Source: an uncultured virus (IMG/VR IMGVR_UViG_3300025870_000001) (lineage: Duplodnaviria; Heunggongvirae; Uroviricota; Caudoviricetes). Taken from it: 61,237 bases of DNA. Below, piece after piece: positions 1-61,237 of the stretch. How positions within the stretch are numbered: the stretch's first letter is position 1; every line of letters starts with the position of its first letter. The notes below the pieces were generated by a model. That model searched no databases, was not told where the DNA came from, and was given only the letters and a program-made list of their open reading frames with translations. The stretch lies in the IMG/VR virus record IMGVR_UViG_3300025870_000001. One strand, written 5' to 3'. The position numbers and the translations under genes are program-made.

Positions 1-330
1 TTAACAGATGATATTTCAATTTTAATGAAATATCCAGATTTTTCTTTGATGAATCAGTTGGTAGATGCAGAATCATACGATGATTTGGTTGAATTGATTG
101 CTAATTGTATAGAGTTTATAAAAGACTCTGACGAAATGCATAATGTATCTGACTACACTAGTCAGGATGTGAAAGATTTTATTGAGAATTTGACACAGAA
201 TCAATTTGAGAAAATTAATGAATTTTTTGAAAACATGCCAGAAACAACTTGTGACGTAAATATCACCTGTTCAAAATGTGGCTTTAAAAAAGAAATGAAA
301 GTGAGGGGTATTTCCGATTTTTTTTCCTAA
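1..330 (+). CDS. T4 gp26-like baseplate hub subunit (5' truncated by window)
   Basis: Frame open from base 1; MKYP..., FIENLTQNQFEKINEFFENMP, CxxC and GISDFF C-terminus typical of T4-like gp26 family. Confidence 0.8.
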   Translation, partial: LTDDISILMKYPDFSLMNQLVDAESYDDLVELIANCIEFIKDSDEMHNVSDYTSQDVKDFIENLTQNQFEKINEFFENMPETTCDVNITCSKCGFKKEMKVRGISDFFS

Positions 331-512
331 GCTTAAATCATGAATCCCTGGCGTCTTTGTATAGGAATAATTTTGCGTTAATGCACCACCATAAATATAG
401 TTTAACTGAGTTGAATGATATGATTCCTTGGGAGAGAGAAGTATATCTTAATTTATTGATTGGTTATTTAGAAGAAGAAAAAAGAAGAAAAGAACAACTT
501 AAAAATCAATAA
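318..512 (+). CDS. T4 gp51-like baseplate hub assembly domain, probably reached by -1 frameshift from the gp26-like ORF
   Basis: Hand-translated (absent from ORF track): FFFLSLNHESLASLYRNNFALMHHHKYSLTELNDMIPWEREVYLNLLIGYLEEE...; first ATG (381) lies inside the conserved region. Confidence 0.8.
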   Translation, partial: FFFLSLNHESLASLYRNNFALMHHHKYSLTELNDMIPWEREVYLNLLIGYLEEEKRRKEQLKNQ

Positions 513-523
513 GGAACTATAAC

Positions 524-847
524 ATGACCAAAACACTCGAAACCGACAGCGTATTAAATAATGCAGACGCGAATGGAGATAATGTTATAAGCAATGATGA
601 ATTGGCGAGACACGAAAGAATGTTGAAAATTGAAAATGAAGATAAAAAAGAAGATCAAATCAGATCCATGGCATGGTTTGCATTGGCAGGCATGTTGTTA
701 TATCCGTTTGCGGTGGTGATTGCAGATTTAGTTGAATTAGATAATGCAGCAAAAATATTAGGTGACATGGCACCAACATATTTTGTATCAGTCGCAGCAT
801 TAGTTGCAGCATTCTTCGGCGCACAAGCATATACTAAAGGCAAATAA
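524..847 (+). CDS. Small membrane protein with EF-hand-like loop and two TM helices
   Basis: DANGDNVISNDE loop; hydrophobic MAWFALAGMLLYP and TYFVSVAALVAAFFG segments; AAGGA RBS. Confidence 0.6.
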   Translation: MTKTLETDSVLNNADANGDNVISNDELARHERMLKIENEDKKEDQIRSMAWFALAGMLLYPFAVVIADLVELDNAAKILGDMAPTYFVSVAALVAAFFGAQAYTKGK

Positions 848-3301
848 ATGGCAGATCTTGCACCAGTAACAGAAAAACTGATAAAACAAAATCAAGAAGA
901 ACTAGCAAAGTCTGTAAAGGATGCAAGTACGTCCTTACAGTCTGCTGGTGCAAGACAAGCTCTTACAGAAATTGCATCTATTTTTGAAGAACAATCTGGA
1001 GTGTCAGTAAAAGAATTTAAACAGAGCAGAGATAAAATCACTGCACTGTCATCATCTTTGGATGAAATGGATACTGTATCAAATACTGAAAGAAAAATAC
1101 TTGAAGATATTCTTAAAAATTCCCAGACAAGTATAAAAGAAAACGCAAACTTCAAAAAAAGCATTGGGGAATTAACATCTAATGCAGTTAAGTCTGGACT
1201 AGATGGTGTGGGCGGAATGTTAACTGGCGCTCTTGCACAGAGTCCTATTCTGGCTCTTGGTGCAAGTTTTCTTGGAGATCGTGTAAAACAATTTAGAGAA
1301 AGACGCGCAGCCGCCAAAGAAGAAGAAAATCAGAGAATAGAGAGAATAAAACAAGAAACCGAAATCGAGAAAAAAGAATTTGAGATTTTAAGAACCCAAA
1401 TATCTAATGAAGATGCTATTTCTCGTTCTAATATGGATCAGCAAAAGATTCAAGAAGAAGCAAGATCCAGAGGTGTATCTGAACAAACTGTAATAGATGA
1501 AGTAAAAGATAATATTATCAGGACAGCTAAAAATGAAAAACTTTCAAATGATGCGAAAAAAGCAGAATTAGATGCAATAGAAGATCTCAAAAAGAAATAT
1601 GAAATTGAAACTGAAGTATCTAAACCAGAAAGTCCTACAGAAAACTTTAATGATAATATAAGTACACCAGAAACAACTGAAACGGATACAAATGCACTAT
1701 TAGATATTGATGAAAAGTTGGGGCCCAATCAAGCATACTTAGAAGAAATTAGAGACCTCTTGCAATGGATGAAAGATAATGATGGAAATCCTACTTCTCT
1801 AGAAATAGAAGAAGCAAGAGAATTGAGAAGAGAAAGAAAAAAGACACTTGAGATTGAAAAGGCACAACTCAAAGCAATGCAGGGAATGGGTGCCGGTGGT
1901 TTAGGTATATCATCTGGTAAGGCCGGTGGCAATGAAGGAAGTTTATTAGATACGGTTGGTGATATTGGTGGGGGAGTTGCCGCGTTGGGTGGTCTTGCTG
2001 CTGCATTTAAAGTATTTAAAAAGGGTGGGTTTAGAGGTTTAATCAAAGCGGTTCCAGCTCTAATGGGGTTATCTACTGCAATGGATGTTATCACACCAGA
2101 TCTCGCTTCATCAATAGATGGGCCAGCTGGCCGCGATGCAGCAAAAACAAGAAAAGCAAAACCCAGAGGAAGATTTGGACGAATATTCGACTTTGCAAAA
2201 AGAAATTTAAAAAAAGTAAATCCAAAATTATTACTCGGTGGAGCCGCTGTTGCAACAGCAGTAGGAGCGACTACAGCACTCACACCAAGTAACGATATAG
2301 ACACGCCCAAATCTACAGCACTCACACCAAGTAAAGATATAGACACACCCAAATCTGCAAAACCAAGATCTGGATCTGGTGGATTGGGTAAGGCAAAAGA
2401 ACTGATATCTAAAAAAACTAAAACTGCTGTTGCGGCTACCAGTGCTGTTGCATCAAAGGCAGCAACTCCTGTCAAGTCTGCTGCTAGTGCAATTAATAAA
2501 AAACTTGCAAAAACTATTTTAGCAAAAAGGGGAGCAATGATGGCCGCGAAGGCGATCCCTGCTGTCGGAGCGATTGCAGGAGCAGGATTTGCATTGGGAA
2601 GATTATTTCGTGGTGATTTTGTAGGTGCTGCAGCCGAAGCCGGTGGTATATTAGTGCCGGGCCCAATTTCAGCTGCAGTAGACATTCCGATCATGGTCAG
2701 AGATACTTACAATGATATGTATGGAACAGACGATAATAGATTTCCATTTGAAAGTGATGGAATCACTAAACCAGAAATATTTAAAGAAAGAACTGCCGCT
2801 TTGGGAAAAATGGCAAAAGAAATGATAACTGGCACAGATGATAATATTGAGAAACATAACAAAAACGCTTCAGAAGTAGAAAGAAGTAATATAAGTTCAG
2901 AAATCACAGATATGGAAAGTGAACTGGAAACATTATCCAACAAAAGCAGACAAAACCGCGGCGACAGAAGAAGAATGGGCGAGCTAAAAAGAAATATAGA
3001 GGTCAAAAAAAATCGGCTGGCGGAAATCACTCCAGCACCAACCGATAATAATATTGATAATTCTATACAAAATGTTGCATCTACGCAAGCAGAACAAAAA
3101 CTTCAAGTTGCAAATGCAATGAACGGAAATGCATTAGATAATCAAGCTTCTGCAGCTGCTGCTAATGTGGTTGTCGCCCCTACTACAAATAATTCAACCA
3201 ATGTAGTAAATAATAACAGCACAACAAATACAGCAAAACCAGAAGTAAGACATACGGATATGTCTATAAGAAATATACATGCTGGAATTGGTGCATATTA
3301 A
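848..3301 (+). CDS. Tape-measure / gp29-like long helical tail protein
   Basis: 817 aa, coiled-coil plus Gly/Ala-rich amphipathic segments, N/T-rich C-terminus; follows gp26/gp51-like genes. Confidence 0.55.
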   Translation: MADLAPVTEKLIKQNQEELAKSVKDASTSLQSAGARQALTEIASIFEEQSGVSVKEFKQSRDKITALSSSLDEMDTVSNTERKILEDILKNSQTSIKENANFKKSIGELTSNAVKSGLDGVGGMLTGALAQSPILALGASFLGDRVKQFRERRAAAKEEENQRIERIKQETEIEKKEFEILRTQISNEDAISRSNMDQQKIQEEARSRGVSEQTVIDEVKDNIIRTAKNEKLSNDAKKAELDAIEDLKKKYEIETEVSKPESPTENFNDNISTPETTETDTNALLDIDEKLGPNQAYLEEIRDLLQWMKDNDGNPTSLEIEEARELRRERKKTLEIEKAQLKAMQGMGAGGLGISSGKAGGNEGSLLDTVGDIGGGVAALGGLAAAFKVFKKGGFRGLIKAVPALMGLSTAMDVITPDLASSIDGPAGRDAAKTRKAKPRGRFGRIFDFAKRNLKKVNPKLLLGGAAVATAVGATTALTPSNDIDTPKSTALTPSKDIDTPKSAKPRSGSGGLGKAKELISKKTKTAVAATSAVASKAATPVKSAASAINKKLAKTILAKRGAMMAAKAIPAVGAIAGAGFALGRLFRGDFVGAAAEAGGILVPGPISAAVDIPIMVRDTYNDMYGTDDNRFPFESDGITKPEIFKERTAALGKMAKEMITGTDDNIEKHNKNASEVERSNISSEITDMESELETLSNKSRQNRGDRRRMGELKRNIEVKKNRLAEITPAPTDNNIDNSIQNVASTQAEQKLQVANAMNGNALDNQASAAAANVVVAPTTNNSTNVVNNNSTTNTAKPEVRHTDMSIRNIHAGIGAY
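2271..2354 (+). repeat. 42-bp in-frame tandem duplication (TALTPSxDIDTPKS x2)
   Basis: ctacagcactcacaccaagtaa(c/a)gatatagacac(g/a)cccaaat twice. Confidence 0.95.
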
Positions 3302-3401
3302 AACTTATATAGTTGGGTCGTATTGTTCACTCATTTTATAATTCCTTCATTACATACACAAATCTTCGTAATTAGTGGTATGGGATCTATGCAAGACCCC
3401 A

Positions 3402-3809
3402 TTACTCTTCTGTGGGTTCGCCCATAGTCTGTAGATACGCAATAATGTCTGCACGTTTTGCTTCCTTTTTCTCTTTAAAGTTCATCTTTGTACCTTTAAC
3501 TAATTTTTTAGAATTAGTCAACCAAGCATCCATCAATTCTGGCGTCCACTCTGGATTTTCTTCTGCCCATACCAGAAACTTTTCGCTATATCTAAAGTCT
3601 GCTTGTGCAGTACCTCTTTGCATAATATTCCATAGATTGGGCCCAGTTTTATTCTTGCCGCCATCTTCAATGCTGTGACATGAGGCGCATTTTTTAAAAC
3701 CTTTTTTCCCCTTATCAGGATTTCCTTCTGCAGATGCAGTTGCAACATATAACATACTTACTAAAAAACCTAAAACAAAAGTCCAAATTAAAGCTTTATT
3801 CATTTTCAT
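3402..3809 (-). CDS. Class I cytochrome c (c2-like) with signal peptide
   Basis: Signal peptide ending ASA-E, CASCH heme motif, KTGPNL, GTKM axial Met, DIIAYL C-terminal helix. Confidence 0.93.
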   Translation of the reverse strand: MKMNKALIWTFVLGFLVSMLYVATASAEGNPDKGKKGFKKCASCHSIEDGGKNKTGPNLWNIMQRGTAQADFRYSEKFLVWAEENPEWTPELMDAWLTNSKKLVKGTKMNFKEKKEAKRADIIAYLQTMGEPTEE

Positions 3810-3827
3810 TTCCCTTATATTAAAAAG

Positions 3828-4004
3828 TTATTTATCGTCAATCTTTCCAAGTTCCAACATACACTTCTTCGCTTCCTCGTAATAACCCATTCTTGCGAGC
3901 TCCGCTGCCGCTCTCGCATATCCAATTGTCTGCGTATAACGATCTAGTGCCGACCACAATCCAGATAATGGTGAGAAGACATAATTGCTTACCAATGCTG
4001 TCAT
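3828..4004 (-). CDS. Small hypothetical protein (GYARAAAELARMGY motif)
   Basis: TAATG stop/start overlap with the DUF1127 gene. Confidence 0.65.
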   Translation of the reverse strand: MTALVSNYVFSPLSGLWSALDRYTQTIGYARAAAELARMGYYEEAKKCMLELGKIDDK

Positions 4005-4246
4005 TATACCCACCCCTTTAAATTTGTATTTGCATATCCGACAAGTTCTTTCTTGTCTCTGTTTTCTTCCATGATATCTTTATAATGCTTTTGTGCAATA
4101 TGTCTAATATCTCCACGACTAATTCCAATATCATTTAAATCGTAATCTGATAATCTTGATAATTCATTAATGGTGCTTTTTCTTGCCGATTTTGCTTCGT
4201 GGCGAGTTTGCCATGAACCATATAAGTTGATTAATACCCCTAACAT
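4004..4246 (-). CDS. DUF1127 (YjiS-like) small protein
   Basis: RKSTINELSRLSDYDLNDIGISRGDI signature; GAAAGGA RBS. Confidence 0.88.
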   Translation of the reverse strand: MLGVLINLYGSWQTRHEAKSARKSTINELSRLSDYDLNDIGISRGDIRHIAQKHYKDIMEENRDKKELVGYANTNLKGWV

Positions 4247-4291
4247 TTTTTTTCCTTTCGTGTGATAAATGTGTGTATCCTATACATTAAT

Positions 4292-4365
4292 ATATAGTGT
4301 GCAGGAGCAGAAAAACAAGGGTTTAAGCAATCTAAAATAGGTATTCCCGATATGCATTTTGTGCA
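4292..4365 (-). promoter_or_regulatory. Putative RpoH-like promoter (CTTG-N18-CTATAT) with upstream T-N11-A palindrome
   Basis: Minus strand CTTG-tttttctgctcctgcaca-CTATAT (4319-4292); TGCA-N5-TGCA at 4353-4365. Confidence 0.4.
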
Positions 4366-4373
4366 ACTCTAGA

Positions 4374-4404
4374 AATTAAAGGGGTAGAAATTTCTTCCTA
4401 CCCC
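4374..4404 (-). terminator. Intrinsic terminator downstream of gp32
   Basis: GGGGTAG-loop-CTACCCC followed by TTTAATTT on the minus strand. Confidence 0.6.
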
Positions 4405-4487
4405 AACTCTAGTATTGTACCTAGTCTTTTCGATGCGAGTCTAACTCAGCCATCAGGGATATTCACCTAGTATACCCTTCTTATTTA

Positions 4488-5411
4488 TCACATCTCTTCA
4501 GCAAGACGTTCAAAGTAACCAATCGAATCGTCTTCATCATCTGAAGATGAACTCTGTGGTTCTGGAGAACTCTCAGCATAACTAGGTGCCGCCTTCTCTT
4601 TAAAAGAAGGTTTACTGAATGTTTGAGTCGGTGTTGACTCATCCATATCATAGTCTGCATTTGTTGATGGAGCAGTTACTCCAAGAACACGATCCAACCG
4701 TTCTTTAATCTGTTCATAAGATTTAAAGTTATTTGGACTTACAAACTCTTCAAGAGAGTGTTGTTGATTATAAATTGTTTCCAATTCAGCATCGTCTTGT
4801 GACAAAGCACTAGTTCTATCGAACTCTGATTTGTCATAGTTACCATATCCATCAACAGTACGATACTTCAGTTTGAAGTTTGCACCTTCCCAGAAATCAA
4901 ATGGGTTGATTGGATCTTCATCTTCGAACTGTGGACGCATGATATCGTTCAGCTTGTCAAAGATTTTTTTACCAAATGAATAGAGGAATACTTTTCCATC
5001 ATTATCTGGATTTGCTGGATCTTTCACGACATAGATATTTGAAATATATTTCAATCTACGTTTACGATCCCGAGCAAGGTTTTGATTCTCTTGCGAACCA
5101 GTTCCCCATAGTTCTGTATTACTTTCGCAGACAGGACATGGTTTACCAATAGTAGTAAGACAGTTATCAATCAACCATCCGCCAGGGCCTTTAAATCCAT
5201 GATTAAAGATACGAACCCATGGCAAATCCTCACCATCAGTTGGTGGAAGAAAACGAATTACTGCATAACTGTTACCAGTCTTATCAATAGTCGGTTTCCA
5301 AAAGCGATCATCTTGTGATGATGAATTTGATTGTGGTTGTGATGTTTTTTCTAACTCTTCAGCAAGTTTACTGAAATTGTTACGATTCTTTTTAAGCGAT
5401 GCAAAAGACAT
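4488..5411 (-). CDS. gp32: T4 gp32-like single-stranded DNA-binding protein
   Basis: DDRFWKP, AVIRFLP, HGF, NCLTT..CPVC zinc ligands, GKVFLY.FGKKIFDK, acidic tail ending YFERLAEE. Confidence 0.97.
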   Translation of the reverse strand: MSFASLKKNRNNFSKLAEELEKTSQPQSNSSSQDDRFWKPTIDKTGNSYAVIRFLPPTDGEDLPWVRIFNHGFKGPGGWLIDNCLTTIGKPCPVCESNTELWGTGSQENQNLARDRKRRLKYISNIYVVKDPANPDNDGKVFLYSFGKKIFDKLNDIMRPQFEDEDPINPFDFWEGANFKLKYRTVDGYGNYDKSEFDRTSALSQDDAELETIYNQQHSLEEFVSPNNFKSYEQIKERLDRVLGVTAPSTNADYDMDESTPTQTFSKPSFKEKAAPSYAESSPEPQSSSSDDEDDSIGYFERLAEEM

Positions 5412-5457
5412 ATTTTTTTCTCCTAATATACGTTGTATGCGTTTTTGTATTGTTTCT

Positions 5458-5486
5458 AATATAACATTTTATGCGTTGTATGTCAA
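5458..5486 (-). promoter_or_regulatory. Sigma70-type promoter for gp32
   Basis: TTGACA-N17-TATATT. Confidence 0.7.
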
Positions 5487-5494
5487 TAAGTAAA

Positions 5495-6175
5495 TTAAAT
5501 ATATTTACCATAATTTTCATAATAATCCTCAATCAAAAGAGTCTTTACGACCCCAACATAATAATCAAGTTCCACATCCAAAAAGGACATGTACTTTTCT
5601 ACCTTCTTACGATACTCAGGCCAATAGGTAGTATCGTTTATTTTAACTCGTTTTAAGAAACCAAAAATCTTCTCAAAGATTACTAAGGTTTCCAAGCATA
5701 TCTCACCTTTCTGTTCCAACTGGACAATGAAAGGATAATTGTTTCCAACCGATTTAAAAATGTTTGGAAATTCTATATCACCAGATGAAGCCTTGGCGAA
5801 CAAAACCTCACAGTCAGACTTAAAAGTATACCTTATGCTATGTATACGTTTTTTCCACGCCTTATGGATTTCACTTGACTCAGAATCTAGAAGATACTTA
5901 GAATGCATATATTCATTACGATGTATTGCTAAGTTTCCTTTATCTGTCACATTTACAAAGACAGAAAGAAGAAACTCTTCTAAAGATTTTTTATCATATC
6001 TTCTAGATAATTCTTCAAAAGTTTTCTTATCTTTTCTATTAAGATAGGTTTCTTTTTTGGTGTTTGTAGTTCCATACTTTTTATAATCTAGTTTATCGGC
6101 AAAATGGTGTTTCATTGCCAAGTAAATCTTAAAGGCTTCAAAGTCATCTATTTTTCTACTAGACATGTATCTCAT
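5495..6175 (-). CDS. gp59: T4 gp59-like helicase loader
   Basis: FKIYLAMKHHF..DYKKYG, RKDK, ICLETLVI, KY..FL; gp33-gp59-gp32 synteny. Confidence 0.88.
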   Translation of the reverse strand: MRYMSSRKIDDFEAFKIYLAMKHHFADKLDYKKYGTTNTKKETYLNRKDKKTFEELSRRYDKKSLEEFLLSVFVNVTDKGNLAIHRNEYMHSKYLLDSESSEIHKAWKKRIHSIRYTFKSDCEVLFAKASSGDIEFPNIFKSVGNNYPFIVQLEQKGEICLETLVIFEKIFGFLKRVKINDTTYWPEYRKKVEKYMSFLDVELDYYVGVVKTLLIEDYYENYGKYI

Positions 6176-6396
6176 AGGGGTAAACGTTCTGTAGACTTGC
6201 GTACTAAGTTTAATCCCTCTGCTTCAAATTTGATTTTTTCTTTGATAAACGAACTCAACAATGGAGTTACATTTTCTACTTCTAGTTTATTGATCTCGCA
6301 ATAGTGCGTGATTGTTTCGATGTAAGACATTTTCATTTCGCTTACAGTCTTTTCTATTTCATCACAAAACTCTTTTGAACTTTTTAACTTTAACAT
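6172..6396 (-). CDS. gp33: T4 gp33-like late transcription coactivator
   Basis: FCDEIEK..SYIETI..YCE..LEVE..KEKIKFEAEGLNL..RLPL; GGAG RBS before ATG 6396. Confidence 0.88.
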   Translation of the reverse strand: MLKLKSSKEFCDEIEKTVSEMKMSYIETITHYCEINKLEVENVTPLLSSFIKEKIKFEAEGLNLVRKSTERLPL

Positions 6397-6464
6397 ACTA
6401 TCTCCTTTTACGTTATAGCGCATATTATTAGATTATACGCTATAACGCAAGTTTTGTCAAGAGT

Positions 6465-6638
6465 TTATTCGGATTTCCAGAGTGTCAATGCACCCCAAGC
6501 AATAGCGGCCCACGCTGCTAGTTCGACAAATGGATTTCCCATCAGTACGACTACTCCCATGGCAATTAATAATGCGCCATCCCAAGATGTTCTTTCACTC
6601 TTCCGAGCCATAACCCAATCTTTTAACTTAGTAATCAT
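6465..6638 (-). CDS. 57-aa two-TM membrane protein (ERTSWDG motif)
   Basis: Hand-translated MITKLKDWVMARKSERTSWDGALLIAMG...LWKSE; strong AAAGGAGGT RBS. Confidence 0.8.
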   Translation of the reverse strand: MITKLKDWVMARKSERTSWDGALLIAMGVVVLMGNPFVELAAWAAIAWGALTLWKSE

Positions 6639-6677
6639 ATTACCTCCTTTCGTTAAGTTAGTTTCTAGTATAAAACA

Positions 6678-7481
6678 CTAAGAATTTAATGTTTCATTTA
6701 AATCTGCTTCTTTACATAAAAACCCAGATGCAGTTCCGTCTGGACTATACATATCAAAATGTACTAACATATCTGCTTTACTAAATCCATTCCGATTCCA
6801 TCTATACGGAAACACTATGAATTTACTATCATTTGAACGAATATGAATTTTTGAATTTGCTTGTGTTTCGCCGCGCTGTTGTCCAAAAACAAAATTACAA
6901 GTAACATTTTCAAACTTGGCAAGTTCCCATTCTGCAATCAATATTTTATTCGAAGGATAATTTGGAAACGGACTCGAAGATGAATACTCCACATTATGAC
7001 CCCATAATGGAGCTTTTCTATCTATCCAACCAGAGGCAGTTACAGATATATTGTTTGCTCTAGTTGCCGAGATGATCGCAACAAAAGTCTGTGGCTCCGC
7101 ACTTTCATTTGTGTACTTTATGATACCCTTTGGATTGGAGACATTTATGTCTGCTATACTATCATCGTCAAAGTCTATTCTAAGGTCTAAGTAATCTGCT
7201 GGTGTATAGTTACAATCTATTTTTATTTTCATTGTTGTGCCGGGGTCGATAGAAAACCTTTTTGAGATTATTGTATCTCCAGTGCTCATTTGGCCAGTTC
7301 TCTCAGACATCCAATACTTATTACTTTTTTCTGCAGATTTCCTCTGCACACCAAATACATATAACTGTCCAACTCCATAGGTTCGTTCAGAAGTACCATA
7401 AAATGGAATGTATTCCAATCCTAAGTGGTCTTTAATACCCAAGCGAATTCTATCGCTCACTAATCTTATAGTTCTAGACAT
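6678..7481 (-). CDS. Hypothetical beta-rich protein
   Basis: 267-aa ORF with RBS, operon-like spacing. Confidence 0.7.
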   Translation of the reverse strand: MSRTIRLVSDRIRLGIKDHLGLEYIPFYGTSERTYGVGQLYVFGVQRKSAEKSNKYWMSERTGQMSTGDTIISKRFSIDPGTTMKIKIDCNYTPADYLDLRIDFDDDSIADINVSNPKGIIKYTNESAEPQTFVAIISATRANNISVTASGWIDRKAPLWGHNVEYSSSSPFPNYPSNKILIAEWELAKFENVTCNFVFGQQRGETQANSKIHIRSNDSKFIVFPYRWNRNGFSKADMLVHFDMYSPDGTASGFLCKEADLNETLNS

Positions 7482-7489
7482 TTCTTTTC

Positions 7490-8164
7490 CTAAAATTGAT
7501 TCTTATATTCTTCTACCATATTTATCAGGTCGCCGATGTGTGCATCACGCTTTGAAATAAACACTTCTGGTTCATCCTTATCTGCGATTGCCGCAATAAT
7601 TACAAGACTATTTATAGGCATTTTATATCTCTCTTCAAACATAACTGCATATCCTGCAGCTTGACGGAAATATTTTTCTAACTTACCATATTTATCACCG
7701 ACCATAGGTTGCCTAGAAGTCTTAAAGTCGATTACGGACAACTTACCATCAAAATCTGCTACACAGTCTACAGTGCCTGCTAAACCAAGATGGTCAGAAT
7801 ACATAGGTTTCTCTTGTGCATAGATATTATCAACACGATTATCAAGAACAGGTTTTATCTTCAAAAAAGTCTCTATGTCAAATGGCATAGTCTTTTCTGT
7901 TTTCCATTCTAGATTATTTAGGTGGTCTTCAGCCATTTGATGGACACTAGTTCCACTTCTTGCTGCTTGTGTTGTTATTTTGTTTGCAACTTCCGCACCA
8001 ACTCTTCTTCTCCACTCTGCAATACCCTTTGCGGAAAAATGTGAGAGAACAGTTGTGATAGATGGATACTTATTTCCATCTGGTGTTTCATAAAATCTTT
8101 TGCCATTTTCTGTAACCCTTTTTAAAGTGTGGGTTGGCAATTCAACATCTACATGATTAAACAT
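7490..8164 (-). CDS. PD-(D/E)xK exonuclease of T4-like phages
   Basis: RFYETPDG..YPSITTVL, GTSVH, E..., AGTVDC, IDFKTS, Q..GYA. Confidence 0.9.
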   Translation of the reverse strand: MFNHVDVELPTHTLKRVTENGKRFYETPDGNKYPSITTVLSHFSAKGIAEWRRRVGAEVANKITTQAARSGTSVHQMAEDHLNNLEWKTEKTMPFDIETFLKIKPVLDNRVDNIYAQEKPMYSDHLGLAGTVDCVADFDGKLSVIDFKTSRQPMVGDKYGKLEKYFRQAAGYAVMFEERYKMPINSLVIIAAIADKDEPEVFISKRDAHIGDLINMVEEYKNQF

Positions 8165-8221
8165 TTTTAATTCCTATTTTAAGTTAAACCTCATCCTCCA
8201 GCTCAACTCTTCCTTTCTGTC
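8144..8221. repeat. 78-bp direct repeat, copy 1 (copy 2 at 8610-8687)
   Basis: aacatctacatg...cctttctgtc identical in both copies. Confidence 0.97.
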
Positions 8222-8400
8222 GATCCTAGTTCAGCCCCATCATAAAGACATTCTCATAAATGATACCATAGTATTAGTAAACCCTATTTTACGTCGATTA
8301 CTAATACTATGATGTTAGTTCAAATGTCCTTATGGTGGAGCTGTGGGGTACTGCCCCCCAGTCCAGTTCGTATTCGATTTGTTTCATCGATTACATCTTT
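8217..8400 (-). ncRNA. Truncated permuted tmRNA: tRNA-like domain plus intervening segment, no tag reading frame
   Basis: T-arm UGGGG-GGCAGUA-CCCCA, CAGCUCC-ACCA (CCA at 8335-8333), hairpin intervening segment, GGGGCUG-AACUAGGAUCGACAG from 8238; G3-U70 pair; 5' boundary approximate. Confidence 0.85.
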
Positions 8401-8402
8401 AC

Positions 8403-8591
8403 TTAGTCCATGTCCATGACTAAGAATTCTTTGTCTAACCATTTGCGTTCTTTTTTGTTATACGCTTTCTTGATCTTTTTGCAAACTTTAGATCTTTGTG
8501 TATAACAGTAGAACTCACGCGCATCAGTTAACACATCCCACTCATCACCAGAGTTCATAGGTTTTCTTGGCAGTCTACTATTTCTCTGCAT
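8403..8591 (-). CDS. Small basic hypothetical phage protein
   Basis: 62 aa, AAGGA RBS; lies within the repeat-flanked cassette. Confidence 0.7.
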   Translation of the reverse strand: MQRNSRLPRKPMNSGDEWDVLTDAREFYCYTQRSKVCKKIKKAYNKKERKWLDKEFLVMDMD

Positions 8592-8609
8592 CTAATCTTC
8601 CTTCTATGA

Positions 8610-8687
8610 AACATCTACATGATTAAACATTTTTAATTCCTATTTTAAGTTAAACCTCATCCTCCAGCTCAACTCTTCCTTTCTGTC
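8610..8687. repeat. 78-bp direct repeat, copy 2
   Basis: Identical to 8144-8221. Confidence 0.97.
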
Positions 8688-8817
8688 CACATTTCGGGCA
8701 ATACCAATTGCCCCGATCAATTTTAAAATTACTTCTCATTACTGCATAAGTGAAGTAACACTTACACTGGGCACAAGTAATATGAAAAATATATTCCAAG
8801 TGCGCCGAGAAACTCAT
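8650..8817 (-). CDS. 55-aa zinc-ribbon protein
   Basis: Hand-translated MSFSAHLEYIFHITCAQC...WYCPKCGQKGRVELEDEV; two CxxC. Confidence 0.75.
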   Translation of the reverse strand: MSFSAHLEYIFHITCAQCKCYFTYAVMRSNFKIDRGNWYCPKCGQKGRVELEDEV

Positions 8818-8818
8818 A

Positions 8819-9151
8819 TCATTCTTCTTCCTTGAAACCCATTTTCAGAAGTTTTATGTATTGAAACATATCTTCTGAAAATGGATTATCAATTCCTAAT
8901 TGTCTATCCACAATTGCTTCCAAAACCATATTCATAAAGGCCATTTCCTCATGTAGGCCTTCATCTGTAGATAAAGGAAACTCATAATCATTCGTAAGTT
9001 TATCAATAACATCAATCATAACATGATGACAGATTTGTTCAGTCTCAGAACCATTGGCCAAATAATCATTGATAGAATCAAGATCAATATGTCCACTTTC
9101 TTTCTTTGCACCAAATAATTCTGTTGCATCTATTACGACATTTGTTTCCAT
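8819..9151 (-). CDS. Acidic hypothetical protein
   Basis: 110 aa, TAATG overlap with phoH. Confidence 0.7.
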   Translation of the reverse strand: METNVVIDATELFGAKKESGHIDLDSINDYLANGSETEQICHHVMIDVIDKLTNDYEFPLSTDEGLHEEMAFMNMVLEAIVDRQLGIDNPFSEDMFQYIKLLKMGFKEEE

Positions 9152-9873
9152 TAAGCTATTCCTAATTCCAACTTGTTGATTATATAGTCTTTAACCAAAG
9201 CACTTCTGACAATATCATCTTGGCCAAATTCAATGAATGCGAATTGTGGCATATTTTTAATAATTTTCATAAAATCTAAAACGCCGTCTTTTTCGTCTTT
9301 CCATCTGAAATCAGACTGTCTGAAATCTCCACAGAATAATATTAAACAGTTTTCTCCCATTCTGGTTATCACTGAATCCAATTCGTGAAAATTCATATTT
9401 TGACATTCATCTACTATGATTATACTATCGTAAAAAGTTTGTCCTCGTATAAAAGATGTTGAAGTAAAGTTAATTAAGTTATTCTTTCTTAGACTTTCAT
9501 ATGCAGTGCCACATTCTAATAATTCATTAACTATTGTCTTATATGGTGCTTCATATGATTCTATTTTTTGTTTTTCGGTGCCAGGCAAAAATCCCATATC
9601 TCTAGTAGGAACTACACTTCTTATAATTTGTATTTCTCTGTACATAGATCTGGAAGACATTAATTCTCTCAGCGCAAGATACAGCGAAACGAATGTTTTT
9701 CCTGTTCCTGCTACTCCATGTAGAAATAGGTGGTGGCCATCTTCAAAAGCGTTAAATACTTCTTGTTGAGATGGTGTTGCCGGATAAATTCTTTTTAAAT
9801 CTGAACTCCTGTTATCTAAACCGATGAATCTTTTATTTCTATTAATTTTACTTTTTTTGGATCTTTTGCTCAC
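9151..9873 (-). CDS. phoH: PhoH-family ATPase
   Basis: GVAGTGKT, GFLPG, FIRG.TF, VDECQN, CGDFRQSD, DIVRS. Confidence 0.95.
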   Translation of the reverse strand: MSKRSKKSKINRNKRFIGLDNRSSDLKRIYPATPSQQEVFNAFEDGHHLFLHGVAGTGKTFVSLYLALRELMSSRSMYREIQIIRSVVPTRDMGFLPGTEKQKIESYEAPYKTIVNELLECGTAYESLRKNNLINFTSTSFIRGQTFYDSIIIVDECQNMNFHELDSVITRMGENCLILFCGDFRQSDFRWKDEKDGVLDFMKIIKNMPQFAFIEFGQDDIVRSALVKDYIINKLELGIA

Positions 9874-9923
9874 GCCAGACTCCTTACTCTGTTAGGGGAA
9901 AAGACATGTGAACTTATACCTAT

Positions 9924-10208
9924 TTACGAACCGACCTCTCTTGTAAACTTAGTTTCATTATATGTTTTACCCATAGATTTATCGAAGGCTTTATCCAAAA
10001 CCTTTTCTTTGAACTCTAGGGGAACTTTCGTGACGCCCATGGCGACAGGATCAGCAACCATAGGAGCTTTGGTGATAATCTGTTTTAATTTTTTGGGTTG
10101 AGAGCATTGTGGACAAGAACCTTGTAGGACCTCATCTCTTTCAGAAATTTTACACGAATGTTCATATTCGTGATTGCAATTTGTACATCTAAATGTGTAT
10201 AGTGGCAT
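9924..10208 (-). CDS. FmdB-family zinc-ribbon protein
   Basis: MPLYTFRCTNC...CPQC. Confidence 0.8.
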   Translation of the reverse strand: MPLYTFRCTNCNHEYEHSCKISERDEVLQGSCPQCSQPKKLKQIITKAPMVADPVAMGVTKVPLEFKEKVLDKAFDKSMGKTYNETKFTREVGS

Positions 10209-10354
10209 TATAACCTCATTTCAATATTATAGATGTTAGGCATAAATTTATATTCAAATATACTTTTCCGTTTTTGATTACTCAATATAGAAATACATAA
10301 CGATACTAATATATATGAAACATTAATACCTAACATCCGTGTTTCACGCTAGTT

Positions 10355-10576
10355 TTAATCTTTATTAGAAACAAAAGAATACAATTCTTTAGCCTTAACC
10401 ATAAGTTCTTCCATAGAGTACATTTTATATGCATCTTGGACTTCTTCATAAGTTTTATTACCCTGCTCGTACATATCGTTCATCAACTGAACATTCATAT
10501 GATATTGACTATCCATATAGTCTTTAGCAAGTTTAAGCATATCTGCTCTTATTTCAAATGGGTTCTTATTAGACAT
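10355..10576 (-). CDS. Conserved-looking small phage protein
   Basis: NPFEIRADMLKLAKDY...KAKELYSFV; coupled to upstream ORF. Confidence 0.75.
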   Translation of the reverse strand: MSNKNPFEIRADMLKLAKDYMDSQYHMNVQLMNDMYEQGNKTYEEVQDAYKMYSMEELMVKAKELYSFVSNKD

Positions 10577-10785
10577 TATTTCATTCCCTTCACAAACGCA
10601 TCACCAGTTGCATTTGCAAAATCACTCATAGATTTTACTGCAATTTTTGTGAATGTTGTTTGGGCTTCAATAAAGGCCTTTAGTGGCGCAGACAAAGTTT
10701 CGTCTTTTACTAAAGTGTCAACCATTGTTTTCTTTGTAGTCTGGATATGGTCAATCCAGTAGTTTGTTGTCCAATCATTAATCAT
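10576..10785 (-). CDS. Small amphipathic helical hypothetical protein
   Basis: 69 aa, AGGAG RBS. Confidence 0.7.
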   Translation of the reverse strand: MINDWTTNYWIDHIQTTKKTMVDTLVKDETLSAPLKAFIEAQTTFTKIAVKSMSDFANATGDAFVKGMK

Positions 10786-10811
10786 ATTTTTCTCCTGTGT
10801 GTTTGTGTAAA

Positions 10812-10857
10812 TTCCCCCTAACCATGGGGGGAAGCGTGCTGATTAAGGAGCAACCCT
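10812..10857 (-). ncRNA. Unassigned two-hairpin RNA motif, copy A (candidate cis-regulator)
   Basis: AGGGU-UGCU-CCUUAAUC-AGCA-CGC-UUCCCCC-CAUGGUUA-GGGGGAA; covaries with 15800-15847. Confidence 0.65.
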
Positions 10858-10865
10858 ACAACTAT

Positions 10866-11219
10866 TTAGAAGCTGAATGATGCACCAATGCTAATATCAC
10901 CCATTCCCCACTCATCGTCTGTAGTGGTTTTTGTATATACTTCCAAGCCAGTTACTGAAGTTACTGGTAGTGTTACTTGATATTCCATACCTGTAAATTC
11001 AATATCTTCTAGATCCATAATATTTGGGCCAACTTCTACGTTAGCAATACCAAAATCCCATGTCAAATCAGTTTCAAATGTCAAAGCATTTGTTTCTGTT
11101 TCCATGTTTCTTTCTGCTTTAAATTCACTGTCTAATGATAGACCATTTCCTAATTCAATCGCTGCGGCCGAACTTGCCAAACCAAGTGCAACAACACTTG
11201 CTGTAATAAGAGTTTTCAT
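10866..11219 (-). CDS. Secreted small outer-membrane beta-strand protein
   Basis: Signal peptide, alternating amphipathic strands, C-terminal ISIGASFSF (terminal Phe). Confidence 0.7.
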   Translation of the reverse strand: MKTLITASVVALGLASSAAAIELGNGLSLDSEFKAERNMETETNALTFETDLTWDFGIANVEVGPNIMDLEDIEFTGMEYQVTLPVTSVTGLEVYTKTTTDDEWGMGDISIGASFSF

Positions 11220-11258
11220 TTCTGTATTTCCTTTGTTAAAATTCTTATAAATTAAAAT

Positions 11259-11580
11259 GTCACTACTTCTGTTGCTAGGTGAGTGACCAACCCCCTGTGG
11301 TTATGCTGCTAGAGCAAACTCAGATGGTGCAAAATTATCGTTTGCATTTGTAGTTTGTGGCTGAATAACGTAGGCCAACACGGTAATCTACTCTCATCTC
11401 TACACACCTGTCGATCCTAGTTCGCCCCCATCATAAATGCACTAACTTCGACTACCCATTCGGGCCATCTATGTTCTGCAAAACTTCCTGTTGCAGCAGG
11501 ACGCAGTGCATTTATGGTGGAGGCGTTGGGTACTGCCCCCAAGTCCAGTATGTATGTTGAATCGTATCAACAATTACAAG
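11259..11580 (-). ncRNA. ssrA: Permuted two-piece tmRNA, alphaproteobacterial type; tag ANDNFAPSEFALAA
   Basis: Acceptor piece UUGGG-GGCAGUA-CCCAA-CGCCUCC-ACCA (CCA 11517-11515), paired intervening segment, coding piece GGGGGCG from 11429, tag 11345-11301, terminal GCAACAGA hairpin; ends approximate. Confidence 0.95.
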
Positions 11581-11584
11581 TATA

Positions 11585-11613
11585 CTTATAACATAGTTTT
11601 CCATGTGCGTCAA
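11585..11613 (-). promoter_or_regulatory. Sigma70-type promoter of tmRNA
   Basis: TTGACG-N17-TATAAG. Confidence 0.65.
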
Positions 11614-11649
11614 TAGTTTTTCAACTTTTTAATACACATGGTATTTTTA

Positions 11650-12120
11650 TCACACTATCAGTTCGAAGTGTGGGCCATCAATAAATGGTCTGCGATTTTG
11701 AGAACGGCGCAAATCAATATATGCATTCATTGCATCTTCTGCTGTACCCTCATAAGAACGGATATCACCTTCTGACCATGCTGCTCCCCACTTGACTGCA
11801 ACACCCTTTTCTTCTGCTGCCTGCTTGAACGCATCGCAGATGTTATCGTATACATTAATTTCCCACACAACATCTGATCCATCGTAAGCTACGACATCAA
11901 CTGCATGTGAATATCCACTATCTTGAATAAGGTGTTTTGACTTCATAGTTTGAGAACGTCCAGATGCTACTAATTTTTCTTGCTCTTCGACCGTCCGAAC
12001 ACCATATGTGACTCCGAAATCAACCGAAGTCAATTCGATAGCACGTTCTACGACTGCGACCATATCTGGATGGACACCTTCTAATTTAACCTTTGATCTA
12101 TTTGATAATTTAAATGCCAT
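11650..12120 (-). CDS. M15-family (L-Ala-D-Glu) peptidase endolysin
   Basis: LSNRS..LEGVHPD, GVRT.EEQ, S.TMKSKH, HAVD, WG, FIDGPHFEL. Confidence 0.9.
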   Translation of the reverse strand: MAFKLSNRSKVKLEGVHPDMVAVVERAIELTSVDFGVTYGVRTVEEQEKLVASGRSQTMKSKHLIQDSGYSHAVDVVAYDGSDVVWEINVYDNICDAFKQAAEEKGVAVKWGAAWSEGDIRSYEGTAEDAMNAYIDLRRSQNRRPFIDGPHFELIV

Positions 12121-12122
12121 AT

Positions 12123-12746
12123 CTAATCCTTTTCTGTTTCTATAATATTATCATCTTCATCAACTTCTAATTCATGTTTTGCAAAATCCATACTTATATC
12201 TTCAATAGTAACACTAACATCATAATCATTCCAATTTGGAGTTTCCCCGCCGGGGCTTATATGTTCGTATTCTGTAGATATAGCAAATAGGATATCTTCT
12301 TCGTCTTTCTTTTCTTGATATTTTCCAAGATCAACTACCTTTGCAGTTCTATCTATACCAGACATTCTTTCTGCAATATCAATATTATCTTTCCGTTTTA
12401 GTTCTTCTAAAACACTCTTTAAAACGTTTTGTTCTTGGCTAACTTTTTTTAGAGATGTTACACCATCAACATCTTCTGGAAATAAGTTTGTTTCTCCAGA
12501 AAACCAACCAACATCTTCGCTTGAAAATGTCTTACCGTTATGATTATCTAATCGTAATGTTCCTCTCTTAATAAAATCATAACCAGAACTAATTAAAAAT
12601 TGTTCAACTCGTTCTAAAACATCGCCGATGATCATATCAGAAGCATCAACTGACATGCTCACTCGCATTCCTTCTCTACCATTTTCTCCTTCTACATAAG
12701 AAAACTCGAAATCTGCTTCAAAGGTATCTTCAATATCCATTATCAT
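12123..12746 (-). CDS. Acidic hypothetical protein
   Basis: 207-aa ORF in operon. Confidence 0.65.
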   Translation of the reverse strand: MIMDIEDTFEADFEFSYVEGENGREGMRVSMSVDASDMIIGDVLERVEQFLISSGYDFIKRGTLRLDNHNGKTFSSEDVGWFSGETNLFPEDVDGVTSLKKVSQEQNVLKSVLEELKRKDNIDIAERMSGIDRTAKVVDLGKYQEKKDEEDILFAISTEYEHISPGGETPNWNDYDVSVTIEDISMDFAKHELEVDEDDNIIETEKD

Positions 12747-12749
12747 CTC

Positions 12750-13556
12750 CTATAAATAATTATCTAAACTATTTTCTGCTTTATATCTTGCGATATTGTT
12801 TTTATTGTGTTCCACATCCTTACTATGTATAAAAGGCATTTCAGAACTAATAGTATAACTAGTTTCGCCTGGGCGTTTGATCTTCCATTCTAGATCGGCA
12901 TCTTTGGGATAATTCATATCCCATTCACAAGTGGAATTTCTATTCATATACTTTCTATCTTTTTTGGTTATTGGATAGATATACCTAAATTGTTTTCCCC
13001 ATACTCTAGAAAAACCCAACTCGCCCATTTTTTCATCATTTGGCCTTGGCCCATACTTCAAATCATCACGGCCCATTTCCTTTTTCATTTTTCTTTGTAT
13101 AGTTCTGAAATGAACTTTTTCGCCCTTATCAGTGACATATACATCGCTCCATATAAATCCCCCATGTAAAAAATTAGCAGATTGATAGACATAGCCAGGC
13201 TTGCCTACAATACCATCTGCCCAAGTATACAGAAATTTTATATCTGGAGTATTATCTCTCATCCATTTTACTGTTTGAGACAACATCTGACTCTCTGAAT
13301 TTCTTGGCATAGATTCGTCCATACACATTTTGCCAATTTCAAAATAATCTTTTGTAGTCAATTCTGGAAACATTTTCTTAATTGTTCCCATAGGATTTGT
13401 TCCCCATCCTAATGTCAGCACACCAACTAATACATCTTTATCAAAAAACCCAAGATAGTGTTTAGTCAATCTAGGCATAACAGCAGAATAATGCCTCTCT
13501 GCAACAAACAGAGAGGCTGTATTCTTATGAAGTTTTTTGATATTGAAAGTTACCAT
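12750..13556 (-). CDS. Mom-like (GNAT-fold) adenine modification enzyme
   Basis: RHYS, EIGKM..PRNSES.ML, YTWAD..G..GYVYQSANF pattern of the Mu Mom family. Confidence 0.72.
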   Translation of the reverse strand: MVTFNIKKLHKNTASLFVAERHYSAVMPRLTKHYLGFFDKDVLVGVLTLGWGTNPMGTIKKMFPELTTKDYFEIGKMCMDESMPRNSESQMLSQTVKWMRDNTPDIKFLYTWADGIVGKPGYVYQSANFLHGGFIWSDVYVTDKGEKVHFRTIQRKMKKEMGRDDLKYGPRPNDEKMGELGFSRVWGKQFRYIYPITKKDRKYMNRNSTCEWDMNYPKDADLEWKIKRPGETSYTISSEMPFIHSKDVEHNKNNIARYKAENSLDNYL

Positions 13557-13819
13557 CAGGCATCCTTCATCATGAATGAACGTTGTTTCTTTGGATCGCC
13601 CCAGACTTCACGAGCATTAATTTTAATCTTTCTACGATTAGTTTCATTCTTGTTTGGATTGTCGATAGTCAAAACAACATTCCTACCTTTTGACCACGCT
13701 TGGCGCTGTCTTAGTGCATGTTCCAAAGTACCCTTTGCACGTTTAGTACATCCAGACTTTGCAACATTTCTACGTTCACCTTTAGAAACGTATTGATCTC
13801 TTGATTTTTTACCAGCCAT
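13556..13819 (-). CDS. Basic hypothetical phage protein
   Basis: YVSKGER, AWSKGRNVVLTIDNPNKNETN; coupled overlaps. Confidence 0.7.
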   Translation of the reverse strand: MAGKKSRDQYVSKGERRNVAKSGCTKRAKGTLEHALRQRQAWSKGRNVVLTIDNPNKNETNRRKIKINAREVWGDPKKQRSFMMKDA

Positions 13820-14115
13820 TAACCTAATCCTCTCGCCCAGCTTTGAAGACGTTCAAATCTAAATGAGCGCCATCCTTCTTTTTCTAAATCCCAAACTACA
13901 ATAAGATTATCATCTTTTTCTTTTGGAATATCACCTTCTGCCTCAGTTGGATTATCAGGATATGGAATCATACGTGGATTTGTAGTACACATCATATCAC
14001 GAATAGTTCCATCAGCCTTTTCAAACTTTACAAGGCACTTTCTTTTTGACAGATCTTCCTTTAGTTGACTTCGCTTTGCTTCGTCCACTACTACTTCGTT
14101 TTCGTTTTCCGACAT
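13819..14115 (-). CDS. SH3-fold/WYL_2 (DUF2693)-like protein
   Basis: V.FEKADGTIR.M.CT and VWDLEKEGWRSFR. Confidence 0.75.
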   Translation of the reverse strand: MSENENEVVVDEAKRSQLKEDLSKRKCLVKFEKADGTIRDMMCTTNPRMIPYPDNPTEAEGDIPKEKDDNLIVVWDLEKEGWRSFRFERLQSWARGLG

Positions 14116-14644
14116 CTTTAGTTTCCTTTTTACTTTCTATAACATCATCTCTAATTTTTTCAAAGTGTTTCCAATGTTTGGGTGTATCATTGTAACGTCC
14201 ATTATACAATATATTCCAGTCTTTGTCAATAGAATTCCAATACATCAAATGAAAGTTTTCTGCTTTGGTTTTTGCCTTTGCATATATCATATCGCCAGGA
14301 AATTCTAATTTTTCATAAATTAAAGAATCATCAAACTTTGCCTTGGGTGTTGGTTTTGGATATTTTTTTAAAACTGGTTGTGCGGCCTTGGTTTTGGGTG
14401 GGCGGTCATAATACACAGTTTTATTCTGTGGAATAGTCCACTTTTCATCTTCCTGTTCCAGCGCCTTTTTCTTATCGGCCTCAATTTGTGCCTTTGTTCT
14501 GCGCTTGCGTTTGTTCTTCACTGGAGATTTTTTTGGCGTGTCTTCTTCCAAATGGTCAAAGATATCACGAAACTTTGGTGTCGCTGCTCGAGCGGCTTCC
14601 ATTTCTGCTTTAGTTCTGCGTTTTCGTTTAGGTTTCTGAGTCAT
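14021..14644 (-). CDS. Lys/Arg-rich hypothetical protein
   Basis: Two KRKRRTKA repeats; overlaps next gene by 95 nt. Confidence 0.65.
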   Translation of the reverse strand: MTQKPKRKRRTKAEMEAARAATPKFRDIFDHLEEDTPKKSPVKNKRKRRTKAQIEADKKKALEQEDEKWTIPQNKTVYYDRPPKTKAAQPVLKKYPKPTPKAKFDDSLIYEKLEFPGDMIYAKAKTKAENFHLMYWNSIDKDWNILYNGRYNDTPKHWKHFEKIRDDVIESKKETKDVGKRKRSSSGRSKAKSTKGRSVKKKVPCKV

Positions 14645-14888
14645 CTTTTTTTCTTCCTAACAGATTTTGTTGCTGTTTGTCCAACAACTGGTCACGAATA
14701 TCAACAACACTTTCGTTGTTAACCATATCAATTATTAAATTAGTAAGATTTATTTCTTGATTCAGATAGTATACTTTTTGTTTCAACTTGTCAAGTTGTT
14801 TTAAGTAATATTCCAATTCTTTTTCTTTTCTGACTTTTTGTTCAATATAGTCAGTAAGCAAAATTAATTTTTTTTCTTTTTCGGTCAT
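14628..14888 (-). CDS. Coiled-coil hypothetical protein
   Basis: 86-aa ORF. Confidence 0.65.
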   Translation of the reverse strand: MTEKEKKLILLTDYIEQKVRKEKELEYYLKQLDKLKQKVYYLNQEINLTNLIIDMVNNESVVDIRDQLLDKQQQNLLGRKKDDSET

Positions 14889-14906
14889 TACAATTCCAAT
14901 ATTAAA

Positions 14907-14982
14907 TGGTGCCCGTCGAGAGACTTGAACTCCCGACCTACTGATTACAAATCAGTTGCTCTACCAACTGAGCTAGACGGGC
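14907..14982 (-). tRNA. tRNA-Thr(UGU)
   Basis: GCCCGTC acceptor, ACTGA-TTTGTAA-TCAGT, TTCAA loop, encoded CCA. Confidence 0.96.
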
Positions 14983-15162
14983 CTATTTAAGTGTCATCTC
15001 AATTTTAACCAGTACTACACTACCATCAATTTCCATTGCAGCAAAAGTGTCTGCTTGTTGAATTCCCATTTCTTTAAAATTTTTAGTAGTTGATAAACGA
15101 ATGTTGCCGTCACTATCAGTGTTCCATGTATCTTTATTTGCTGTCACTTGATTTCTCATTAT

Positions 15163-15447
15163 TTACTCCATATTATAAAAAGTATATTCACATGTTATTT
15201 CTTCACCCGACCTAATGTCTCTGGTCGCCACGATAAAGTATCTACTGTCTCTTCTAACCTTTTCTATGTTAGGTTCGCTAGAATGGTTGTAGAATGCGCC
15301 TATAGGGGTTCGTATTAGTTCTTCCCCCCAATGAAAGTGAGACATACCTAATTCAGTACCCTTTGCAATTGGTTTACATGCAAACAGTCCTAGTCCTTCA
15401 ATATCAGAATTATGAATTGTTAAAAAGTCTGGTAAAGGTTTATACAT
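15163..15447 (-). CDS. SET-domain protein
   Basis: S.IEGLGLFA..I.KG, FYNHSSEPN, ATRDI.SGEEIT..Y. Confidence 0.9.
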   Translation of the reverse strand: MYKPLPDFLTIHNSDIEGLGLFACKPIAKGTELGMSHFHWGEELIRTPIGAFYNHSSEPNIEKVRRDSRYFIVATRDIRSGEEITCEYTFYNME

Positions 15448-15459
15448 CTTTTTCTTTCT

Positions 15460-15534
15460 TGGCTCCGGCGGTAGGGGTCGAACCTACGACCAATTGATTA
15501 ACAGTCAACTGCTCTACCACTGAGCTACGCCGGA
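15460..15534 (-). tRNA. tRNA-Asn(GUU)
   Basis: Cloverleaf, anticodon GTT, CCA. Confidence 0.96.
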
Positions 15535-15541
15535 ATGTTTT

Positions 15542-15618
15542 TGGTCGGAGTTAGAGGATTCGAACCTCTGACCCTCTGCTCCCAAAGCAGATGCGCTACC
15601 AGACTGCGCTAAACTCCG
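15542..15618 (-). tRNA. tRNA-Pro(UGG)
   Basis: Cloverleaf, anticodon TGG, CCA. Confidence 0.96.
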
Positions 15619-15799
15619 TTTCTTGTTAAAAGATCGAGAACAACATTTAATTCATAAATTGCTTTATCTAAAACTAAATGTGCAGTTTGATTATCATTCT
15701 TTTTCTTTTCTTCGTGAAGAAACTCTAATCTTACCTTTATATAGTCTTCTGCTTCAGGTTTGCTTCCTCTACGCATAATATATCCTCATTTTATTGGTT

Positions 15800-15847
15800 G
15801 TGGGATTAACCATGATCCCACGCGCACTTATTAAGTTCAGTGACCCT
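15800..15847 (-). ncRNA. Unassigned two-hairpin RNA motif, copy B
   Basis: AGGGU-CACU-GAACUUAAUA-AGUG-CGC-GUGGGAU-CAUGGUUA-AUCCCAC. Confidence 0.65.
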
Positions 15848-15902
15848 TTTGTGTGTCTTCTGCGACATTGCAAGGTAACAACACTTGACCTTTATTAATG
15901 TG

Positions 15903-16105
15903 TAGGTGGGATTTAGGAATACCCACAATTCCAGAATGATACATCCTCTATCAAACTATCTGAAAAGCCTCATATCAAACTAGTTAGGTTTGAAATCTAG
16001 CACTCCCTGTCTCCAGAGTCTACCAGTGTCACTACAACTATGAGCCAAGTTAGGGGCTGTATTACCCCCATTTCCTTGCACTACAATCCCTACTCCGTCG
16101 AGTTT
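15903..16105 (-). ncRNA. ~200-nt structured RNA in tRNA cluster, possibly manA motif
   Basis: Multiple helices, GAGA tetraloop, terminal GUGGG/CCCAC hairpin; immediately 3' of tRNA-Gly; family call from recollection only. Confidence 0.55.
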
Positions 16106-16117
16106 GGATTTTTTATT

Positions 16118-16191
16118 TGGAGCGGATGGAGAGAATCGAACTCTCGGCTTTAGATTGGAAATCTAAGGTATTACCATTATACGACATCCGC
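16118..16191 (-). tRNA. tRNA-Gly(UCC)
   Basis: GCGGATG acceptor, anticodon TCC, U73-CCA. Confidence 0.96.
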
Positions 16192-16192
16192 A

Positions 16193-16504
16193 TTAAACTT
16201 CTATATCTACAAATTCACCTTCCGTATAGGCAGCTGGAACACTAGTTCCATAAGCATCATATCTTGCCATTGCTTGTTCTCTCAACGATTGAATTTCTTT
16301 CATACGTTCTTCAACTTGTCGAGTTTGTTGCAGTTTAAGATCAGTACGTGTAGATGCTTCAACAACACGAATACGTTCCTTTTCCATAGGAGGCATAATA
16401 TGCTCACTATTTGGATAGACATTAGGATGTCCATAAATTTGCGCTTGTATTTTTTGATGCATATCAAATGGCATTCCATTAGTCGGTAGCGTTTTCATTT
16501 TCAT
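16193..16504 (-). CDS. Hypothetical protein between tRNAs
   Basis: 103 aa, AAAGGA RBS. Confidence 0.65.
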   Translation of the reverse strand: MKMKTLPTNGMPFDMHQKIQAQIYGHPNVYPNSEHIMPPMEKERIRVVEASTRTDLKLQQTRQVEERMKEIQSLREQAMARYDAYGTSVPAAYTEGEFVDIEV

Positions 16505-16515
16505 CCTTTCCTAAT

Positions 16516-16592
16516 TGGCCTCCACTAGAGGATTCGAACCTCTGACCTAGTGCTTAGAAGGCACTTGCTCTATCCAGCTGAGCTAAGTGGAG
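16516..16592 (-). tRNA. tRNA-Arg(UCU)
   Basis: Cloverleaf, anticodon TCT, CCA. Confidence 0.96.
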
Positions 16593-16612
16593 TTTTGTTT
16601 CTTACTTAATAT

Positions 16613-16641
16613 AATCTATCATATAAAATATGATTCGTCAA
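16613..16641 (-). promoter_or_regulatory. Sigma70-type promoter of tRNA cluster overlapping a TGATTCG site
   Basis: TTGACG-N17-TAGATT; TGATTCG at 16631-16637. Confidence 0.6.
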
Positions 16642-16647
16642 TAGTTT

Positions 16648-16833
16648 TTATCCACTTAAAGCTTTGGCAATTTGTCTTTTTTTATGATCCCGGCCCATTA
16701 TATATGCTAGTTCAAATAATCTGGCCAGTTTTGGATCGTTTTCAATATAATTTTCATTTCCAATAATAACAGTTCCTGTATTAGTATCTACAGAAACGTT
16801 ATAAATTCCATCTTCTTGATATTCAATACTCAA
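16648..16833 (-). CDS. Small hypothetical protein
   Basis: Part of a tightly packed minus-strand ORF run. Confidence 0.5.
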   Translation of the reverse strand: MSIEYQEDGIYNVSVDTNTGTVIIGNENYIENDPKLARLFELAYIMGRDHKKRQIAKALSG

Positions 16834-16837
16834 AAGA

Positions 16838-17029
16838 TTAACCCTTCATAAATTGTAAAGCAGAAAAGCGCATATGTTCGTAATTGCTCCATGCTTTATC
16901 AAAAAGTTCTTGATTTTCTTCTGAGTTTGGTGTAGAAAACTCACTCAGAAATTGAACTTGGGCCTCATTATATTCTAATCCTCTAGAATACAATTCACCA
17001 ACTCTCATTGATACTCGATCTTCTGCCAT
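16838..17029 (-). CDS. Small hypothetical protein
   Basis: AAGGAG RBS; packed run. Confidence 0.6.
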   Translation of the reverse strand: MAEDRVSMRVGELYSRGLEYNEAQVQFLSEFSTPNSEENQELFDKAWSNYEHMRFSALQFMKG

Positions 17030-17177
17030 CTTCGAACTCCTTTTCTATTTCTGTTATCATATTATGCAATTTAAAAAACGACATATCTATATGTATGTCA
17101 GGCGTTTCACTTTTTCTATAGAATTTTAAGAAATTGCTACGAATTTCTAATAAATCCACTAAATATTTTTGTTCCAT
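16995..17177 (-). CDS. Small hypothetical protein
   Basis: GAGG RBS; packed run. Confidence 0.55.
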   Translation of the reverse strand: MEQKYLVDLLEIRSNFLKFYRKSETPDIHIDMSFFKLHNMITEIEKEFEDGRRSSINESW

Positions 17178-17371
17178 ATCCGGCCTTCCTCGACCACATC
17201 TTGAACAGCATGTAAATAATCACGATCTTCGTCGCTCATATGTGCAAAATATATGCTAACACTATCCATAAGAGAAAAAACCTTGTCCGGTTCCTTTAAA
17301 TGCTCATTGTTTTCCATCATCCATTGAATTTGATCCATCAATGGTAAAATTTTTGCTTGTATTCGGTTCAT
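17159..17371 (-). CDS. Small hypothetical protein
   Basis: Packed run, TAATG coupling. Confidence 0.6.
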   Translation of the reverse strand: MNRIQAKILPLMDQIQWMMENNEHLKEPDKVFSLMDSVSIYFAHMSDEDRDYLHAVQDVVEEGRIWNKNI

Positions 17372-17534
17372 TATCCAGTATCCATTTTTCCAGACCGAAT
17401 CATTGCAGTAGAATTGCCAGAAAAATGTTCTTGAGATAACTCAGAATGTAATGAACGAGATTGCTCCTGCGTCAATCCCACCCACATTTCTTTTTCTTGA
17501 GTTTGCCAATTTACTATTCGTTCAACATACCACA

Positions 17535-17963
17535 TTATGCGGCCTCCATTTCTTGTGTTGCAGTACAAACATAAGGTTTGTTCCATTTACCAACGTTAAT
17601 ATCGATATAATACGCAGTATCAAAATAATCAATTTGTGCGTTAGTGTTATTATACCATATTGTACCTTTCATTGCAGCAACCAGTTCTTCAAAAAACTGA
17701 GAAGCTTCACCGTATGTCTCAGGATAATAAGTGTTAACTTGAATATATCCTTCATTCGCGTAGTAAGATGTACCCCGCCGTTCAGAGATTTCTTTGTTTT
17801 TCTCATTGGCGATACCAATAAAATCAAAGACACCTTCTTTGATGTTCACAACGAGAGAAGAGTGATTGTTAATAGCAATTGAACCCTTCACACCGAACTT
17901 TTGCAACACCGATTTGATAGCGGGAGCAAGTTCTTTTTTCATCTTTTGCGAAATATAAGCCAT
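17535..17963 (-). CDS. Conserved-looking early phage protein
   Basis: MAYISQ..KKELAPAIK.VL..., WYN..AQIDYFDTAYYIDINVGKWNKPY; behind early promoter. Confidence 0.8.
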   Translation of the reverse strand: MAYISQKMKKELAPAIKSVLQKFGVKGSIAINNHSSLVVNIKEGVFDFIGIANEKNKEISERRGTSYYANEGYIQVNTYYPETYGEASQFFEELVAAMKGTIWYNNTNAQIDYFDTAYYIDINVGKWNKPYVCTATQEMEAA

Positions 17964-18001
17964 AATATAAAGTTCCTCAGTTTTTTTCACGTTACTCATA
18001 C

Positions 18002-18034
18002 AGTATAGTGTATGATTCTCTATTTGTCAAGGGC
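18002..18034 (-). promoter_or_regulatory. Early promoter family (GCCCTTGACA-N17-TAnnnT)
   Basis: GCCCTTGACA-N17-TATACT with GANTC in spacer; related copies at 20005-20037, 20592-20624(+), 23400-23432, 24217-24249, 24867-24899, 26316-26348, 26582-26614, 35670-35702, 36056-36088. Confidence 0.8.
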
Positions 18035-18365
18035 TAAAAAAGAATTTATTGCAGATTTCTTCAATTTTTTCTGCTGCTAAATCCCATTTATATAACCAAT
18101 GTTCTAATTTTTGATAACAATATGCGTCTGCTGTCAAATCAAACATTTCATAATCGTCTTCTTCTTGCTGATATAATTTTCTAACTGCCTGTCTCCAAGT
18201 ATTCTGGCCATTTTCCATAATATCAGTAACACAATGGTCGAATCTATTAAATTGTTCTTCGTAATATTCGTCAAAATTAGGCTCTCGGTTCTCATCAAAT
18301 TCCCAAAGGCCTTTTTCTTGTAGTTCTACTACATAACTTCCTATTCTAGACATATTATTCTCCAT
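18027..18365 (-). CDS. Acidic hypothetical protein
   Basis: 112-aa ORF; start uncertain. Confidence 0.6.
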   Translation of the reverse strand: MENNMSRIGSYVVELQEKGLWEFDENREPNFDEYYEEQFNRFDHCVTDIMENGQNTWRQAVRKLYQQEEDDYEMFDLTADAYCYQKLEHWLYKWDLAAEKIEEICNKFFFSP

Positions 18366-18792
18366 TTATTTGTAAAAATTGTGACGCAAGAACGTCTTCT
18401 AATTCGTATGCCTCCTTTTCATGTGGACGTTTCATGTAATCAGTATCAGTTGAGAAGGTTTTACCTTTGAAACTCATTCGATCTGATCGCGATTGACGCA
18501 ATTCGTTCTTTGCGTACTGTTTAACATGCACCAATTCGTGGCACAATGTTTTTATAAAAGCTGTATCGTTTTGAAAACTATCGATACGCACAGTGAACTC
18601 CCGATCATCTTCATCAAGACAATCGCCAAGTACACCTTCTTTTCCTGATAAGTTTTGAATTAGCTCAACATTTAGTAAAACTCTCTGAGTTTTAGGAAAT
18701 ATTTGAGACTTTACAAAGGAACATACCTTTGCAGCGAGTTTTCTTCTATTTTTTCCAGAACCAGAAATGTCTAGAAATTCAAAGTCAACCAT
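18355..18792 (-). CDS. Zincin-like metallopeptidase
   Basis: TLCHELVHVKQY (HExxH) and PHEKEAY third-ligand motif. Confidence 0.8.
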   Translation of the reverse strand: MVDFEFLDISGSGKNRRKLAAKVCSFVKSQIFPKTQRVLLNVELIQNLSGKEGVLGDCLDEDDREFTVRIDSFQNDTAFIKTLCHELVHVKQYAKNELRQSRSDRMSFKGKTFSTDTDYMKRPHEKEAYELEDVLASQFLQINGE

Positions 18793-18852
18793 TTATTCAC
18801 CTATAATTACGATTCGTATATAGTTTACGATATTTTAATCACAATGTCAAGT

Positions 18853-19071
18853 CTATTCTTCGGTAATTGTGATCCTAATACCATGATTTTCGGCCATTTT
18901 TTCATATAGGCCGTCTATTGTTTCTTTATCATGATTTAATGCCTCTTCAACACTAGTTAGTGTATCTTCGACACCCTGCCTATACCCTTCGGTTAGTGAT
19001 TTTTTACCACTAAAGTATAGGGCGACTAACAAAAAGGTTCCAAAAAAACCAGCTGTAGTATAATCAATCAT
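18853..19071 (-). CDS. Small protein with N-terminal TM helix
   Basis: Hydrophobic N-terminus then GYRQGVED. Confidence 0.55.
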   Translation of the reverse strand: MIDYTTAGFFGTFLLVALYFSGKKSLTEGYRQGVEDTLTSVEEALNHDKETIDGLYEKMAENHGIRITITEE

Positions 19072-19175
19072 TATTTCTCTTTCTATTTTTTCTATTGTGT
19101 AACCAAACATCCAAAAATTCAATACCGAATACAAAAACTGTCAAAACCAGTACTGAAATGCCAATTATAACATAA

Positions 19176-19382
19176 TCATTCATTGTTAAAATATGAATCT
19201 ATGTCTGCAATCAAATTATGACACCGTTCTCTATCATATGGTGTTAAAAAATCTGCTTGCAAAAGCTGTTTCATATCCAACCCAACTTTGGTTAGTATTT
19301 CTTCAGAGTATTTTAGCTTATGCTCTGCGTCATACATTCTTTCTTTTAAGTATGTGTCAAAATCTAATTGTCCATCCATCAT
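19176..19382 (-). CDS. Small hypothetical protein
   Basis: AGGAG RBS. Confidence 0.6.
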   Translation of the reverse strand: MMDGQLDFDTYLKERMYDAEHKLKYSEEILTKVGLDMKQLLQADFLTPYDRERCHNLIADIDSYFNNE

Positions 19383-19571
19383 AATCTCCTAATATTTATT
19401 CCTTACTTTCGATCAAACGATAGAAAGTTAAATCACCACGCATCGCTGCGGATGATGTTTCGGAAAGTTCTTCTTCTCTCCAGAGTGCTTTCTCAGCATC
19501 TGATTTAAGTATGAAAGTTTGAGTGCTGTTCCACTCACCGTTATTAATTCTTTTCTGTAAAATCCAAGCCA

Positions 19572-19784
19572 TTAATACTCCTTATGAAAACCACCGTCTT
19601 CATTTTGTTCATAACCAGCCCAGTAATCAGCAATTTCATCTTCATTCATATCTTCAACGCCGATGCGTTCAGATTGATATGTAGAACCAACATAATAATG
19701 TGGGTCAGGAGTCCTAAGATAGTAACTATCCGCACTCCCACGATCATAAGGGCCGCCGTGTCGCTCTCTATATTTATGTGTCAT
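19572..19784 (-). CDS. Conserved-looking small phage protein
   Basis: HGGPYDRGSADSYY..PHY..YWAGY. Confidence 0.75.
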   Translation of the reverse strand: MTHKYRERHGGPYDRGSADSYYLRTPDPHYYVGSTYQSERIGVEDMNEDEIADYWAGYEQNEDGGFHKEY

Positions 19785-19972
19785 GAGAACTCCACCCCAC
19801 TTTCGAACATATCAAAAGCAGAAACAAAATTCAATTCACCATCGGAAAGTTCGACAGTGAACTGAATGTCTGGAGTTCCACCATAACAGACACGACGATC
19901 TACCACAGGATTTCCCATGATTTGTGTAGCAGTCCACACGGTTTCCATAAAAGTTTTCAATTGAGAATTCAT
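19781..19972 (-). CDS. Small early protein
   Basis: Directly behind promoter and AAAGTGATTCG leader. Confidence 0.65.
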   Translation of the reverse strand: MNSQLKTFMETVWTATQIMGNPVVDRRVCYGGTPDIQFTVELSDGELNFVSAFDMFESGVEFS

Positions 19973-20041
19973 AACGAATCACTTTCCTTTTTGAGTACTC
20001 TTATATAATATCAAATGATAACCTGCGTGTCAAGGGCCCTG

Positions 20042-20521
20042 CTAAAATTTATTTAAATATTTTGCAATATGGCCAACAAATGGCAATAACATAATGGCCA
20101 TTAGAAGGTTAGCGCCCGTATGTGCCAATGCGATTCTAAACGTGTCTCCTTTTGGCATGCCATCTGAGACTAAAATCCCTGCAAGCCAGATGGTTCCTGT
20201 CGTTCCTATATTCGCCCCTAGAACAGCACCAATCGCAGCAGGGAGCGGCAATGCACCAGACGCAACTAATGCAATGATTGCGGTTGTACTTAAACTTGAT
20301 GATTGCCATAACAAAGTCATGATGATTCCACCAAAGAACATGTATAGCGGATTTCCTAAGAAAAACGAAAGATGTTCCATGTTCCCCATAGACTTCATGC
20401 CTCCAGAGAATGTCTTTAATCCGATATAGAATATTACCAGACCTACTAGTGCCGTAATGACAGGGTTTCCTAAATCCATTTTCTTTACCTTTTTCCAAAG
20501 TTTCTTATTCTGTTTTTTCAT
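20042..20521 (-). CDS. Na+/Pi cotransporter family protein (single repeat)
   Basis: QSSS..T and LGANIGTT signatures, multiple TM helices. Confidence 0.88.
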   Translation of the reverse strand: MKKQNKKLWKKVKKMDLGNPVITALVGLVIFYIGLKTFSGGMKSMGNMEHLSFFLGNPLYMFFGGIIMTLLWQSSSLSTTAIIALVASGALPLPAAIGAVLGANIGTTGTIWLAGILVSDGMPKGDTFRIALAHTGANLLMAIMLLPFVGHIAKYLNKF

Positions 20522-20616
20522 AGAGTATTTCCTTCTAATACCTCACACAATAATTTATATTCGTTTTCTTGGCCATGACCCGCTAATTTTTGCCCTTGAC
20601 TTTCTCAACAGTTTCA

Positions 20617-20943
20617 GTTACATTATAAGAGTAATAAGAAAGGTGATTCGAAATGATTAAGAACAACTCAGAAATTCTTCGTGAAGTGCTTCTCACTCTC
20701 TCCCCCAGAGAAGAACGTGTCATTCGAATGCGCTATGGAATTAACGGTGTCGGGGAGCACACTCTCGGCGAAATCGGCTATATTTTCAACTTGTCTGTTG
20801 AACGCATTCGTCAAATCCAAGCCAGAGCCGAACGGAAACTGAAACATCCTTCGCGTTCTGTGGATCTTCGCTCGATTTTAGTTGACATTGCTGCATAAGT
20901 CTGTTACATTATAAGAGTAATAAGAAAGGTGATTCGAAATGAT
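20617..20943 (+). repeat. 41-bp direct repeat (20617-20657 and 20903-20943) carrying -10, leader and start codon
   Basis: gttacattataagagtaataagaaaggtgattcgaaatgat identical twice. Confidence 0.95.
20653..20898 (+). CDS. Stand-alone sigma70 (RpoD-like) region 4 protein
   Basis: LSPREERVIRMRYGI..EHTLGEIG..FNLSVERIRQIQARAERKLKHPSRS..LRS. Confidence 0.9.
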   Translation: MIKNNSEILREVLLTLSPREERVIRMRYGINGVGEHTLGEIGYIFNLSVERIRQIQARAERKLKHPSRSVDLRSILVDIAA

Positions 20944-21103
20944 ACAATATCTTCCTAGAAAACTTCAATACGCTGCGGGCTATTCAGTCTCAGTGATGTC
21001 CAGAGTTTCAGCGATGCTGACATCTCACGCAACAATAACGACTGTCTCGTTTCTTCTGAACGTTGCATTCCTTGTTTCAATTCTTCTGATGGTGAAAGGT
21101 TAA
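20939..21103 (+). CDS. 54-aa protein with C-terminal TM helix
   Basis: Hand-translated; starts at the ATG of the repeated promoter/leader. Confidence 0.6.
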   Translation: MIQYLPRKLQYAAGYSVSVMSRVSAMLTSHATITTVSFLLNVAFLVSILLMVKG

Positions 21104-21107
21104 ACCC

Positions 21108-21254
21108 ATGTACATTGTGAAATACACACTCTACCGCAAATACCACCACGAAAAGACCTTTGATGACTACGAGTCTGCAAGAGGTTTCTTCTATGGCATC
21201 TCACGCAAATGCCGTGGTTCAAAATGCACGAAGGCAGAACTGATCTGCCTCTAA
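21108..21254 (+). CDS. 48-aa hypothetical protein
   Basis: MYIVKYTLYRK...; GAAAGG RBS. Confidence 0.55.
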   Translation: MYIVKYTLYRKYHHEKTFDDYESARGFFYGISRKCRGSKCTKAELICL

Positions 21255-21679
21255 TACGGTGGATCAGTTTCTTCCAAAAGAAATCCACCTGTAATATAAA
21301 TCTCAGGGTCTTCTTCAAGGAAACCCTGTTCATCTAAATGATTCACACCCTCATCCAAATAACCATCGATGAGGCTTTGTGTATATTCATTCCCCTCAAT
21401 CTCTTCAAAGGAATTTAAATCATGGAAACTATATTCTTCATGACCATCTGTTACATGATCCAAGTGACATTCATCAAACCCATCATAGAGGTTCAGCCCA
21501 TCTTGGTTCCAGTTCGGAATCAATCCGTCAGGAGATTCTAAAACGTGAAACAAACCCCTCTTCCAATTAATATCAATTTTCATTAAAATCTTTTTCTCAA
21601 TATTCACAAAGTTAAGTATTTCATTAATGCCATACTTCTCTCTTGGTGTCAATTCATACCACTGCATTTTCTCTTCCAT
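21251..21679 (-). CDS. Acidic hypothetical protein
   Basis: 142-aa ORF; start uncertain. Confidence 0.55.
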   Translation of the reverse strand: MEEKMQWYELTPREKYGINEILNFVNIEKKILMKIDINWKRGLFHVLESPDGLIPNWNQDGLNLYDGFDECHLDHVTDGHEEYSFHDLNSFEEIEGNEYTQSLIDGYLDEGVNHLDEQGFLEEDPEIYITGGFLLEETDPPY

Positions 21680-21846
21680 GCTAATTCAAATCCTTCTTCA
21701 TAATCCGACAGAGGAGCTCCATTGCTTCCATCGATCCACAATCTCTTAAAATAACCATTATAACAATCCAATGCAGTCTGATCACTTTCTGCAATATGTC
21801 CTTTGACAATCCAGAACAATCTATATGCTTCCTTTAGACTACACAT
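21649..21846 (-). CDS. Small hypothetical protein
   Basis: YRLFWIVKGH..YFKRLW..YEEGFE.AW. Confidence 0.6.
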   Translation of the reverse strand: MCSLKEAYRLFWIVKGHIAESDQTALDCYNGYFKRLWIDGSNGAPLSDYEEGFELAWKRKCSGMN

Positions 21847-21885
21847 AGATCATTCTAACAGAAATATTCAAAGATGTCAAGAGAT

Positions 21886-22368
21886 TTACCACCAACCAGC
21901 TCCAAGTCCTACAGAAAAAAGAATACCCCCAACAATAGCAATACCAGCAAACAATAAAAACAAAACAATAAGAATTTCAAAAAACGCCTTACGTCTTTCC
22001 TCTTGCTTATATAAAGTCTCTTCTCTTTCCTTCCTTATCTTTCTACGCAACTCTACCATCTCTTTCCATGTACCAAAACCAAATCTAATATTCAGCATGT
22101 CTTGAAGTTGCTTCTCTTGTTCTTCCAATTTCTTCTTATGTGTGATGATTGCTAAGGCTTCTTCCTCTACAGAACCACTCATAAACAACTTAGTAAAAAT
22201 AGGGGGGTTCTTTCTCTGACTCTCTGCACGATTCAAATCTGCAGCTGCTCCATACCACTTCCCTAATTGTCCAACAACATCCTCAATTTCTCTCCCTGCC
22301 GCCACAAGTTTCTTAACTCCATTGAATGCAGCAGTTGCCGCTGAAATTGCTGTGATAGGATCTATCAT
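21886..22368 (-). CDS. Coiled-coil protein with C-terminal TM anchor
   Basis: MIDPITAISAATAAF...SVEEEAL...; CGGAG RBS. Confidence 0.75.
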   Translation of the reverse strand: MIDPITAISAATAAFNGVKKLVAAGREIEDVVGQLGKWYGAAADLNRAESQRKNPPIFTKLFMSGSVEEEALAIITHKKKLEEQEKQLQDMLNIRFGFGTWKEMVELRRKIRKEREETLYKQEERRKAFFEILIVLFLLFAGIAIVGGILFSVGLGAGWW

Positions 22369-22811
22369 ATTACTTCTCCGTTTTCTGCATATACAAAACA
22401 TATTGAAAAACGAATAATACCAATTCTACTCAGAGATATTTATGAAAAGGGGCTGAGAAGATTTGCCCCCCGAAAAAAAAAAATTTTAAAAAACGCTTTT
22501 GGAAAATACTTTGAAAATCTCTTAGGGATCTTGGGGATTGCTGCTATAGCACCTTGACATCTCAGAATATGGGACCCACTCATTTAAACATACGGCCCAG
22601 TCTCAGAGGGGGGCCATAGATTACCTGCCCATTTGAGCACCATATTATCAGATAATTATCACAGACTTTCATAGAATTATAAATAATTGCTCATAAAACA
22701 TTAGGGTACTGAAAGAGAATTATCCAATTCCATACCCAATAATACCCGATTTAAAACAAAAAAAAACTCTGAGTTTCCCCAGAGTTCAGTTGCTACGAAA
22801 AATATCTTAAT

Positions 22812-23033
22812 CTAACTTCGGCCGCGTCTGCCTATATCTTTAGTATCCACTGCATAGACATCACAAAGAATGTTCACTAGCAGCTCTAATTTCTCATCAT
22901 ATCTTTTAATAATCACATCAAGAGCATCCTCTATGGCCATGCCTCTCTTAATCATTCCAACGCAATCTTCTAAGACTGCAACTCTAACGTGTTCTTCCAT
23001 GTTCTTTCCTAACACAATATCTAGTATCTCCAT
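22812..23033 (-). CDS. Small hypothetical protein
   Basis: 73-aa ORF; start uncertain. Confidence 0.45.
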   Translation of the reverse strand: MEILDIVLGKNMEEHVRVAVLEDCVGMIKRGMAIEDALDVIIKRYDEKLELLVNILCDVYAVDTKDIGRRGRS

Positions 23034-23076
23034 TGTAAGATCATAGTCAAATCACCGTGATTCTATTTAAATTGAA

Positions 23077-23394
23077 TCAATATGTAGTGGGCACTCTCAA
23101 ATGTTTCTGTATTTGTTCCTCAGTATACTTTCCTTTTGTACTCCAATTACGGAATGCAGAACATTCTTTCTCTGTAGTAGCACATGAATTAGCCATAGGA
23201 CAAGCATCACAAGGACATACCATATCATTCTCAAAGTAATCTCTAATAATCTTAGAGTTCAAAACCTCAAAGAAATGTTTCCTTTCATGATCCTCAGAGG
23301 CACCTTTCATAGACTCTAAGTTAGCAGTAGCATTTCCAATCTGATTCAAATAAGTATCAGCGTTATTCATATATTTATCCTTATCCATCAACAT
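23077..23394 (-). CDS. Cys-rich hypothetical protein
   Basis: CPCDAC..C..EC.AF..W; begins just behind a TTGACG/TATAAT promoter. Confidence 0.6.
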   Translation of the reverse strand: MLMDKDKYMNNADTYLNQIGNATANLESMKGASEDHERKHFFEVLNSKIIRDYFENDMVCPCDACPMANSCATTEKECSAFRNWSTKGKYTEEQIQKHLRVPTTY

Positions 23395-23941
23395 AGTTGA
23401 TTATACAGGGCTTTGTGGCCCACGTCAAGGGCTTTTGCCAAAATAATTAAAGAATCTTAGCGAATTCTAAGAAACTTTTTGAAACATTTCGTGAGATAAT
23501 CTGCCGGAGGGCCCGCCGAGACGACTCAGAAAATCCTCTGGGGATTTGGTAAACTTCTAAGAAATCAGGCTAAAGTCTCAAAAGCTAGAGTCTGCAGCTG
23601 ATTCGCAAAAACCATATCCCTAAGAATCCCATATTTTCCCATTAATCTCCAATAATTCTCTAAGATTGTATCTGATTCTCTAGTGCAATTTCTTCCTGAT
23701 AGTCTCTCAGAAATCTCTCTGCAATTCTTCTATCAGATGTCATCACAAGTAATTTTCCATCCTTATCATAGGCTATAGAATATTCTCTATGTTTTCTTAT
23801 ATAACCTATGCTATTCTTCATAGATCTTTCCATACAATCTCTAATGGATCTACCAGTATAAGTACCATACCCAATAGCAATCCAAACAGAATTACTCTGA
23901 ATATTTCTTCTTTACGGATCATCACATATTCCTTTCATATT

Positions 23942-24137
23942 AAAACTCCTTTCCTCATACGCCTAACTAGTATCTCCAATCTCTCCGCATGGCCTTATTG
24001 ACATTGCCACTCTAGTTTGATCGAAACTAGCATCTCTAGGTTTCACGGCACTGATATTTCACAGGCGAATATATTCACTAGAGATCGTGTTTTTAGGTGA
24101 TCTGCCCTCCGCACAGACGTATGAGGAAAAGAGTTTT
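23942..24137 (-). ncRNA. Unassigned ~200-nt multibranch RNA closed by a 24-bp helix
   Basis: 24137-24114 pairs with 23965-23942 using three G-U pairs valid only on the minus strand; internal helices; upstream promoter 24217-24249. Confidence 0.7.
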
Positions 24138-24255
24138 TTTAATTTTCTCTACTACTACATGTAGATTTGTTCTATTTTGGTAAATGAGCCGGTCTTCTTC
24201 TCCGAATCACTCTAATATTGTAGTATATTAATGAGCAATTGTCAAGGGCTTATTT

Positions 24256-24329
24256 TGGCATCGGTGTAGGGAGTCGAACCCCAGCTTTCAGTTTTGGAGA
24301 CTGATGTGCTACCGTAACACTTCACCGAT
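24256..24329 (-). tRNA. tRNA-Trp(CCA)
   Basis: ATCGGTG/CACCGAT acceptor, anticodon CCA, G73-CCA. Confidence 0.93.
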
Positions 24330-24618
24330 CTATTGCATATTCAACATTCTTTTTGAGATACCATTTCTCTATGACAGGTAAACCAAACTCATCCTCATCA
24401 ACGCATATGTAAGCTACTGTCTTCTTGACATTCGCATATCGATATCCAGAATCATTTATCTGTCCACCACCTACCCAAACCTTATGTGGGAAATCTTCAT
24501 TGATATTGTTAACTGGATCATCATTGAGAGAATACTCAAAATAATTACCAACTTCTTTTTCAGTGAAGCAACCTATCGGGGATTGGGTATATGTGTAATA
24601 TGGCATTCTATTATTCAA
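24322..24618 (-). CDS. Hypothetical phage protein
   Basis: FPHKVWV..GYRYANVKKTVAYICVDED; stop codon lies inside tRNA-Trp. Confidence 0.7.
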   Translation of the reverse strand: MNNRMPYYTYTQSPIGCFTEKEVGNYFEYSLNDDPVNNINEDFPHKVWVGGGQINDSGYRYANVKKTVAYICVDEDEFGLPVIEKWYLKKNVEYAIDR

Positions 24619-24835
24619 CCTCTATGATGGAGTGATTAGTTTCACCACCAGTCAATTGATCTGCAAGTTCTTGAATCATATCTTCACTCACAGAAATGAA
24701 TTTGTAAAGAGGATTTCCTCCAGCAGGTCCATTCTGTTCTAACAGAACACAATCACATCCATGTTCGGCAGCAAATTGAACTACTTCTTCATGTGTCACT
24801 TCATGAGAGACATCTAATTGAACACTATAAATCAT
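24611..24835 (-). CDS. Small early protein
   Basis: NGPAGGNP motif; behind promoter cassette. Confidence 0.7.
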   Translation of the reverse strand: MIYSVQLDVSHEVTHEEVVQFAAEHGCDCVLLEQNGPAGGNPLYKFISVSEDMIQELADQLTGGETNHSIIEVE

Positions 24836-24900
24836 TTTCGAATCACTTTCTTTCTTGTTACTCCTTAATGTAACATATGTAGTAAGCTATGTCAAGGGCC
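24836..24900 (-). repeat. 65-bp promoter/leader cassette, identical copy at 26551-26615
   Basis: Exact match read from sequence. Confidence 0.95.
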
Positions 24901-25159
24901 TATTTTTATAATATGTCTGGTACAGATGTTCTAGTTTTCTTTTCTCTGGATGTTTGTGTATCCATGAGCCGGTAGATGGATCGAAGTTTTTCTTGAAGAA
25001 ATTGTCAAGCTTTCTATTTCCAGTGGAAACAGATGTATCTACCAACAGAGATTGTTGATCGAACTCTCCATCAGACATGACTGAATCATCATGCACCTCA
25101 TATGCATATGCGGCAACAGAGAGTTTTATTCTTCTTCTGATTTCCTCAGAATGTTCCAT
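24887..25159 (-). CDS. Stand-alone NAD-dependent DNA ligase domain Ia-like protein
   Basis: AAYAYEVHDDSVMSDGEFD resembles the LigA Y-Y..D.P.ISD.EYD motif. Confidence 0.65.
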   Translation of the reverse strand: MEHSEEIRRRIKLSVAAYAYEVHDDSVMSDGEFDQQSLLVDTSVSTGNRKLDNFFKKNFDPSTGSWIHKHPEKRKLEHLYQTYYKNRPLT

Positions 25160-25439
25160 CAAATACCCAATCGTTAATTCGTTTGATTTTCTCTTCGTCT
25201 TTCCATTCGGATAAGTAATCATTGTCACTATCAAACAGTGCCAGCACCTGCTCCAGCGAGAATGTTTGTGTATCGATAATGTATTCGCCAGTATCAAGTT
25301 GACTAAATTCTTCTACTTCTCGACAAGTCACAGAATCGTTTATGAATGTCTTTGGATCGCAATCACCACATTCGGACACTGGAATTACATATCGTGTTCT
25401 ATAAGTTTGGACAGCGGTACATACAACATAATCAGCCAT
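25146..25439 (-). CDS. Hypothetical phage protein
   Basis: R.RYVI..D.VT..EEFSQ..GE.I..FDSDNDYL..W. Confidence 0.7.
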   Translation of the reverse strand: MADYVVCTAVQTYRTRYVIPVSECGDCDPKTFINDSVTCREVEEFSQLDTGEYIIDTQTFSLEQVLALFDSDNDYLSEWKDEEKIKRINDWVFDGTF

Positions 25440-25603
25440 GATACTCTACCACTTCTGGATGATTCCATGTAGACAATGCATATTCTTCTGCATCTGTTCT
25501 ATTATCAAATGTGAGAACTGGATCTCTATCACTCCATGTGAATCCGTTGCCCTTCACATAATCAGACTTTCCATCAAAGTCTATCATTATAGCATATTTC
25601 AAT

Positions 25604-25837
25604 TTATTCTCCTATATAATGCTCATCAAATGTACCATAGATACGCAACTTCACATTCTTGATATGATTGCATGGTACTCTAGGGTTCTTTTTGCAATTA
25701 CAAGAAAATCCGCCATCTTCCATGGTGACGGTTCCTTTTGCGTATGGCCATTGCGTTCCTACCATCCAGTGGCCAGATGTCTGTATAATATGAGTAGGAA
25801 AAACTGTCATGGTTTGAAACTTTCTATCAGGTTCCAT
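25604..25837 (-). CDS. SWIM-type zinc finger protein
   Basis: FSCNC..PCNHIK. Confidence 0.65.
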   Translation of the reverse strand: MEPDRKFQTMTVFPTHIIQTSGHWMVGTQWPYAKGTVTMEDGGFSCNCKKNPRVPCNHIKNVKLRIYGTFDEHYIGE

Positions 25838-26022
25838 GCTTCCTGAGTGACTTCTTCTTTTTGTTTTGAGAAGAGTGCTACGTGCTGGACTAGATCATAT
25901 TCAGATAGAAACAACAATTGATTGACTCCAGTCTGAATAGCTTCTATCTGAGTCTGGGTATCAAGAAACTCTCCATAGTCATTGTAGTAACTAGAGATTA
26001 AAGATTCCATCCAATCGTTCAT
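25807..26022 (-). CDS. Small hypothetical protein
   Basis: ATGA overlap with upstream ORF. Confidence 0.5.
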   Translation of the reverse strand: MNDWMESLISSYYNDYGEFLDTQTQIEAIQTGVNQLLFLSEYDLVQHVALFSKQKEEVTQEAWNLIESFKP

Positions 26023-26285
26023 TGTAAGTAATCCTGCTGAAGTATTTCCAGTTTCTCTAAAGGGCGCACCAACACATCTTCTGTCACTATCATGCGGCGG
26101 CCAAGGTTGTTCCATACGCAGTCTTCAGTGTAGATTTTCATCGAACCATCATCATACATAACGGTGATAAGAGTCTCTCCATCTGCATCATCGTGTATCG
26201 ATACGATCTCACCAACTGCAGTATAGTTTACATAGCGGCGCAGAAAACCCATCCCAACTTCAAACATATCATCATTTCCTTCCAT
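26019..26285 (-). CDS. Small early protein
   Basis: Behind promoter and GTGATTCG leader. Confidence 0.65.
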   Translation of the reverse strand: MEGNDDMFEVGMGFLRRYVNYTAVGEIVSIHDDADGETLITVMYDDGSMKIYTEDCVWNNLGRRMIVTEDVLVRPLEKLEILQQDYLQ

Positions 26286-26353
26286 TACGAATCACTTTCT
26301 CTCTTGTTACACCCTAAAGTACCATAACCAGCTGCCAATGTCAAGGGCAAATA

Positions 26354-26551
26354 TTAAAGATTTCCTTCATTTGCCTCACAAAAAGATTGTGAGTAATCTG
26401 GTTCGAGCATTGTGGCAATCGAAACTTCCAGTTCGAAAGTCTCTTGTGACATCTCTGACAAGTCTAAATGCGACATTTGATTGTCGAAGATACGTTCTGC
26501 ATAAGAACGTGAACAATTTAATAGATCTTGTATTTGATTGATGTAGTACAT
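26354..26551 (-). CDS. Small early protein
   Basis: Behind the 65-bp cassette. Confidence 0.65.
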   Translation of the reverse strand: MYYINQIQDLLNCSRSYAERIFDNQMSHLDLSEMSQETFELEVSIATMLEPDYSQSFCEANEGNL

Positions 26552-26649
26552 TTCGAATCACTTTCTTTCTTGTTACTCCTTAATGTAACATATGTAGTAA
26601 GCTATGTCAAGGGCCGAAGATAAATAAAATGTATTGTTAGGAGAATATC

Positions 26650-26931
26650 ATGAACATCAAAAAAGTAAAAATGTACACACAACCTAATTGCACTTTTTGT
26701 CTATCAGCAGAAGCATTGTGTGACACTAGAAACATCCAGATCGAACAGAAAATTGATATCGCCGAGAGCGTAAGAAACAAATCTAATTTGTTGAATGATT
26801 ATGAGCAAGTCCATGGATCTGGTAAGAAGCCAAGAACTGTGCCGCAAATCTGGGCATCAGAGGGTGATACTTGGGAATATGTTGGTGGATATCAAGAGCT
26901 ATTTGCTATTCTCGTTCCTGAGAGATTTTAA
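26650..26931 (+). CDS. Glutaredoxin
   Basis: CTFC active site, RTVPQI, YVGGY. Confidence 0.9.
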   Translation: MNIKKVKMYTQPNCTFCLSAEALCDTRNIQIEQKIDIAESVRNKSNLLNDYEQVHGSGKKPRTVPQIWASEGDTWEYVGGYQELFAILVPERF

Positions 26932-27032
26932 ATACTGGTACATTCGTACATGATACAAGAAACTATTTGGATAATTTTGTGGATTTGGTAGATTTGGAAA
27001 CATTTCTATCAATTCTCTAAGGTCATCATCAC

Positions 27033-27224
27033 TCAAGACATTTCACTTTCTTTTTTCACAATCCAGTCCTTTAGTTCTTCTATTTTTTGCACGTACATGT
27101 AGTATCCTGCAAGCCACTCATATTCACCACTCAACAACCACTGTTTCGCACATTGATCTACATTATTAGTGTAATTCTTGATAATGCCTTCATATTTTCT
27201 GCGAAACTTTAGTGGATCTGTCAT
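27033..27224 (-). CDS. Small hypothetical protein
   Basis: Operon spacing. Confidence 0.55.
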   Translation of the reverse strand: MTDPLKFRRKYEGIIKNYTNNVDQCAKQWLLSGEYEWLAGYYMYVQKIEELKDWIVKKESEMS

Positions 27225-27225
27225 A

Positions 27226-27579
27226 TTAGCGCCTCATGCTTGCAATGTCTTTTGCGTCTTCTTTCTTATCCGCAAAGATAGGAACCATATTAGATTTGTG
27301 CATTGTGGCAACACCTAATAATTGACGCTCACCACTATATATGTTCCTGTCCTTTTTAGAACCATTTCCACAAATCACATCGCTGGTTGGAATGACATTT
27401 CGGCTGTCCGATTTGTAGTTGGGTAAATCGTGTCGGTATTCAGTCTTAACCACACTGACACCCATGCGTTTTAGGAATTTTGCATGATCTGCCTCTGCTC
27501 TTTTCAGAGATTGTGATTTTGACTTTTTCTTTTTAGATTTTCCATGTACCTGTACACCTCTAATCATATGCATACTCAT
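27226..27579 (-). CDS. Conserved-looking basic phage protein
   Basis: YSG..LLGVATMHKSNMVPI..AKDIASMRR. Confidence 0.75.
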   Translation of the reverse strand: MSMHMIRGVQVHGKSKKKKSKSQSLKRAEADHAKFLKRMGVSVVKTEYRHDLPNYKSDSRNVIPTSDVICGNGSKKDRNIYSGERQLLGVATMHKSNMVPIFADKKEDAKDIASMRR

Positions 27580-27732
27580 ATTCGCTCCTCTGCATCATAA
27601 AAATTACTTCTTGACTTTATTTTACCACAATTATCACATGCTGTCAAGAGGTAAGGGATTCTCCATCCACTTTCACTGTAGACAGCACCTTCTATTTGTT
27701 GTATCTTTGGATTATTACAACAACCACTAATA

Positions 27733-28245
27733 CTAAAGGATTGCTGCGTATGCCCATTCGGGGTGGGTTGACTTGGCTCTTCCATTTGCGACTCCATCTG
27801 CTCCAAAACTTGCTGCCCAACTCTCTGGTTTTAGTTTTGGTTCTATTCCTGTCATACCTAATACATAACCAGCTGCCTCTTGTGCAACACAATTGCTTCC
27901 ATGTTTTGGATCTGTGTTGATATCAAGATGCACCTCAACCTCATATTCATCAATAAACGGTATCACCTGATGATACAGCTCACATACTTTTCTCACCTCA
28001 TTCAATAATCTCATTTTTGGTCGTGATTTCTTTATGTCAAAGTCTTTTTCGTATGAGATGTTAGAAAATATCTTACATCCTTTGTTTCCATTCATATGCA
28101 CAATCAAAACAGTAGCATATCTGGCCATACGAGTGCCTTTTTTGTCTATAAACCTGATGGAATCGCATCCAAGGTATACTTTTGTGTCTGTAGATAGTTT
28201 TGAGAGTAAATCTACCAAGTTTTCTATGTCAAATTCTGTTAGCAT
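27733..28245 (-). CDS. RNase H-like YkuK (DUF458) family protein
   Basis: VYLGCDS, ATVLIVH..G..G, RLLNEV, EVHLDIN..SN, AAS..AD. Confidence 0.8.
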   Translation of the reverse strand: MLTEFDIENLVDLLSKLSTDTKVYLGCDSIRFIDKKGTRMARYATVLIVHMNGNKGCKIFSNISYEKDFDIKKSRPKMRLLNEVRKVCELYHQVIPFIDEYEVEVHLDINTDPKHGSNCVAQEAAGYVLGMTGIEPKLKPESWAASFGADGVANGRAKSTHPEWAYAAIL

Positions 28246-28246
28246 A

Positions 28247-28780
28247 TCATCTCCACTTAGGATTTGGGTAAAATTTGGTATCATCTCCATCATTGTCGAA
28301 CAGATACCAACAACTATTGTCTTTTCCAGTGTGTTTACTGTCTTCTATCCACTTGACACGCCCAATTGATACTACCTTTCTACAGAGTGGTAGAAATGGC
28401 ACTGCCTGTTTGGTATGAATCCAATCAGCATCAAACAAAAACCATGTTGGTTTCTGTCTAGAGAAATGTTCTATCATCGGATGGAGTAACCACCTAGACC
28501 AAGGCGGATTTGTGATAATTATATCTGTCGCATCTGGTACTTGTACATCAAATGCGTCCATTTGGCCAACCCAATCACATTGTGGCTCAATATCTGTGTG
28601 GCCCATAGAAACACCAGACGATAGTTTGTGCAAAAACTCCACGAGTCTACCGTCACCGGCACATGGTTCATAGAATTTGAATGGATTTTTTGGTAAAAAT
28701 GGAATGAGAGGCATAACAGCTGCCTCTGGGGTCGGGTAAAAATCATTTTTTCTGTGTTCGAATACGCTTCTTTTACCCAT
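28247..28780 (-). CDS. Amino (N6-adenine-type) DNA methyltransferase
   Basis: DFYPTP, EPCAGDG (motif I), IITNPPW (motif IV). Confidence 0.85.
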   Translation of the reverse strand: MGKRSVFEHRKNDFYPTPEAAVMPLIPFLPKNPFKFYEPCAGDGRLVEFLHKLSSGVSMGHTDIEPQCDWVGQMDAFDVQVPDATDIIITNPPWSRWLLHPMIEHFSRQKPTWFLFDADWIHTKQAVPFLPLCRKVVSIGRVKWIEDSKHTGKDNSCWYLFDNDGDDTKFYPNPKWR

Positions 28781-28795
28781 AATGTCTTATCTATC

Positions 28796-29032
28796 TCACT
28801 TTTTCTTTAATAACGATTTCAATTTGTCTTTATCAGACATTTTTGGCGGATTTTTCTCTTCATACCGCATTCTTTTTATTCTTTCCAATTCTTCTATTGG
28901 AACTGTTCTATTTCTTGGGTGATATTGAGGATATTCATAACAAAACCTTTTGATGGCTCTGCGAACTAACCATGTCTTATGCTCAATTCTGGTTATTCTC
29001 TCATCCATGTTAGCACTGTTTGCAACAATCAT
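28796..29032 (-). CDS. Small basic hypothetical protein
   Basis: Packed run; start uncertain. Confidence 0.5.
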   Translation of the reverse strand: MIVANSANMDERITRIEHKTWLVRRAIKRFCYEYPQYHPRNRTVPIEELERIKRMRYEEKNPPKMSDKDKLKSLLKKK

Positions 29033-29336
29033 CGGTGCCGCAACTAGAATGTTCTTCTATTGGCCCGTTATTTTCTCCATAATATCCGTACTCATCAAAT
29101 TTTTTATCGAATTTAGTAAGATAGTCTGCCGATTTTAAATCATCATATGCGACATCGTTCCATTTTTTACTAAATCCAGTAGTAAGACGATGAATTTCGT
29201 CTTCCATGTCTTCAATTTTGAGCTGTAACTCTTTTATCTTTTCAATCATATTAGTTGGGGTTCCATAATGCACCCCATCTTCTTCATATGTTGGTTCAGA
29301 TACTGATCTAACTTGTAGTGCCATTGGTTTTTCCAT
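29010..29336 (-). CDS. Hypothetical protein with C-terminal Cys cluster
   Basis: HSSCGTDDCCKQC. Confidence 0.65.
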   Translation of the reverse strand: MEKPMALQVRSVSEPTYEEDGVHYGTPTNMIEKIKELQLKIEDMEDEIHRLTTGFSKKWNDVAYDDLKSADYLTKFDKKFDEYGYYGENNGPIEEHSSCGTDDCCKQC

Positions 29337-29592
29337 ATATAGAGTTTATCTGATTGTGAAATCTATCGTCTAGATATGCTTTACTCGCCGCCTCAAAGTT
29401 TTTATCTATCATTTCTAAGTTTATGAGTTCGATAAGATTTTCTGCAACCCTCTTTTTTTGAGGGCCACAACTATTTATATAGATGAACAAATCCATGTCA
29501 GTATTGCAACCCCAAATTTCATCCAACACAAAATGATATTGTTTTGGAATATCTTTGATAGAAAATGACATGTTTGCTCCTTCTCCAGACAT
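29308..29592 (-). CDS. Hypothetical protein
   Basis: Packed run. Confidence 0.55.
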   Translation of the reverse strand: MSGEGANMSFSIKDIPKQYHFVLDEIWGCNTDMDLFIYINSCGPQKKRVAENLIELINLEMIDKNFEAASKAYLDDRFHNQINSIYGKTNGTTS

Positions 29593-29598
29593 GGTTAT

Positions 29599-30135
29599 TT
29601 ATTTTCCTTTCATTCTGTAGAATATGTGAGAACCAATTCTGGTAACTCTATCAAATGATGGAGCCCAATATGGAGTAGTATAATTCGCATGATAGTGGGT
29701 AGACCCCTCTGTTATGCCAACATATGCGCCGTGGACATAAAAATCTCTAGCATATTTTCTAGAACGTTCCCATGATGTGATGTCTTTTGGTACATCAGAT
29801 TTGCCATCACAATACCAAGAGAATTGACATTTGTTTCTCTTCATAGAACCATCAGAATTCTTATGTCCTTGCCTCACTACTTCACACATTGTATTAGGAT
29901 ACTTCGTACTCAAAACTCTATTTAAAACAACGTCTGAGACTGCCATAGCGTCTGCTAGAGACACGCCTCTGGTTTCGTAGTAGATGTTCAGTGCAACACA
30001 TTCTAGTTCTCTAGCGTTTTCGTGAGCAAACGGTTCAGATGCCTGAGAGTATGTCGCCCCTATGCTTGCAACAATACCAATATTCAATGCAAGTGCAATA
30101 GCAATCTTAGTCTTCTTTTTTACGGACGCTAACAT
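29599..30135 (-). CDS. SleB-like cell wall hydrolase (Hydrolase_2)
   Basis: CVALNIYYETRG, VLNRV..YP..C.VV.Q, CQFSWYCDG, THYHA..PYWA, IGSHIFY; N-terminal TM. Confidence 0.92.
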   Translation of the reverse strand: MLASVKKKTKIAIALALNIGIVASIGATYSQASEPFAHENARELECVALNIYYETRGVSLADAMAVSDVVLNRVLSTKYPNTMCEVVRQGHKNSDGSMKRNKCQFSWYCDGKSDVPKDITSWERSRKYARDFYVHGAYVGITEGSTHYHANYTTPYWAPSFDRVTRIGSHIFYRMKGK

Positions 30136-30379
30136 AACCATCTTGTGTACTCTCCCATAACAATGTATCACCAATATCCCAACCCATTTGATTGAGAAGC
30201 TCAACAGGAAAGGGCAAAACTAATTCCTCGCCATCTTTTTCTACAGTAAGCGTAAATTTTGCCTTATCGTCTTCTTCACGCATACGCCGTTTCATGTATT
30301 CGTGATATCGTTCTTGTGGTTCATCTCCATTGACTGCCTCAAAGGAAGGATAACCTTTTTCATATACTGGTTCTTTCAT
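30107..30379 (-). CDS. AbrB-like domain protein
   Basis: ELVLPFP.ELL..MGW..GDTL.W. Confidence 0.65.
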   Translation of the reverse strand: MKEPVYEKGYPSFEAVNGDEPQERYHEYMKRRMREEDDKAKFTLTVEKDGEELVLPFPVELLNQMGWDIGDTLLWESTQDGYVSVRKKED

Positions 30380-30394
30380 TACTACCTCATTTTA

Positions 30395-30478
30395 TGGTGG
30401 GCCGGCATGGAATCGAACCATGCGTGAGTTTCCTCGGCGGAGTTACAGTCCGCTGCCACACCTTGTAGCATCCGACCC
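30395..30478 (-). tRNA. tRNA-Tyr(GUA), atypical D-arm
   Basis: GGGTCGG/CCGGCCC acceptor, anticodon GTA, long variable arm, TTCGA loop, A73-CCA. Confidence 0.85.
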
Positions 30479-30692
30479 TTTTATTAGAATGAATCTAACA
30501 GACTCGAAACTTGTTTCTCTAGGTCGACGTTTTGCTGTTCTATTTCGTCAATTTCTCTTCTGAGATCATCAACTCGCATCTTTCGCTCTTCCATAACCTG
30601 TTTCAATTCAGCTAGAATTACTGATAATTTTTCTGTTAACTCCTGTGCCATTTCAATTTACTTTCTTAATATACACTAATGATTCTGTTTTG

Positions 30693-31358
30693 TCAATAAG
30701 TTTCTATGACTTTATCGGCAATACCGTGTTCAATTGCTTCTTCTGGCGTCATCCACATGTCAGATTCTGGTAAAAGGTGTTTTCTAATATAGTCTTTCTT
30801 CTTACCAGTACATTTCTTATAGTGTTCTATAAGTTTCTCTGATGAAATTTCGAACTGTTTGATTTTTGCATACAGTTCATGCTCTTTACCGCCAGATCCC
30901 CAACTATACTGGTGCGACATGATACTTGTGTTTTGGGTTAAATATCTATGACCCTTTTCGCCACTCATCATTAACAACACACCGCACGATGCAATTGAGC
31001 CCATACCATATGTGTATACTGGTATCTTGGACTGTTTGATTACATCAATTAAGTGAAATGCAGACGCAACTTGTCCGCCAGGCGAATTTATGTATAGGTG
31101 TATAATTGGTGGTGCCTTTGGTGCAGGCATTAAATTATACTCCATAATCATTTTCACCAAGGGCATACAGTTTTCCTGATTGAACTCCTTATCCATAAAG
31201 ATAATACCATTCTCTTTTAGAACAGTGCCTGGAGGCTTCTCAAACGTCATATCACGTGGCATAGGTTCCTGTGGGGGAACCTGTGTGATTGTGTCTGGAA
31301 TTAGTATAGTTTTGACTTCGACTTCTTCTTCTTTTACTTTTTTATTCTTTTTAGCCAT
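30693..31358 (-). CDS. clpP: ClpP-like serine protease subunit
   Basis: LYINSPGG, IASCG (catalytic Ser), IMSHQ (His), D.WMTPEEAIEHGIAD. Confidence 0.9.
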   Translation of the reverse strand: MAKKNKKVKEEEVEVKTILIPDTITQVPPQEPMPRDMTFEKPPGTVLKENGIIFMDKEFNQENCMPLVKMIMEYNLMPAPKAPPIIHLYINSPGGQVASAFHLIDVIKQSKIPVYTYGMGSIASCGVLLMMSGEKGHRYLTQNTSIMSHQYSWGSGGKEHELYAKIKQFEISSEKLIEHYKKCTGKKKDYIRKHLLPESDMWMTPEEAIEHGIADKVIETY

Positions 31359-31360
31359 TA

Positions 31361-32332
31361 TTATTTCTCTTTAATTTGTCTTTCGAATTCTCTTAGACGT
31401 TTGTATACACTCGCCAATTCAATAATAGTTGGCCAAGCCTTTAATAGATATTGCATAGAACCTTCTACTCTACCAAATGCACGAATAATTTGTTGCATCA
31501 CTCCTAATGTGACTACACCGGCAACTATCGCAGGAGCAAGAAATACATATGCACTCAATACATTTGCCTGAAGATATGCTACTCTGCCTACATTAAAGTA
31601 TAGGTATCTTATATATGATTTAAAATGGATGCCTCTGACATCTTGAAACAACTCATTGATTGTCTTGGGCCTGACAGTTTCATCATCTTCTGCGATAACT
31701 AATATCTTGCGATATGCTGCTTCTTTCTTTTGTAGGTCATACTCTACTCCTACTAGACGCAACAACCAACCCAATCCAACTAAAAATAATGTGCCGCCAA
31801 TGCTCCAAACCAATGCACCTGTCACAAGGCCATACTGCCAATCTCCGAAGAAGAAGATAGGAATGCCTATGCTCAGTCCAAGTAGAATAGGCACAAACTG
31901 CACTAAGACCATAATAGATTCTATGAAACTAGTTCCAAGACTTTCCATAATTCGACTGAATTTGATTGTGTCTTCTTGTACCCTCTGGGCTGCACCTTCA
32001 ATTGTACGTGCCTTGTCGTATACAGAGTGATACCATTCTACCATGGCAGTTCGCCATCTGAATAGAAAATGTGCGGTGAAAAAACTAATTGCAACTGCGA
32101 TTGCAACATATATTGCGGCAAGGTATATAAAACTACCTAAACTAGCCCAATATTCTGTGATTGTGATTGCATTAGGTTCTCCCAATGCTTTTTGGATCAT
32201 GTCGTAAAACTGCCCAAACCATTCATTTATTTTTACATCAATTTGTACTTGTACCCAAAGTGATGATAAGATTATTGCAGAACCAATCCAACTCCATAAT
32301 AACCACTTCTTTTCAGTATAAAATCTAAACAT
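31361..32332 (-). CDS. SbmA/BacA-like peptide transporter
   Basis: INEWFGQFYDMIQKAL, FRWRTAM, IEGAAQRVQEDT, EAAYRK.LV..ED, W.TIIEL.SVYKRLREFE. Confidence 0.9.
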   Translation of the reverse strand: MFRFYTEKKWLLWSWIGSAIILSSLWVQVQIDVKINEWFGQFYDMIQKALGEPNAITITEYWASLGSFIYLAAIYVAIAVAISFFTAHFLFRWRTAMVEWYHSVYDKARTIEGAAQRVQEDTIKFSRIMESLGTSFIESIMVLVQFVPILLGLSIGIPIFFFGDWQYGLVTGALVWSIGGTLFLVGLGWLLRLVGVEYDLQKKEAAYRKILVIAEDDETVRPKTINELFQDVRGIHFKSYIRYLYFNVGRVAYLQANVLSAYVFLAPAIVAGVVTLGVMQQIIRAFGRVEGSMQYLLKAWPTIIELASVYKRLREFERQIKEK

Positions 32333-32346
32333 TATATTTCCCTTTT

Positions 32347-32802
32347 CTAATTTTTAACGGGCCCCACTATCATATTTGGTCTGGTTGGATATAGTTCAAT
32401 TCGTATTTGTTGTCCAGAACCAGACGGGCCCTCGGCCATCTCGCCAGAAATCTCAACGCCCTTCTTTGCGTCCTCTCCAGCTTCTGCCAGCTTCTTTGCC
32501 GCATCCCTTGTATATGGAAACTGATATAATCTATGTTTATGTTCTTCTTTCTGATAAATCCACAAATATATCGTTTCATTTCCTTTCATTGTGTGATGTA
32601 TGTACTTAAATTCTCCGATAGGCGTTCCTTCTACCGGCGTTCCTAAATTATCTGATACCCAATAGATAAATGCAGACAAAAAGAATACGGAAAATGGTAG
32701 AGAAACCAGTTTCAGTGTAAAGTCTAATTCAGAGTAGTATATCAATATTGCGATTATAATACACAATATGATACAAAATGCTATTACTGCCTGAAATATC
32801 AT
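32347..32802 (-). CDS. Two-TM membrane protein
   Basis: Two hydrophobic helices then LG.P..., IYLW, RLYQFPY; ATGA overlap. Confidence 0.7.
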   Translation of the reverse strand: MIFQAVIAFCIILCIIIAILIYYSELDFTLKLVSLPFSVFFLSAFIYWVSDNLGTPVEGTPIGEFKYIHHTMKGNETIYLWIYQKEEHKHRLYQFPYTRDAAKKLAEAGEDAKKGVEISGEMAEGPSGSGQQIRIELYPTRPNMIVGPVKN

Positions 32803-33509
32803 GGCCCGAACCCCCATTGAACACCATCCCACACCTGTTCATTTATTCTGTTCGCTGGTGATATATTCATAAATGTAGGTGATACTGGCTCTGGTGTGTG
32901 TTCTGCAATACCTTTATAATACAGAGGTATCTGAACGTCTGTCCTAATATCGTTTACAACCCCATTACGATTCACCAAGAATGATGCTATAGTAGTTTCT
33001 TGTCTAAATGATAGTGTGGTTTTAAGAGTAAATATATTACTAAATGGTGTCATTTTGATTAAAGTTACCTCTACTGGAACTGGATAGTCTTCTCCATCCT
33101 TTAAAGGTTTGTTGTGATTATAATTATGAACATTGATAAAATACTCACCTTCCAGTATTGTATTTATCATCAGGGTTTCAATGTTTCTGCGAATGATTTT
33201 TGGTTCTCCATTTATCATTACAAAATCGTTACTGATGCCAAGGTCATCTCTTTCCAATACCATATAATTTCCATCTTTTTGTTTGAAGCTGACAATAGTT
33301 CCTTCTGGGCCCTGTACCCATAAATCGATATCGATGCTGGAATTGTCTGGCCATTGGACATTTATTATAAATTCGGTTACTGGATCTATTTTACCATCGT
33401 CTGCAATTGGATTGATCAGCAAGAATGCTATCAATAATAAACTAACAAATCCGACTAGCAGATTAAATAATAGATCAACAAACCCTAAGTTTGTACTGTA
33501 TTTTCTCAT
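32799..33509 (-). CDS. ExbD/TolR/MotB-like TM anchor plus YfaP/DUF2135-like periplasmic domain
   Basis: FVDLLFNLLVGF (intramembrane Asp); W..DIDLWV.GP.G, LERDD.G, GEY.INVHNY. Confidence 0.7.
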   Translation of the reverse strand: MRKYSTNLGFVDLLFNLLVGFVSLLLIAFLLINPIADDGKIDPVTEFIINVQWPDNSSIDIDLWVQGPEGTIVSFKQKDGNYMVLERDDLGISNDFVMINGEPKIIRRNIETLMINTILEGEYFINVHNYNHNKPLKDGEDYPVPVEVTLIKMTPFSNIFTLKTTLSFRQETTIASFLVNRNGVVNDIRTDVQIPLYYKGIAEHTPEPVSPTFMNISPANRINEQVWDGVQWGFGP

Positions 33510-33988
33510 TACACATTGCCACCATCGCTATCCAACAGTACTAGTTGAAATTTAAGAATGATTGAAGATAATAGTCCAGTTAATGATGTTATTAAAGCAA
33601 TACCCATTCCAGACGCCAATTCTCCAATGACAGTTTTAAGTTCTTCTGGAGTATATCCCTCAATGCTAGTGAATGTTGACGTAAGAACAATTAAGAAACC
33701 CACTAATGTTCCGACCATACCAATAGATAATACAGCATCAGAAAAATACCAAAGAGGTTCGATTGAACTTTTCTTGGGAGGGCTTTCTTTAAACTGTAAA
33801 TTGTATGAATGTCTCCCAACACTGATGCTGCAAGCCATGAGGATAGTCAATATTAATAAACTTATTTTAGTACCATCTTGCACTAAAAGATAATTCGAAA
33901 TGTTGATATAGTATTCGGCGATTGCACAAAGAACCGCAACTATCACAACAGTAGTCCACCATTTCCAAAAAGTCATATTATACTCCAA
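33509..33988 (-). CDS. MotA/TolQ/ExbB proton-channel family protein
   Basis: IGMVGTLVGFL and GMGIALITSLTGL helices. Confidence 0.82.
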   Translation of the reverse strand: MEYNMTFWKWWTTVVIVAVLCAIAEYYINISNYLLVQDGTKISLLILTILMACSISVGRHSYNLQFKESPPKKSSIEPLWYFSDAVLSIGMVGTLVGFLIVLTSTFTSIEGYTPEELKTVIGELASGMGIALITSLTGLLSSIILKFQLVLLDSDGGNV

Positions 33989-34026
33989 TTCTATTTGTGT
34001 GTCTCTTATTTAGTTCATATAATTAT

Positions 34027-34034
34027 TATAAATA
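34027..34034 (+). promoter_or_regulatory. T4-type late promoter
   Basis: TATAAATA ~20 nt before ATG 34055. Confidence 0.7.
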
Positions 34035-34054
34035 TTTCTTTGGAAGGAAATATA

Positions 34055-34852
34055 ATGAAACTAATTAAAATTATTCCTATCTTGTTTGCGTTAACAATAA
34101 TTCTAACGACAACAAACACATCAGCACACGAAAATCATCCATATGATATTAAGTATGAACAAGATACCCCATGGGGCCCAATGTTACAATTTAAAGGATC
34201 TTTTGTAGCAGGATTATCTGAAGCATTTATCAATGCATTAGCAGCTCATCCAGATACTAAAATTATATCTATGAATTCGCCAGGGGGCCTGTTATCAGAG
34301 GCATATAAGGTTGGAACAGTATTCTCTAACTGGAATGTGGATGTATGGGTGCCGAGGAATGCAGCATGTATATCCGCATGTGCGCTCGCATTTCTGGGTG
34401 GCGTAGAATATCATGTGAGTGGACTTCTCGCATTTCATGCTCCGTGGCTACCACAATATGATGGAGAAATGAAATTGCAAGACATATATTCGCAAGGACA
34501 AAGCACAGGCGCATGGCAATCATATTATTTTGCTGCCAATGGATTCAGAGCACAACTATATCAAATGATCGCACAATATACAAATAGAGACACATTTATT
34601 ATGTTCGTGAATACTTGGGATTTAGAATACTTTCTTATGAAACCAGAAAGAACATATACTGAATATCTAGAACAAAAAGCAGTTCCCCCCACAGTTATGC
34701 AGGGGGATGGAGAGCTAATACAAGCTATCATGCAAAGGAAAACCTTAGAAGTTCTAAGGAATATGGGCGAATTTAATTATCAAGGAAGTGGGGCTAGGTT
34801 GCCTTCTTATATTGAGTTGAAAAAACGCCTTCAGTCTGGTTCAATGCAGTAA
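34055..34852 (+). CDS. Secreted ClpP/crotonase-fold (COG3904-like) protein
   Basis: Signal peptide; MNSPGG, ACISACALAFLGG, AFHAP. Confidence 0.7.
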   Translation: MKLIKIIPILFALTIILTTTNTSAHENHPYDIKYEQDTPWGPMLQFKGSFVAGLSEAFINALAAHPDTKIISMNSPGGLLSEAYKVGTVFSNWNVDVWVPRNAACISACALAFLGGVEYHVSGLLAFHAPWLPQYDGEMKLQDIYSQGQSTGAWQSYYFAANGFRAQLYQMIAQYTNRDTFIMFVNTWDLEYFLMKPERTYTEYLEQKAVPPTVMQGDGELIQAIMQRKTLEVLRNMGEFNYQGSGARLPSYIELKKRLQSGSMQ

Positions 34853-35036
34853 CCATATCCTTAAACATCTTGGGGGTCATTGCGATTAAATCATATGTAG
34901 TTTGACGCTTTTCGTCGTTAAACTGCCTGATGTATACAACATCCTCAGATATAATGAGCTGAACATCTTCATGTTCAGCCGTTTCGTCCATTACTGTTGT
35001 TATAGTCGCATCGAACTCAAATTCATTTGTGAACAA
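34794..35036 (-). CDS. Small hypothetical protein
   Basis: MFT.EF..T.MDE..EDV..VYIRQ; TTG start. Confidence 0.6.
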   Translation of the reverse strand: MFTNEFEFDATITTVMDETAEHEDVQLIISEDVVYIRQFNDEKRQTTYDLIAMTPKMFKDMVTALNQTEGVFSTQYKKAT

Positions 35037-35465
35037 TCAGGCTGCCTCCCAAGATTTGTATTCAACAATAGAACACAGGTCTTTGACTAACTGTTTACCA
35101 TAGTCGGTAAATAGGATACCCTGCTCCCAAACAAAATGTTCTACATCCTGACTGTGGTAAAAGGTTTCAGAACCAACAATCCAGCGAAGTGCAGTCTCAC
35201 GATTTTCAGCACCCAATTCAATTACATCTTGAACCCGAGCTTCAAACTCATCGACGCACTCTTGCTCTACGATCTTTTCGCGTTTCGTGTTCTCTTCAAG
35301 TTCGTCACAAAGAGCATTCCACAACTCCTGTTTTTGCCTTGGAGTGCGTTCATGCCACTCTTCCATAAGAGTGCCCCGTGGACGAAATCCATAAACATCT
35401 TTATGGAGATCTGAAAAACAATCATCTGAGTAAGTAAACATTATATCTGGGTTCCTTCCATCCAT
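35037..35465 (-). CDS. Hypothetical early protein
   Basis: SDLHKDVYGFRPRG motif; start uncertain. Confidence 0.7.
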   Translation of the reverse strand: MDGRNPDIMFTYSDDCFSDLHKDVYGFRPRGTLMEEWHERTPRQKQELWNALCDELEENTKREKIVEQECVDEFEARVQDVIELGAENRETALRWIVGSETFYHSQDVEHFVWEQGILFTDYGKQLVKDLCSIVEYKSWEAA

Positions 35466-35641
35466 GCCTGTATTGCTGCCTGTTCATCAACCCAAGCGTC
35501 ATATTCGGCAACTTCTACTTGTTTGCGTTGCATCATGCGTTCTAAATCTGTTATCGCCATCCGTTTCTCATCAGACGCACCCTCTTGTAGTGCAATGATA
35601 ACATTTTCTAGAATTTCAATCTCTTGCATTGTGTCAATCAT
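35441..35641 (-). CDS. Small early protein
   Basis: Behind promoter and AAAGGTGATTCG leader. Confidence 0.65.
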   Translation of the reverse strand: MIDTMQEIEILENVIIALQEGASDEKRMAITDLERMMQRKQVEVAEYDAWVDEQAAIQAWMEGTQI

Positions 35642-35702
35642 GTCGAATCACCTTTCTCATTACATATTCATTATTGCATATCTACGGGTCAATGTCAAGG
35701 GC

Positions 35703-36032
35703 TTAAATTTTTTCAAATCCACACATTGCAACTTCATACTTGGTGTTACCAACTAACATTTGATCTCCCATGGATGTAGAACGGAGCCCCCATGCCTGTC
35801 CACGGTCATCAACTGGTAGGGGTGCCATAACAGTTACGTTCTCATTATAGTCACCGTTTTTACCACTAGACAAAAACTCTGATTGGATACTCCAAGAACC
35901 CATCACGTTATTTGTCCAACGATATGCATACTCCAGTTGTTCTTCAACTGACATGGTATCATCAACTTCAACTAATGCAACTGTCTGAGGGGTCTGGCCA
36001 AAGGCGGCGTGAATTACTGCAACTTGTGTCAT
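35703..36032 (-). CDS. Hypothetical early protein
   Basis: LEYAYRWTNN..GSW, GLRSTSMGD; AAGGAG RBS. Confidence 0.75.
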   Translation of the reverse strand: MTQVAVIHAAFGQTPQTVALVEVDDTMSVEEQLEYAYRWTNNVMGSWSIQSEFLSSGKNGDYNENVTVMAPLPVDDRGQAWGLRSTSMGDQMLVGNTKYEVAMCGFEKI

Positions 36033-36092
36033 TATATATCTCCTTTTTACACTTCACTTTAACATATGATTCGGGCAATGTCAAGGGCTAAT

Positions 36093-36395
36093 TTAATTAA
36101 TAATCTCCATACCAGTGAATCCCTTTTGCGTCCAGCCACGCGCTTCTGCATGTCTGCGAATAATGCGTTTATAATCCGAATTTGGCCACAAGCCTGCCTT
36201 TAAAGCATATGCTTTCATATCAGACTGCACCATAGAGGAATGCTGAGATTGAAAGGTTGTTGGATTGATTCGGGCATGCTCATCCGCAATAAATGTGTTA
36301 TCATCTGATTTCATTTGATTCGTTTCCTTTTTCATTACCCTTAAAGTATAAAGGGCTGACAATCTTTTGTCAACCCTTATTTTAACCTTTTTCAT
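36093..36395 (-). CDS. Hypothetical protein
   Basis: ORF with uncertain start. Confidence 0.45.
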   Translation of the reverse strand: MKKVKIRVDKRLSALYTLRVMKKETNQMKSDDNTFIADEHARINPTTFQSQHSSMVQSDMKAYALKAGLWPNSDYKRIIRRHAEARGWTQKGFTGMEIIN

Positions 36396-36708
36396 TTATT
36401 GCTTCATTTGGACGTTTATCCCATTGTGGTTTGGGATTTTCCAGTTCAGCTATTCGCCTCTCTAGTTCATCAATCTTATTAGTAATTTTTGGATATTGTT
36501 TTCTCCAAGCATCGTCTGGTTGATCGAACCAAGTCCATCCAAAATAATCTCTAATTTTATCAAGATATTCATCAAATTTCATGTACAAGTAAATACCGGC
36601 ATGGGTCGAGCGAAAATATGCAAGAAATGCTGCACCGAATAAGGCACCCACTATTGCAGTATAAATCCATAGTCTGTCTGATGCCATTTGATAAATCATC
36701 TCAATCAT
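36382..36708 (-). CDS. Membrane-anchored protein next to lipase
   Basis: WIYTAIVGALFGAAFL TM; GWTWF.QP..AWR..YP. Confidence 0.7.
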   Translation of the reverse strand: MIEMIYQMASDRLWIYTAIVGALFGAAFLAYFRSTHAGIYLYMKFDEYLDKIRDYFGWTWFDQPDDAWRKQYPKITNKIDELERRIAELENPKPQWDKRPNEAINEKG

Positions 36709-37429
36709 TTGCGTTTCTTTCTGTGTATCTGATGTAATATTTCATATCATGATCGTATACACCATCAAATGGTGCTTTTTTCTTGACTGCCATCATACGG
36801 CCTCTCCATTGATCTTTCATTCTCTGCCAAAAAGACATCTTTCTAATATTACCATAATAGTTTATATACATCAATTCTCCATGATGTTTATACATCAAGA
36901 ATGATGGCGGAACTGATGGAACGATATCATTATTATTTACAAATCTCACATGACGGCATGTGATATTCTTTACATATTGACCCCAACCAGTTCTAGGTGA
37001 ACCAAATGTGCAGAGAAAGTTTACATGATCTAATTTTCCTGCCGCGATAGTTGCCATTGCACCACCCAGAGAATGTCCAGTTACATACAAAGCTTTTGCG
37101 CCCCTCATTTGTTGTAGGGTTATTTCAACTCTGTCAATAATTTTTGCAACTTCAGTGTTAAATCCTTTATGAACTCTTCCAGTTTCTTCTTTCTCTGGCC
37201 AAGCTCGTAAATCTGCCTTAACGTCATTCCACTGAGAAGGTTCTGTTCCTCTAAAACATACTACAATAGTAGAAGTACTCCAAACAACATAACATTGTGC
37301 TCCCTGATAGTCTATATATTTTACCTGTGCATATCCCAAGGCCTTATATTTCTCAGTGGCAATGTTTGGTTGGTCATATGCGATGGCAGACATCTTTGCG
37401 AGTCTTGCGGATAATTGTTTCTCGTTCAA
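36701..37429 (-). CDS. Class 3 lipase
   Basis: FRGT, VHKGF, TGHSLGGA, TFGSPR, NNNDIVP, DH. Confidence 0.92.
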   Translation of the reverse strand: MNEKQLSARLAKMSAIAYDQPNIATEKYKALGYAQVKYIDYQGAQCYVVWSTSTIVVCFRGTEPSQWNDVKADLRAWPEKEETGRVHKGFNTEVAKIIDRVEITLQQMRGAKALYVTGHSLGGAMATIAAGKLDHVNFLCTFGSPRTGWGQYVKNITCRHVRFVNNNDIVPSVPPSFLMYKHHGELMYINYYGNIRKMSFWQRMKDQWRGRMMAVKKKAPFDGVYDHDMKYYIRYTERNAND

Positions 37430-37431
37430 TT

Positions 37432-38553
37432 TTAACTCCCTTCATAGATCCTGTTGTGAGTGTCATGACACATGACAAATGTTGTACATTTATTTAGTCT
37501 TTTTAACTCATCCGCGCCCACGTAAGTACAAGTACTTCTAATGCCCCCTAGAATATCTTGGATTGTCTTTGCCACCTCTCCACGATATGGTACTAAGACT
37601 TCTCTACCTTCCGATGAACGATATTCTTTAAGTCCACCAAAGTGTTTATCATTTGCAGCCTTACTGCTCATACCGTAGAACTGCACAAACTGTTTTTTAT
37701 CGTAAACTGGAGCATAATATCCATCTCCTTCATCAAGGAGTTCATTCGATTCATATGTTTTAGTTATTACTTCACCACCACCTTCATCATGTCCGGCAAG
37801 CATACCACCCAACATTACAAAGTCTGCACCACCAGCGAATGCCTTGGCTACATCACCAGAGCATGTACACCCACCATCAGCAATGATATGCCCACCAAGG
37901 CCATGGGCAGCATCAGCACATTCAATAACTGCCGAGAGTTGTGGATAACCGACTCCAGTTTTGATACGAGTAGTACAAACACTGCCAGGCCCAATACCCA
38001 CTTTAACAATATCGGCTCCATTTAAAATTAACTCCTGTGTTTGATCTGCAGTAACAACATTCCCTGCAATGATTACAATATCTGTATAAAGAAGTCTAAA
38101 CTCTTGGATAAAGTTTACAAATCTTTCAGTATATCCATTAGCAACATCAATACAAACATATTTAAGTTCTTTTCCGACATTATCATAGACAGTTTTAAAC
38201 TTATTTAAATCTGAGTCAGAAATACCAATAGACATTGCAACATATTCTCTTCTCTCCCACATTTTACTATCAAAGTAACTAATGAGTTCCGATGATGTGT
38301 ATGTTTTTTTGAGACATGTCATTATCTCACCTTCAGCGAGTTTATCTGCCATTTCAAATGTGCCCACGCCGTCCATGTTTGCCGCAATAATAGGTACACC
38401 CTCAAAATCTGGCGGGCAGATGTTTTCTGCGTTATAATTTCTGTAATTAAACTGTCTCACAAGAGAAACTTCTTTTCTACTAGTGAGAGTAGAGCGTTTA
38501 GGTCTGATTAACACATTCTTATAGTCTAATTTGATATCAGGTTCAATTCTCAT
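37432..38553 (-). CDS. guaC: GMP reductase
   Basis: [53 protein letters not shown]. Confidence 0.95.
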
Positions 38554-39124
38554 CGATAATCAACCCATCAAGCATTTGTTGTAAATTTTCATGTTGCAAA
38601 AGGTGCATATCTTCCCATGAAGCTTCCCAATCTTCTGGTTCTTCTTCACCCATTTCATCTTCATCCCAATAAAAACAGAGGCCCTGGCCTTCATATTCAT
38701 CCGAATCCCATTCACACGAATCAAACTGTTCTCCTTGGTAATATACTGAACTGCCGAAGAAGTTTGGCATCTCATCTTCATATGTGACGGTGAACACCAC
38801 ATTCTCATCTATCTTCGATGCTTCCTCTGACAATTTCTCATAAAAGTCATGTGGAATTCCCCACGCTGAACATGTATTGATTTCTGTTTCATATGCGTCT
38901 TGTATGTGACACCACTTTACACCAATATTATCAACATACCAACCCCTAGTGTCTGTATCCTCTTCATCTGGCCAGAATGTAGTGTGGAGTGGTTTGTAGT
39001 GCTCGTATTCTTGAGGTCGTTCATCCTCTGGATATCTGAGATTTTCAACCAATTCTTTAAACCATGTGTGTACTTCTTCATTTCCGCCGTGAAGACTTAC
39101 TATTGAGTATACATTATTTGCCAT
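38543..39124 (-). CDS. Acidic protein, DUF1281/YubB-like
   Basis: [18 protein letters not shown] motifs. Confidence 0.55.
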
Positions 39125-39287
39125 ATCTTTCTCCTATTCTATAATTTCTTCTGTGAACTCAGATTCGTCTGGGTTTATTATTATCTTTACCGTATCTCCA
39201 TCGATAGATAGAAAGACAGTCTGCACATCATCCCAAAGCTGGGCGGACTCATCGTCTATAACTTCTAGTGTTTTAAAGTTTCCTAAC

Positions 39288-39569
39288 CTAACCATCTACC
39301 AACTGACTCCATTTTTTTAACTTTTCTCTCTTATGACACGATCTTACTGCCAATTCTTTATATGTTATGATATTGTGATCAACCATTAGTTCTATCATAC
39401 ATTGCACATCTCCAAGTTCTTCAAGAAGTTTTACACGTTGATCTTCTTCGATTTCAGAAATATCATTATATTTGCGAATAATTTTACTACATCTTTGTGT
39501 CAACTCGCCACATTCTTCTGCAGTAATAACCATAAGTTGTTGCAATTTGTTTATAGGACTGTTCTTCAT
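39288..39569 (-). CDS. MazG-like nucleotide pyrophosphohydrolase
   Basis: EECGEL..SK..R and LEELGDV. Confidence 0.8.
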   Translation of the reverse strand: MKNSPINKLQQLMVITAEECGELTQRCSKIIRKYNDISEIEEDQRVKLLEELGDVQCMIELMVDHNIITYKELAVRSCHKREKLKKWSQLVDG

Positions 39570-39636
39570 CTAGAATCTCTTTTCTTAAATCATTAGTACC
39601 AATATACTACATTAGAAATCACTTGTCAAGAAGCAT

Positions 39637-39644
39637 TATAAATA
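39637..39644 (+). promoter_or_regulatory. T4-type late promoter
   Basis: TATAAATA upstream of the structural gene array. Confidence 0.75.
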
Positions 39645-39671
39645 AAAGGACAAATAATGGATATTTTTTAA

Positions 39672-42464
39672 ATGGCTACAAATATTACAGACTATACCGA
39701 CCCATTGAATTTTGAAACCGTTTGGATTTTTCACACCCCAGCTAAGGAAAATTATACAGATTCCTCAGGCAATACTATTTCGGGCACCAAATCTCCATCC
39801 GATTCTGACATCAATGCAACAAACAATCCAGAAGTTCCGTCAGTACTACAGAATATTTCGTATGAATTCGGAGCAGCTAATGGAGTGTCTGTTGGATCAT
39901 GGACTCTTGTTGTGGGTGGTGTTGTAATTTTTTCAAATAGAGTGTATTCCGCAACGCCCATATATCAAAGATTAGATGGTTCATCATATGATTTAGGAGT
40001 TGAGATTGAAGATGTAGTATATACTAAAGAAAGCTTAAACACAATAACCACCACCAGCACAGCAATCGGAGCAACTCTGCCAGGAACTTTAGTTGGTAGT
40101 GGAACAAATCCAACTACAGCATGGGTAGAAGGTAATAATGATGGAACATATTCTGGTGGTACTGACACATGGGATCAATTAACCGATGGAGTAACATGGG
40201 GAATTGTCTATAATGGACAAATAAAAGCAGGTTTACAGACAAATCTACAATATAGTGGAACTGATGCAGATGGAAATCCACAATTTATTGACGCCGATGG
40301 AACTCTATACACCAGATGGCAAGAAAAATATACAATAAATGGAGCCACAGCATATGAAGTTAGGAAAAAGGCACCAGATGTTACTACAACTACATCAAAT
40401 CAGGTAACAGTAAGAGAAAACACTAGATATAAGTTCTATCAAGTATTAGGACAAACACAGCTAGAAACAGAAAACATGGATGCAAATTTAGTGTTGGTTA
40501 TGCCCCATCACATACTACAGCGACATGTTGCAAAGAGACAAGGAAATTATAATTTTTCTGCGCTTGATTTAGACAATTCTCATTTGAGAGTTGTTCCAAA
40601 TATGGATGCGGCAAGATTAGAAATAAGAGATTTAAAAGTCAACTATGGAATTGACGCAAGAGCAGTTCCAGTAAGACTACAAGTAGGGAGCGATTTCGTG
40701 AGAATTGGAATTAATCAAATAACAGATGTAGATGCACTAGACGCAGAATTAAATCACGTTTTACAATATGATACTGATGGTGTATATAGAACAAAGTATC
40801 TCAACACTGATACAACAGTAGAGGGTAATAACAACCTTTACTTTTTGGATCAGAGGGCGAGAGATTCTTTCACAAATGGAACTACATCTAATAAAATTCA
40901 TATGGACTATGATCTTCTTTCCGATAGGAGTAATAGTGTTGCAGTTAGCTCATTGCAGTCAATTGCAATGTTCTTAGATAGAAATAATTCAGAAGATGGA
41001 AATTACTTTGGACTGTTCAATAATGAAGACGAAACTACGACTGCACTATCTAAAGAGAGTGCGGTATTTAGGGTAGAAGAGAATGGTGATATTTATTCTG
41101 ATGGCGGACTCTCACTGGATGGCGCATTTGAAGTCAATGGTGACATTACTGCAGGGGGCATCATATATACCAAAGAAAATGGTGCGGTTGCAAATAGAGT
41201 TGCAACTCAAATCTATGTAGACACTGCAATATCAAATTTAATTGATGGTGCTCCTGCCGCCTTGGATACTCTAAATGAATTGGCCGCATCTATAAATGAT
41301 GACGCAGGGGTATATCAAACACTTATTGACACAATTGCAAACTTGACAGTTACCACATATGGAGACACTGCTCCAAACGACCCACAGCCAGGAGAGCTAT
41401 GGTTTGATACTGCAACCGCCGGAGAACTATTAATGTGGGATGGTGGAAGTTGGATTCAGTTGACTGGTGTTGTCGGAACTCCAGCGTCTGGGAGTGGTGG
41501 AGCTGTTGATTTATCAGCATATGTAACAACAACTGCCATGAACACGGCAATTCAAAACTTTATAGAAGCGGGAGATATTACGGTACAGACAGGCGCGGCG
41601 TCTGGTGGCGGTTCTCTATCGTATAATAATGGACAGTTTACATTTAATCCAGCAGTCATAACCGATTTAACTGGATATGCGACAGAAACATATGTGGATG
41701 ATTCTATCGCAACTCTAACAGGTGGAGTTACCATACCATCTGATATTAATGACTTGACAGATGCTAATGGACTATTAAATACGGATATTAGCGAATTGTC
41801 AGATGCTAATGGACTATTAAATACGGATATTAGCGAATTGTCAGATGCTAATGGACTATTAAATACGGATATCAATGAATTATCAGATGTTGATGGACTA
41901 TTGAGCAGTGGTGGTGGTAGTGTTGCCGCAGCGCCCAAGCAGATCCGCGCAGGGCTTACTGGTTCACTTACTTCTATAACTAATATTGCAAATGGTGAAA
42001 TTTTAGTTGCATGGATTGCTGGATATCAACAAAACAATAATAATGAGACAATGACTGTATACGATCAAAGCGGTTATGTTGGTGCAAATCCAAGCAGTTC
42101 AGTATTGACAACTGGAACAAATTCAGTAAGATGGGTTAATAATACAGGAAGTACAGTCAGCGTTCACGTATATGCAACTGCTACATCGACAGGTTCATCA
42201 GTGCGAGTTGTTGCAATGCATTTTGGTGCAGATGCATCTACACAGGCGGCCGGGCAAATTGTAGGGGGCACATTTCAAACTCCAGCATCATCTGGAACTA
42301 CAACGGTTTCCCTTGGTTCTAATATTGCCGGTACACACGTACTTATTAATGGGTTTAACTCTCATAACTCGCAAACACTTACCGCAAATTCAAGTGGTGA
42401 AATTGATGTTGTTCATGGATCGTCTAGTGATCCAGAAACTTGGTATTGGCAAGCAGTAATTTAA
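39672..42464 (+). CDS. Virion fibre/structural protein
   Basis: T/G/S-rich; LIDGAPAALDTLNELAA, AP..P..GELWFD, YATETYV fibre motifs. Confidence 0.8.
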   Translation: MATNITDYTDPLNFETVWIFHTPAKENYTDSSGNTISGTKSPSDSDINATNNPEVPSVLQNISYEFGAANGVSVGSWTLVVGGVVIFSNRVYSATPIYQRLDGSSYDLGVEIEDVVYTKESLNTITTTSTAIGATLPGTLVGSGTNPTTAWVEGNNDGTYSGGTDTWDQLTDGVTWGIVYNGQIKAGLQTNLQYSGTDADGNPQFIDADGTLYTRWQEKYTINGATAYEVRKKAPDVTTTTSNQVTVRENTRYKFYQVLGQTQLETENMDANLVLVMPHHILQRHVAKRQGNYNFSALDLDNSHLRVVPNMDAARLEIRDLKVNYGIDARAVPVRLQVGSDFVRIGINQITDVDALDAELNHVLQYDTDGVYRTKYLNTDTTVEGNNNLYFLDQRARDSFTNGTTSNKIHMDYDLLSDRSNSVAVSSLQSIAMFLDRNNSEDGNYFGLFNNEDETTTALSKESAVFRVEENGDIYSDGGLSLDGAFEVNGDITAGGIIYTKENGAVANRVATQIYVDTAISNLIDGAPAALDTLNELAASINDDAGVYQTLIDTIANLTVTTYGDTAPNDPQPGELWFDTATAGELLMWDGGSWIQLTGVVGTPASGSGGAVDLSAYVTTTAMNTAIQNFIEAGDITVQTGAASGGGSLSYNNGQFTFNPAVITDLTGYATETYVDDSIATLTGGVTIPSDINDLTDANGLLNTDISELSDANGLLNTDISELSDANGLLNTDINELSDVDGLLSSGGGSVAAAPKQIRAGLTGSLTSITNIANGEILVAWIAGYQQNNNNETMTVYDQSGYVGANPSSSVLTTGTNSVRWVNNTGSTVSVHVYATATSTGSSVRVVAMHFGADASTQAAGQIVGGTFQTPASSGTTTVSLGSNIAGTHVLINGFNSHNSQTLTANSSGEIDVVHGSSSDPETWYWQAVI
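41742..41902 (+). repeat. 42-bp in-frame tandem repeat, ~3.8 copies (DISELSDANGLLNT)
   Basis: Units start 41758, 41800, 41842, with degenerate flanks. Confidence 0.95.
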
Positions 42465-42475
42465 AGGAGAAATAA

Positions 42476-42721
42476 ATGGCAGAATTTCCAGCAAACCCAG
42501 CAAATGGCGATAAACATACAATTGGAGCAAAAACTTGGGAATATAATGCAACCACAGACAAGTGGAGTATTGATTTATTCGGTTTGGATGACTGGACTAT
42601 ATCTCAGGACGCATCAAATAGATTATTATTTTCTCATAACGGAACATTAATGATGCGATTATCAACTACTGGAGATATAGAAACTAGAGGTAATATAACT
42701 GCATTTTCGGATATGACATAA
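42476..42721 (+). CDS. Small fibre-associated protein
   Basis: FP.NP.NGD N-terminal module; GNITAF C-terminus; AAGGAG RBS. Confidence 0.75.
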   Translation: MAEFPANPANGDKHTIGAKTWEYNATTDKWSIDLFGLDDWTISQDASNRLLFSHNGTLMMRLSTTGDIETRGNITAFSDMT

Positions 42722-43527
42722 TGCCACTGCAGACAACTGGCCCGATTTCACTTAGGGATATACAGATACAACACAATTCATCCTCTCCAACGTGGCAGAG
42801 GGTTGTTTTTGGCGAATTCACTAGAGCTACAGGACATGTACTAGAACGCCCAGAGAACTCTAATGTTCCAACAGTAACAGGTGAAGAGATAAGCTTTGAT
42901 GATTTTTATGGAACTTCTGCCCAAATTCCCGTATCTTATGAATTGATTGGTGGCGGCGGTGGTGGCGGAGCTGGACGCAATAATGGCAATGGAGTTGGAA
43001 TAACAGATGGAGATGACGGTGGGGATACTACTATAGACATGTCGGTAGATGGAGTTTCATATTTCTCTATAACCTCTTCTGGTGCCGCTGGCGGTAGAGA
43101 TAGTGCAGAGGCAGGACTACATAGACTTAATGATATACCAGAAAGAACTGGTGACGCATCAGATTATGGAGATGGTGGCGGGCCCGGTGGAAAAGACATG
43201 CCAGGCGGTGATGCGCCCGCAACAAGTTATGGCGCGGGTGGTGGCGGAGGCGGCGGCCATGTTGATGTCAATAAATTTGGCGGAATATACAACACAGACC
43301 CAGCGGGCGAAGGCGGCCAGGCGAGCGTAAAACAAGAAAACCCTGCAAACTATCTGTTGGAAGTTCCTTTCGGAACTACAATGACTATTACTATTGGGAA
43401 TGGTGGCGCTGGCGCATCAGATGGTGGCACAGACGGCGGAAATGGTGCTGGTGGATATGTAAAAATAAATATTGATGGTACAGAATACGAATATACAGTA
43501 GTTGGAACACATACGGAGACATTATGA
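42721..43527 (+). CDS. Glycine-rich virion protein
   Basis: G.ISL.DI, ISFDDFYG, multiple GGGGG runs. Confidence 0.75.
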   Translation: MPLQTTGPISLRDIQIQHNSSSPTWQRVVFGEFTRATGHVLERPENSNVPTVTGEEISFDDFYGTSAQIPVSYELIGGGGGGGAGRNNGNGVGITDGDDGGDTTIDMSVDGVSYFSITSSGAAGGRDSAEAGLHRLNDIPERTGDASDYGDGGGPGGKDMPGGDAPATSYGAGGGGGGGHVDVNKFGGIYNTDPAGEGGQASVKQENPANYLLEVPFGTTMTITIGNGGAGASDGGTDGGNGAGGYVKINIDGTEYEYTVVGTHTETL

Positions 43528-44087
43528 TACATTTATTTGAAGATCATTTAATGATGGATTTTGACTATTCAGATGCAACTGATTTGATATTCTCGTATCG
43601 TGATGGTGAGTTTTCTACATGCTTAGTTGTACATGGGTATCAGAATTTAGTAAAAGCAATAGGTATTAATAACATACCTAGTGTCTTCAAGAATGATCCT
43701 AGCGAAGAACTAAAATATGCGGTGGATGTGGAGAGTTTGTTTACAAACAAGAAGAGATTCTATACAAATCAAACAGATTCTATAGATCCTGAAGATTATA
43801 GACTTTCCAACCTGAACATCGGCGGCCGTGGGTATTACATAAACAATAAAGATCAAATTTGGACAACAAAAATATATAAAGGCACTCCTACATTTGGAGC
43901 AGAAGTGGATAGATGGAATAAAATCAAAAAAATCTCTGCAAATGAGCCGGAATCAGTTGCAACTGATGAAGAATGGCAGGGCCCCAAAGAAATAATAGAA
44001 ATTTGTCAAAAAAATCTAATAGAATATTGTGTTTTCAAAAAAGATAAGAAAAAGCAATCATATGTTAGAGTTTTCATAAAAACATAA
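43524..44087 (+). CDS. Hypothetical protein
   Basis: 187 aa, ATGA overlap. Confidence 0.65.
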   Translation: MIHLFEDHLMMDFDYSDATDLIFSYRDGEFSTCLVVHGYQNLVKAIGINNIPSVFKNDPSEELKYAVDVESLFTNKKRFYTNQTDSIDPEDYRLSNLNIGGRGYYINNKDQIWTTKIYKGTPTFGAEVDRWNKIKKISANEPESVATDEEWQGPKEIIEICQKNLIEYCVFKKDKKKQSYVRVFIKT

Positions 44088-44097
44088 ATAGAAAAAG

Positions 44098-44105
44098 TAT
44101 AAATA
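44098..44105 (+). promoter_or_regulatory. T4-type late promoter
   Basis: TATAAATA upstream of ATG 44139. Confidence 0.75.
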
Positions 44106-44138
44106 TAAAGAAAATCAGAATTATAAAAGGTTCATAGG

Positions 44139-47100
44139 ATGTCAGATACAAATCTTACAACTTCAATACAGGCTATTCGCACGAAAATCCTTAACGATAT
44201 TACGACTGCGACAGTAGACCAACTACTTTCTCTTTCCAGAGCAGCAAAATCTGTAGGACTAACAGAAGATAGTGATATTGAAAATGCGGTAAATTCTAGA
44301 GTAAATGCACTTTCTTCTGGTGCAACTACAGAAGAGATGGTAAAATTATCGAATGCTATCAAACAAGTAAGAAATTCTTCTCAATCTGCCCTATCTCCCT
44401 CTGCAACCTCAGATGATATTGTTGAAGGAACTACAAATAAATTCATGTCTGATGCTAATTTGCAGGCATTGGGTTCTGCAATTATTCCGGCAACAGATGC
44501 TACACATGACTTGGGCTCTCCTACAAATAAATTTAGAGACTTATATCTAGACAACAACACTCTATACTTTGGTACTACTCAATTTACATCAGATGACATT
44601 CTCAACTTCGATCTCTCAGTACAACCAGAAACATTAGAAATTCAAGTATCGGCAGACGAAGCAGGCCATGGAACACATTGGGATTGGACATGGACACAAT
44701 CTGCACTTCCATATGCACGTACAGCCATTACTGAAACGCCACTGAATGTCGTACCTTTGTATATGCAGGGCACATATCAAATCAACAACTTTGCTAATAC
44801 TCAATATGGGTCAATGACGCAACCCCATTCATTTAAATTGAAGTGGATTGAAGGTGCTGGAAACGACAACCTAGTTTCATGGGCAACTACAACTACAGTA
44901 AACCACAGTCATCCAGATATCAATGGTGGAAATTCAACAAGCGTTGAGAGACTAGCAGTAAATGTTCCATCTACAATCACACCACCAACTCTCACAGCAC
45001 CGGCTGTCACATATACTGTTAGTTCTACAACAGGTGCATATGTATTCTCTGGAACTGCGATGGGCAACAATCCAGAAATTGGCCCATTCTATAGAGGCGG
45101 CACATATACAATCAATATCAATGCTTCTGGACACCCATTCTACTTCACAACAGATAATGGAACAAACTTTGCAGCTAATACATATTTCGGAGAATATACG
45201 AATGGCGTGACTGGTTCTCGCACTGATAATGGTACAATTACATTCACAGTTCCTGCTGGAGCACCTGATGTATTGTATTATCAATGTGGCGTTCATAGTG
45301 CAATGCGAGGCACAATTCGTGTTAAAGATCTTGCAGTAGAAACCAATGCAAATGGTAACTACTTGATTTATGGACAGCATACACAAGAAAGTCATGCACA
45401 AACTATCGAATTGCGTCCTATTCCTACACTCACATCTCAGATGTGTCTCGTATACGATTCATCAACAAACAAATTCGTTCCACAAGACTTATCGACATAT
45501 GTAGAAAATACTCCGGCGTTTGAGAATAAGATTAAAGAGGTTGCTGGTACTGCAACTCTGATTGCACCAGATGGCACATCTTTGGTTGCATCTGTCAATA
45601 TCTATAGTGATGCAACATATTTACCGGCTGTAGGAAATACTGTTGGTGACATTGCATTTGTAGAAGATACACAGAAACTATACATTTACAAAGCCACTGG
45701 TTGGATTGAAACAGTCGCCAATGCAGACTTAACAGGGCTTGCAACAGAAGCATTTGTACAGAACTATGTTGCAAACAATGTCTCAGGTGGAAATGTTGTA
45801 GAATATACATCAACAAACACTGCAGCAACAAATGATATTGTGATGTTGAATTCTGACGGTACTGTTACTGTAGTTGAGCCTACAAATTATCCATTCGATC
45901 AACAGACTGCTATAGATTCTCAAATGACTAGTGGATCTATCGCAGATTTAAACAATAGAGGTATGATAGCCCATCATTCCACCAGAGAAAAAGGAATGTT
46001 AATTTTCCCTGGCGGCACTGGACATAATGACCGTACAATGTTAGTTGTATTTTCAAGAAATGGATCGGGAATATCAAAAGGAACGCCATTTTCTTCGGGA
46101 GAACCTATCAATAACTTTAAAGATCAACATGCATTCTTTGGGCCCGCTGGAGCACATGAAGACAAATTTCTATATCTTGGAGCAGCATCAAGTGGAGGCA
46201 ATTTAAATGTAGGTACTGGAAATATTACAGGAACTACTGTAAACACAACTGGCACAGATAGTTCGGCGGCATATAGCGATTCAACTAATAACGGACAATT
46301 GGATATTAGTATAAACGGCGGCGGCGCTGGGAACATGGCCATTGATCACGGTGGGTTTAGTGGAACAGTTTTAACTCTTTATCTAAAATTTCTTGGTGCT
46401 AATGGCTATCCAGCAGTAAGAAAGTTTACTTACGATTTCGCAAATCAATACTTAGATCGCAGTTTTCCCGAAATAGAACTTTCAACATCGGAAGCATTTG
46501 AATGGGAACACACCGCGATTGACCCATCAACTCCAACTAGAATTGCTTTATATAGACAAGAGGGATCGACTTCTACTCGCAGAGGTATAATTAAATTTGC
46601 TGATGTAGATTGGGATGCCGGAACTATTAATATAGGCCCAGCAGCAGATTTATTTACAAGAAGTGGAAGTCACAATGTAGATGCGTATGAAATTCAAAAC
46701 AAACAAGCATTCCATCCAACTAATGGATTGCTTGCCGCAGTTACAACATCTCCGGCTGATGGCGGTGGAGATGCACCATACAGATTAAAAGTTGCTCTAT
46801 ATAGCGCAGATGTAAATCTTAGTATTACTAATGTAAGTGGAAACTTAACTCTTATGAATGGGGCCAATGTCAAAGTTGGTACAGTAATAGGTAATATTGC
46901 ATGGACTAAAGGTAGTAATACAGGAAGCACGCCAAACGCGCCGCTATTGATTACACCAATTATATCCAATCAAATTGGTTCTAGTCCACAGACTCGATAT
47001 CTACAATACGATAATTCTGGAAATTATATCACACAAACATTTGATAGTAATACATTTGATTCGGGAAGTATGTGGACATATTCAAGTCCTTTCAACGATG

Positions 47101-48983
47101 GCGACACAGCATCATATTCACCAGATACAGTAAACAGTCAATATCCCCAAGTAATTATGACGCAGGGCCCATATGGCGAATCTAACTTTGATGCGACTAA
47201 ATTGCATGGTGTTGCAGCATCTGCTGGAACAACTATTGATGTAACTCTTGAACACGGAATTCATACAGGACTCTCTGGTCTCACTACAGGAACAAAGTAT
47301 TTTGTTACAGATTCGGGTGGCATTTCTACTAGCGGTTCTGTAAAACTTGGCACTGCTATCAATGCAACCTCACTTGCACTAGATTTCACTGATGAACTTA
47401 CGAGTGCAGATTTGGGTACATATGCAACCAAATCATATGTAGCAACTCAAGTTGCAAATCTAGTAGATTCTGCACCAACAACTCTTGATACTCTTAATGA
47501 GTTAGCTGCGGCATTAGGTGATGATGCAAACTTCTCTACTACAGTCACAAACTCATTGGCAAATAAACTCGAAGCATCCGATTTAAACGGATATGCAACA
47601 GAAACTTATGTTGGTAATCAAATCACCGCGGCAGGTAGTTATAGTGACGCAAGTGTAGATTCTCATTTAAATCAAAGCACAGCAACAACAGGACAGATAT
47701 TAACTTGGAACGGCACTGATTATGCATGGGTCGATGCAAGTTCCTCAATATCTGTTTCTGAAACTGCTCCAGCATCACCTTCTAATGGCGACATGTGGTT
47801 CGATTCATCAAATGCAAACACATATATCTACTACACAGATACAGATAGTTCTCAGTGGTTGCAAATTGGCGGAATAGGACAAACAGTTCAAAATATTACA
47901 AACAATAGTACAGTTTTTGGAAATCCTACAATCGCATCTGTGTCTCCTAATAGCTTCGATGGTACAAGCGGTACAGTTATCACAATTCAAGGTACAAACT
48001 TTGATGTAGGTACAGTTGTCTCATTTATAGATGCAAATGGAGTTGAAACTAATGCAGCTGCAACATCTATAGTAACTCAAGGGGAACTTACTGCGACTAT
48101 ACCACAGGCATATACATCAGCTGAGGGCCCACTCGATGTTAAAGTTACAGTCGGCGATGGACAAACTATAACATCAACCGATGCAATTCAAACTGGTGGC
48201 TCTCCGACTTGGACAACCGCATCAGGACAACTTGGAAGTTCACTATACAAAGACCAAACTGGAGTTTCTTTACAAATCGAAGCAACAGACCCAGACGGGC
48301 AATTTGTATCATATGAAGTTGCCAGTGGTTCGTTGGCCCCCGGCCTAAGTCTTGCAGCTGGTACTGGATTGATAACAGGTGATATCACAACTGCAAGTAT
48401 TACAGCAGATACAAATTATTCGTTTACTGCAAATGCTAACGATACAGCAGGAAACTCAACACCCAGAACATTCTTCATCAATGTATTAAATTCTGGGCAA
48501 TTGCAAAATTATGTATGGAGAAATTCTTGGGGGAACCAACTGAATGATGGGCTTATGGGGTATGATTATGGAAGGTCTCCACAATTTATATCATTTTGGC
48601 ACACCGCATATATCGGTACGTCAACTAATGGTTCTCTATTTTGGGGCGATGGAAACAATCAATCTGCACAACAAGACACGGGCGGTTCTCATTATGTAAA
48701 TTCAACGATAATTGATGATAGAATGAATGCATTAAAAACACATGTTGATGGTGGGGGCACTTTCGATTTTCATATTAGTGGATATAATACTGGAGCAAAT
48801 GAATCCTACACATTTGATAGCACCTCAAGCAACATATATAAAAATGGAAATGAATGGCGCATGGGAGGATTTAGTCACCTTAGCTTCATGCGAGGTGTCG
48901 CCAGCGCTTCAAATAGCGGGAGTTATATTTCCAATGGAATGTACACTAATCCAAAATATATAACAATAGCAATACCATACTAA
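44139..48983 (+). CDS. Large modular fibre/adhesin protein (cupredoxin-like, IPT/Ig-like modules)
   Basis: DLGS..KFRDLYL, GHPFY..YYQCGVHSAM, LDTLNELAAALGDD, GDMWFD, SVSP..GTNF. Confidence 0.85.
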   Translation: MSDTNLTTSIQAIRTKILNDITTATVDQLLSLSRAAKSVGLTEDSDIENAVNSRVNALSSGATTEEMVKLSNAIKQVRNSSQSALSPSATSDDIVEGTTNKFMSDANLQALGSAIIPATDATHDLGSPTNKFRDLYLDNNTLYFGTTQFTSDDILNFDLSVQPETLEIQVSADEAGHGTHWDWTWTQSALPYARTAITETPLNVVPLYMQGTYQINNFANTQYGSMTQPHSFKLKWIEGAGNDNLVSWATTTTVNHSHPDINGGNSTSVERLAVNVPSTITPPTLTAPAVTYTVSSTTGAYVFSGTAMGNNPEIGPFYRGGTYTININASGHPFYFTTDNGTNFAANTYFGEYTNGVTGSRTDNGTITFTVPAGAPDVLYYQCGVHSAMRGTIRVKDLAVETNANGNYLIYGQHTQESHAQTIELRPIPTLTSQMCLVYDSSTNKFVPQDLSTYVENTPAFENKIKEVAGTATLIAPDGTSLVASVNIYSDATYLPAVGNTVGDIAFVEDTQKLYIYKATGWIETVANADLTGLATEAFVQNYVANNVSGGNVVEYTSTNTAATNDIVMLNSDGTVTVVEPTNYPFDQQTAIDSQMTSGSIADLNNRGMIAHHSTREKGMLIFPGGTGHNDRTMLVVFSRNGSGISKGTPFSSGEPINNFKDQHAFFGPAGAHEDKFLYLGAASSGGNLNVGTGNITGTTVNTTGTDSSAAYSDSTNNGQLDISINGGGAGNMAIDHGGFSGTVLTLYLKFLGANGYPAVRKFTYDFANQYLDRSFPEIELSTSEAFEWEHTAIDPSTPTRIALYRQEGSTSTRRGIIKFADVDWDAGTINIGPAADLFTRSGSHNVDAYEIQNKQAFHPTNGLLAAVTTSPADGGGDAPYRLKVALYSADVNLSITNVSGNLTLMNGANVKVGTVIGNIAWTKGSNTGSTPNAPLLITPIISNQIGSSPQTRYLQYDNSGNYITQTFDSNTFDSGSMWTYSSPFNDGDTASYSPDTVNSQYPQVIMTQGPYGESNFDATKLHGVAASAGTTIDVTLEHGIHTGLSGLTTGTKYFVTDSGGISTSGSVKLGTAINATSLALDFTDELTSADLGTYATKSYVATQVANLVDSAPTTLDTLNELAAALGDDANFSTTVTNSLANKLEASDLNGYATETYVGNQITAAGSYSDASVDSHLNQSTATTGQILTWNGTDYAWVDASSSISVSETAPASPSNGDMWFDSSNANTYIYYTDTDSSQWLQIGGIGQTVQNITNNSTVFGNPTIASVSPNSFDGTSGTVITIQGTNFDVGTVVSFIDANGVETNAAATSIVTQGELTATIPQAYTSAEGPLDVKVTVGDGQTITSTDAIQTGGSPTWTTASGQLGSSLYKDQTGVSLQIEATDPDGQFVSYEVASGSLAPGLSLAAGTGLITGDITTASITADTNYSFTANANDTAGNSTPRTFFINVLNSGQLQNYVWRNSWGNQLNDGLMGYDYGRSPQFISFWHTAYIGTSTNGSLFWGDGNNQSAQQDTGGSHYVNSTIIDDRMNALKTHVDGGGTFDFHISGYNTGANESYTFDSTSSNIYKNGNEWRMGGFSHLSFMRGVASASNSGSYISNGMYTNPKYITIAIPY

Positions 48984-49010
48984 GTTTTAAAAACTAAAGG
49001 AAACAAATAA

Positions 49011-50255
49011 ATGGCAATCAATTTTCCAAATAGTCCAGCGAATGGCGATACACATGTGTCGGGTGAAAAGACTTTTAATTACGATGCCGCTAAGGGTGTG
49101 TGGAATTTAGAAGGCAATTTGAAGGTTGCACTAGATATTACCAGCACTCCACCATCTAGTCCATCACATGGTGACTTGTGGATGGATGAAGCAACTGGTG
49201 ACATGTATACATATTTCACGGATACGGATAGTTCTCAATGGATTCAAATCAACGGCGTAGGTGCTGTTGGTGCTGGTGGGGGTTCTGGTGGTGTTACTGT
49301 ATATGCAAATTTTGCTGCATTTCCATCAAGCGGAAATACTGAAGGAGACTTTGCTTTTGCTACGGATACAAAGGCAGTTTATATATGGGATGGTTCTGAA
49401 TGGGATAGAATTTCTAGTGGACCTCAAATAGGGCCTAGATATACTACAACTCCCCCATCCCAATCAAACCTTAGTACAAGTGGTGCTACAAGCACATTAA
49501 CCGCTGTCGCAGTTGATGAGTCTGGGTTTCCAATAACATATGATTGGGATGCATACTCTGGATCGACTGTTTATAATTCTTCCAATTTGCCGCCGCAACT
49601 AACAGCAGTATCAGAAAACAATGGAGTATTTACTTTAACTCCTAGTACGAGCGAATCTGATTCTGGAGAGGTAATATTTAGAACTAAGGCATCTGACGGT
49701 GTTTTATTTACACCTGCTATTACTAATCTGGCTTTAATATTTGGATTAGAAAATATTACTGGATTTGTTGTAGATCAAACTAGTATAGGTAATTATAATC
49801 ATACAGTTTGGCATGCAGCAATGTTCAATAGTGGTGGTAGTGTTTTTAACGATTCGTCTTTAAGAAGCAGCACCACAGCTGTGGGCTACACTCCAACATC
49901 AAATGTGCCAGAGTGGGGTCAAGGGTTTACCTCAAATACTCACACTGTCAATTATGGGCCGGCATTAATGTTAAGTAATGCTACTGCCGCAGGGTTTACA
50001 GTGCCAGATCCTTTTTATACATTTTTTGTGAGTGAAGGAACGGCTAATGATAACTTTAGAGTGGAATGGACTAGTGGGGGAGTTACAGGTCAGAGATTTT
50101 ACATAACTGGCTGGGATGCTGCAAACGGGAACACTTATTTTAATGGCGGACAAGTAAAATTTTATATTAATGGAGTATTAGAGTCGAACTGGAGATCATT
50201 GACTACGATTGGATCTGGCAACTCTACCGCTTTTTATATAGACTTAATGGTATAA
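49011..50255 (+). CDS. Modular fibre/adhesin protein
   Basis: MAINFPNSP module, GDLW repeat, Ig-like region. Confidence 0.8.
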   Translation: MAINFPNSPANGDTHVSGEKTFNYDAAKGVWNLEGNLKVALDITSTPPSSPSHGDLWMDEATGDMYTYFTDTDSSQWIQINGVGAVGAGGGSGGVTVYANFAAFPSSGNTEGDFAFATDTKAVYIWDGSEWDRISSGPQIGPRYTTTPPSQSNLSTSGATSTLTAVAVDESGFPITYDWDAYSGSTVYNSSNLPPQLTAVSENNGVFTLTPSTSESDSGEVIFRTKASDGVLFTPAITNLALIFGLENITGFVVDQTSIGNYNHTVWHAAMFNSGGSVFNDSSLRSSTTAVGYTPTSNVPEWGQGFTSNTHTVNYGPALMLSNATAAGFTVPDPFYTFFVSEGTANDNFRVEWTSGGVTGQRFYITGWDAANGNTYFNGGQVKFYINGVLESNWRSLTTIGSGNSTAFYIDLMV

Positions 50256-50267
50256 AGGAACGAATAA

Positions 50268-52034
50268 ATGGCAATGAACTTTCCAAATTCACCATCAGAT
50301 GGAGACACCCACGAAGTAAATGGGAAAACCTTCATATACAATGCAACTAAAGGTATCTGGAGTGTTTCTGGAGCCGTGCAACTCATATCAGTATCAGATA
50401 CTGCACCACCAAGTCCAGTAAATGGAGATATGTGGTTTAATTCTTCCGACACTAACACTTATATGTGGTATTCGGATGGGGATAGCAACCAATGGATACA
50501 ATTAAATGGTACTGGTACAGTAGTTCAAAACATTACAAATAATGTTTTTGATACTCCCGCAATCACATCCGTATCTCCTGCTAATTATAACGGCACTGAT
50601 GCAACTACATTTACAATAATTGGAACTAACTTTAATGTTGGAACAATAGTTACTTTCATAGATTCTGGTGGAAATGAATATAATGCATCAACAACCTCTG
50701 TCATAACTCAAGGAGAATTGACAGCTGTAACACCACAGGCATTCACTGCGGCGCAGGGCCCATTAGATGTGAAAGTCACTACAGGTGGTGGCGCTGCAAC
50801 TGTGACAGCAACAGATATGATACAAACTGGCGGTTCTCCAGTGTGGACAACTGCTGCTGGCAATCTTGGCGATTTTAATAAGGATGCGGTTCCAAATCCA
50901 GTTGCAGATTTAGATGCAACCGATCCAGACGGTGATCCTATACTCTATAGCATACAATCAGGAGCTACTCCAGCAGGAACATCAATTGATGGAAGTACTG
51001 GTGCCATTTCTGGCAATTTTGACGATTCTGGACTTTCTGGAGACACAACATATTCTTTTACTGCCGGAGTTAATGATACAGCAGGAAATATGGTAACTAG
51101 AAATTTCAATATTATTGTTAGAGATCAAGTTAGTTATTTTGATATTTCAAATATGCCTGGCTTACTAGAAAGCGATCAATCTGTCGATGTGTATGGTGGG
51201 GCAAATGGCTGGGTATCCGCAGGCGGATCTTCTATAAATAATTACATGTCGATTTCTATGAGCAATGATGGAAGTCATTTGATGGTTGGAGATAATAGCA
51301 ATTTGTTTGTATGGGCTCTAGGTTCTGCATATGATTTAAATAGTATTTCTTCTCCCCCCACAAAGGTTGGATATACTGGAACAAATGGACTCCCGAGCCC
51401 GGGCGTAACTCCAGATGTCGTGCATGATGGAACAAGTACACATATTGTATATGGTACGTGGTCAGGCAATAAAGGCAAATATGCAACAATGTCAAATTCT
51501 TCTGGTGGAACTATGGATATTGCTCATAATTGGAGTGGAGATTCGAAAACGCCGGACTATGGCCCTATGCACGATAACCAACTATCATATGGTACATCTT
51601 GGGCGGGCGAAGGTAATTATATTACACAAGGAAGATATAATAATGTGTATGTATTCCCAACAGCATCACAATGGCATGTAGACACAGGGGCATCGATCTC
51701 TGGTAGTCATTCTATTGATGTTGGTGTTAGTGGACTAGTAGATGTTGATGCAGAAATCAGCGCTTGGACGGCTGGAATAACTCCCAAAATTTGGTGGTTA
51801 CAAAGAAGTGGGTTAGATCTTTATTTAAGACAAGCATCTGCAAGTATACACAATCCAACTTCTTCTTCGGAATGGACAATGGATGGATATAAGGCATTTT
51901 CAACTGCTTGGACTGATGGTGCAAGCACGATGCGAGACCCTAGGCTCCATGTAACACCATCGTATGTATTCGTATTGACCAGCGCGGCCGCGCCATCAAC
52001 CACAATAAAAGTTAAAAGATATCCAGTAGCATAA
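50268..52034 (+). CDS. Modular fibre/adhesin protein
   Basis: MAMNFPNSP module; IPT/Ig region paralogous to the C-terminal part of 44139. Confidence 0.8.
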   Translation: MAMNFPNSPSDGDTHEVNGKTFIYNATKGIWSVSGAVQLISVSDTAPPSPVNGDMWFNSSDTNTYMWYSDGDSNQWIQLNGTGTVVQNITNNVFDTPAITSVSPANYNGTDATTFTIIGTNFNVGTIVTFIDSGGNEYNASTTSVITQGELTAVTPQAFTAAQGPLDVKVTTGGGAATVTATDMIQTGGSPVWTTAAGNLGDFNKDAVPNPVADLDATDPDGDPILYSIQSGATPAGTSIDGSTGAISGNFDDSGLSGDTTYSFTAGVNDTAGNMVTRNFNIIVRDQVSYFDISNMPGLLESDQSVDVYGGANGWVSAGGSSINNYMSISMSNDGSHLMVGDNSNLFVWALGSAYDLNSISSPPTKVGYTGTNGLPSPGVTPDVVHDGTSTHIVYGTWSGNKGKYATMSNSSGGTMDIAHNWSGDSKTPDYGPMHDNQLSYGTSWAGEGNYITQGRYNNVYVFPTASQWHVDTGASISGSHSIDVGVSGLVDVDAEISAWTAGITPKIWWLQRSGLDLYLRQASASIHNPTSSSEWTMDGYKAFSTAWTDGASTMRDPRLHVTPSYVFVLTSAAAPSTTIKVKRYPVA

Positions 52035-52051
52035 TACAGAGGAACAAATAA

Positions 52052-55000
52052 ATGGCAACCAATTTTCCAAATAGTCCAGCAAATGGCGATACACATACCG
52101 CAGCAGGAACTACATATGTTTATGATGCAACAAATAGCGTTTGGAATAGACAAGGTTCTTCTGGTGGGTTTGATCCGGCATCAGTTTCTGAAAGTCTTAT
52201 ACCAGATGCGAATGAAACATATGATTTAGGTAGCTCAACGAATAAGTTTAGAGATTTATATCTTAGTGGGAATAGTATCACGCTTGGCACTGTCGAACTA
52301 TCAGATAATGGTGGAGCTTTAGAAGTCACACCTACTGGTGGGGGAAGTGCAGAACCCTTTGCAACGGAAACATATGTCACAACTCAAGTTGCAAATCTAG
52401 TAGATGCAGCGCCTGGCGCACTGGACACTCTCAATGAACTTGCAGCAGCACTTGGAGATGATGCCAACTTCTCCACAACAGTTACTAACTCATTGGCGAA
52501 TAAGGCAGATACATCATCTCTTGCAACAGTTGCAACATCTGGTTCTTATAACGACTTAACTAATCAACCAACTATCCCAACAAACAACAATCAGTTGACA
52601 AATGGTGCTGGATATGTTACTTCCGCGCAACTTGGTGGAGATAATACAGTAGTATCATATTCATCAACATCATCAGCTTCTGCGAATGATGTAATGATGT
52701 TGAATACAGATGGAACTGTAACTCCAATTGAAGTTACAACATTTCCTTCGGCCGTAAATGGCGCTGCGCCACAGATAGTACCATCTTCAACGAGACTTGC
52801 AGGCTCTACAAACGATGGTTCAGTTGTCGGTGACGCTCCTAATCATCTATTTAAATTAGATGGTAACAAATATCTTTCAGTTGGTAGACATGAGGGAGGC
52901 GCTAGTGGTTTTTATGGAGTTTATAGTGCTGTTGCAGAATATAATTCTGGATCGTGGACTTGGGGTAATGTTTATGATATGAACAATACCAATTGGGGAA
53001 CAGTCAATTGGAATAGCGAATATTATAACGACCCCTATGTACTAAGAAGTCCTGATAATCCAGACAAATTTTTATTTTTCAAATTAAGAACGGGTAGTAG
53101 TTTTGCTGCAATAATCGGTACAGTTAATGGACTTACTATTTCTTGGTCAGACTATTCGCAACCTTCTCAAAATTATCCATCATCGATTAATAATCAATAT
53201 AATGTAAGAACTGAATATGATTATGCCGGAAGTAGTGCCGGTAATTATAAATTTATTGTCTGGTATGGTACAGCGTCAGATATGAAAGCATTTAGGGTAG
53301 TTTGGGATGGAGACACTACTATTACATGGGAAGATGAAGTAACCATTTCTACCGGCGGTATCGGCGCTGTTCCAAATGGCAACATAAATCCAGTTTCTGC
53401 ATCCTTTTCAAGAGTTACTGAAGGAAGATTGTGCGTACATAACTATACGGCCGGATCTTTACAAGTATATGACATAGATTGGGTTAATGGTACAACACAA
53501 GTAGGAAACAACTTCTCCATAACCGCATCTAGCTCAACCGCTGGTACTAGTAATTACTATGGAGTTGATGTAAAAACTGCTTGGAATCCATTGACAGATG
53601 AAGTGATTTCTATTAATAGACTGGCGAGTGGAACTCCAAATATTAGATTTAGAAGATATAGTGTAGATGCAACAAGAACCATAACAGCAAATGGTGCTGA
53701 ATTCTCACCTGGCGGTGCAACGCCGTTTTATTCGAGTAGCACTTACTGGTTGAATGGAGATTTTAAGTTCTTCCCAAAAAGTAATGTAATGTTCTTTTCT
53801 CATGCACGAAAAGATGGTAGTTACGATTTGAATGCTATTCATTATCTCTCCACAGATAACGCAAGCTCCTTCACGCAAGATTATGGTATTTGGACGAATT
53901 ATGGATTAAGTGGGATGAACTGGCCATTTTCTGCTAGAATGTATCCAGATCCTTTTTCTTCTGGACAAGGTAGTATGTCTTATACCGATAGGACATCGGG
54001 AGTAAGTCGCCTAGAAGGAAAACCACTTCAAGGTGAGTATGTAGAATCAAATTTAGATAAATCTAAATTACATGGTCTTGCAGCAACTTCTGGTACAACT
54101 CCAGATGTTACAACGCAATTTGGTGTTCATGGTGGTTTGTCTGGATTGACTGTAGGTTCTAAGTACTATGTTCTTGATGATGGTACATTGAGTACAACTC
54201 CAGATACGCACAACGCAAAAATTGGTGTTGCTGTCAAATCAACACATATTGCATTAGATTTTATTGATGAGTTGACTGAAAGCGACTTAACAACATATGC
54301 AACCAAATCATATGTTGCGACACAGACATTCTCGGGCAGCTATAATGATCTGACAAACAAACCAACCATTCCAGCAAATACAAGTCAACTTGCAAATAAC
54401 TCTGGATTTATCACAGCGGCATCTCTCTCAGGCTATGCAACAGAGACTTATGTTAATACTGCAACTGCCAACTTAGTAGATTCTGCTCCGGCAACTCTTG
54501 ACACTCTCAATGAATTGGCAGCAGCATTAGGCGATGATGCAAACTTCAGTACAACAATCACTAACCAAATCGCGGCGAAGGCAGATGCATATAGTATTGC
54601 AACTGTAACCGCTTCGGGTGGTAACTTCTATATCGATGGGGTACAGCAAGTAACTCTATCATTTGAGCCTGGCAGAACATATAGATTTGATCAGGCAGAT
54701 TCTTCAAACGGTTCTCATCCTCTAAGATTCTCTACAACTTCTGATGGAACACATGGCGGTGGTTCTGAATATACAACTGGAGTGACTACTAATGGCACTG
54801 CTGGTTCTGCCGGTGCATATGTCCAGATTGCAATCACAAATGCAACACCTACATTATATTACTATTGCGTAAATCATAGCGGAATGGGTGCTGGAAGTGT
54901 TGTTGGTAATTTCTCTGGCGCATATTCTGATTTAACAGGAGCTCCTTCCATTCCATCAGCATATACAGATAGTGCAGTAGATACTCATCTAAATCAAAGT

Positions 55001-55762
55001 TCTGCTACTACTGGACAACTTCTTTCATGGAATGGTTCCGATTACACATGGACAGATGCTGCATCTGGAGTGACAACAAGTTCGACTGCACCATCATCTC
55101 CGGCCGCCGGAGACTTGTGGTTTGACACTGACGATCTAATTATGTATGTATATTACAACGATGGGTCGTCAAACCAGTGGGTGGAAGCAAATAGCGCACA
55201 AGTGGGCGGTTCTTCTGTAACGAATTCGGATACTGCTCCAGCCGGAGCAGCTGCCGGAGATTTATGGTTTAAGAGCGACACAGCAGACTTATTCTTGTAT
55301 TATACTGATGCGGATAGTTCTCAGTGGGTACAAGTTGGTGGCGCTGGGCAATCAACTTCTGGAAGTGGAATTCAATCATCTATCGCAACTGGAAATACAT
55401 CTGTTACCACAACAGATACTGGTTCTGATGGTCATATTGACATTACAACTGAGGGTACTGCAAGGTGGGAAGTTACAAGTGCAGGGCATATCTTGCCCCA
55501 TGCAAATGCAACATATGATATTGGTAGTGCAGAAAGAAAAGTAAGATATCTATTTTTAGATTCTAATACAATGTTTGTCGGCAATACATCATTTAGTGAA
55601 GATAATATTGATAGAAGTATGGAAGTGTATACAGATGTTGCAGCACCGTCTTCTGCTACCGATATTGGAACAAAAGGCGATGTCAGAATCGTAGGAAACC
55701 ATATGTATGTTTGTATAAATACTAACACATGGGTTCGTACCCAAATAGAGACATCTTGGTAG
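52052..55762 (+). CDS. Large modular fibre/adhesin protein
   Basis: MATNFPNSP, two LDTLNELAAALGDD, SHPLRF..YYYCVNHSGM, two GDLWF repeats. Confidence 0.85.
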   Translation: MATNFPNSPANGDTHTAAGTTYVYDATNSVWNRQGSSGGFDPASVSESLIPDANETYDLGSSTNKFRDLYLSGNSITLGTVELSDNGGALEVTPTGGGSAEPFATETYVTTQVANLVDAAPGALDTLNELAAALGDDANFSTTVTNSLANKADTSSLATVATSGSYNDLTNQPTIPTNNNQLTNGAGYVTSAQLGGDNTVVSYSSTSSASANDVMMLNTDGTVTPIEVTTFPSAVNGAAPQIVPSSTRLAGSTNDGSVVGDAPNHLFKLDGNKYLSVGRHEGGASGFYGVYSAVAEYNSGSWTWGNVYDMNNTNWGTVNWNSEYYNDPYVLRSPDNPDKFLFFKLRTGSSFAAIIGTVNGLTISWSDYSQPSQNYPSSINNQYNVRTEYDYAGSSAGNYKFIVWYGTASDMKAFRVVWDGDTTITWEDEVTISTGGIGAVPNGNINPVSASFSRVTEGRLCVHNYTAGSLQVYDIDWVNGTTQVGNNFSITASSSTAGTSNYYGVDVKTAWNPLTDEVISINRLASGTPNIRFRRYSVDATRTITANGAEFSPGGATPFYSSSTYWLNGDFKFFPKSNVMFFSHARKDGSYDLNAIHYLSTDNASSFTQDYGIWTNYGLSGMNWPFSARMYPDPFSSGQGSMSYTDRTSGVSRLEGKPLQGEYVESNLDKSKLHGLAATSGTTPDVTTQFGVHGGLSGLTVGSKYYVLDDGTLSTTPDTHNAKIGVAVKSTHIALDFIDELTESDLTTYATKSYVATQTFSGSYNDLTNKPTIPANTSQLANNSGFITAASLSGYATETYVNTATANLVDSAPATLDTLNELAAALGDDANFSTTITNQIAAKADAYSIATVTASGGNFYIDGVQQVTLSFEPGRTYRFDQADSSNGSHPLRFSTTSDGTHGGGSEYTTGVTTNGTAGSAGAYVQIAITNATPTLYYYCVNHSGMGAGSVVGNFSGAYSDLTGAPSIPSAYTDSAVDTHLNQSSATTGQLLSWNGSDYTWTDAASGVTTSSTAPSSPAAGDLWFDTDDLIMYVYYNDGSSNQWVEANSAQVGGSSVTNSDTAPAGAAAGDLWFKSDTADLFLYYTDADSSQWVQVGGAGQSTSGSGIQSSIATGNTSVTTTDTGSDGHIDITTEGTARWEVTSAGHILPHANATYDIGSAERKVRYLFLDSNTMFVGNTSFSEDNIDRSMEVYTDVAAPSSATDIGTKGDVRIVGNHMYVCINTNTWVRTQIETSW

Positions 55763-55773
55763 AGGAATAAAGA

Positions 55774-58419
55774 ATGCCGGTTAATTTTCCAAACAGCCCA
55801 TCAAACGACGATGAACATAGCGCAAACGGACTAGTATACAAGTATAATTCTACAAAAGGTGCTTGGAAGAGAAAATTTGTTGCACCCACAGATGCAACAG
55901 ATATCAATCAACTAAACGATTCTAGTGGACTGCTTACAAGCAGTTCAACGACCGTTGTTGCTGATATGGCTGCGTTAATTGCACTTACAGGAATGTCTAG
56001 TGGCGATCAGGCATATATCACGGCAAATAACAAGTTATATTTTTACAATGGTTCTGGTTGGTATTTGATTGCGACTGTCCAAAATGATGCGCCAAGCGCA
56101 ATCACTGGAGTTAATGGAACATATGAACTTGCAATTGATGGTACTGCAACTACTATTACCGCTGTGTCTACAGACCCAGAAGGATTCCCTCTGACATGGA
56201 GTTCTTCAACATCTGGTTTAGGTTCTATTGCAACTGTTTCGAACACAGATAATGTTTTTACAATCACCCCAAGTACTACTGAAGCAGATGCTGGTACATT
56301 TACTTTAACCATCAATGCAACAGATGGTGCTAATGGTGCAGTAAGTACATCTACAAACTTAACTTTAAATTTTATTGTTATAGTTACAAACAGCAGATAT
56401 ACTACCTTATTAGCGACAGCAACTGGTACAAGTGATAATAATAACATCACTGATAGCTCCTCTAACAACCATAGCATCACAGTAAATGGTGATGCCCACG
56501 CTGGTACGTTTAGCCCTTATCGTAGTGGAGGTTATTCAACTTATTTTGATGGAACTGATCGTGTTTACTTAACTAATGATATGAGTGTAGCACTAGGCAC
56601 CAGTGAATTTTCAATGGAAGCGTGGATATACAGGACAACAACCGATGCAGATGAAAACGTAATTGTTAATGGCCCCAGCAATGACTACGGCTGGGGATTA
56701 GCAATTTCTGGAGGCAAAATACGAGCGAGATTTCACAATACTAACTTAATATCGGGAGCCACAACAGTATCTCCAAATGAGTGGCATCACGTTATGATTG
56801 CAAGAACCTCATCTAACGAATTATTAATTTTCTTAGATGGAACACTGGACGCTCGCAGCACATCCTCTTCAATAAATTATAATGCAACTTCAGCAACTCT
56901 TACTATAGGGAGTTATGGTGATAGGACTGGTGCGGTCAGCTTTGGATTCAATGGCTATATACGTGATGCAAGGGTAATTGTAGGATATAATACTTTTCCC
57001 CACGGATCTTATGGCACTTCTGTTGGAATTAATTACTTCACCCCACCATCTGAACCATTAACTGCTGTTTCTGGAACAGAAGCTTTACTTTGTGGGTTGC
57101 CATATCATGGTGACCTCTCTTCAAACGGTCATTCTGTTTCTGAGACTGGAGGTGCTGTCACAAAACCATTCTCACCATACGACTCTATTGAATACTCTGT
57201 AACAGATCACGGCGGGTCTGTGTATTTTGTGGGAGGTGCTAATTTTTCATCCCAATATTTAAGTCTTTCTGGCCCTACTATGCCATCTGGAGATTTTACT
57301 CTATCGACATGGGCATATTTAAAATCTAACGGATCCGATACTACTCTTATTGATTTTAACGGAAACTCTGATGGTTTTCGTATAATTTACATGAATACCG
57401 GATCTAATTATCATTTTAGATTTTATGTTGGGCCGGGAGGATCGGTATATCTTTATGACTCAACAAGTGCACATCCTCTTAACCAGTGGCATTATATAGT
57501 GGTGGTTAGGAGTTCGGGAACATTTAAACTTTATGTTAATAACAAATTAATGGGTACTAGCACTGCTAATCCAACTTTTTCTAGTTCTAATAATGTTAGA
57601 ATCGGTCAAGGGTTAAATGGATATGGTACATTAGAAGGCTATCTTAGTGACATAATATACAACCCTACTACTGCTATTACAGATTTTACTCCACCTACTG
57701 CTCCTCAATCTTCAACTGGCACAACATTACACATCAAAGGCGCAGACGCTTCGATCATAGATAAATCTCAAGTAAATAATATTAAAATGAACGGGCCTAC
57801 AACTGGTTCTGCCACTAAATCTGCGTTTGGCTCTGAACCAACAATAAGTTTTGCGTCTGGATCTAATACCAACAGGTATTTAGAATTTGATCCTACTGTT
57901 TTAAAGTTTATGGAAATTTTAGGACAACCATCTATACCATTTACTATCGAAGGAATTTGGGGTTGGCAGGGCAGTACGGCTTCTCCTATTTTTGAAATTT
58001 TTCAAGATACAAATAACTTCTTTTATTTTGGAGGAGGGCCCGGTAACACTCAGAGTGGTATAAGTACGGACATGAATTTGTATGCTATATTTAAGATTGG
58101 CGGCGTAGAAAGATTTAAGATGACTGCCGGTATTGGTAGCTACTACAATGTCGGAAGTTCTTTTAAGCATCAAGCAATCACTAGAAATTCTTCAGGGGTA
58201 ATGCAGCATTACTATGATGGACAATTAAGACCAAATACTATAACACATTCTGGAACTGACACAGTGAATTGGGCTAGTCCAGTAGGATATGTTGGTCGTT
58301 CAGATTGGATGGGTATATATGGCAGATATGAAGGTTACATACACCAAGTAAGATTAACTGTAGGTCTAGCAAGATACACCGCAAACTTTACACCACCAAC
58401 AGCATCATTAGAAGGATAA
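55774..58419 (+). CDS. Fibre/adhesin with LamG/ConA-like domains
   Basis: FSMEAWIY, WHHV..R, GYI.D.R, ARYTANFTPP. Confidence 0.85.
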   Translation: MPVNFPNSPSNDDEHSANGLVYKYNSTKGAWKRKFVAPTDATDINQLNDSSGLLTSSSTTVVADMAALIALTGMSSGDQAYITANNKLYFYNGSGWYLIATVQNDAPSAITGVNGTYELAIDGTATTITAVSTDPEGFPLTWSSSTSGLGSIATVSNTDNVFTITPSTTEADAGTFTLTINATDGANGAVSTSTNLTLNFIVIVTNSRYTTLLATATGTSDNNNITDSSSNNHSITVNGDAHAGTFSPYRSGGYSTYFDGTDRVYLTNDMSVALGTSEFSMEAWIYRTTTDADENVIVNGPSNDYGWGLAISGGKIRARFHNTNLISGATTVSPNEWHHVMIARTSSNELLIFLDGTLDARSTSSSINYNATSATLTIGSYGDRTGAVSFGFNGYIRDARVIVGYNTFPHGSYGTSVGINYFTPPSEPLTAVSGTEALLCGLPYHGDLSSNGHSVSETGGAVTKPFSPYDSIEYSVTDHGGSVYFVGGANFSSQYLSLSGPTMPSGDFTLSTWAYLKSNGSDTTLIDFNGNSDGFRIIYMNTGSNYHFRFYVGPGGSVYLYDSTSAHPLNQWHYIVVVRSSGTFKLYVNNKLMGTSTANPTFSSSNNVRIGQGLNGYGTLEGYLSDIIYNPTTAITDFTPPTAPQSSTGTTLHIKGADASIIDKSQVNNIKMNGPTTGSATKSAFGSEPTISFASGSNTNRYLEFDPTVLKFMEILGQPSIPFTIEGIWGWQGSTASPIFEIFQDTNNFFYFGGGPGNTQSGISTDMNLYAIFKIGGVERFKMTAGIGSYYNVGSSFKHQAITRNSSGVMQHYYDGQLRPNTITHSGTDTVNWASPVGYVGRSDWMGIYGRYEGYIHQVRLTVGLARYTANFTPPTASLEG

Positions 58420-58423
58420 GAAA

Positions 58424-59902
58424 ATGCCAATTAATTTTCCAAATTCACCAACAAACGGACAGATATTTACTTCTGGTGGAAGATCATATGAGTATAATTC
58501 AGCAGCCGGAGTGTGGAATAGAAAAGAACAGACTGCTGCAACAATCCCAAGTGATATTTCTGATTTGACAGATACTGGTGGAGTGTTAGGTTCTGGTGGT
58601 GCTACTGTCTATGCAGATATGGCAGCATTAATTGCTGCAACTGGAATGTCTAATGGAGATTTTGGACTAGTCGCTGCGAACAATAACATATATGTTTACA
58701 ATGGAGCCGGGTGGTATAAAATTGCCACAGTACAAAACGATTCCCCTAGTGCAATCACTGGAGTAAATGGATCTTATTCACTAGAATCTGATGGAACACC
58801 TACAGTGATTACAGCAGTATCCACAGACCCTGAAGGGTTCCCCCTAACATGGAGTTATGCAGTCACATCTGGTTCTCTTGGTACAACAGCAACTGTTTCA
58901 CAAAATGAAAATGTATTTACTATAACGCCAGGCACAAACTCTTCAGCAGATGCTGGTACATTTACTCTAACATTTAGTGTTACTGATGGTAGTTCTGGTG
59001 CGACATCCGTGGCCTCAGCATTTAGTCTTAACTTTCTACCGATTAATGGTCAGGTCACAAACGTATCTGGACTAACTGCAGCTGCATATGGTGATTATTT
59101 AATTAAAAAACTAACCTCTGGGAGTGGTAGTTTCACAATTCCAACTACAGCCAAGTACGACTTATTAATGGTCGGCGGTGGCGGTGGCGGTGGTGATGGT
59201 AATGCTGCCGGTGGCGGTGGGGGCGCTGGTGGAATGGTCGAGGGGTTTGAGGTAACTTTGCCGGCTGGTAATTATACCATTTCAGTTGGTGCCGGTGGAT
59301 CTGGTGCAACATTCAATGATGGCAATGGGAGTACTGGTGGAGATACATTATTAACAAATACTAGTACTGGACAATCTATAACTGCCTTGGGTGGTGGTGC
59401 TGGTAGAGGTTGGCAGGGTAATTTGGCAACTTCTAACGGTGGTTCTGGTGGTGGTGATACAGGGCCCGACAATTCTTCTGGTACATCTATCGCACAAGCA
59501 AAAGGAGCATTCACCGCATTTGGTAGTGAATCATTCCATGAATATGGTAATAACGGCGGCAACAAAACTAGCAACACTTATGGAGGCGGCGGCGGCGGCG
59601 CTGGCAGCGCGGCCGGCACTCTGGGCGCATCCGGCGATCCAAGAGCCAATTCGATAGAGACAGGTAGTCCTCAAAACTATGCAGAAGGTGCTACTGGCGC
59701 TACTTTTCAAGGTACTTCTCATGCGACCACTAGTTATGGACTTGGTGGTAATGGTGGGAAATACGGTAATTCTTCCACTGAGATTGCACCGACCAATGGA
59801 ACAAATGGAACTGGATCTGGTGGTGGAGGCAAGACTGATTCGTTTCTCTCGGCGAATATCGGCCAAGGTGGCAGTGGTATTTTTGTATTACGACATGTAT
59901 AA
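58424..59902 (+). CDS. Fibre/adhesin with glycine-rich C-terminal domain
   Basis: MPINFPNSP; VGGGGGGG..GGGGAGG; GGSGIFVLR end. Confidence 0.85.
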   Translation: MPINFPNSPTNGQIFTSGGRSYEYNSAAGVWNRKEQTAATIPSDISDLTDTGGVLGSGGATVYADMAALIAATGMSNGDFGLVAANNNIYVYNGAGWYKIATVQNDSPSAITGVNGSYSLESDGTPTVITAVSTDPEGFPLTWSYAVTSGSLGTTATVSQNENVFTITPGTNSSADAGTFTLTFSVTDGSSGATSVASAFSLNFLPINGQVTNVSGLTAAAYGDYLIKKLTSGSGSFTIPTTAKYDLLMVGGGGGGGDGNAAGGGGGAGGMVEGFEVTLPAGNYTISVGAGGSGATFNDGNGSTGGDTLLTNTSTGQSITALGGGAGRGWQGNLATSNGGSGGGDTGPDNSSGTSIAQAKGAFTAFGSESFHEYGNNGGNKTSNTYGGGGGGAGSAAGTLGASGDPRANSIETGSPQNYAEGATGATFQGTSHATTSYGLGGNGGKYGNSSTEIAPTNGTNGTGSGGGGKTDSFLSANIGQGGSGIFVLRHV

Positions 59903-59929
59903 TCAATAGAACTAAAGGATAAAATATAG

Positions 59930-61237
59930 ATGGCAATTAATTTACCAAATTCTCCGACAAACGGACAAACAGTGACACTTGCGGATAAGACATTAGTATA
60001 TAATTCCACTAGCGGAACTTGGAATGTTCAAACTACAGACAGTTCTGGTGGTTCTCTATCAATTTCTGATACTGCACCATCCAGCCCATCAGATGGAGAT
60101 ATGTGGTTTGACAGTTCTACACTGACACTATATGCATATTACGATGATGGAAACAGTCAACAGTGGATCGATTTAGCAGGACAGGCAACGACCTTACAGG
60201 CCACCTCATCTGATACCGCCCCTGTAAATCCATCTACAGGCGCAATTTGGTTTGACACTGCAAATCTCAATCTATTTGTTTACTATTCAGACGGTTCTTC
60301 CAACCAATGGGTTCAGATGAACTCAGAAGCTCCAGCAATTCCAGAAGATCTGTCAGATTTGACAGATACAACAAATCTTCTCTTTGATGGACAATATTCA
60401 AGTCTTACTGGAGCTCCAACATCATCTACTGCTGGTGCATTAGGTACACTTACAAAAACATTTGCACAAAACGAAGAATCTGAAATAACACTCTCAGAGA
60501 CTATCTCTCCAGTGCCAAATGTAAGTGTGTTCAAAGAAGTACCACAGGGTGGATTGACATCCAAAGGAAATTGGGATGTCAATGCTAATGCAACCAATTA
60601 TGAGTTTTTTGATGAAAAACCTTTGAATTATAATACAACTACATTAACACCAAGTGCAACAGGAGACGGCACATTTACGAATAGTAATCCTACAGTAGTC
60701 GGTTATCAAATGTCGAGTACTGTTAATCTTAATTCTACTTCTCCAAGTATTACAGCCCAAGGTAGTGGTGGTTCTTGGCAAGTGGTAGAATTTGATCCCA
60801 CTGGCAACCATGTATATATGGTATCTAGCACAACCCAAAGCGGATACGCAAAAACTATTTATCAATATAGTATGTCTACCCCACATGATTTAAGCACACT
60901 GAATACTACTCATGTAAATACATTAGATATGTCTAGTAAAATTGCAGGTACAGTTGCTCATTATTGCCCTTTACATATAACTAATTCTGGATATGATTTG
61001 TATTTTGGAGATTATCAAAACAATATAATTTACCAATGGAAGATGTCTACTGCGTATGATCTTAGTACTGCATCCTATCATGGTGCTTCTTCTGCTATTT
61101 TTGTGAATAGTATGGCTAGTTTGTTTATTCAACCGAATGGGCTAACTGGATATCAAGTTCAAGATGGTATTACTGGAAGTGCTGTGCTAAGAGAATTTAC
61201 CATGTCGGTCGCGTGGGATATTACAACTGCATCTCTA
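59930..61237 (+). CDS. Modular fibre/adhesin protein (3' truncated by window)
   Basis: Hand-read MAINLPNSPTNGQ..., two WFD repeats, repeated MS(T/V)xxD(L/I)(S/T)T motifs near window end. Confidence 0.8.
   Translation, partial: MAINLPNSPTNGQTVTLADKTLVYNSTSGTWNVQTTDSSGGSLSISDTAPSSPSDGDMWFDSSTLTLYAYYDDGNSQQWIDLAGQATTLQATSSDTAPVNPSTGAIWFDTANLNLFVYYSDGSSNQWVQMNSEAPAIPEDLSDLTDTTNLLFDGQYSSLTGAPTSSTAGALGTLTKTFAQNEESEITLSETISPVPNVSVFKEVPQGGLTSKGNWDVNANATNYEFFDEKPLNYNTTTLTPSATGDGTFTNSNPTVVGYQMSSTVNLNSTSPSITAQGSGGSWQVVEFDPTGNHVYMVSSTTQSGYAKTIYQYSMSTPHDLSTLNTTHVNTLDMSSKIAGTVAHYCPLHITNSGYDLYFGDYQNNIIYQWKMSTAYDLSTASYHGASSAIFVNSMASLFIQPNGLTGYQVQDGITGSAVLREFTMSVAWDITTASL

Follow-up and report, generated by a model that had tools for sequence, protein, structure and literature searches.

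The window analysed here, a stretch of 61,237 nt from an uncultured marine T4-like phage, raises the question of why the tRNA-like domain of a second, tag-less permuted tmRNA lies directly in front of an exonuclease gene in a genome that also carries a complete tmRNA. A preliminary description of this DNA had offered several answers, among them functional roles for the RNA and a recombination relic. Below, the domain is described first, followed by its insertion site, its probable donors and its interpretation; all genes and RNA features of the window with coordinates given in the text lie on the minus strand.

Anatomy of the tRNA-like domain

The presence of a tRNA-like domain in the sequence is confirmed, far beyond chance. 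In a scan against Rfam, the alpha_tmRNA model (RF01849, gathering cut-off 50 bits) matches positions 8217-8367 with 62.5 bits (E 8e-15 for the whole window), and the tmRNA_permuted model (RF04321, cut-off 47 bits) matches the domain with 61.6 bits. Both matches are local and cover the tRNA-like part alone (model positions 85-169 of 355 and 30-108 of 213, respectively), so the Infernal comparison proposed in the preliminary description recovers this part and nothing else of the alpha tmRNA. The domain is thus above the cut-off but has no whole-model match, whereas complete genes reach 105-135 bits over model positions 1-355. ARAGORN found no tmRNA at the domain, its sole tmRNA call in the window being the full copy at 11210-11608. 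An Rfam tmRNA match above threshold can therefore be a gene fragment, which is a warning for annotation.

According to the Rfam alignment and the sequence, the domain starts with an acceptor piece (8333..8367) composed of the helix 2a strand CUG, the T arm, CAGCUCC and ACCA. It is followed by an intervening segment of 94 nt (8239..8332), a long hairpin with 23-nt arms (8258-8280/8298-8320) that extends the acceptor stem, and by the first 22 nt of the "coding piece" (8217..8238), which run from G1 at 8238 through GGGGCUG and AACUAGGAUCGA to CAG. The acceptor stem has 7 bp, formed by the 5' strand GGGGCUG from G1 and the 3' strand CAGCUCC, after which ACCA ends at 8333, and it includes the G3-U70 pair. 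The T arm (UGGGG/GGCAGUA/CCCCA) has a tmRNA-type loop, and the conserved AGGAUCGAC stretch that follows the acceptor 5' strand is intact, with cmscan posterior probability "*" over the T-arm and AGGAUCGAC columns. A 266-nt RNA folds into the acceptor stem, the T arm and an extended spacer stem at -77.9 kcal/mol (z = -7.2), and none of 200 shuffled sequences folds as well. Compared with the full copy, the fragment shows compensatory differences in the acceptor stem (C5-G68/U6-A67 vs G5-C68/C6-G67) and at the second pair of the T stem (G-C vs U-A). The complete permuted tRNA-like domain with G3-U70, T-loop, CCA and hairpin spacer, as well as its compensatory differences from the full tmRNA, had been recognized in the preliminary description, and both observations are borne out.

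Everything downstream of this domain in a tmRNA is missing. Model positions 170-355 of RF01849 are unmatched at the fragment, where no resume codon, no tag frame ending in ...AA-stop and no pseudoknot region were found. The helix 2 remnant amounts to 3 bp (CUG/CAG), its downstream strand being replaced by a repeat of the ORF55/exonuclease region described below. The upstream flank of the fragment (8368..8402), which occupies the site of the helix 2 5' strands in complete genes, folds as a local 5-bp hairpin, and the downstream partner strands are absent. The earlier statement that the pseudoknot, the tag and most of helix 2 are missing was therefore accurate. Judged from the sequence, tagging by the fragment is excluded, with helix 2 beyond 3 bp, pseudoknots, resume codon and tag frame all lacking. 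The distances noted earlier are likewise correct (the exonuclease AUG is 74 nt from G1, and the resume codon of the full copy is 84 nt from its own G1), and that they are so similar is a consequence of the position of the junction.

The complete two-piece tmRNA that belongs to the phage itself, with the tag ANDNFAPSEFALAA, is located at 11258..11628 (11210-11608 according to ARAGORN). Its closest counterpart among cultured phages is the SsrA of the OM43 phage Melnitz, with 76.6% identity over 45% of the length. Directly downstream of this gene there is a 117-aa ORF (10866-11219) with a signal-peptide-like start, which belongs to no Pfam or PHROG family.

Empty and filled alleles of the insertion site

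The fragment is flanked by two intact genes. Downstream of it lies the gene of a PD-(D/E)XK family exonuclease (7490..8164; phrog_298, 2.6e-67), the protein product of which shows at most 47.5% identity to phage records. Cultured phages include no close relative, and the exonuclease DNA matches cyanomyophages over 86 nt only. The upstream neighbour, ORF55 (8650..8817; weak match to phrog_7696), encodes a small Cys-rich protein with a CxxC...CxxC pattern. Between and partly within these genes we identified a perfect 78-nt direct repeat (8144-8221 and 8610-8687), each copy of which comprises 12 codons from the end of ORF55, the leader between the two genes with its RBS, and exonuclease codons 1-7. 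It is the leader, RBS and start in the downstream copy, R2 (8144..8221), that serve the exonuclease gene. In the upstream copy, R1 (8610..8687), the exonuclease start is reduced to an 8-codon ORF (8630-8604) that stops at the donor's TAG. The two copies enclose an insert of 388 nt (8222..8609), which comprises an RBS, a gene for a basic protein of 62 aa (ORF62, 8403..8591) and the front part of a permuted tmRNA gene.

Both junctions of the insert coincide with short stretches of shared sequence in alignment A1. The left one is the 8-nt TAGATGTT (8610..8617), common to exonuclease codons 5-7 and to the end of the gene that precedes ORF62 in a donor-like contig, L115, the match to which begins at 8617; it also occurs, with one mismatch, in a second donor-like contig, L118. 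The right one is the 5-nt GACAG (8221-8217), common to the tmRNA's GGAUCGACAG and to ORF55's UGUGGACAG, and the sequence after GACAG is identical to 8610-8687. Two microhomology joins with a 78-nt stagger on the recipient explain the whole structure. The earlier view that the domain runs into the exonuclease leader was right as to the continuity of the sequence, but what it had described is the right-hand junction of an insertion; the 78-nt duplication, the 62-aa ORF and the insertion junction had been missed. Beyond GACAG, the end of ORF55 and the tmRNA helix-2 strand are alike at 14 of 20 positions (window 8202-8246 vs 11393-11437); this resemblance might reflect patchy homology that helped the right join, but it is indistinguishable from chance.

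A search of IMG/VR with the exonuclease protein yielded 60 loci, 57 of them with at least 150 nt upstream of the gene (the record used, G001, shares with the window roughly its initial 22.6 kb). In only two of the 57, L010 and the window-overlapping record L008, is the exonuclease gene preceded by a tmRNA motif within 700 nt. The site is empty in six contigs of other metagenomes (L009, L011, L012, L013, L014 and L025), with ORF55, the leader and the exonuclease gene following one another uninterrupted in alignment A1; they are 97-98% identical to the window around ORF55 and 99-100% identical in the exonuclease gene. Two further loci, L015 and L027, stop short of the insertion site. The insert is also absent from ten relatives with 82-84% identity and from all more distant ones. 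Every empty-site relative whose fetched locus reaches the complete tmRNA gene possesses it, and in these four of the six contigs it is exactly the one tmRNA match; L013 and L014 have no tmRNA match, and their fetched loci end before this gene. Among five 84% relatives that were scanned, no tmRNA match was found beyond the complete one.

The filled form is represented by three assemblies and by DNA runs of three studies, released in 2016-2020. L010, from another metagenome, extends from 8330 into the exonuclease gene at 100% identity and includes the downstream junction, and L117, assembled from a third metagenome, matches 11591-8394 at 99.94% and includes the upstream one. Among the Logan contigs of DNA runs, a 496-nt contig of X2 spans 8192-8687 without any difference, and contigs of X1 and X4 tile both junctions. 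The unitig depth of the repeat in X1 is 23.1, with 9.97 and 8.62 in the flanks and 11.9 in the insert, so that the repeat depth is approximately that of flank plus insert, as expected for two repeat copies per genome. The fusion is therefore real DNA present in several data sets, and the concern raised earlier, that it might be unique to this contig or lack spanning support, does not hold. The search for the same fusion in related phages suggested at that time had a mixed outcome, the fusion being found in L010 and L117 and absent from the six 97-98% strains. The filled copies share at least 99.9% identity, too little divergence to gauge conservation.

We further checked the transcriptional context of the insert. 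Promoter and terminator scans gave counts no higher than those in shuffled sequences (22 vs 19.6 and 3 vs 2.1, respectively) and nothing usable at the insert, and no terminator-like site was found on the minus strand between 7400 and 12200. Since the cassette lies within a leftward gene run without such a site, its co-transcription with the neighbouring genes is likely. Three metatranscriptome contigs of run X15 each fit the locus partly and continue into donor-type or other tmRNA contexts; none of the three covers 8144-8216 or the fused junction.

Donor-like arrangements and the ORF62 family

The 29-nt acceptor core of the domain (T arm to ACCA, 8333-8361) occurs exactly in 47 IMG/VR contigs, one of which overlaps the window. 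Among the other 46, there are 44 with a complete permuted tmRNA (34 identified by ARAGORN and 10 by Rfam) and two that are cut by contig ends. Hence this version of the domain is the prevalent one in the phage group and truncated only here, which supports the earlier proposal that it came from a distinct functional tmRNA gene. The donor match is split in two. For the left part, L115 (a 118-kb contig) and L118 carry ORF62 at 95-97% nucleotide identity, with the acceptor piece immediately downstream of it; L115 continues with a complete tmRNA, and L118 stops at the end of its contig. For the right part, the complete tmRNAs of L130, L131 and L132 have a tRNA-like domain and spacer 92-98% identical to the fragment, and the 94-nt spacer of L131 is identical to window positions 8239-8332. 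Both halves of the domain are letter-identical to those of intact genes elsewhere and show no decay. In the searched loci, no single contig was found to join ORF62 to a complete tmRNA with the domain and spacer of the window.

In L130, L131 and L132 the T stems and the remaining tmRNA differ despite a spacer identical (L131) or 92-98% identical (L130 and L132) to that of the window, and the spacer seems, from these comparisons, to be exchanged between tmRNA genes as a unit. Across the loci fetched here, phage tmRNA spacers range from 25 to 236 nt, and several contain small ORFs. An ORF of 27-29 codons (MIKWI...KYL..) was observed in the 111-120-nt spacers of ten loci (L077, L084, L085, L090, L092, L093, L098, L099, L100 and L107), in five distinct versions, with a GGAG-type RBS and a start approximately 20 nt past the CCA. 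Ten pairwise comparisons of this ORF sum to 22 synonymous and 43 non-synonymous codon differences, which suggest that it may be coding. A longer ORF, of 47 codons, lies in a 149-nt spacer of L068 and L091.

ORF62 belongs to a small phage-only family without a Pfam or PHROG match; its five homologous clusters are all unnamed, and its Atlas neighbours are all viral hypotheticals. Among cultured phages, only weak matches to Arthrobacter phages were found (E 3e-3), and the AlphaFold model, a three-helix bundle, has a mean pLDDT of 66, which is too weak for a fold search. Relatives were identified at 13 loci. A motif invariant across 11 family members and the codon differences between the window and L115, seven synonymous and none non-synonymous, indicate that ORF62 is a real gene.

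The closest family members (at least 76% identity) all adjoin tRNA-type genes. In L119 (2911-3244), a relative of ORF62 fills the gap between tRNA-Glu and tRNA-Ser genes, starting 15 nt past the former and extending into the 5' end of the latter. In five other loci (L120, L121, L122, L123 and L132), relatives are located within the intervening segment of a complete permuted tmRNA. For example, in L120 (2879-3339) the CCA ends at 2980, the ORF occupies 3001-3186 and G1 is at 3174, and the ORF stops at a UAG that, in the mature RNA, is part of the conserved AACUAGGAUCGAC. The 236-nt spacer of L132 contains a 62-aa family member after the same hairpin as that of the window.

Origin of the fragment and comparison with known systems

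We consider a recent microhomology-mediated insertion, in which the tRNA-like domain is a passenger fragment and not a new ribosome-rescue RNA, to be the best explanation, with a probability of roughly 0.8. It builds on what the sequences show, namely the layout of the locus, alleles with and without the insert, arrangements like those of a donor, and both junctions; the recombination relic listed among the earlier options is accordingly favoured by the insertion polymorphism, the microhomology junctions and the donor-like arrangements. The donor would have been a complete two-piece tmRNA gene of a related marine phage, the front part of which was carried as a passenger with the adjacent ORF62 in one 388-nt segment. 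By illegitimate recombination this segment would have joined the ORF55/exonuclease boundary at TAGATGTT on the left and GACAG on the right, with recipient joins staggered by 78 nt, so that the ORF55 end, the leader and the exonuclease start would have been duplicated. Both ORF55 and the exonuclease gene are intact after the duplication, which is probably why the insertion event survived. The cassette would be transcribed with the leftward ORF55-to-exonuclease unit and ORF62 translated from the RBS brought in with the insert, while the tRNA-like domain presumably folds and host RNase P may cut at G1 (8238), with trimming to the CCA (8333). Since all determinants for RNase P and AlaRS of intact genes are kept, cleavage at G1 and charging are plausible.

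There is no sign of selection on the fragment, given that it is absent from sister strains and that its end was set by a 5-nt microhomology. The functional options put forward earlier, an SmpB/AlaRS decoy, an Ala-Val rescue and an RNase P-processed leader, find no support, the fusion occurring at 2 of 57 loci and being absent from the six 97-98% strains and all more distant relatives. Several points count against a pure relic. The undecayed domain fits recency but also constraint, and its strong fold (z = -7.2) is a further argument of this kind. Perfect 78-nt repeats should be easily deleted by recombination in a T4-like phage. The filled allele was nevertheless found in the DNA of three studies, so the insert could be favoured, perhaps on account of ORF62; should any part of the insert be under selection, this gene is a better candidate than the tRNA-like domain. 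By analogy, the published CDS-less tmRNA of mycobacteriophage DS6A, which in PMC11915505 is said to inhibit the endogenous tmRNA in E. coli, would also speak for an effect of a tag-less phage tmRNA.

A processing or decoy role for the fragment is conceivable. In its general form, this idea holds that RNase P and 3' trimming free an alanine-chargeable two-piece domain from the ORF55-ORF62-exonuclease transcript, which would act either as tRNA-type punctuation setting the levels of both messages or as a DS6A-like competitor of trans-translation, and we regard it as unlikely. If true, the ORF62 message would terminate in one strand of the domain and the exonuclease message would begin with the other, and a half-molecule of tmRNA would have been recruited naturally as a terminus of an mRNA. 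Under punctuation, the domain would be kept because the polycistronic RNA is cut there, so that the ORF62 message would finish in a structured 3' CCA and the exonuclease message would acquire a different 5' terminus, with altered stability or ratio of the two. Such a role would suit the presence of every RNase P determinant of intact genes, the minus strand without a terminator-like site between 7400 and 12200, and the tRNA-type processing sites that bound ORF62 relatives between tRNAs (L119) or in tmRNA spacers (L120-L123 and L132). However, strains with the empty site use this same leader for exonuclease expression and have no such domain, the position of the domain follows simply from the location of the microhomology, and the near identity of the filled copies (at least 99.9%) leaves too little divergence to judge conservation; we rate punctuation as rather improbable. 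The competitor version, in which the domain, once processed and charged with alanine, would bind SmpB and EF-Tu and compete with trans-translation or modulate it, can point to the intact G3-U70, CCA, T arm and GGAUCGAC region as well as to the precedent of DS6A (PMC11915505). It appears very unlikely, as a decoy would also hinder the phage's own complete tmRNA 3 kb away, the fragment is missing from sister strains, the 5' half would remain on a 0.75-kb mRNA and not on a small RNA, and the origin event needs no selection on the RNA.

Two other explanations have hardly any probability. Trans-translation onto the exonuclease message, in which the charged domain would bring the exonuclease leader to stalled ribosomes that resume near the AUG, or a two-residue Ala-Val rescue, is suggested by the spacing of 74 vs 84 nt from G1 and nothing else; the fragment has no helix 2 beyond 3 bp and no pseudoknot region, and there is no tmRNA-like sequence before the AUG because this region repeats the ORF55/exonuclease intergenic sequence letter for letter, which makes the idea extremely improbable. 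An assembly chimera of this phage and a donor-type phage might explain why two independent contigs break in or beside the domain (L010 starting at 8330 and L117 ending at 8394) and why donor-type sequence co-occurs in run X4. Yet the microhomologies, 8 and 5 nt long, fall far below the word sizes of assemblers, separate assemblies as well as contigs of three DNA run studies reproduce both junctions without any difference, and the repeat depth is roughly that of flank plus insert, as for two copies per genome, so that we give a chimera next to no weight.

Under the preferred insertion reading, the locus is a cleanly resolved case of small-cassette exchange in uncultured marine T4-like phages, with both alleles, donor-like arrangements and both junctions visible, and the target duplication would explain the survival of the neighbouring genes. 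If the domain is processed and charged, the filled and empty sister strains form a natural pair for testing a tag-less tmRNA domain during infection. Elsewhere in the window, intergenic elements of 44-65 nt are repeated: 24836-24900 and 26551-26615 are 100% identical, with related copies at 26285-26349 and 36025-36089, and a further pair is found at 20614-20657/20900-20943. On the minus strand these elements contain a TTGACA-type promoter and an RBS, and they flank segments of 0.3-1.7 kb; they may mark other cassette boundaries.

Among known systems, the closest in gene type are the two-piece tmRNA genes documented in marine T4-like phages (PMC9004378). With those of Melnitz and the pelagimyophages, the fragment shares gene type, lineage, acceptor stem, T arm, encoded CCA and stem-closed spacer; it differs from them in ending 22 nt into the coding piece, without helix 2 beyond 3 bp, resume codon, tag or pseudoknots. 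The CDS-less tmRNAs of jakobid mitochondria and some plastids, like that of DS6A, resemble the fragment in having a tRNA-like domain without a tag frame. They are, however, stand-alone genes kept in their lineages, whereas the fragment is a strain-level polymorphism in a genome with a complete tmRNA, and its 5' half runs on into an mRNA without a break. The conservation expected of a CDS-less tmRNA was not found, the fragment occurring at 2 of 57 exonuclease loci and being absent from six strains with 97-98% identity. As three features that define a tmRNA are also lacking, we class it as a gene fragment and as a member of neither family.

Fragments of ssrA are known from prophages, where, according to PMC9004378, they were left by imprecise excision. 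Like such fragments, which stem from integration at, or imprecise excision from, a host tmRNA gene, the one described here is a recombination-derived partial tmRNA gene in phage DNA. Here, however, it is the front of the gene and not its 3' end that is present, the source is another phage's tmRNA gene, the flanking repeats are non-tmRNA sequence, and the junctions are microhomologies and not an att core. An att-site ssrA fragment of an integrative element was considered and rejected, as the repeat consists of the ORF55 end, the leader and the exonuclease start, and no integrase was found among the eight neighbouring ORFs scanned. The genomes of T4-type phages are subject to modular shuffling of small gene cassettes. 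The present case agrees with this process in that a small ORF with its RBS was moved between related phages into an intergenic boundary and is flanked by direct repeats, but here the repeats would be a target duplication made by the event itself and not pre-existing regulatory repeats.

Follow-up and report, generated by a model that had tools for sequence, protein, structure and literature searches.

Two copies of the motif and their surroundings

The window, that is, the whole stretch of 61,237 nt analysed here, carries two copies (A and B) of a short RNA motif on its minus strand, at the positions and with exactly the letters given in the original prediction. Copy A lies among a tmRNA gene and small ORFs, and copy B lies in a tRNA cluster (Table 1). 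The start codons at 10785 and 15776 are 26 and 23 nt 3' of P2 in copies A and B, in agreement with the predicted distance of about 25 nt to the ATG of a small ORF. Each of them is preceded by AGGAG or GAGGA, and in both copies the Shine-Dalgarno sequence is outside the fold by 8-15 nt. The sequence 3' of P2 reads UUUACAC in copy A and AACCAAU in copy B.

Table 1. The two motif copies, their parts and the neighbouring genes
Feature	Position	Strand	Description
Copy A	10857-10812	minus	sequence read directly; 59.7 bits, E 1.9e-14 (covariance model)
A, tail	10857-10853	minus	AGGGU
A, P1	10852-10849 with 10840-10837	minus	
A, loop 1	10848-10841	minus	CCUUAAUC
A, linker	10836-10834	minus	CGC
A, P2	10833-10827 with 10818-10812	minus	
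A, loop 2	10826-10819	minus	CAUGGUUA
A, predicted pseudoknot pairs	A10857-U10846, G10856-C10847, G10855-C10848		register taken from family alignment
Copy B	15847-15800	minus	60.0 bits, E 1.6e-14 (covariance model)
B, tail	15847-15843	minus	AGGGU
B, P1	15842-15839 with 15828-15825	minus	
B, loop 1	15838-15829	minus	GAACUUAAUA
B, linker	15824-15822	minus	CGC
B, P2	15821-15815 with 15806-15800	minus	
B, loop 2	15814-15807	minus	CAUGGUUA
B, predicted pseudoknot pairs	A15847-U15834, G15846-C15835		
tmRNA gene	11210..11628	minus	two-piece (permuted, alpha-type); RF01849 126.9 bits, RF04321 118.8 bits; about 350 nt upstream of copy A
P0001	10866..11219	minus	117-aa ORF; signal-peptide-like N-terminus; ends in GASFSF and stop; stop 8 nt before copy A
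P0002	10576-10785	minus	69 aa; first small ORF after copy A
P0004	10355-10576	minus	73 aa, MSNKNPFEIR...; second small ORF after copy A
tRNA-Gly	16118-16191		upstream of copy B, same cluster
P0003	15609..15776	minus	putative 55-aa ORF; start codon 23 nt 3' of copy B; overlaps tRNA-Pro by its last 10 nt
tRNA-Pro	15542-15618		downstream of copy B, same cluster

The pattern AGGGT-N4-N{6,12}-N4-CGC-N7-CATGGTTA matched only copies A and B in the window and had 0 matches in 100 dinucleotide shuffles; the octamer CATGGTTA by itself is unremarkable (4 matches observed, 2.6 expected). When a covariance model built from relatives of the motif was run over the whole window with filters off, the next-best match after the two copies scored 8.7 bits. 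Minimum free energy folds give both hairpins with modest single-sequence z-scores (-0.8 for A, -2.5 for B), and the case for structure thus rests on comparative data. Together, these results demonstrate that copies A and B are far beyond chance and are true members of a widespread phage RNA family.

Relatives of the motif

The original prediction had proposed a search for homologues. Four pattern scans of viral contigs supplied at least 179 distinct relatives. The carriers are marine and freshwater phages; they include marine T4-like phages that have diverged deeply (gp32 51-56% identical to that of the window) and, unrelated to these, a group of large Rhodobacterales phages. Three carriers are cultured, namely Melnitz (OM43 strain), RcXuper (Rhodobacter capsulatus) and RpAliso (Ruegeria pomeroyi), and each of their complete genomes has one match. 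Likewise, we found one match at E<=0.01 per record in five viral records that are 90-100% complete; there are two matches in the window and also two in its nearest record. MD18 and DSS3P8, which are close relatives, lack a match, indicating that the motif is dispensable. Of 185,579 prokaryote species genomes, scanned twice, none gave a true match and, as judged from the genomes scanned, the motif is virus-only and phage-specific.

The original prediction could match the motif to no family, and Rfam 15 bears this out: scanned at gathering scores, the whole window yielded nothing but tRNAs and the tmRNA, and a search at E<=10 with each copy plus its 100-nt flanks placed nothing on the motif.

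Fold and covariation

The family consensus spans about 47 nt and comprises a tail N-G-G-K-U, a 4-bp P1 with the loop x-C-N'-U-A-A-U-A, a linker C-R-Y and a 7-bp P2 with the loop C-A-Y-G-G-U-U-A, usually followed by an A. In all aligned members P2 begins 3 nt past P1, and more than 20 of the 47 positions are both invariant and unpaired. We found both-sided changes at all 11 stem pairs (4 in P1, 7 in P2), which bears out the prediction that the RNA is structured, its stems covarying and its loops invariant. The covariation score of the first alignment was 0.862; shuffles gave 0.287, with 0 of 500 reaching the observed value, and slid partners gave 0.12-0.26. A second set of 77 distinct rows scored 0.778 against 0.212. 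Both sets had been pre-selected for pairing.

A pairing between the tail and loop 1, absent from the original prediction, emerged from the family alignment; the model behind the alignment in which we examined it had no pseudoknot in it. The first tail base and loop-1 position 3 form A-U in 36 rows, C-G in 20, G-C in 9, G-U in 3 and U-A in 3, with other combinations in 5, and the second tail base and loop-1 position 2 are G-C in 76 of 76. Because the first tail base covaries in Watson-Crick fashion with loop-1 position 3, the core of the motif is, by this comparative prediction, a tiny H-type pseudoknot in which the first 2-3 tail bases pair with the first bases of loop 1. The previously proposed loop-loop contact between UAAU and GUUA gained no covariation support: A5 of loop 1 is kept in all 15 of the 15 true instances that have C, G or A at position 7 of loop 2, and loop-1 position 4 varies while A8 opposite is invariant. 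The inner two pairs of this contact never vary, so covariation cannot probe those two.

This fold bears on whether the motif might be a small self-cleaving ribozyme that would cut a polycistronic transcript, a candidate role to which we give little credence. We take the motif to resemble twister, pistol and hatchet in size, pseudoknot, invariant unpaired bases, low copy number, variable context and phage habitat, and its placement at junctions between RNAs would suit such a role. However, the fold contains neither a closed multi-helix junction nor a second long-range pairing, and no known ribozyme family matched in the Rfam 15 scans. Contigs from the RNA libraries of four studies include the region and run across the motif, which also speaks against a ribozyme, although DNA carry-over is possible and such contigs are compatible with cleavage.

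tRNA and tmRNA neighbourhood

In the instances examined, the motif is always co-directional with the neighbouring genes. In 5 of 5 large records a tRNA or tmRNA gene on the same strand is no more than 1.2 kb away, and tRNAs lie within 250 nt in 15 of 101 distinct instances, none of them on the opposite strand. Often the motif occupies a gap of a tRNA array, 3-6 nt from the preceding tRNA (8 cases) and 4-20 nt from the next one (11 cases); those of RcXuper and RpAliso are 3 and 7 nt, respectively, ahead of a tRNA-Ile. In other instances it comes after the tmRNA, and the order tmRNA, small ORF, motif is shared by the window, record G002 and Melnitz. The motif thus sits among the translation-related RNA genes of these phages. 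In the remaining gaps of the window we found no similar module.

We rejected the motif as a tRNA or tRNA-like gene: in 6 of 6 test stretches ARAGORN (standard, relaxed and two mitochondrial modes) called the flanking tRNAs and never the motif, and ACCA follows P2 in only 3 of 156 instances.

Neighbouring ORFs

Searches of Pfam and PHROG assigned P0001, P0002 and P0004 to no family. Upstream ORFs that end, as P0001 does, in G-x-x-F-x-F and stop account for about 22 of 114 distinct instances and are the commonest single upstream neighbour, though still a minority. Among 94 distinct downstream proteins, 7 are P0002-like and 5 are P0004-like; this recurrent pair, whose order is also found in L486, is far from universal. 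P0003 is retained in a related contig with 3 amino-acid changes. As a whole, the 94 proteins split into many unrelated clusters, of which the five largest have 11, 11, 8, 7 and 5 members, and in 11 cases tRNAs are downstream of the motif. The motif often begins 0-28 nt past a stop codon, and start codons with a Shine-Dalgarno sequence lie mostly 17-30 nt past it.

These contexts do not favour the original reading of the motif as a riboswitch-like leader of the small ORFs. Since the downstream genes come from many unrelated families, a riboswitch acting on them is unlikely; moreover, tRNAs are sometimes downstream, with 15 of 101 instances in tRNA arrays, each complete genome has one match, and there is no conserved expression platform, a U-run being present in only 64 of the 179 instances among the matches listed. 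We do not adopt this reading, and the small ORFs that follow the window copies read as neighbours, not as riboswitch targets.

A broader form of the idea, in which the motif would be a riboswitch or a free-standing ligand aptamer with the pseudoknot and loop 2 as its pocket and P2 as a terminator or gate, is in our view improbable. The many invariant, unpaired positions would suit it, small aptamers typically have a compact pseudoknot, P2 is followed by a U-run in the 64 listed instances, and this phage group does carry single-copy riboswitches: in Melnitz a true glutamine riboswitch precedes the motif by 115 nt. Against it, no expression platform is consistent (115 of 179 listed instances lack the U-run, and the Shine-Dalgarno sequence is outside the fold), the downstream genes are unrelated and in part tRNAs, and no Rfam riboswitch class matched at E<=10.

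Transcription signals around the motif

Among the 179 matches listed, 18 have a TATAAATA-like box that ends 3-10 nt upstream of the motif, 64 have a U-run after P2 and hence the form of an intrinsic terminator (GC-rich hairpin, then U-run), which the other 115 lack, 11 have both box and U-run, and 108 have neither; in these 108 the release of a small RNA that we propose below would depend wholly on processing. In many instances a TATAAATA-like box lies between the motif and the ORF.

One candidate role is in the control of transcription, by way of a protein or RNA polymerase: the motif might be a factor-dependent terminator, or an antiterminator that, in the manner of put RNA, works on the polymerase during elongation at the entry of the RNA-gene region. 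The two adjacent hairpins with conserved unpaired bases, the one or two matches per genome, the orientation with transcription and the frequent location at the boundary of a U-run and a late-promoter-like box are all consistent with such a role, and we presume a resemblance to put RNA. The distance to the promoter is not conserved, however, and the motif is often in the middle of a tRNA array and not at its head, so that we would consider this role unlikely.

We give the lowest probability, a very slight one, to the idea that the motif acts as DNA, be it an origin, a hotspot of recombination or a mobile cassette of the kind seen in the PeSL elements of T4-type phages. One match per genome, the shuffled, hyperplastic regions with variable neighbours, and weak contig joints that end at the motif borders (with a side of only 20 nt) would fit; the co-orientation is strict, however (no opposite-strand tRNA in 15 arrays, downstream ORFs on the same strand), G-U was accepted as a pair on the sense strand, and covariation in the pseudoknot is meaningful only in a single strand.

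Discussion

With usually a single occurrence per genome, next to tRNA or tmRNA genes, the motif looks like a small RNA gene and not like a switch for the neighbouring small genes. Our best explanation, which we hold tentatively, is that it may be a self-contained small RNA that is released by processing and binds a conserved factor. This proposal starts from what was observed of its fold, covariation, distribution, match count, orientation and contexts. The RNA would be transcribed with, and co-directionally to, the tRNA, tmRNA and small-ORF region of the phage. We infer its excision by the enzymes that mature the flanking tRNAs and mRNAs, or else an end formed by its own P2 and U-run; the knot and the GC-rich hairpin may make it stable against nucleases. 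Its conserved loops would bind a conserved partner, probably from the host, and the RNA would act in trans. We found no partner: WYL_2 and DUF1127 proteins did not track the motif, and a YkuK-like protein also occurs in motif-less phages. The spacing of 17-30 nt to the start codons fits a cis role equally well.

We also considered a more specific proposal, which we regard as rather unlikely: the motif may represent a new class of phage small RNA, either a nuclease-proof "aptamer gene" cut from tRNA/tmRNA precursors that sequesters a conserved host factor or a small signalling molecule, or the first RNA of the bacterial world to resist exoribonucleases, which would leave a stable decoy in the manner of flaviviral sfRNAs.

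The motif is a strongly conserved, covariation-supported RNA fold held in no catalogue, Rfam 15 having been searched. Whether it turns out to act in trans as a decoy RNA or to be the bacterial equivalent of the exonuclease-blocking knots of viruses, phage RNA biology would gain a new part, and either outcome would bear on a question of long standing, namely why extra stable RNAs are present in the tRNA clusters of phages. As three carriers are cultured, the job of the motif is directly testable.

Comparison with known systems

Coremin (xrRNA-C) and its Watson-Crick variant occur in plant, fungal and insect RNA viruses, and those of plant viruses block a 5'-to-3' exoribonuclease (Dilweg, Gultyaev and Olsthoorn 2019, PMC6546385; PMC10321173; PMC10520033). 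Coremin has a 3-5-bp hp1 with the loop YGAD or YGNNAD and a conserved spacer GUUAAACUAC, whose CUAC pairs with the hp1 loop, while the hp2 loop is free (PMC10520033). Coremin shares with the motif a tiny H-type pseudoknot (stems, 3-4 bp; first loop, 1-2 nt; U/A-rich third loop, 5-6 nt, GUUAAA in coremin and UAAUA in the motif), followed by a C and then, within 1-3 nt, by a hairpin, which is obligatory in coremin. Both are located in non-coding gaps ahead of RNA that is expected to last. The two differ in that the motif has K-U and the P1 arm between the strands of its first stem and no YGAD or YGNNAD, lacks the GUUAAACUAC spacer with its CUAC, being alike only in UAAUA, and has a conserved 8-nt loop in its second hairpin. 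Moreover, the covarying 4-bp stem of the motif is its second stem and the 2-3-bp stem its first. On the coremin rules, of which the motif shows only the downstream second hairpin and neither the hp1 loop nor the spacer, we rejected membership in coremin/xrRNA-C.

The likeness nevertheless suggests, by analogy, a cis role of punctuation or protection, which is the main rival of our best explanation, if in our estimate a rather improbable one: pseudoknot and hairpin may block a 5'-to-3' exoribonuclease, or entry at the 5' end, and thus protect the 5' end of the downstream tRNA or mRNA once the precursor has been cut. Apart from the coremin-like architecture, this idea would account for the motif always being just upstream of something functional (a tRNA at 4-20 nt, a start codon mostly at 17-30 nt) and often 0-28 nt past a stop codon or 3-6 nt past a tRNA, where cuts are expected, and the late-promoter-like box of 18 of the 179 listed instances would put the motif at the very 5' end of the transcript. 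It is opposed by the single match per genome, which would protect only one junction, by the absence of a similar module from the other gaps of the window, by the U-run right after P2 (64 of 179 listed), which would detach the downstream RNA, by the TATAAATA-like box that is often found between motif and ORF, by the strong conservation of loop 2, and by the lack of the coremin-defining YGAD loop and CUAC spacer. The hosts of these phages, in contrast to those of coremin, are bacteria, which are not known to have Xrn1; presumably they possess RNase J.

The glutamine riboswitch (glnA RNA, RF01739) is likewise small, pseudoknotted and single-copy, and occurs in the same phage group and in the tmRNA neighbourhood, but it is a distinct element: the motif matches neither RF01739 nor RF01704 and has no recurrent downstream gene.

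For the self-contained small RNA that we favour, rnaC and rnaD of T4 (species 1 and 2 RNA) offer a precedent. At 139 and 119 nt they are longer than the motif (about 47 nt) and have no similarity to it in sequence or structure; model R1, run on the T4 tRNA region with filters off, scored 7 bits at best. Like the motif, however, these small stable RNAs are non-tRNA RNAs in a tRNA cluster that occupy tRNA-like slots on the same strand; they follow tRNA-Arg, 1 and 6 nt apart.

The motif in the window and in viral contigs

Inspection of the sequence found the two copies of the motif on the minus strand, at 10857-10812 (copy A) and 15847-15800 (copy B), exactly as originally described, and each is followed by a start codon, 26 and 23 nt past the second hairpin (P2), both with a Shine-Dalgarno sequence. 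A pattern fixing only AGGGT, CGC and CATGGTTA recovered just these two copies in the window and none in 100 shuffles, and the window's remaining gaps showed no module resembling the motif. The comparison with Rfam proposed in the original prediction gave no Rfam 15 match on the motif, either in the gathering scan, which returned tRNAs and one two-piece tmRNA only, or in scans at E≤10, where weak manA and RAGATH-35 matches, far below threshold, adjoin the motif without lying on it.

To define the family, viral contigs were first scanned with both stems and loop 1 unconstrained, which yielded 119 loci. A perfect 4-bp P1 together with six or more of the seven P2 pairs was present in 74 instances (51 distinct). 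All 74 carried an xCUUAAUM-like loop 1, although the pattern did not specify this loop, while the unpaired remainder looked random. Three further scans, of at least 120 rows each, in turn left loop 2, the 5' tail and the linker unconstrained. With the scans pooled, the matches listed gave a 5' half of N-G-G-K-U, P1 (4 bp) and loop 1 x-C-N'-U-A-A-U-A, and a 3' half of linker C-R-Y, P2 (7 bp) and loop 2 C-A-Y-G-G-U-U-A, then mostly A. There are at least 179 distinct instances with flanks, and among the family instances listed CACGGUUA is more frequent than the window's CAUGGUUA.

Covarying stems and a predicted pseudoknot

The stems had been predicted to covary, and the family bears this out: across 74 distinct sequences, all 11 stem pairs vary on both sides. 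The covariation score was 0.862, compared with 0.287 for shuffles (0 of 500 reached 0.862) and 0.12-0.26 for slid partners; these sequences were pre-selected for pairing, so that the percentage paired is circular, but the variety of pair types is not.

We also found that the first base of the tail covaries with position 3 of loop 1, in the combinations AGGGU with xCU..., CGGGU with xCG..., GGGGU with xCC... and UGGUU with GCA.... In an alignment of 77 distinct rows, made by a model ignorant of any tail:loop-1 pairing, this pair was A-U in 36, C-G in 20, G-C in 9, G-U in 3, U-A in 3 and other in 5. The second tail:loop-1 pair was G-C in 76/76 and the third paired in only 21/76. This pairing and covariation indicate that the first half of the motif is a compact H-type pseudoknot in which stem 1 links the tail to loop 1, K-U crosses P1 and UAAUA is the third loop.

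By contrast, covariation lends no support to the loop-loop contact originally proposed between UAAU and GUUA. Its two inner pairs are invariant and hence uninformative; position 4 of loop 1 varies against an invariant A8 of loop 2; and in 15 true instances in which position 7 of loop 2 was forced to be non-U, the proposed partner stays A in all 15. Minimum free energy folds instead propose a pairing of tail with linker, which fits poorly, as tail G4 changes to U while the linker C is invariant. Inspection of the flanks for a helix closing AGGGU with the 3' flank gave nothing consistent.

Number, place and neighbours

One match was found in each of five viral records that are 90-100% complete and in each of three cultured genomes, and the window and its nearest record have two. 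A tRNA or tmRNA gene lies within 1.2 kb on the same strand in 5/5 large records, in three of which the motif sits inside an array of 24-28 tRNAs. Among the matches listed, 15 of 101 distinct instances with 250-nt flanks have tRNAs nearby, all on the same strand, 3-6 nt away on the upstream side and 4-20 nt away on the downstream side; the motif lies 3 nt (Rhodobacter phage RcXuper) or 7 nt (Ruegeria phage RpAliso) before tRNA-Ile. The order tmRNA, one small ORF, motif is shared by the window, a second viral record (G002) and Methylophilales phage Melnitz, where the motif is an element separate from a genuine glutamine riboswitch, 115 nt beyond it. Where the matches listed lie between protein genes, the preceding stop is 0-28 nt away and the following start mostly 17-30 nt away. 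The commonest gene upstream, in about 22 of 114 instances listed, encodes a small secreted protein ending F-x-F that resembles P0001, the 117-aa ORF upstream of copy A.

The original prediction read the motif as a riboswitch-like leader of small ORFs. This reading was not supported, as context is indifferent and the 94 distinct downstream proteins among the matches listed are mutually unrelated, ranging from a clamp-loader subunit, a desaturase, Hsp20 and cytochrome c to membrane proteins and small proteins like P0002 (69 aa) and P0004 (73 aa), the ORFs after copy A. Together, the single match per genome, strict orientation, indifference to context, tRNA-like spacing and deep conservation across unrelated phages favour an RNA unit that stands on its own over a leader serving specific genes; less likely are the readings as a riboswitch, as a ribozyme, as a control element of transcription or as an element acting at the DNA level. 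As for a tRNA or armless tRNA, ARAGORN made no call on the motif in any of four modes, and an acceptor-like P2 with ACCA appears in only 3 of 156 instances listed.

Of 179 instances listed, 64 have a U-run after P2, 18 have a TATAAATA-like box whose end lies 3-10 nt upstream, and 11 have both. The expression data consist solely of RNA-library contigs: all 24 runs listed are available in this form, and in four of them, from four studies, contigs span both window copies but do not allow transcript starts or ends to be read. Joints in such contigs skip exactly the P0002 gene (10578-10788), or copy A with P0001 (10809-11266), which hints at cassette-like variants; the matched side of the joint is only 20 nt, which makes the support weak.

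Carriers, non-carriers and the search for a partner

The window phage is T4-like and carries gp32, PhoH and Mom-like genes. Identity of its gp32 to the cyanomyophage protein does not exceed 53%. Its tmRNA is of the alpha-type, two-piece kind, which passages of one paper (PMC9004378) also place in Melnitz and the pelagimyophage group. The large carrier records include a close relative, with 89% identity in gp32, as well as three T4-like lineages that are distant (51-56%); one 107-kb carrier record gave no gp32 match. Among cultured phages, the model scored Melnitz (MZ577097.1, motif at 46558-46609) at 43.9 bits, RcXuper (OP186293.1, 13625-13676), whose host is genetically tractable, at 31.4 and RpAliso (OR257569.1, 12635-12686) at 28.9; the pseudoknot pairs are preserved in all three, and the motif is missing from all three annotations. 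On the strand opposite the motif, the Melnitz annotation has an overlapping hypothetical CDS (46492-46593), and in RpAliso an annotated CDS (12509-12637) extends into the first bases of the motif; both are likely over-calls.

A first-look filter search found no match in HTVC008M, P-RSM4, S-CAM1, KVP40, pv27, DSS3P8, Phosso or RHph_N38; MD18 likewise gave none, a result that held with filters off across its tRNA region. Searches of named phages with blastn returned tRNA similarity only, and tblastn gave no match for P0001 or P0002 and one distant match for P0004. No host copy, for example a repeat of the antitoxin type, was found in prokaryotes (185,579 species, one genome each): a first scan gave no motif match, and a looser one gave a single chance match, in an oxidoreductase gene with its stems unpaired.

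Six protein clusters occur in 4/4 T4-like carriers and 0/3 non-carriers, three of them nucleic-acid-related (PF04308, PF10902 and PF06568). Once the Rhodobacterales phages and KVP40 were added, none of them tracked the motif, and the search yielded no phage-encoded partner: WYL_2 is absent from RpAliso and present in KVP40, DUF1127 is absent from RcXuper and RpAliso and present in DSS3P8, and the YkuK-like protein is also found in four phages without a motif match. The YkuK/DUF458 RNase H-like gene (PF04308) adjoins a peptidyl-tRNA hydrolase gene and tRNA arrays in RpAliso, MD18 and RcXuper, and is also present in KVP40-like phages and in the window (27733-28293); it seems to be linked to large phage tRNA sets.

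Other features of the window

Further features of the window, with coordinates
Feature	Coordinates	Strand	Description
Well-folded stretch	15848-16117	-	270 nt between tRNA-Gly and copy B; no ORF >33 aa; z -2.8 to -4.2
Partial second tmRNA-like element	8165-8402	-	RF01849, 62.5 bits, model positions 85-169 only, at 8217-8367
Tail-fibre protein (probable)	55774-58419	+	Concanavalin-like lectin domains; Laminin_G_3, E 2.7e-38

Within the stretch before copy B lie the weak match to the 3' part of manA RNA (E 0.13, 15896-15950) and a hairpin, GUGGGUAUUCCUAAAUCCCAC, whose arms are identical to those of copy B P2, so that alternative pairing is possible. The 55-aa ORF after copy B (15609-15776, minus strand) runs 10 nt into tRNA-Pro (15542-15618) and is retained in a related contig, where 3 amino acids differ; its coding status is doubtful. 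The gap holding the partial tmRNA-like element folds unusually well (z -6.2) and contains ...CUCCACCA; given this second element, the phage may carry two tmRNA-derived genes.

A recurrent GCCCTTGACA box followed by a TATAAT-like box, in minus-strand gaps 36033-36092, 35466-35702, 23395-23659, 19983-20041 and 18793-18852, looks like a set of early sigma-70-type promoters sharing an upstream GCCC. Unusual cargo is encoded at 31361-32332, 37432-38553, 15163-15447 and 12750-13556: a transporter resembling SbmA/BacA (E 6.6e-138), an IMPDH/GMP-reductase-like enzyme, a SET-domain protein lying within the tRNA cluster, and a Mom-family protein. The probable tail-fibre protein also matches a clostridial neurotoxin family, that of the lectin-like N-terminal receptor-binding domain (E 1.2e-13); the two share a fold, and the protein is no toxin.

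Comparison with known RNAs

As a self-contained unit, the motif RNA could be set free when its neighbours are processed, or through a terminator of its own, would persist through its knot and GC-rich hairpin, and may bind a conserved factor through its invariant loops. The main rival, in our analysis, is a protective knot of the coremin (xrRNA-C) type. Passages of three papers (PMC6546385, PMC10321173, PMC10520033) describe such exonuclease-resistant RNAs as a tiny pseudoknot plus hairpin, a build that the motif shares, and the motif always precedes RNA worth protecting. However, the defining coremin sequences are absent and loop 2 is conserved, and the single match per genome, the U-runs after P2 and the promoters downstream of the motif likewise speak against protection.

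We found nothing on the motif in the literature searched, including work on RNAs of T4-like tRNA clusters, and the tmRNA, riboswitch and terminator passages of the Melnitz paper (PMC9004378) do not mention it; on these grounds it is new as a family. The kind has precedents among small RNAs with a knot from viral tRNA regions and among the extra stable RNAs of phage tRNA clusters. T4 rnaC and rnaD are such a precedent, being small stable RNAs in the same kind of slot; they are not homologous to the motif.

Follow-up and report, generated by a model that had tools for sequence, protein, structure and literature searches.

A small phage RNA with a long closing helix and a covarying self-complementary loop

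Introduction

The packaging RNA (pRNA) of phage phi29 is 120–174 nt long; its two ends form a helix, and it has a three-way junction and loops through which copies pair with one another. The retroviral dimerization initiation site (DIS) of HIV-1 has an 8–9-nt hairpin loop with a purine-flanked central palindrome that varies between lineages yet stays self-complementary. Kretsch et al. (PMC12286853) name the phi29 pRNA as a natural RNA multimer and describe GOLLD (RF01998), ROOL (RF03087) and OLE (RF01071) as RNAs that all form RNA-only homo-oligomers. The kissing loops seen there by cryo-EM in OLE and GOLLD contain adjacent loop bases that covary, with switches among GGCC, GAUC and AGCU. GOLLD and ROOL are phage-borne, often lie near tRNA islands and have no known function. 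The same holds for manA RNA (RF01745) of marine T4-like cyanophages, and cryo-EM work of 2025–2026 showed that these three phage-borne RNAs build dimers and cages; for manA, a 2026 preprint (10.64898/2026.07.01.735769) reports decamers and a 60-mer cage held together by kissing loops. In Synechococcus phage S-CREM1, manA sits between tRNA-Leu and tRNA-Asn, and a single array of that phage (9745–10567) interleaves wcaG, manA and abiF RNAs with tRNA genes. The tRNA cluster of T4 likewise contains two small stable RNAs of unknown function, rnaC and rnaD (species 1 and 2; NC_000866 annotation). Candidate viral RNAs have been catalogued on a larger scale by Fremin et al. in 2023, whose catalogue comprises 10,006 of them (PMC10690425).

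Here we describe a genuine RNA gene whose family, 136–221 nt in length, appears to be new and has no match in Rfam 15. A long helix (P1) joins the two ends of the RNA, and one of its hairpins (P2) ends in a loop that is self-complementary in every homologue aligned. This kissing-loop signature, which was absent from the preliminary description of the locus, is the main new point.

Among described RNAs, manA is the nearest analogue, though the two are not homologous in either direction of comparison. Both are about 200 nt long with many stems, and both occupy a tRNA-array niche. The manA model, with which the manA RNA of S-CREM1 scored 96.6 bits as a positive control, found nothing at E ≤ 10 in our element and nothing in 20 homologue loci (gathering score, 55.2 bits), and our covariance model of the new family (R1), run with filters off, gave no match to S-CREM1 manA. 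Whereas manA is closed by only 5 bp and its kisses join different loops, the RNA described here has a 21-bp P1 and one self-complementary loop, so that a dimer is predicted rather than a ring or cage. The models RF01998, RF03087 and RF01071 had no match in the window, the element region or the 20 homologue loci. All three are described as large, and many GOLLD RNAs exceed 800 nt (PMC12286853), in contrast to the 136–221 nt found here, where only one intermolecular site is supported.

The T4 RNAs rnaC and rnaD lie 1–6 nt from their neighbours and are co-oriented with the tRNAs, but they stand at the end of the array and not at its head. R1 with filters off scored at best 10.1 bits in T4 68000–75000, at a site off rnaC and rnaD; the 3′ part of rnaC folds like a tRNA, and the fold of rnaD is not significant (z = −0.8). 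The phi29 pRNA differs in using two different loops to form a ring on the portal of phi29-like podoviruses, whereas the palindromic loop studied here belongs to T4-like myoviruses. The HIV-1 DIS has a 6-nt palindrome in a genomic RNA leader, compared with 4–8 nt in a small phage RNA, and the likeness is one of principle only.

Results

The DNA analyzed, a stretch of 61,237 nt from an uncultured virus (IMG/VR IMGVR_UViG_3300025870_000001) that we call the window, is part of a T4-like myovirus encoding a gp32-type SSB, a helicase loader, an exonuclease, PhoH, and baseplate and tail-fibre proteins. It also carries seven tRNAs and a permuted alpha-type tmRNA, and its gp32-like protein is at most ~53% identical to cyanophage (cyanomyovirus) gp32. 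A partial tmRNA-like match on the minus strand (8217–8367; alpha_tmRNA 62.5 bits, model positions 85–169; tmRNA_permuted 61.6 bits) lies 3 kb from the full permuted tmRNA (11210–11628) and might represent either a partial duplication or another coding piece. An 81-aa ORF that matches sigma-70 region 4 (20653–20898, plus strand; PF04545, E 1.7e-15) is placed opposite to the strand of its neighbours, and three host-like genes on the minus strand encode an SbmA/BacA-like transporter (31361–32332; E 6.6e-138), a Na/Pi-cotransporter-like fragment (20042–20521) and PhoH (9151–9873).

On the minus strand, positions 24137–23942 form a multibranch RNA closed by a gap-free helix, in which AAAACUCUUUUCCUCAUACGUCUG (24137–24114) pairs with UAGGCGUAUGAGGAAAGGAGUUUU (23965–23942) through 24 base pairs, three of them G-U. 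The preliminary description had proposed this helix, and both the pairing and the folding energy confirmed it: the 199-nt stretch had a minimum free energy of −68.8 kcal/mol, against a mean of −45.3 (sd 3.85) for dinucleotide shuffles (z = −6.10), and none of the 200 shuffles folded as well. As bounded by homology and by R1 (161.5 bits, E 3.8e-41), the RNA comprises 192 nt (23944–24135, minus strand); in the window, two to three extra A-U pairs beyond these bounds extend the closing helix to 24137/23942. Similarity between the element and its relatives begins and ends exactly at the base of this helix, and the flanks differ.

P1 joins both ends of the RNA, and P2, an optional P3, and P4 bearing P5 spring from its top (all on the minus strand). 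The 5′ arm (24115–24135) and the 3′ arm (23944–23964) of P1 form 21 conserved pairs with an invariant ACU at the base, and the 3′ arm contains a ribosome-binding site, GAGGAAAGGAG (23956–23946). The P2 hairpin (24087–24114) is built of P2a (GUG/CAC, 24114–24112 with 24089–24087), an internal loop, P2b (AGG/CCU, 24108–24106 with 24097–24095) and an apical loop, GCAGAUCA (24098–24105), at whose central GAUC (24102–24099) we propose that a second copy kisses. The optional P3 arm (24032–24085) has AUCUCUAG paired with CUAGAGAU at its base and a distal CCUG/CAG(U)G hairpin. The P4–P5 domain (23966–24031), which is the most conserved sequence of the family, contains P4a (GCUAGU/ACUAGU), P4b (UUCGAUC/GAUUGGA with a GAU bulge), the P4–P5 junction AAACUAGA, P5 (GUGG/CCAU) with its 14-nt loop CAAUGUCAAUAAGG, and the return junction GCGGAGA. 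Two further motifs were rejected by eye against the consensus: the P2 internal loop as a kink-turn or 11-nt tetraloop receptor, and "UUCAAUC" as a T-loop, where A-to-G changes of the A58 equivalent fit pairing.

Relatives were gathered by scanning IMG/VR (public viral contigs) for patterns taken from parts of the element. The 58 distinct full-length homologues (136–221 nt) aligned as A3, on which R1 is based, showed the covariation that the preliminary description had asked for, and helices P1, P2, P3, P4 and P5 are all supported by it. In a 54-pair model, 97.2% of 2895 cells were standard pairs and 23 of the 54 pairs changed on both sides, with cell counts overstating the independent events because the 58 homologues are related. 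The covariation score was 0.215, compared with 0.112 in column shuffles (reached by 0 of 500), and sliding the partners by 1–3 columns left only 37–46% paired. When all column pairs were scanned, only a few weak signals stood out besides the loop palindrome and the pairs of the model, and the strongest of them (columns 171:179, five two-sided changes) probably reflects shared descent.

P1 was paired in 97.6% of cells, with two-sided changes at 11 of its 21 pairs. Its ACU/AGU base was present in 58/58 homologues, matched one-base deletions occurred on both arms in 7/58, and pair 19:235 was U-G in 58/58, which would be A-C on the other strand. Nine pairs above the base, A3 columns 9:245 (24127 with 23952 in the window) were non-standard in 21/58, being U-U in the homologues inspected and U-A in the window. 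All three pairs of P2a changed on both sides (versions GUG/CAC, AUG/CAU, GAAC/GUUC and AGA/UCU), and a GAGG in P2 was invariant. The AUCUCUAG/CUAGAGAU helix noticed in the preliminary description is real and corresponds to P3: three of the four pairs in columns 85–88 changed on both sides, and pair 128:140 was UA in 12 and CG in 11 homologues. The GUGGC/GCCAU pairing noticed with it is also real, as the four pairs of P5 (G-U, U-A, G-C and G-C). P4b and P5 each contain two compensated pairs, and the P5 loop and the junctions are nearly invariant.

The hairpin CUAGUUU/AAACUAG, also claimed at the outset, can form in the window and stays base-pairable in 98.3% across homologues, yet it had no two-sided change and seven A-C breaks among the 58. 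The competing distal arrangement (GCUAGU plus UUCGAUC with GAUUGGA plus ACUAGU) was 99.5–99.7% paired, with two pairs changed on both sides. The distal P4 is thus the better reading, as the local hairpin lacks a compensated pair and is broken seven times, though an exchange between the two pairings could conceivably occur. The reported duplication of UGCGGAG exists in the window and a few relatives but is not conserved, most homologues having UGUAGAG at the 5′ site.

The arms vary considerably between phages. P3 may be full length, extended by an extra hairpin, replaced by ~100 nt, absent, or shortened to five pairs capped by GAAA, UUAG or UUCG. In a set of reduced variants (L296, L298, L326, L350, L351, L317 and L352), the conserved junction and P5 are deleted, and a short loop caps P4b or P4a alone; the pairs that close it in L298 are compensated (GAUC/GAUC).

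In the 8-nt loop of P2, columns 35–38 were self-complementary in 58/58 homologues (116/116 cells paired), as GGCC, GAUC, GUAC, CCGG, GCGC or UCGG. The outer pair was GC in 54, CG in 3 and UG in 1, and the adjacent inner columns 36:37 were GC in 28, AU in 21, CG in 5 and UA in 4. Adjacent bases cannot pair within one chain, and the covariation of 36:37 therefore indicates pairing between two molecules. An intramolecular partner is also unlikely, since the molecule holds no second copy of the tetramer in 33/58 homologues. Across all loci, we counted about 15 versions of the loop, with the palindrome at a constant offset and mostly 4 nt long (6–8 nt in five versions); two versions, UCGG and GGCU, depend on G-U pairs. 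Self-complementarity together with covariation of adjacent bases is the pattern used to support symmetric kissing loops in OLE and GOLLD (PMC12286853), and the P2 loop has both.

From this comparative signal, two copies of the RNA probably join by a loop–loop kiss of P2. A kiss of 4 bp (GAUC in the window) is weak by itself. With one self-complementary covarying loop and no further convincing contact, a dimer is the predicted assembly. A further candidate for self-pairing, the CUAG in the junction between P4 and P5 (J4/5), showed no covariation and was broken in 7/58 homologues. The P2 loop was also considered as an anti-SD mimic (GAUCACCU), a motif that is not conserved.

Two loci carry two RNAs each, with a different palindrome per copy: GGCC and CCGG in L117, GAUC and CCGG in L122. 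The second RNAs, which are shorter and directly follow the main one (L117, 420–530; L122, 1360–1460; both minus strand), share the long P1 and the P2, here with a CCGG loop, and differ in their inner domain. That of L117 scored 46.6 bits with R1 and had a fold z of −5.4, and that of L122 (fold z = −4.7) was assigned by fold and by eye. These second RNAs suggest a wider family built on the P1–P2 frame.

In the whole window, Rfam 15 gave ten matches at gathering score, none of them in 23942–24140, and at E ≤ 10 the region 23700–24500 gave six matches, none on the element; 20 homologue loci contained only tRNA and tmRNA at gathering score. The proposal of a new ncRNA, and the cmscan check attached to it, therefore came out in its favour, with no Rfam match at either threshold and many covarying homologues. 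R1 found 87 full-length matches in 96 sources. In one IMG/VR pattern scan, it recovered the RNA in 85 of 92 loci (84 whole and one cut by a contig end), the remaining seven loci being chance hits of the pattern.

The window contains exactly one copy, as does each of five large phage records (98–275 kb, two of them estimated to be at least 90% complete), of which none encodes psbA and all five encode a permuted tmRNA. Outside these phages, the core pattern hit 85 sites among 185,579 reference genomes of bacteria and archaea, none of which was matched by R1. In a blastn search of 23600–24700 against 50,697 phage records, the only matches were to tRNA-Trp, in 17 records. A megablast of 24 kb gave no match among cultured phages, and the region is absent from the nearest genome record. 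The RNA occurs, once per genome, solely in large marine T4-like phages that lack psbA and have a permuted tmRNA.

Upstream of the element on the minus strand lie, as previously described, a tRNA-Trp (CCA) gene (24256–24329) and a promoter-like TTGACA-N17-TACAAT (24217–24245), ~75 nt from P1. The promoter claim held in part: this is the best site of the region (11 of 12), but the sites of the region were no more numerous than in shuffles (9 vs 9.6). A relative, L360, has a near-identical tRNA-Trp, −35 box and leader followed by a different version of the RNA, in which the middle of P1 and the loop differ and P3 is capped by GAAA, and the break falls at the P1 base. The RNA is thus a cassette that is exchanged between phages. 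Within 24217–24228, seven bases at the −10 box are inverted between the window and L360 (ACTACAA vs TTGTAGT), and both have a −10-like hexamer. Three other loci (L119, L151 and L199) share a conserved GC-rich GGCAGCCGGGGCGGGGGGCGUG...UAUCACC ~30–70 nt upstream of the RNA, without a match in Rfam.

RNA libraries were compared as assembled contigs, which cannot show level or strand. Contigs from two studies cover 23753–24208 (library X17) and 23982–24210 (X19), and their stops at 24208 and 24210, just past the −10 box where a start is expected, hint weakly at that start. Another stretch is covered by an X19 contig of depth 6.9 (23644–23951) whose fit continues to ~23957, inside the P1 3′ arm; this end (~23952–23957) is a similarly weak hint of a processed end, and both ends of the contig run into letters that we take to be sequencing adapter, which they resemble. 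Summed depth over the core (462 and 182, vs 10–50 beside it) was rejected as a measure of expression because contigs from other variants with the same core contribute to the sum.

RNase III-type excision from the flanks calls for an uninterrupted helix of some 20 bp or more, and P1 provides 21 conserved pairs, 24 in the window. On the strength of this length, the RNase III release suggested in the preliminary description is plausible; cleavage within P1, by which any ribosome site in the arm would be freed as well, is a tentative proposal that we hold at somewhat less than even confidence.

Downstream of the RNA, the window has the mini-ORF MKGICDDP* (23912–23938, minus strand; eight codons), whose ATG at 23938 comes 7 nt after the AGGAG (23950–23946) of the P1 3′ arm, as the preliminary description had stated. 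A 35-aa hydrophobic ORF (23925–23818, minus strand) begins within it. A survey of 61 distinct element-plus-flank contexts, which are related and not independent, scored SD-like motifs in the final 10 nt of the 3′ arm of P1. Such a motif was present in 29/61 contexts, with an ATG 4–6 nt past the element in 28 of the 29. A tRNA gene followed P1 at 3–7 nt in 11/61, none of which had an SD in the arm, and the other 21 had neither an adjacent tRNA nor an arm SD and continued with a more distant SD, a promoter, a hairpin resembling a terminator, or a second element. The arm thus carries a ribosome-binding site only where an ORF follows, and its absence before tRNAs (0/11) indicates that the site is an adaptation of the variable lower P1 and not the reason for the RNA.

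The element was always co-oriented with the flanking genes, on the coding strand, and either heads a tRNA array or precedes a small ORF; in many copies, only 8 nt separate the RNA from the stop codon of the ORF upstream, and there is no promoter. The commonest downstream gene, present in most of the contexts with an ORF, encodes a conserved 68-aa protein (MRTVHYVG... or MLHFVGF...; for example, L002, 1699–1905, and relatives). The window lacks it and has the 8-codon frame in its place. Neither this protein nor eight other neighbouring proteins had a Pfam hit, and a PHROGs search with 12 neighbouring proteins returned two hits, both to families of unknown function and neither for the 68-aa protein.

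Discussion

On balance, we favour reading this element as a stand-alone, excised, self-dimerizing phage RNA in which the use of the ribosome site is secondary. The part of this reading that makes the RNA a separate product released from a longer transcript is likely to be correct: a tRNA follows without an SD in 11/61 contexts and the window lacks the usual downstream protein, both of which speak for a stand-alone gene rather than a leader.

The readings in which the structure acts in cis start from its neighbours. In a translational switch or riboswitch, the fold would hide the downstream ribosome-binding site and free it upon a signal. The AGGAG of the P1 3′ arm with an ATG 7 nt later, the arm SDs in 29/61 contexts with their well-spaced ATGs in 28, and the recurrence of one 68-aa protein family as the most frequent downstream gene all fit this idea. 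A leader of this kind should, however, have a constant class of downstream gene and a signal in every member, and the contexts divide into 11 with a tRNA, 29 with an ORF and SD, and 21 others; the 11 tRNA contexts have no SD, the further 21 have none in the arm, and the window lacks the usual protein. Moreover, a helix of 21–24 bp and about −40 kcal/mol is not reversible, no conserved alternative pairing frees the P1 3′ arm, and the self-complementary loop is left unexplained, which makes the switch improbable. What survives of the earlier claim of a translational switch is at most a local by-product at the 29 sites, the 11/11 tRNA contexts being devoid of an SD. We give equally little credence to an operon leader that would act on RNA polymerase or on transcript stability, either as a put/EAR-type antiterminator or as a 5′ stabilizer of the tRNA array. 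At several loci, the RNA does come first behind a sigma-70-like promoter, with a tRNA array downstream of it, and the reduced variants keep all their stems neatly closed, but many copies sit 8 nt past an upstream stop codon without a promoter, cmscan found no similarity to put or EAR, and a role in cis gives no reason for a covarying self-complementary loop.

The sharp stop of homology at the helix base, flanks that vary between loci, the near-identical upstream region of L360 joined to a different version of the element, and the invariant terminal ACT...AGT could together suggest MITE-like mobile DNA, with the 24-bp "helix" as its terminal inverted repeats. Against this stand a single copy per genome (in the window and in 5/5 records), an orientation that always follows the flanking genes, five inner helices that covary, and G-U pairs that are kept, as at pair 19:235 (U-G in 58/58, A-C on the other strand), and we regard a mobile element as highly improbable. 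The RNA might instead be a protein-binding scaffold or decoy, namely a packaging RNA like that of phi29 or a sponge for a host protein, with the palindrome serving a dimeric protein. It has a pRNA-like helix of the 5′ and 3′ ends, a multi-way junction and a loop for intermolecular pairing, and a protein might bind at the P5 loop and the junctions, which hardly vary. A sequence-specific protein site, though, would not drift among GGCC, GAUC, GUAC, CCGG and GCGC, the Rfam models of pRNA, 6S and Y RNA had no match, and T4-type phages, to our knowledge, package their DNA without RNA. The GGA-type sponge suggested in the preliminary description is not supported, as the GGA motifs are base-paired inside the covarying helices P2b, P4b and P1 and not in loops, and the UGCGGAG duplication is not conserved. 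We regard a scaffold or decoy as improbable.

Under the favoured reading of an excised, self-dimerizing RNA, the RNA would be cut out of a longer early transcript, its 3′ side being set free either by RNase P cleavage of the tRNA 3–7 nt downstream or by a double-strand-specific (RNase III-type) cut within P1. Two released RNAs would then join through the symmetric loop–loop kiss of P2, and the dimer would work in trans as an RNA particle resembling those of OLE, GOLLD, ROOL and manA. In contexts with a downstream ORF, the lower part of the P1 3′ strand may have been recruited as a ribosome-binding site, which cutting of P1 would also unmask; this use appears to be secondary and dependent on context. 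The neighbourhood of tRNA and tmRNA genes points to translation, and we consider action of the particle in trans on translation-related targets a doubtful but conceivable extension. A more elaborate version, also speculative and to our mind rather unlikely, pictures an RNA-only particle in which the P1–P2 frame carries varied "cargo" (P4–P5, or the second domains of L117 and L122), the palindrome serves as an address that prevents mixing, and the target is host translation. Variants without the P5 core show that the best-conserved part is dispensable in some phages, which is difficult to reconcile with one function in trans.

Natural self-assembling RNAs were long thought to be rare. The family described here is small (136 nt at its shortest), widespread in ocean viral metagenomes and unusually clean in its comparative signal of self-pairing, and its natural variants lacking one arm or the core make it an easy object for testing the purpose of such particles. 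It also illustrates how a putative processing helix can come to serve as a ribosome-binding site, and an RNA gene that has been swapped as a cassette between nearly identical phage genomes. If the palindrome does act as an address, it would keep apart the RNAs of co-infecting phages, or two frames within one phage. If the particle exists, abundant ocean phages would build it during infection, and it would act alongside their tRNAs and tmRNA.
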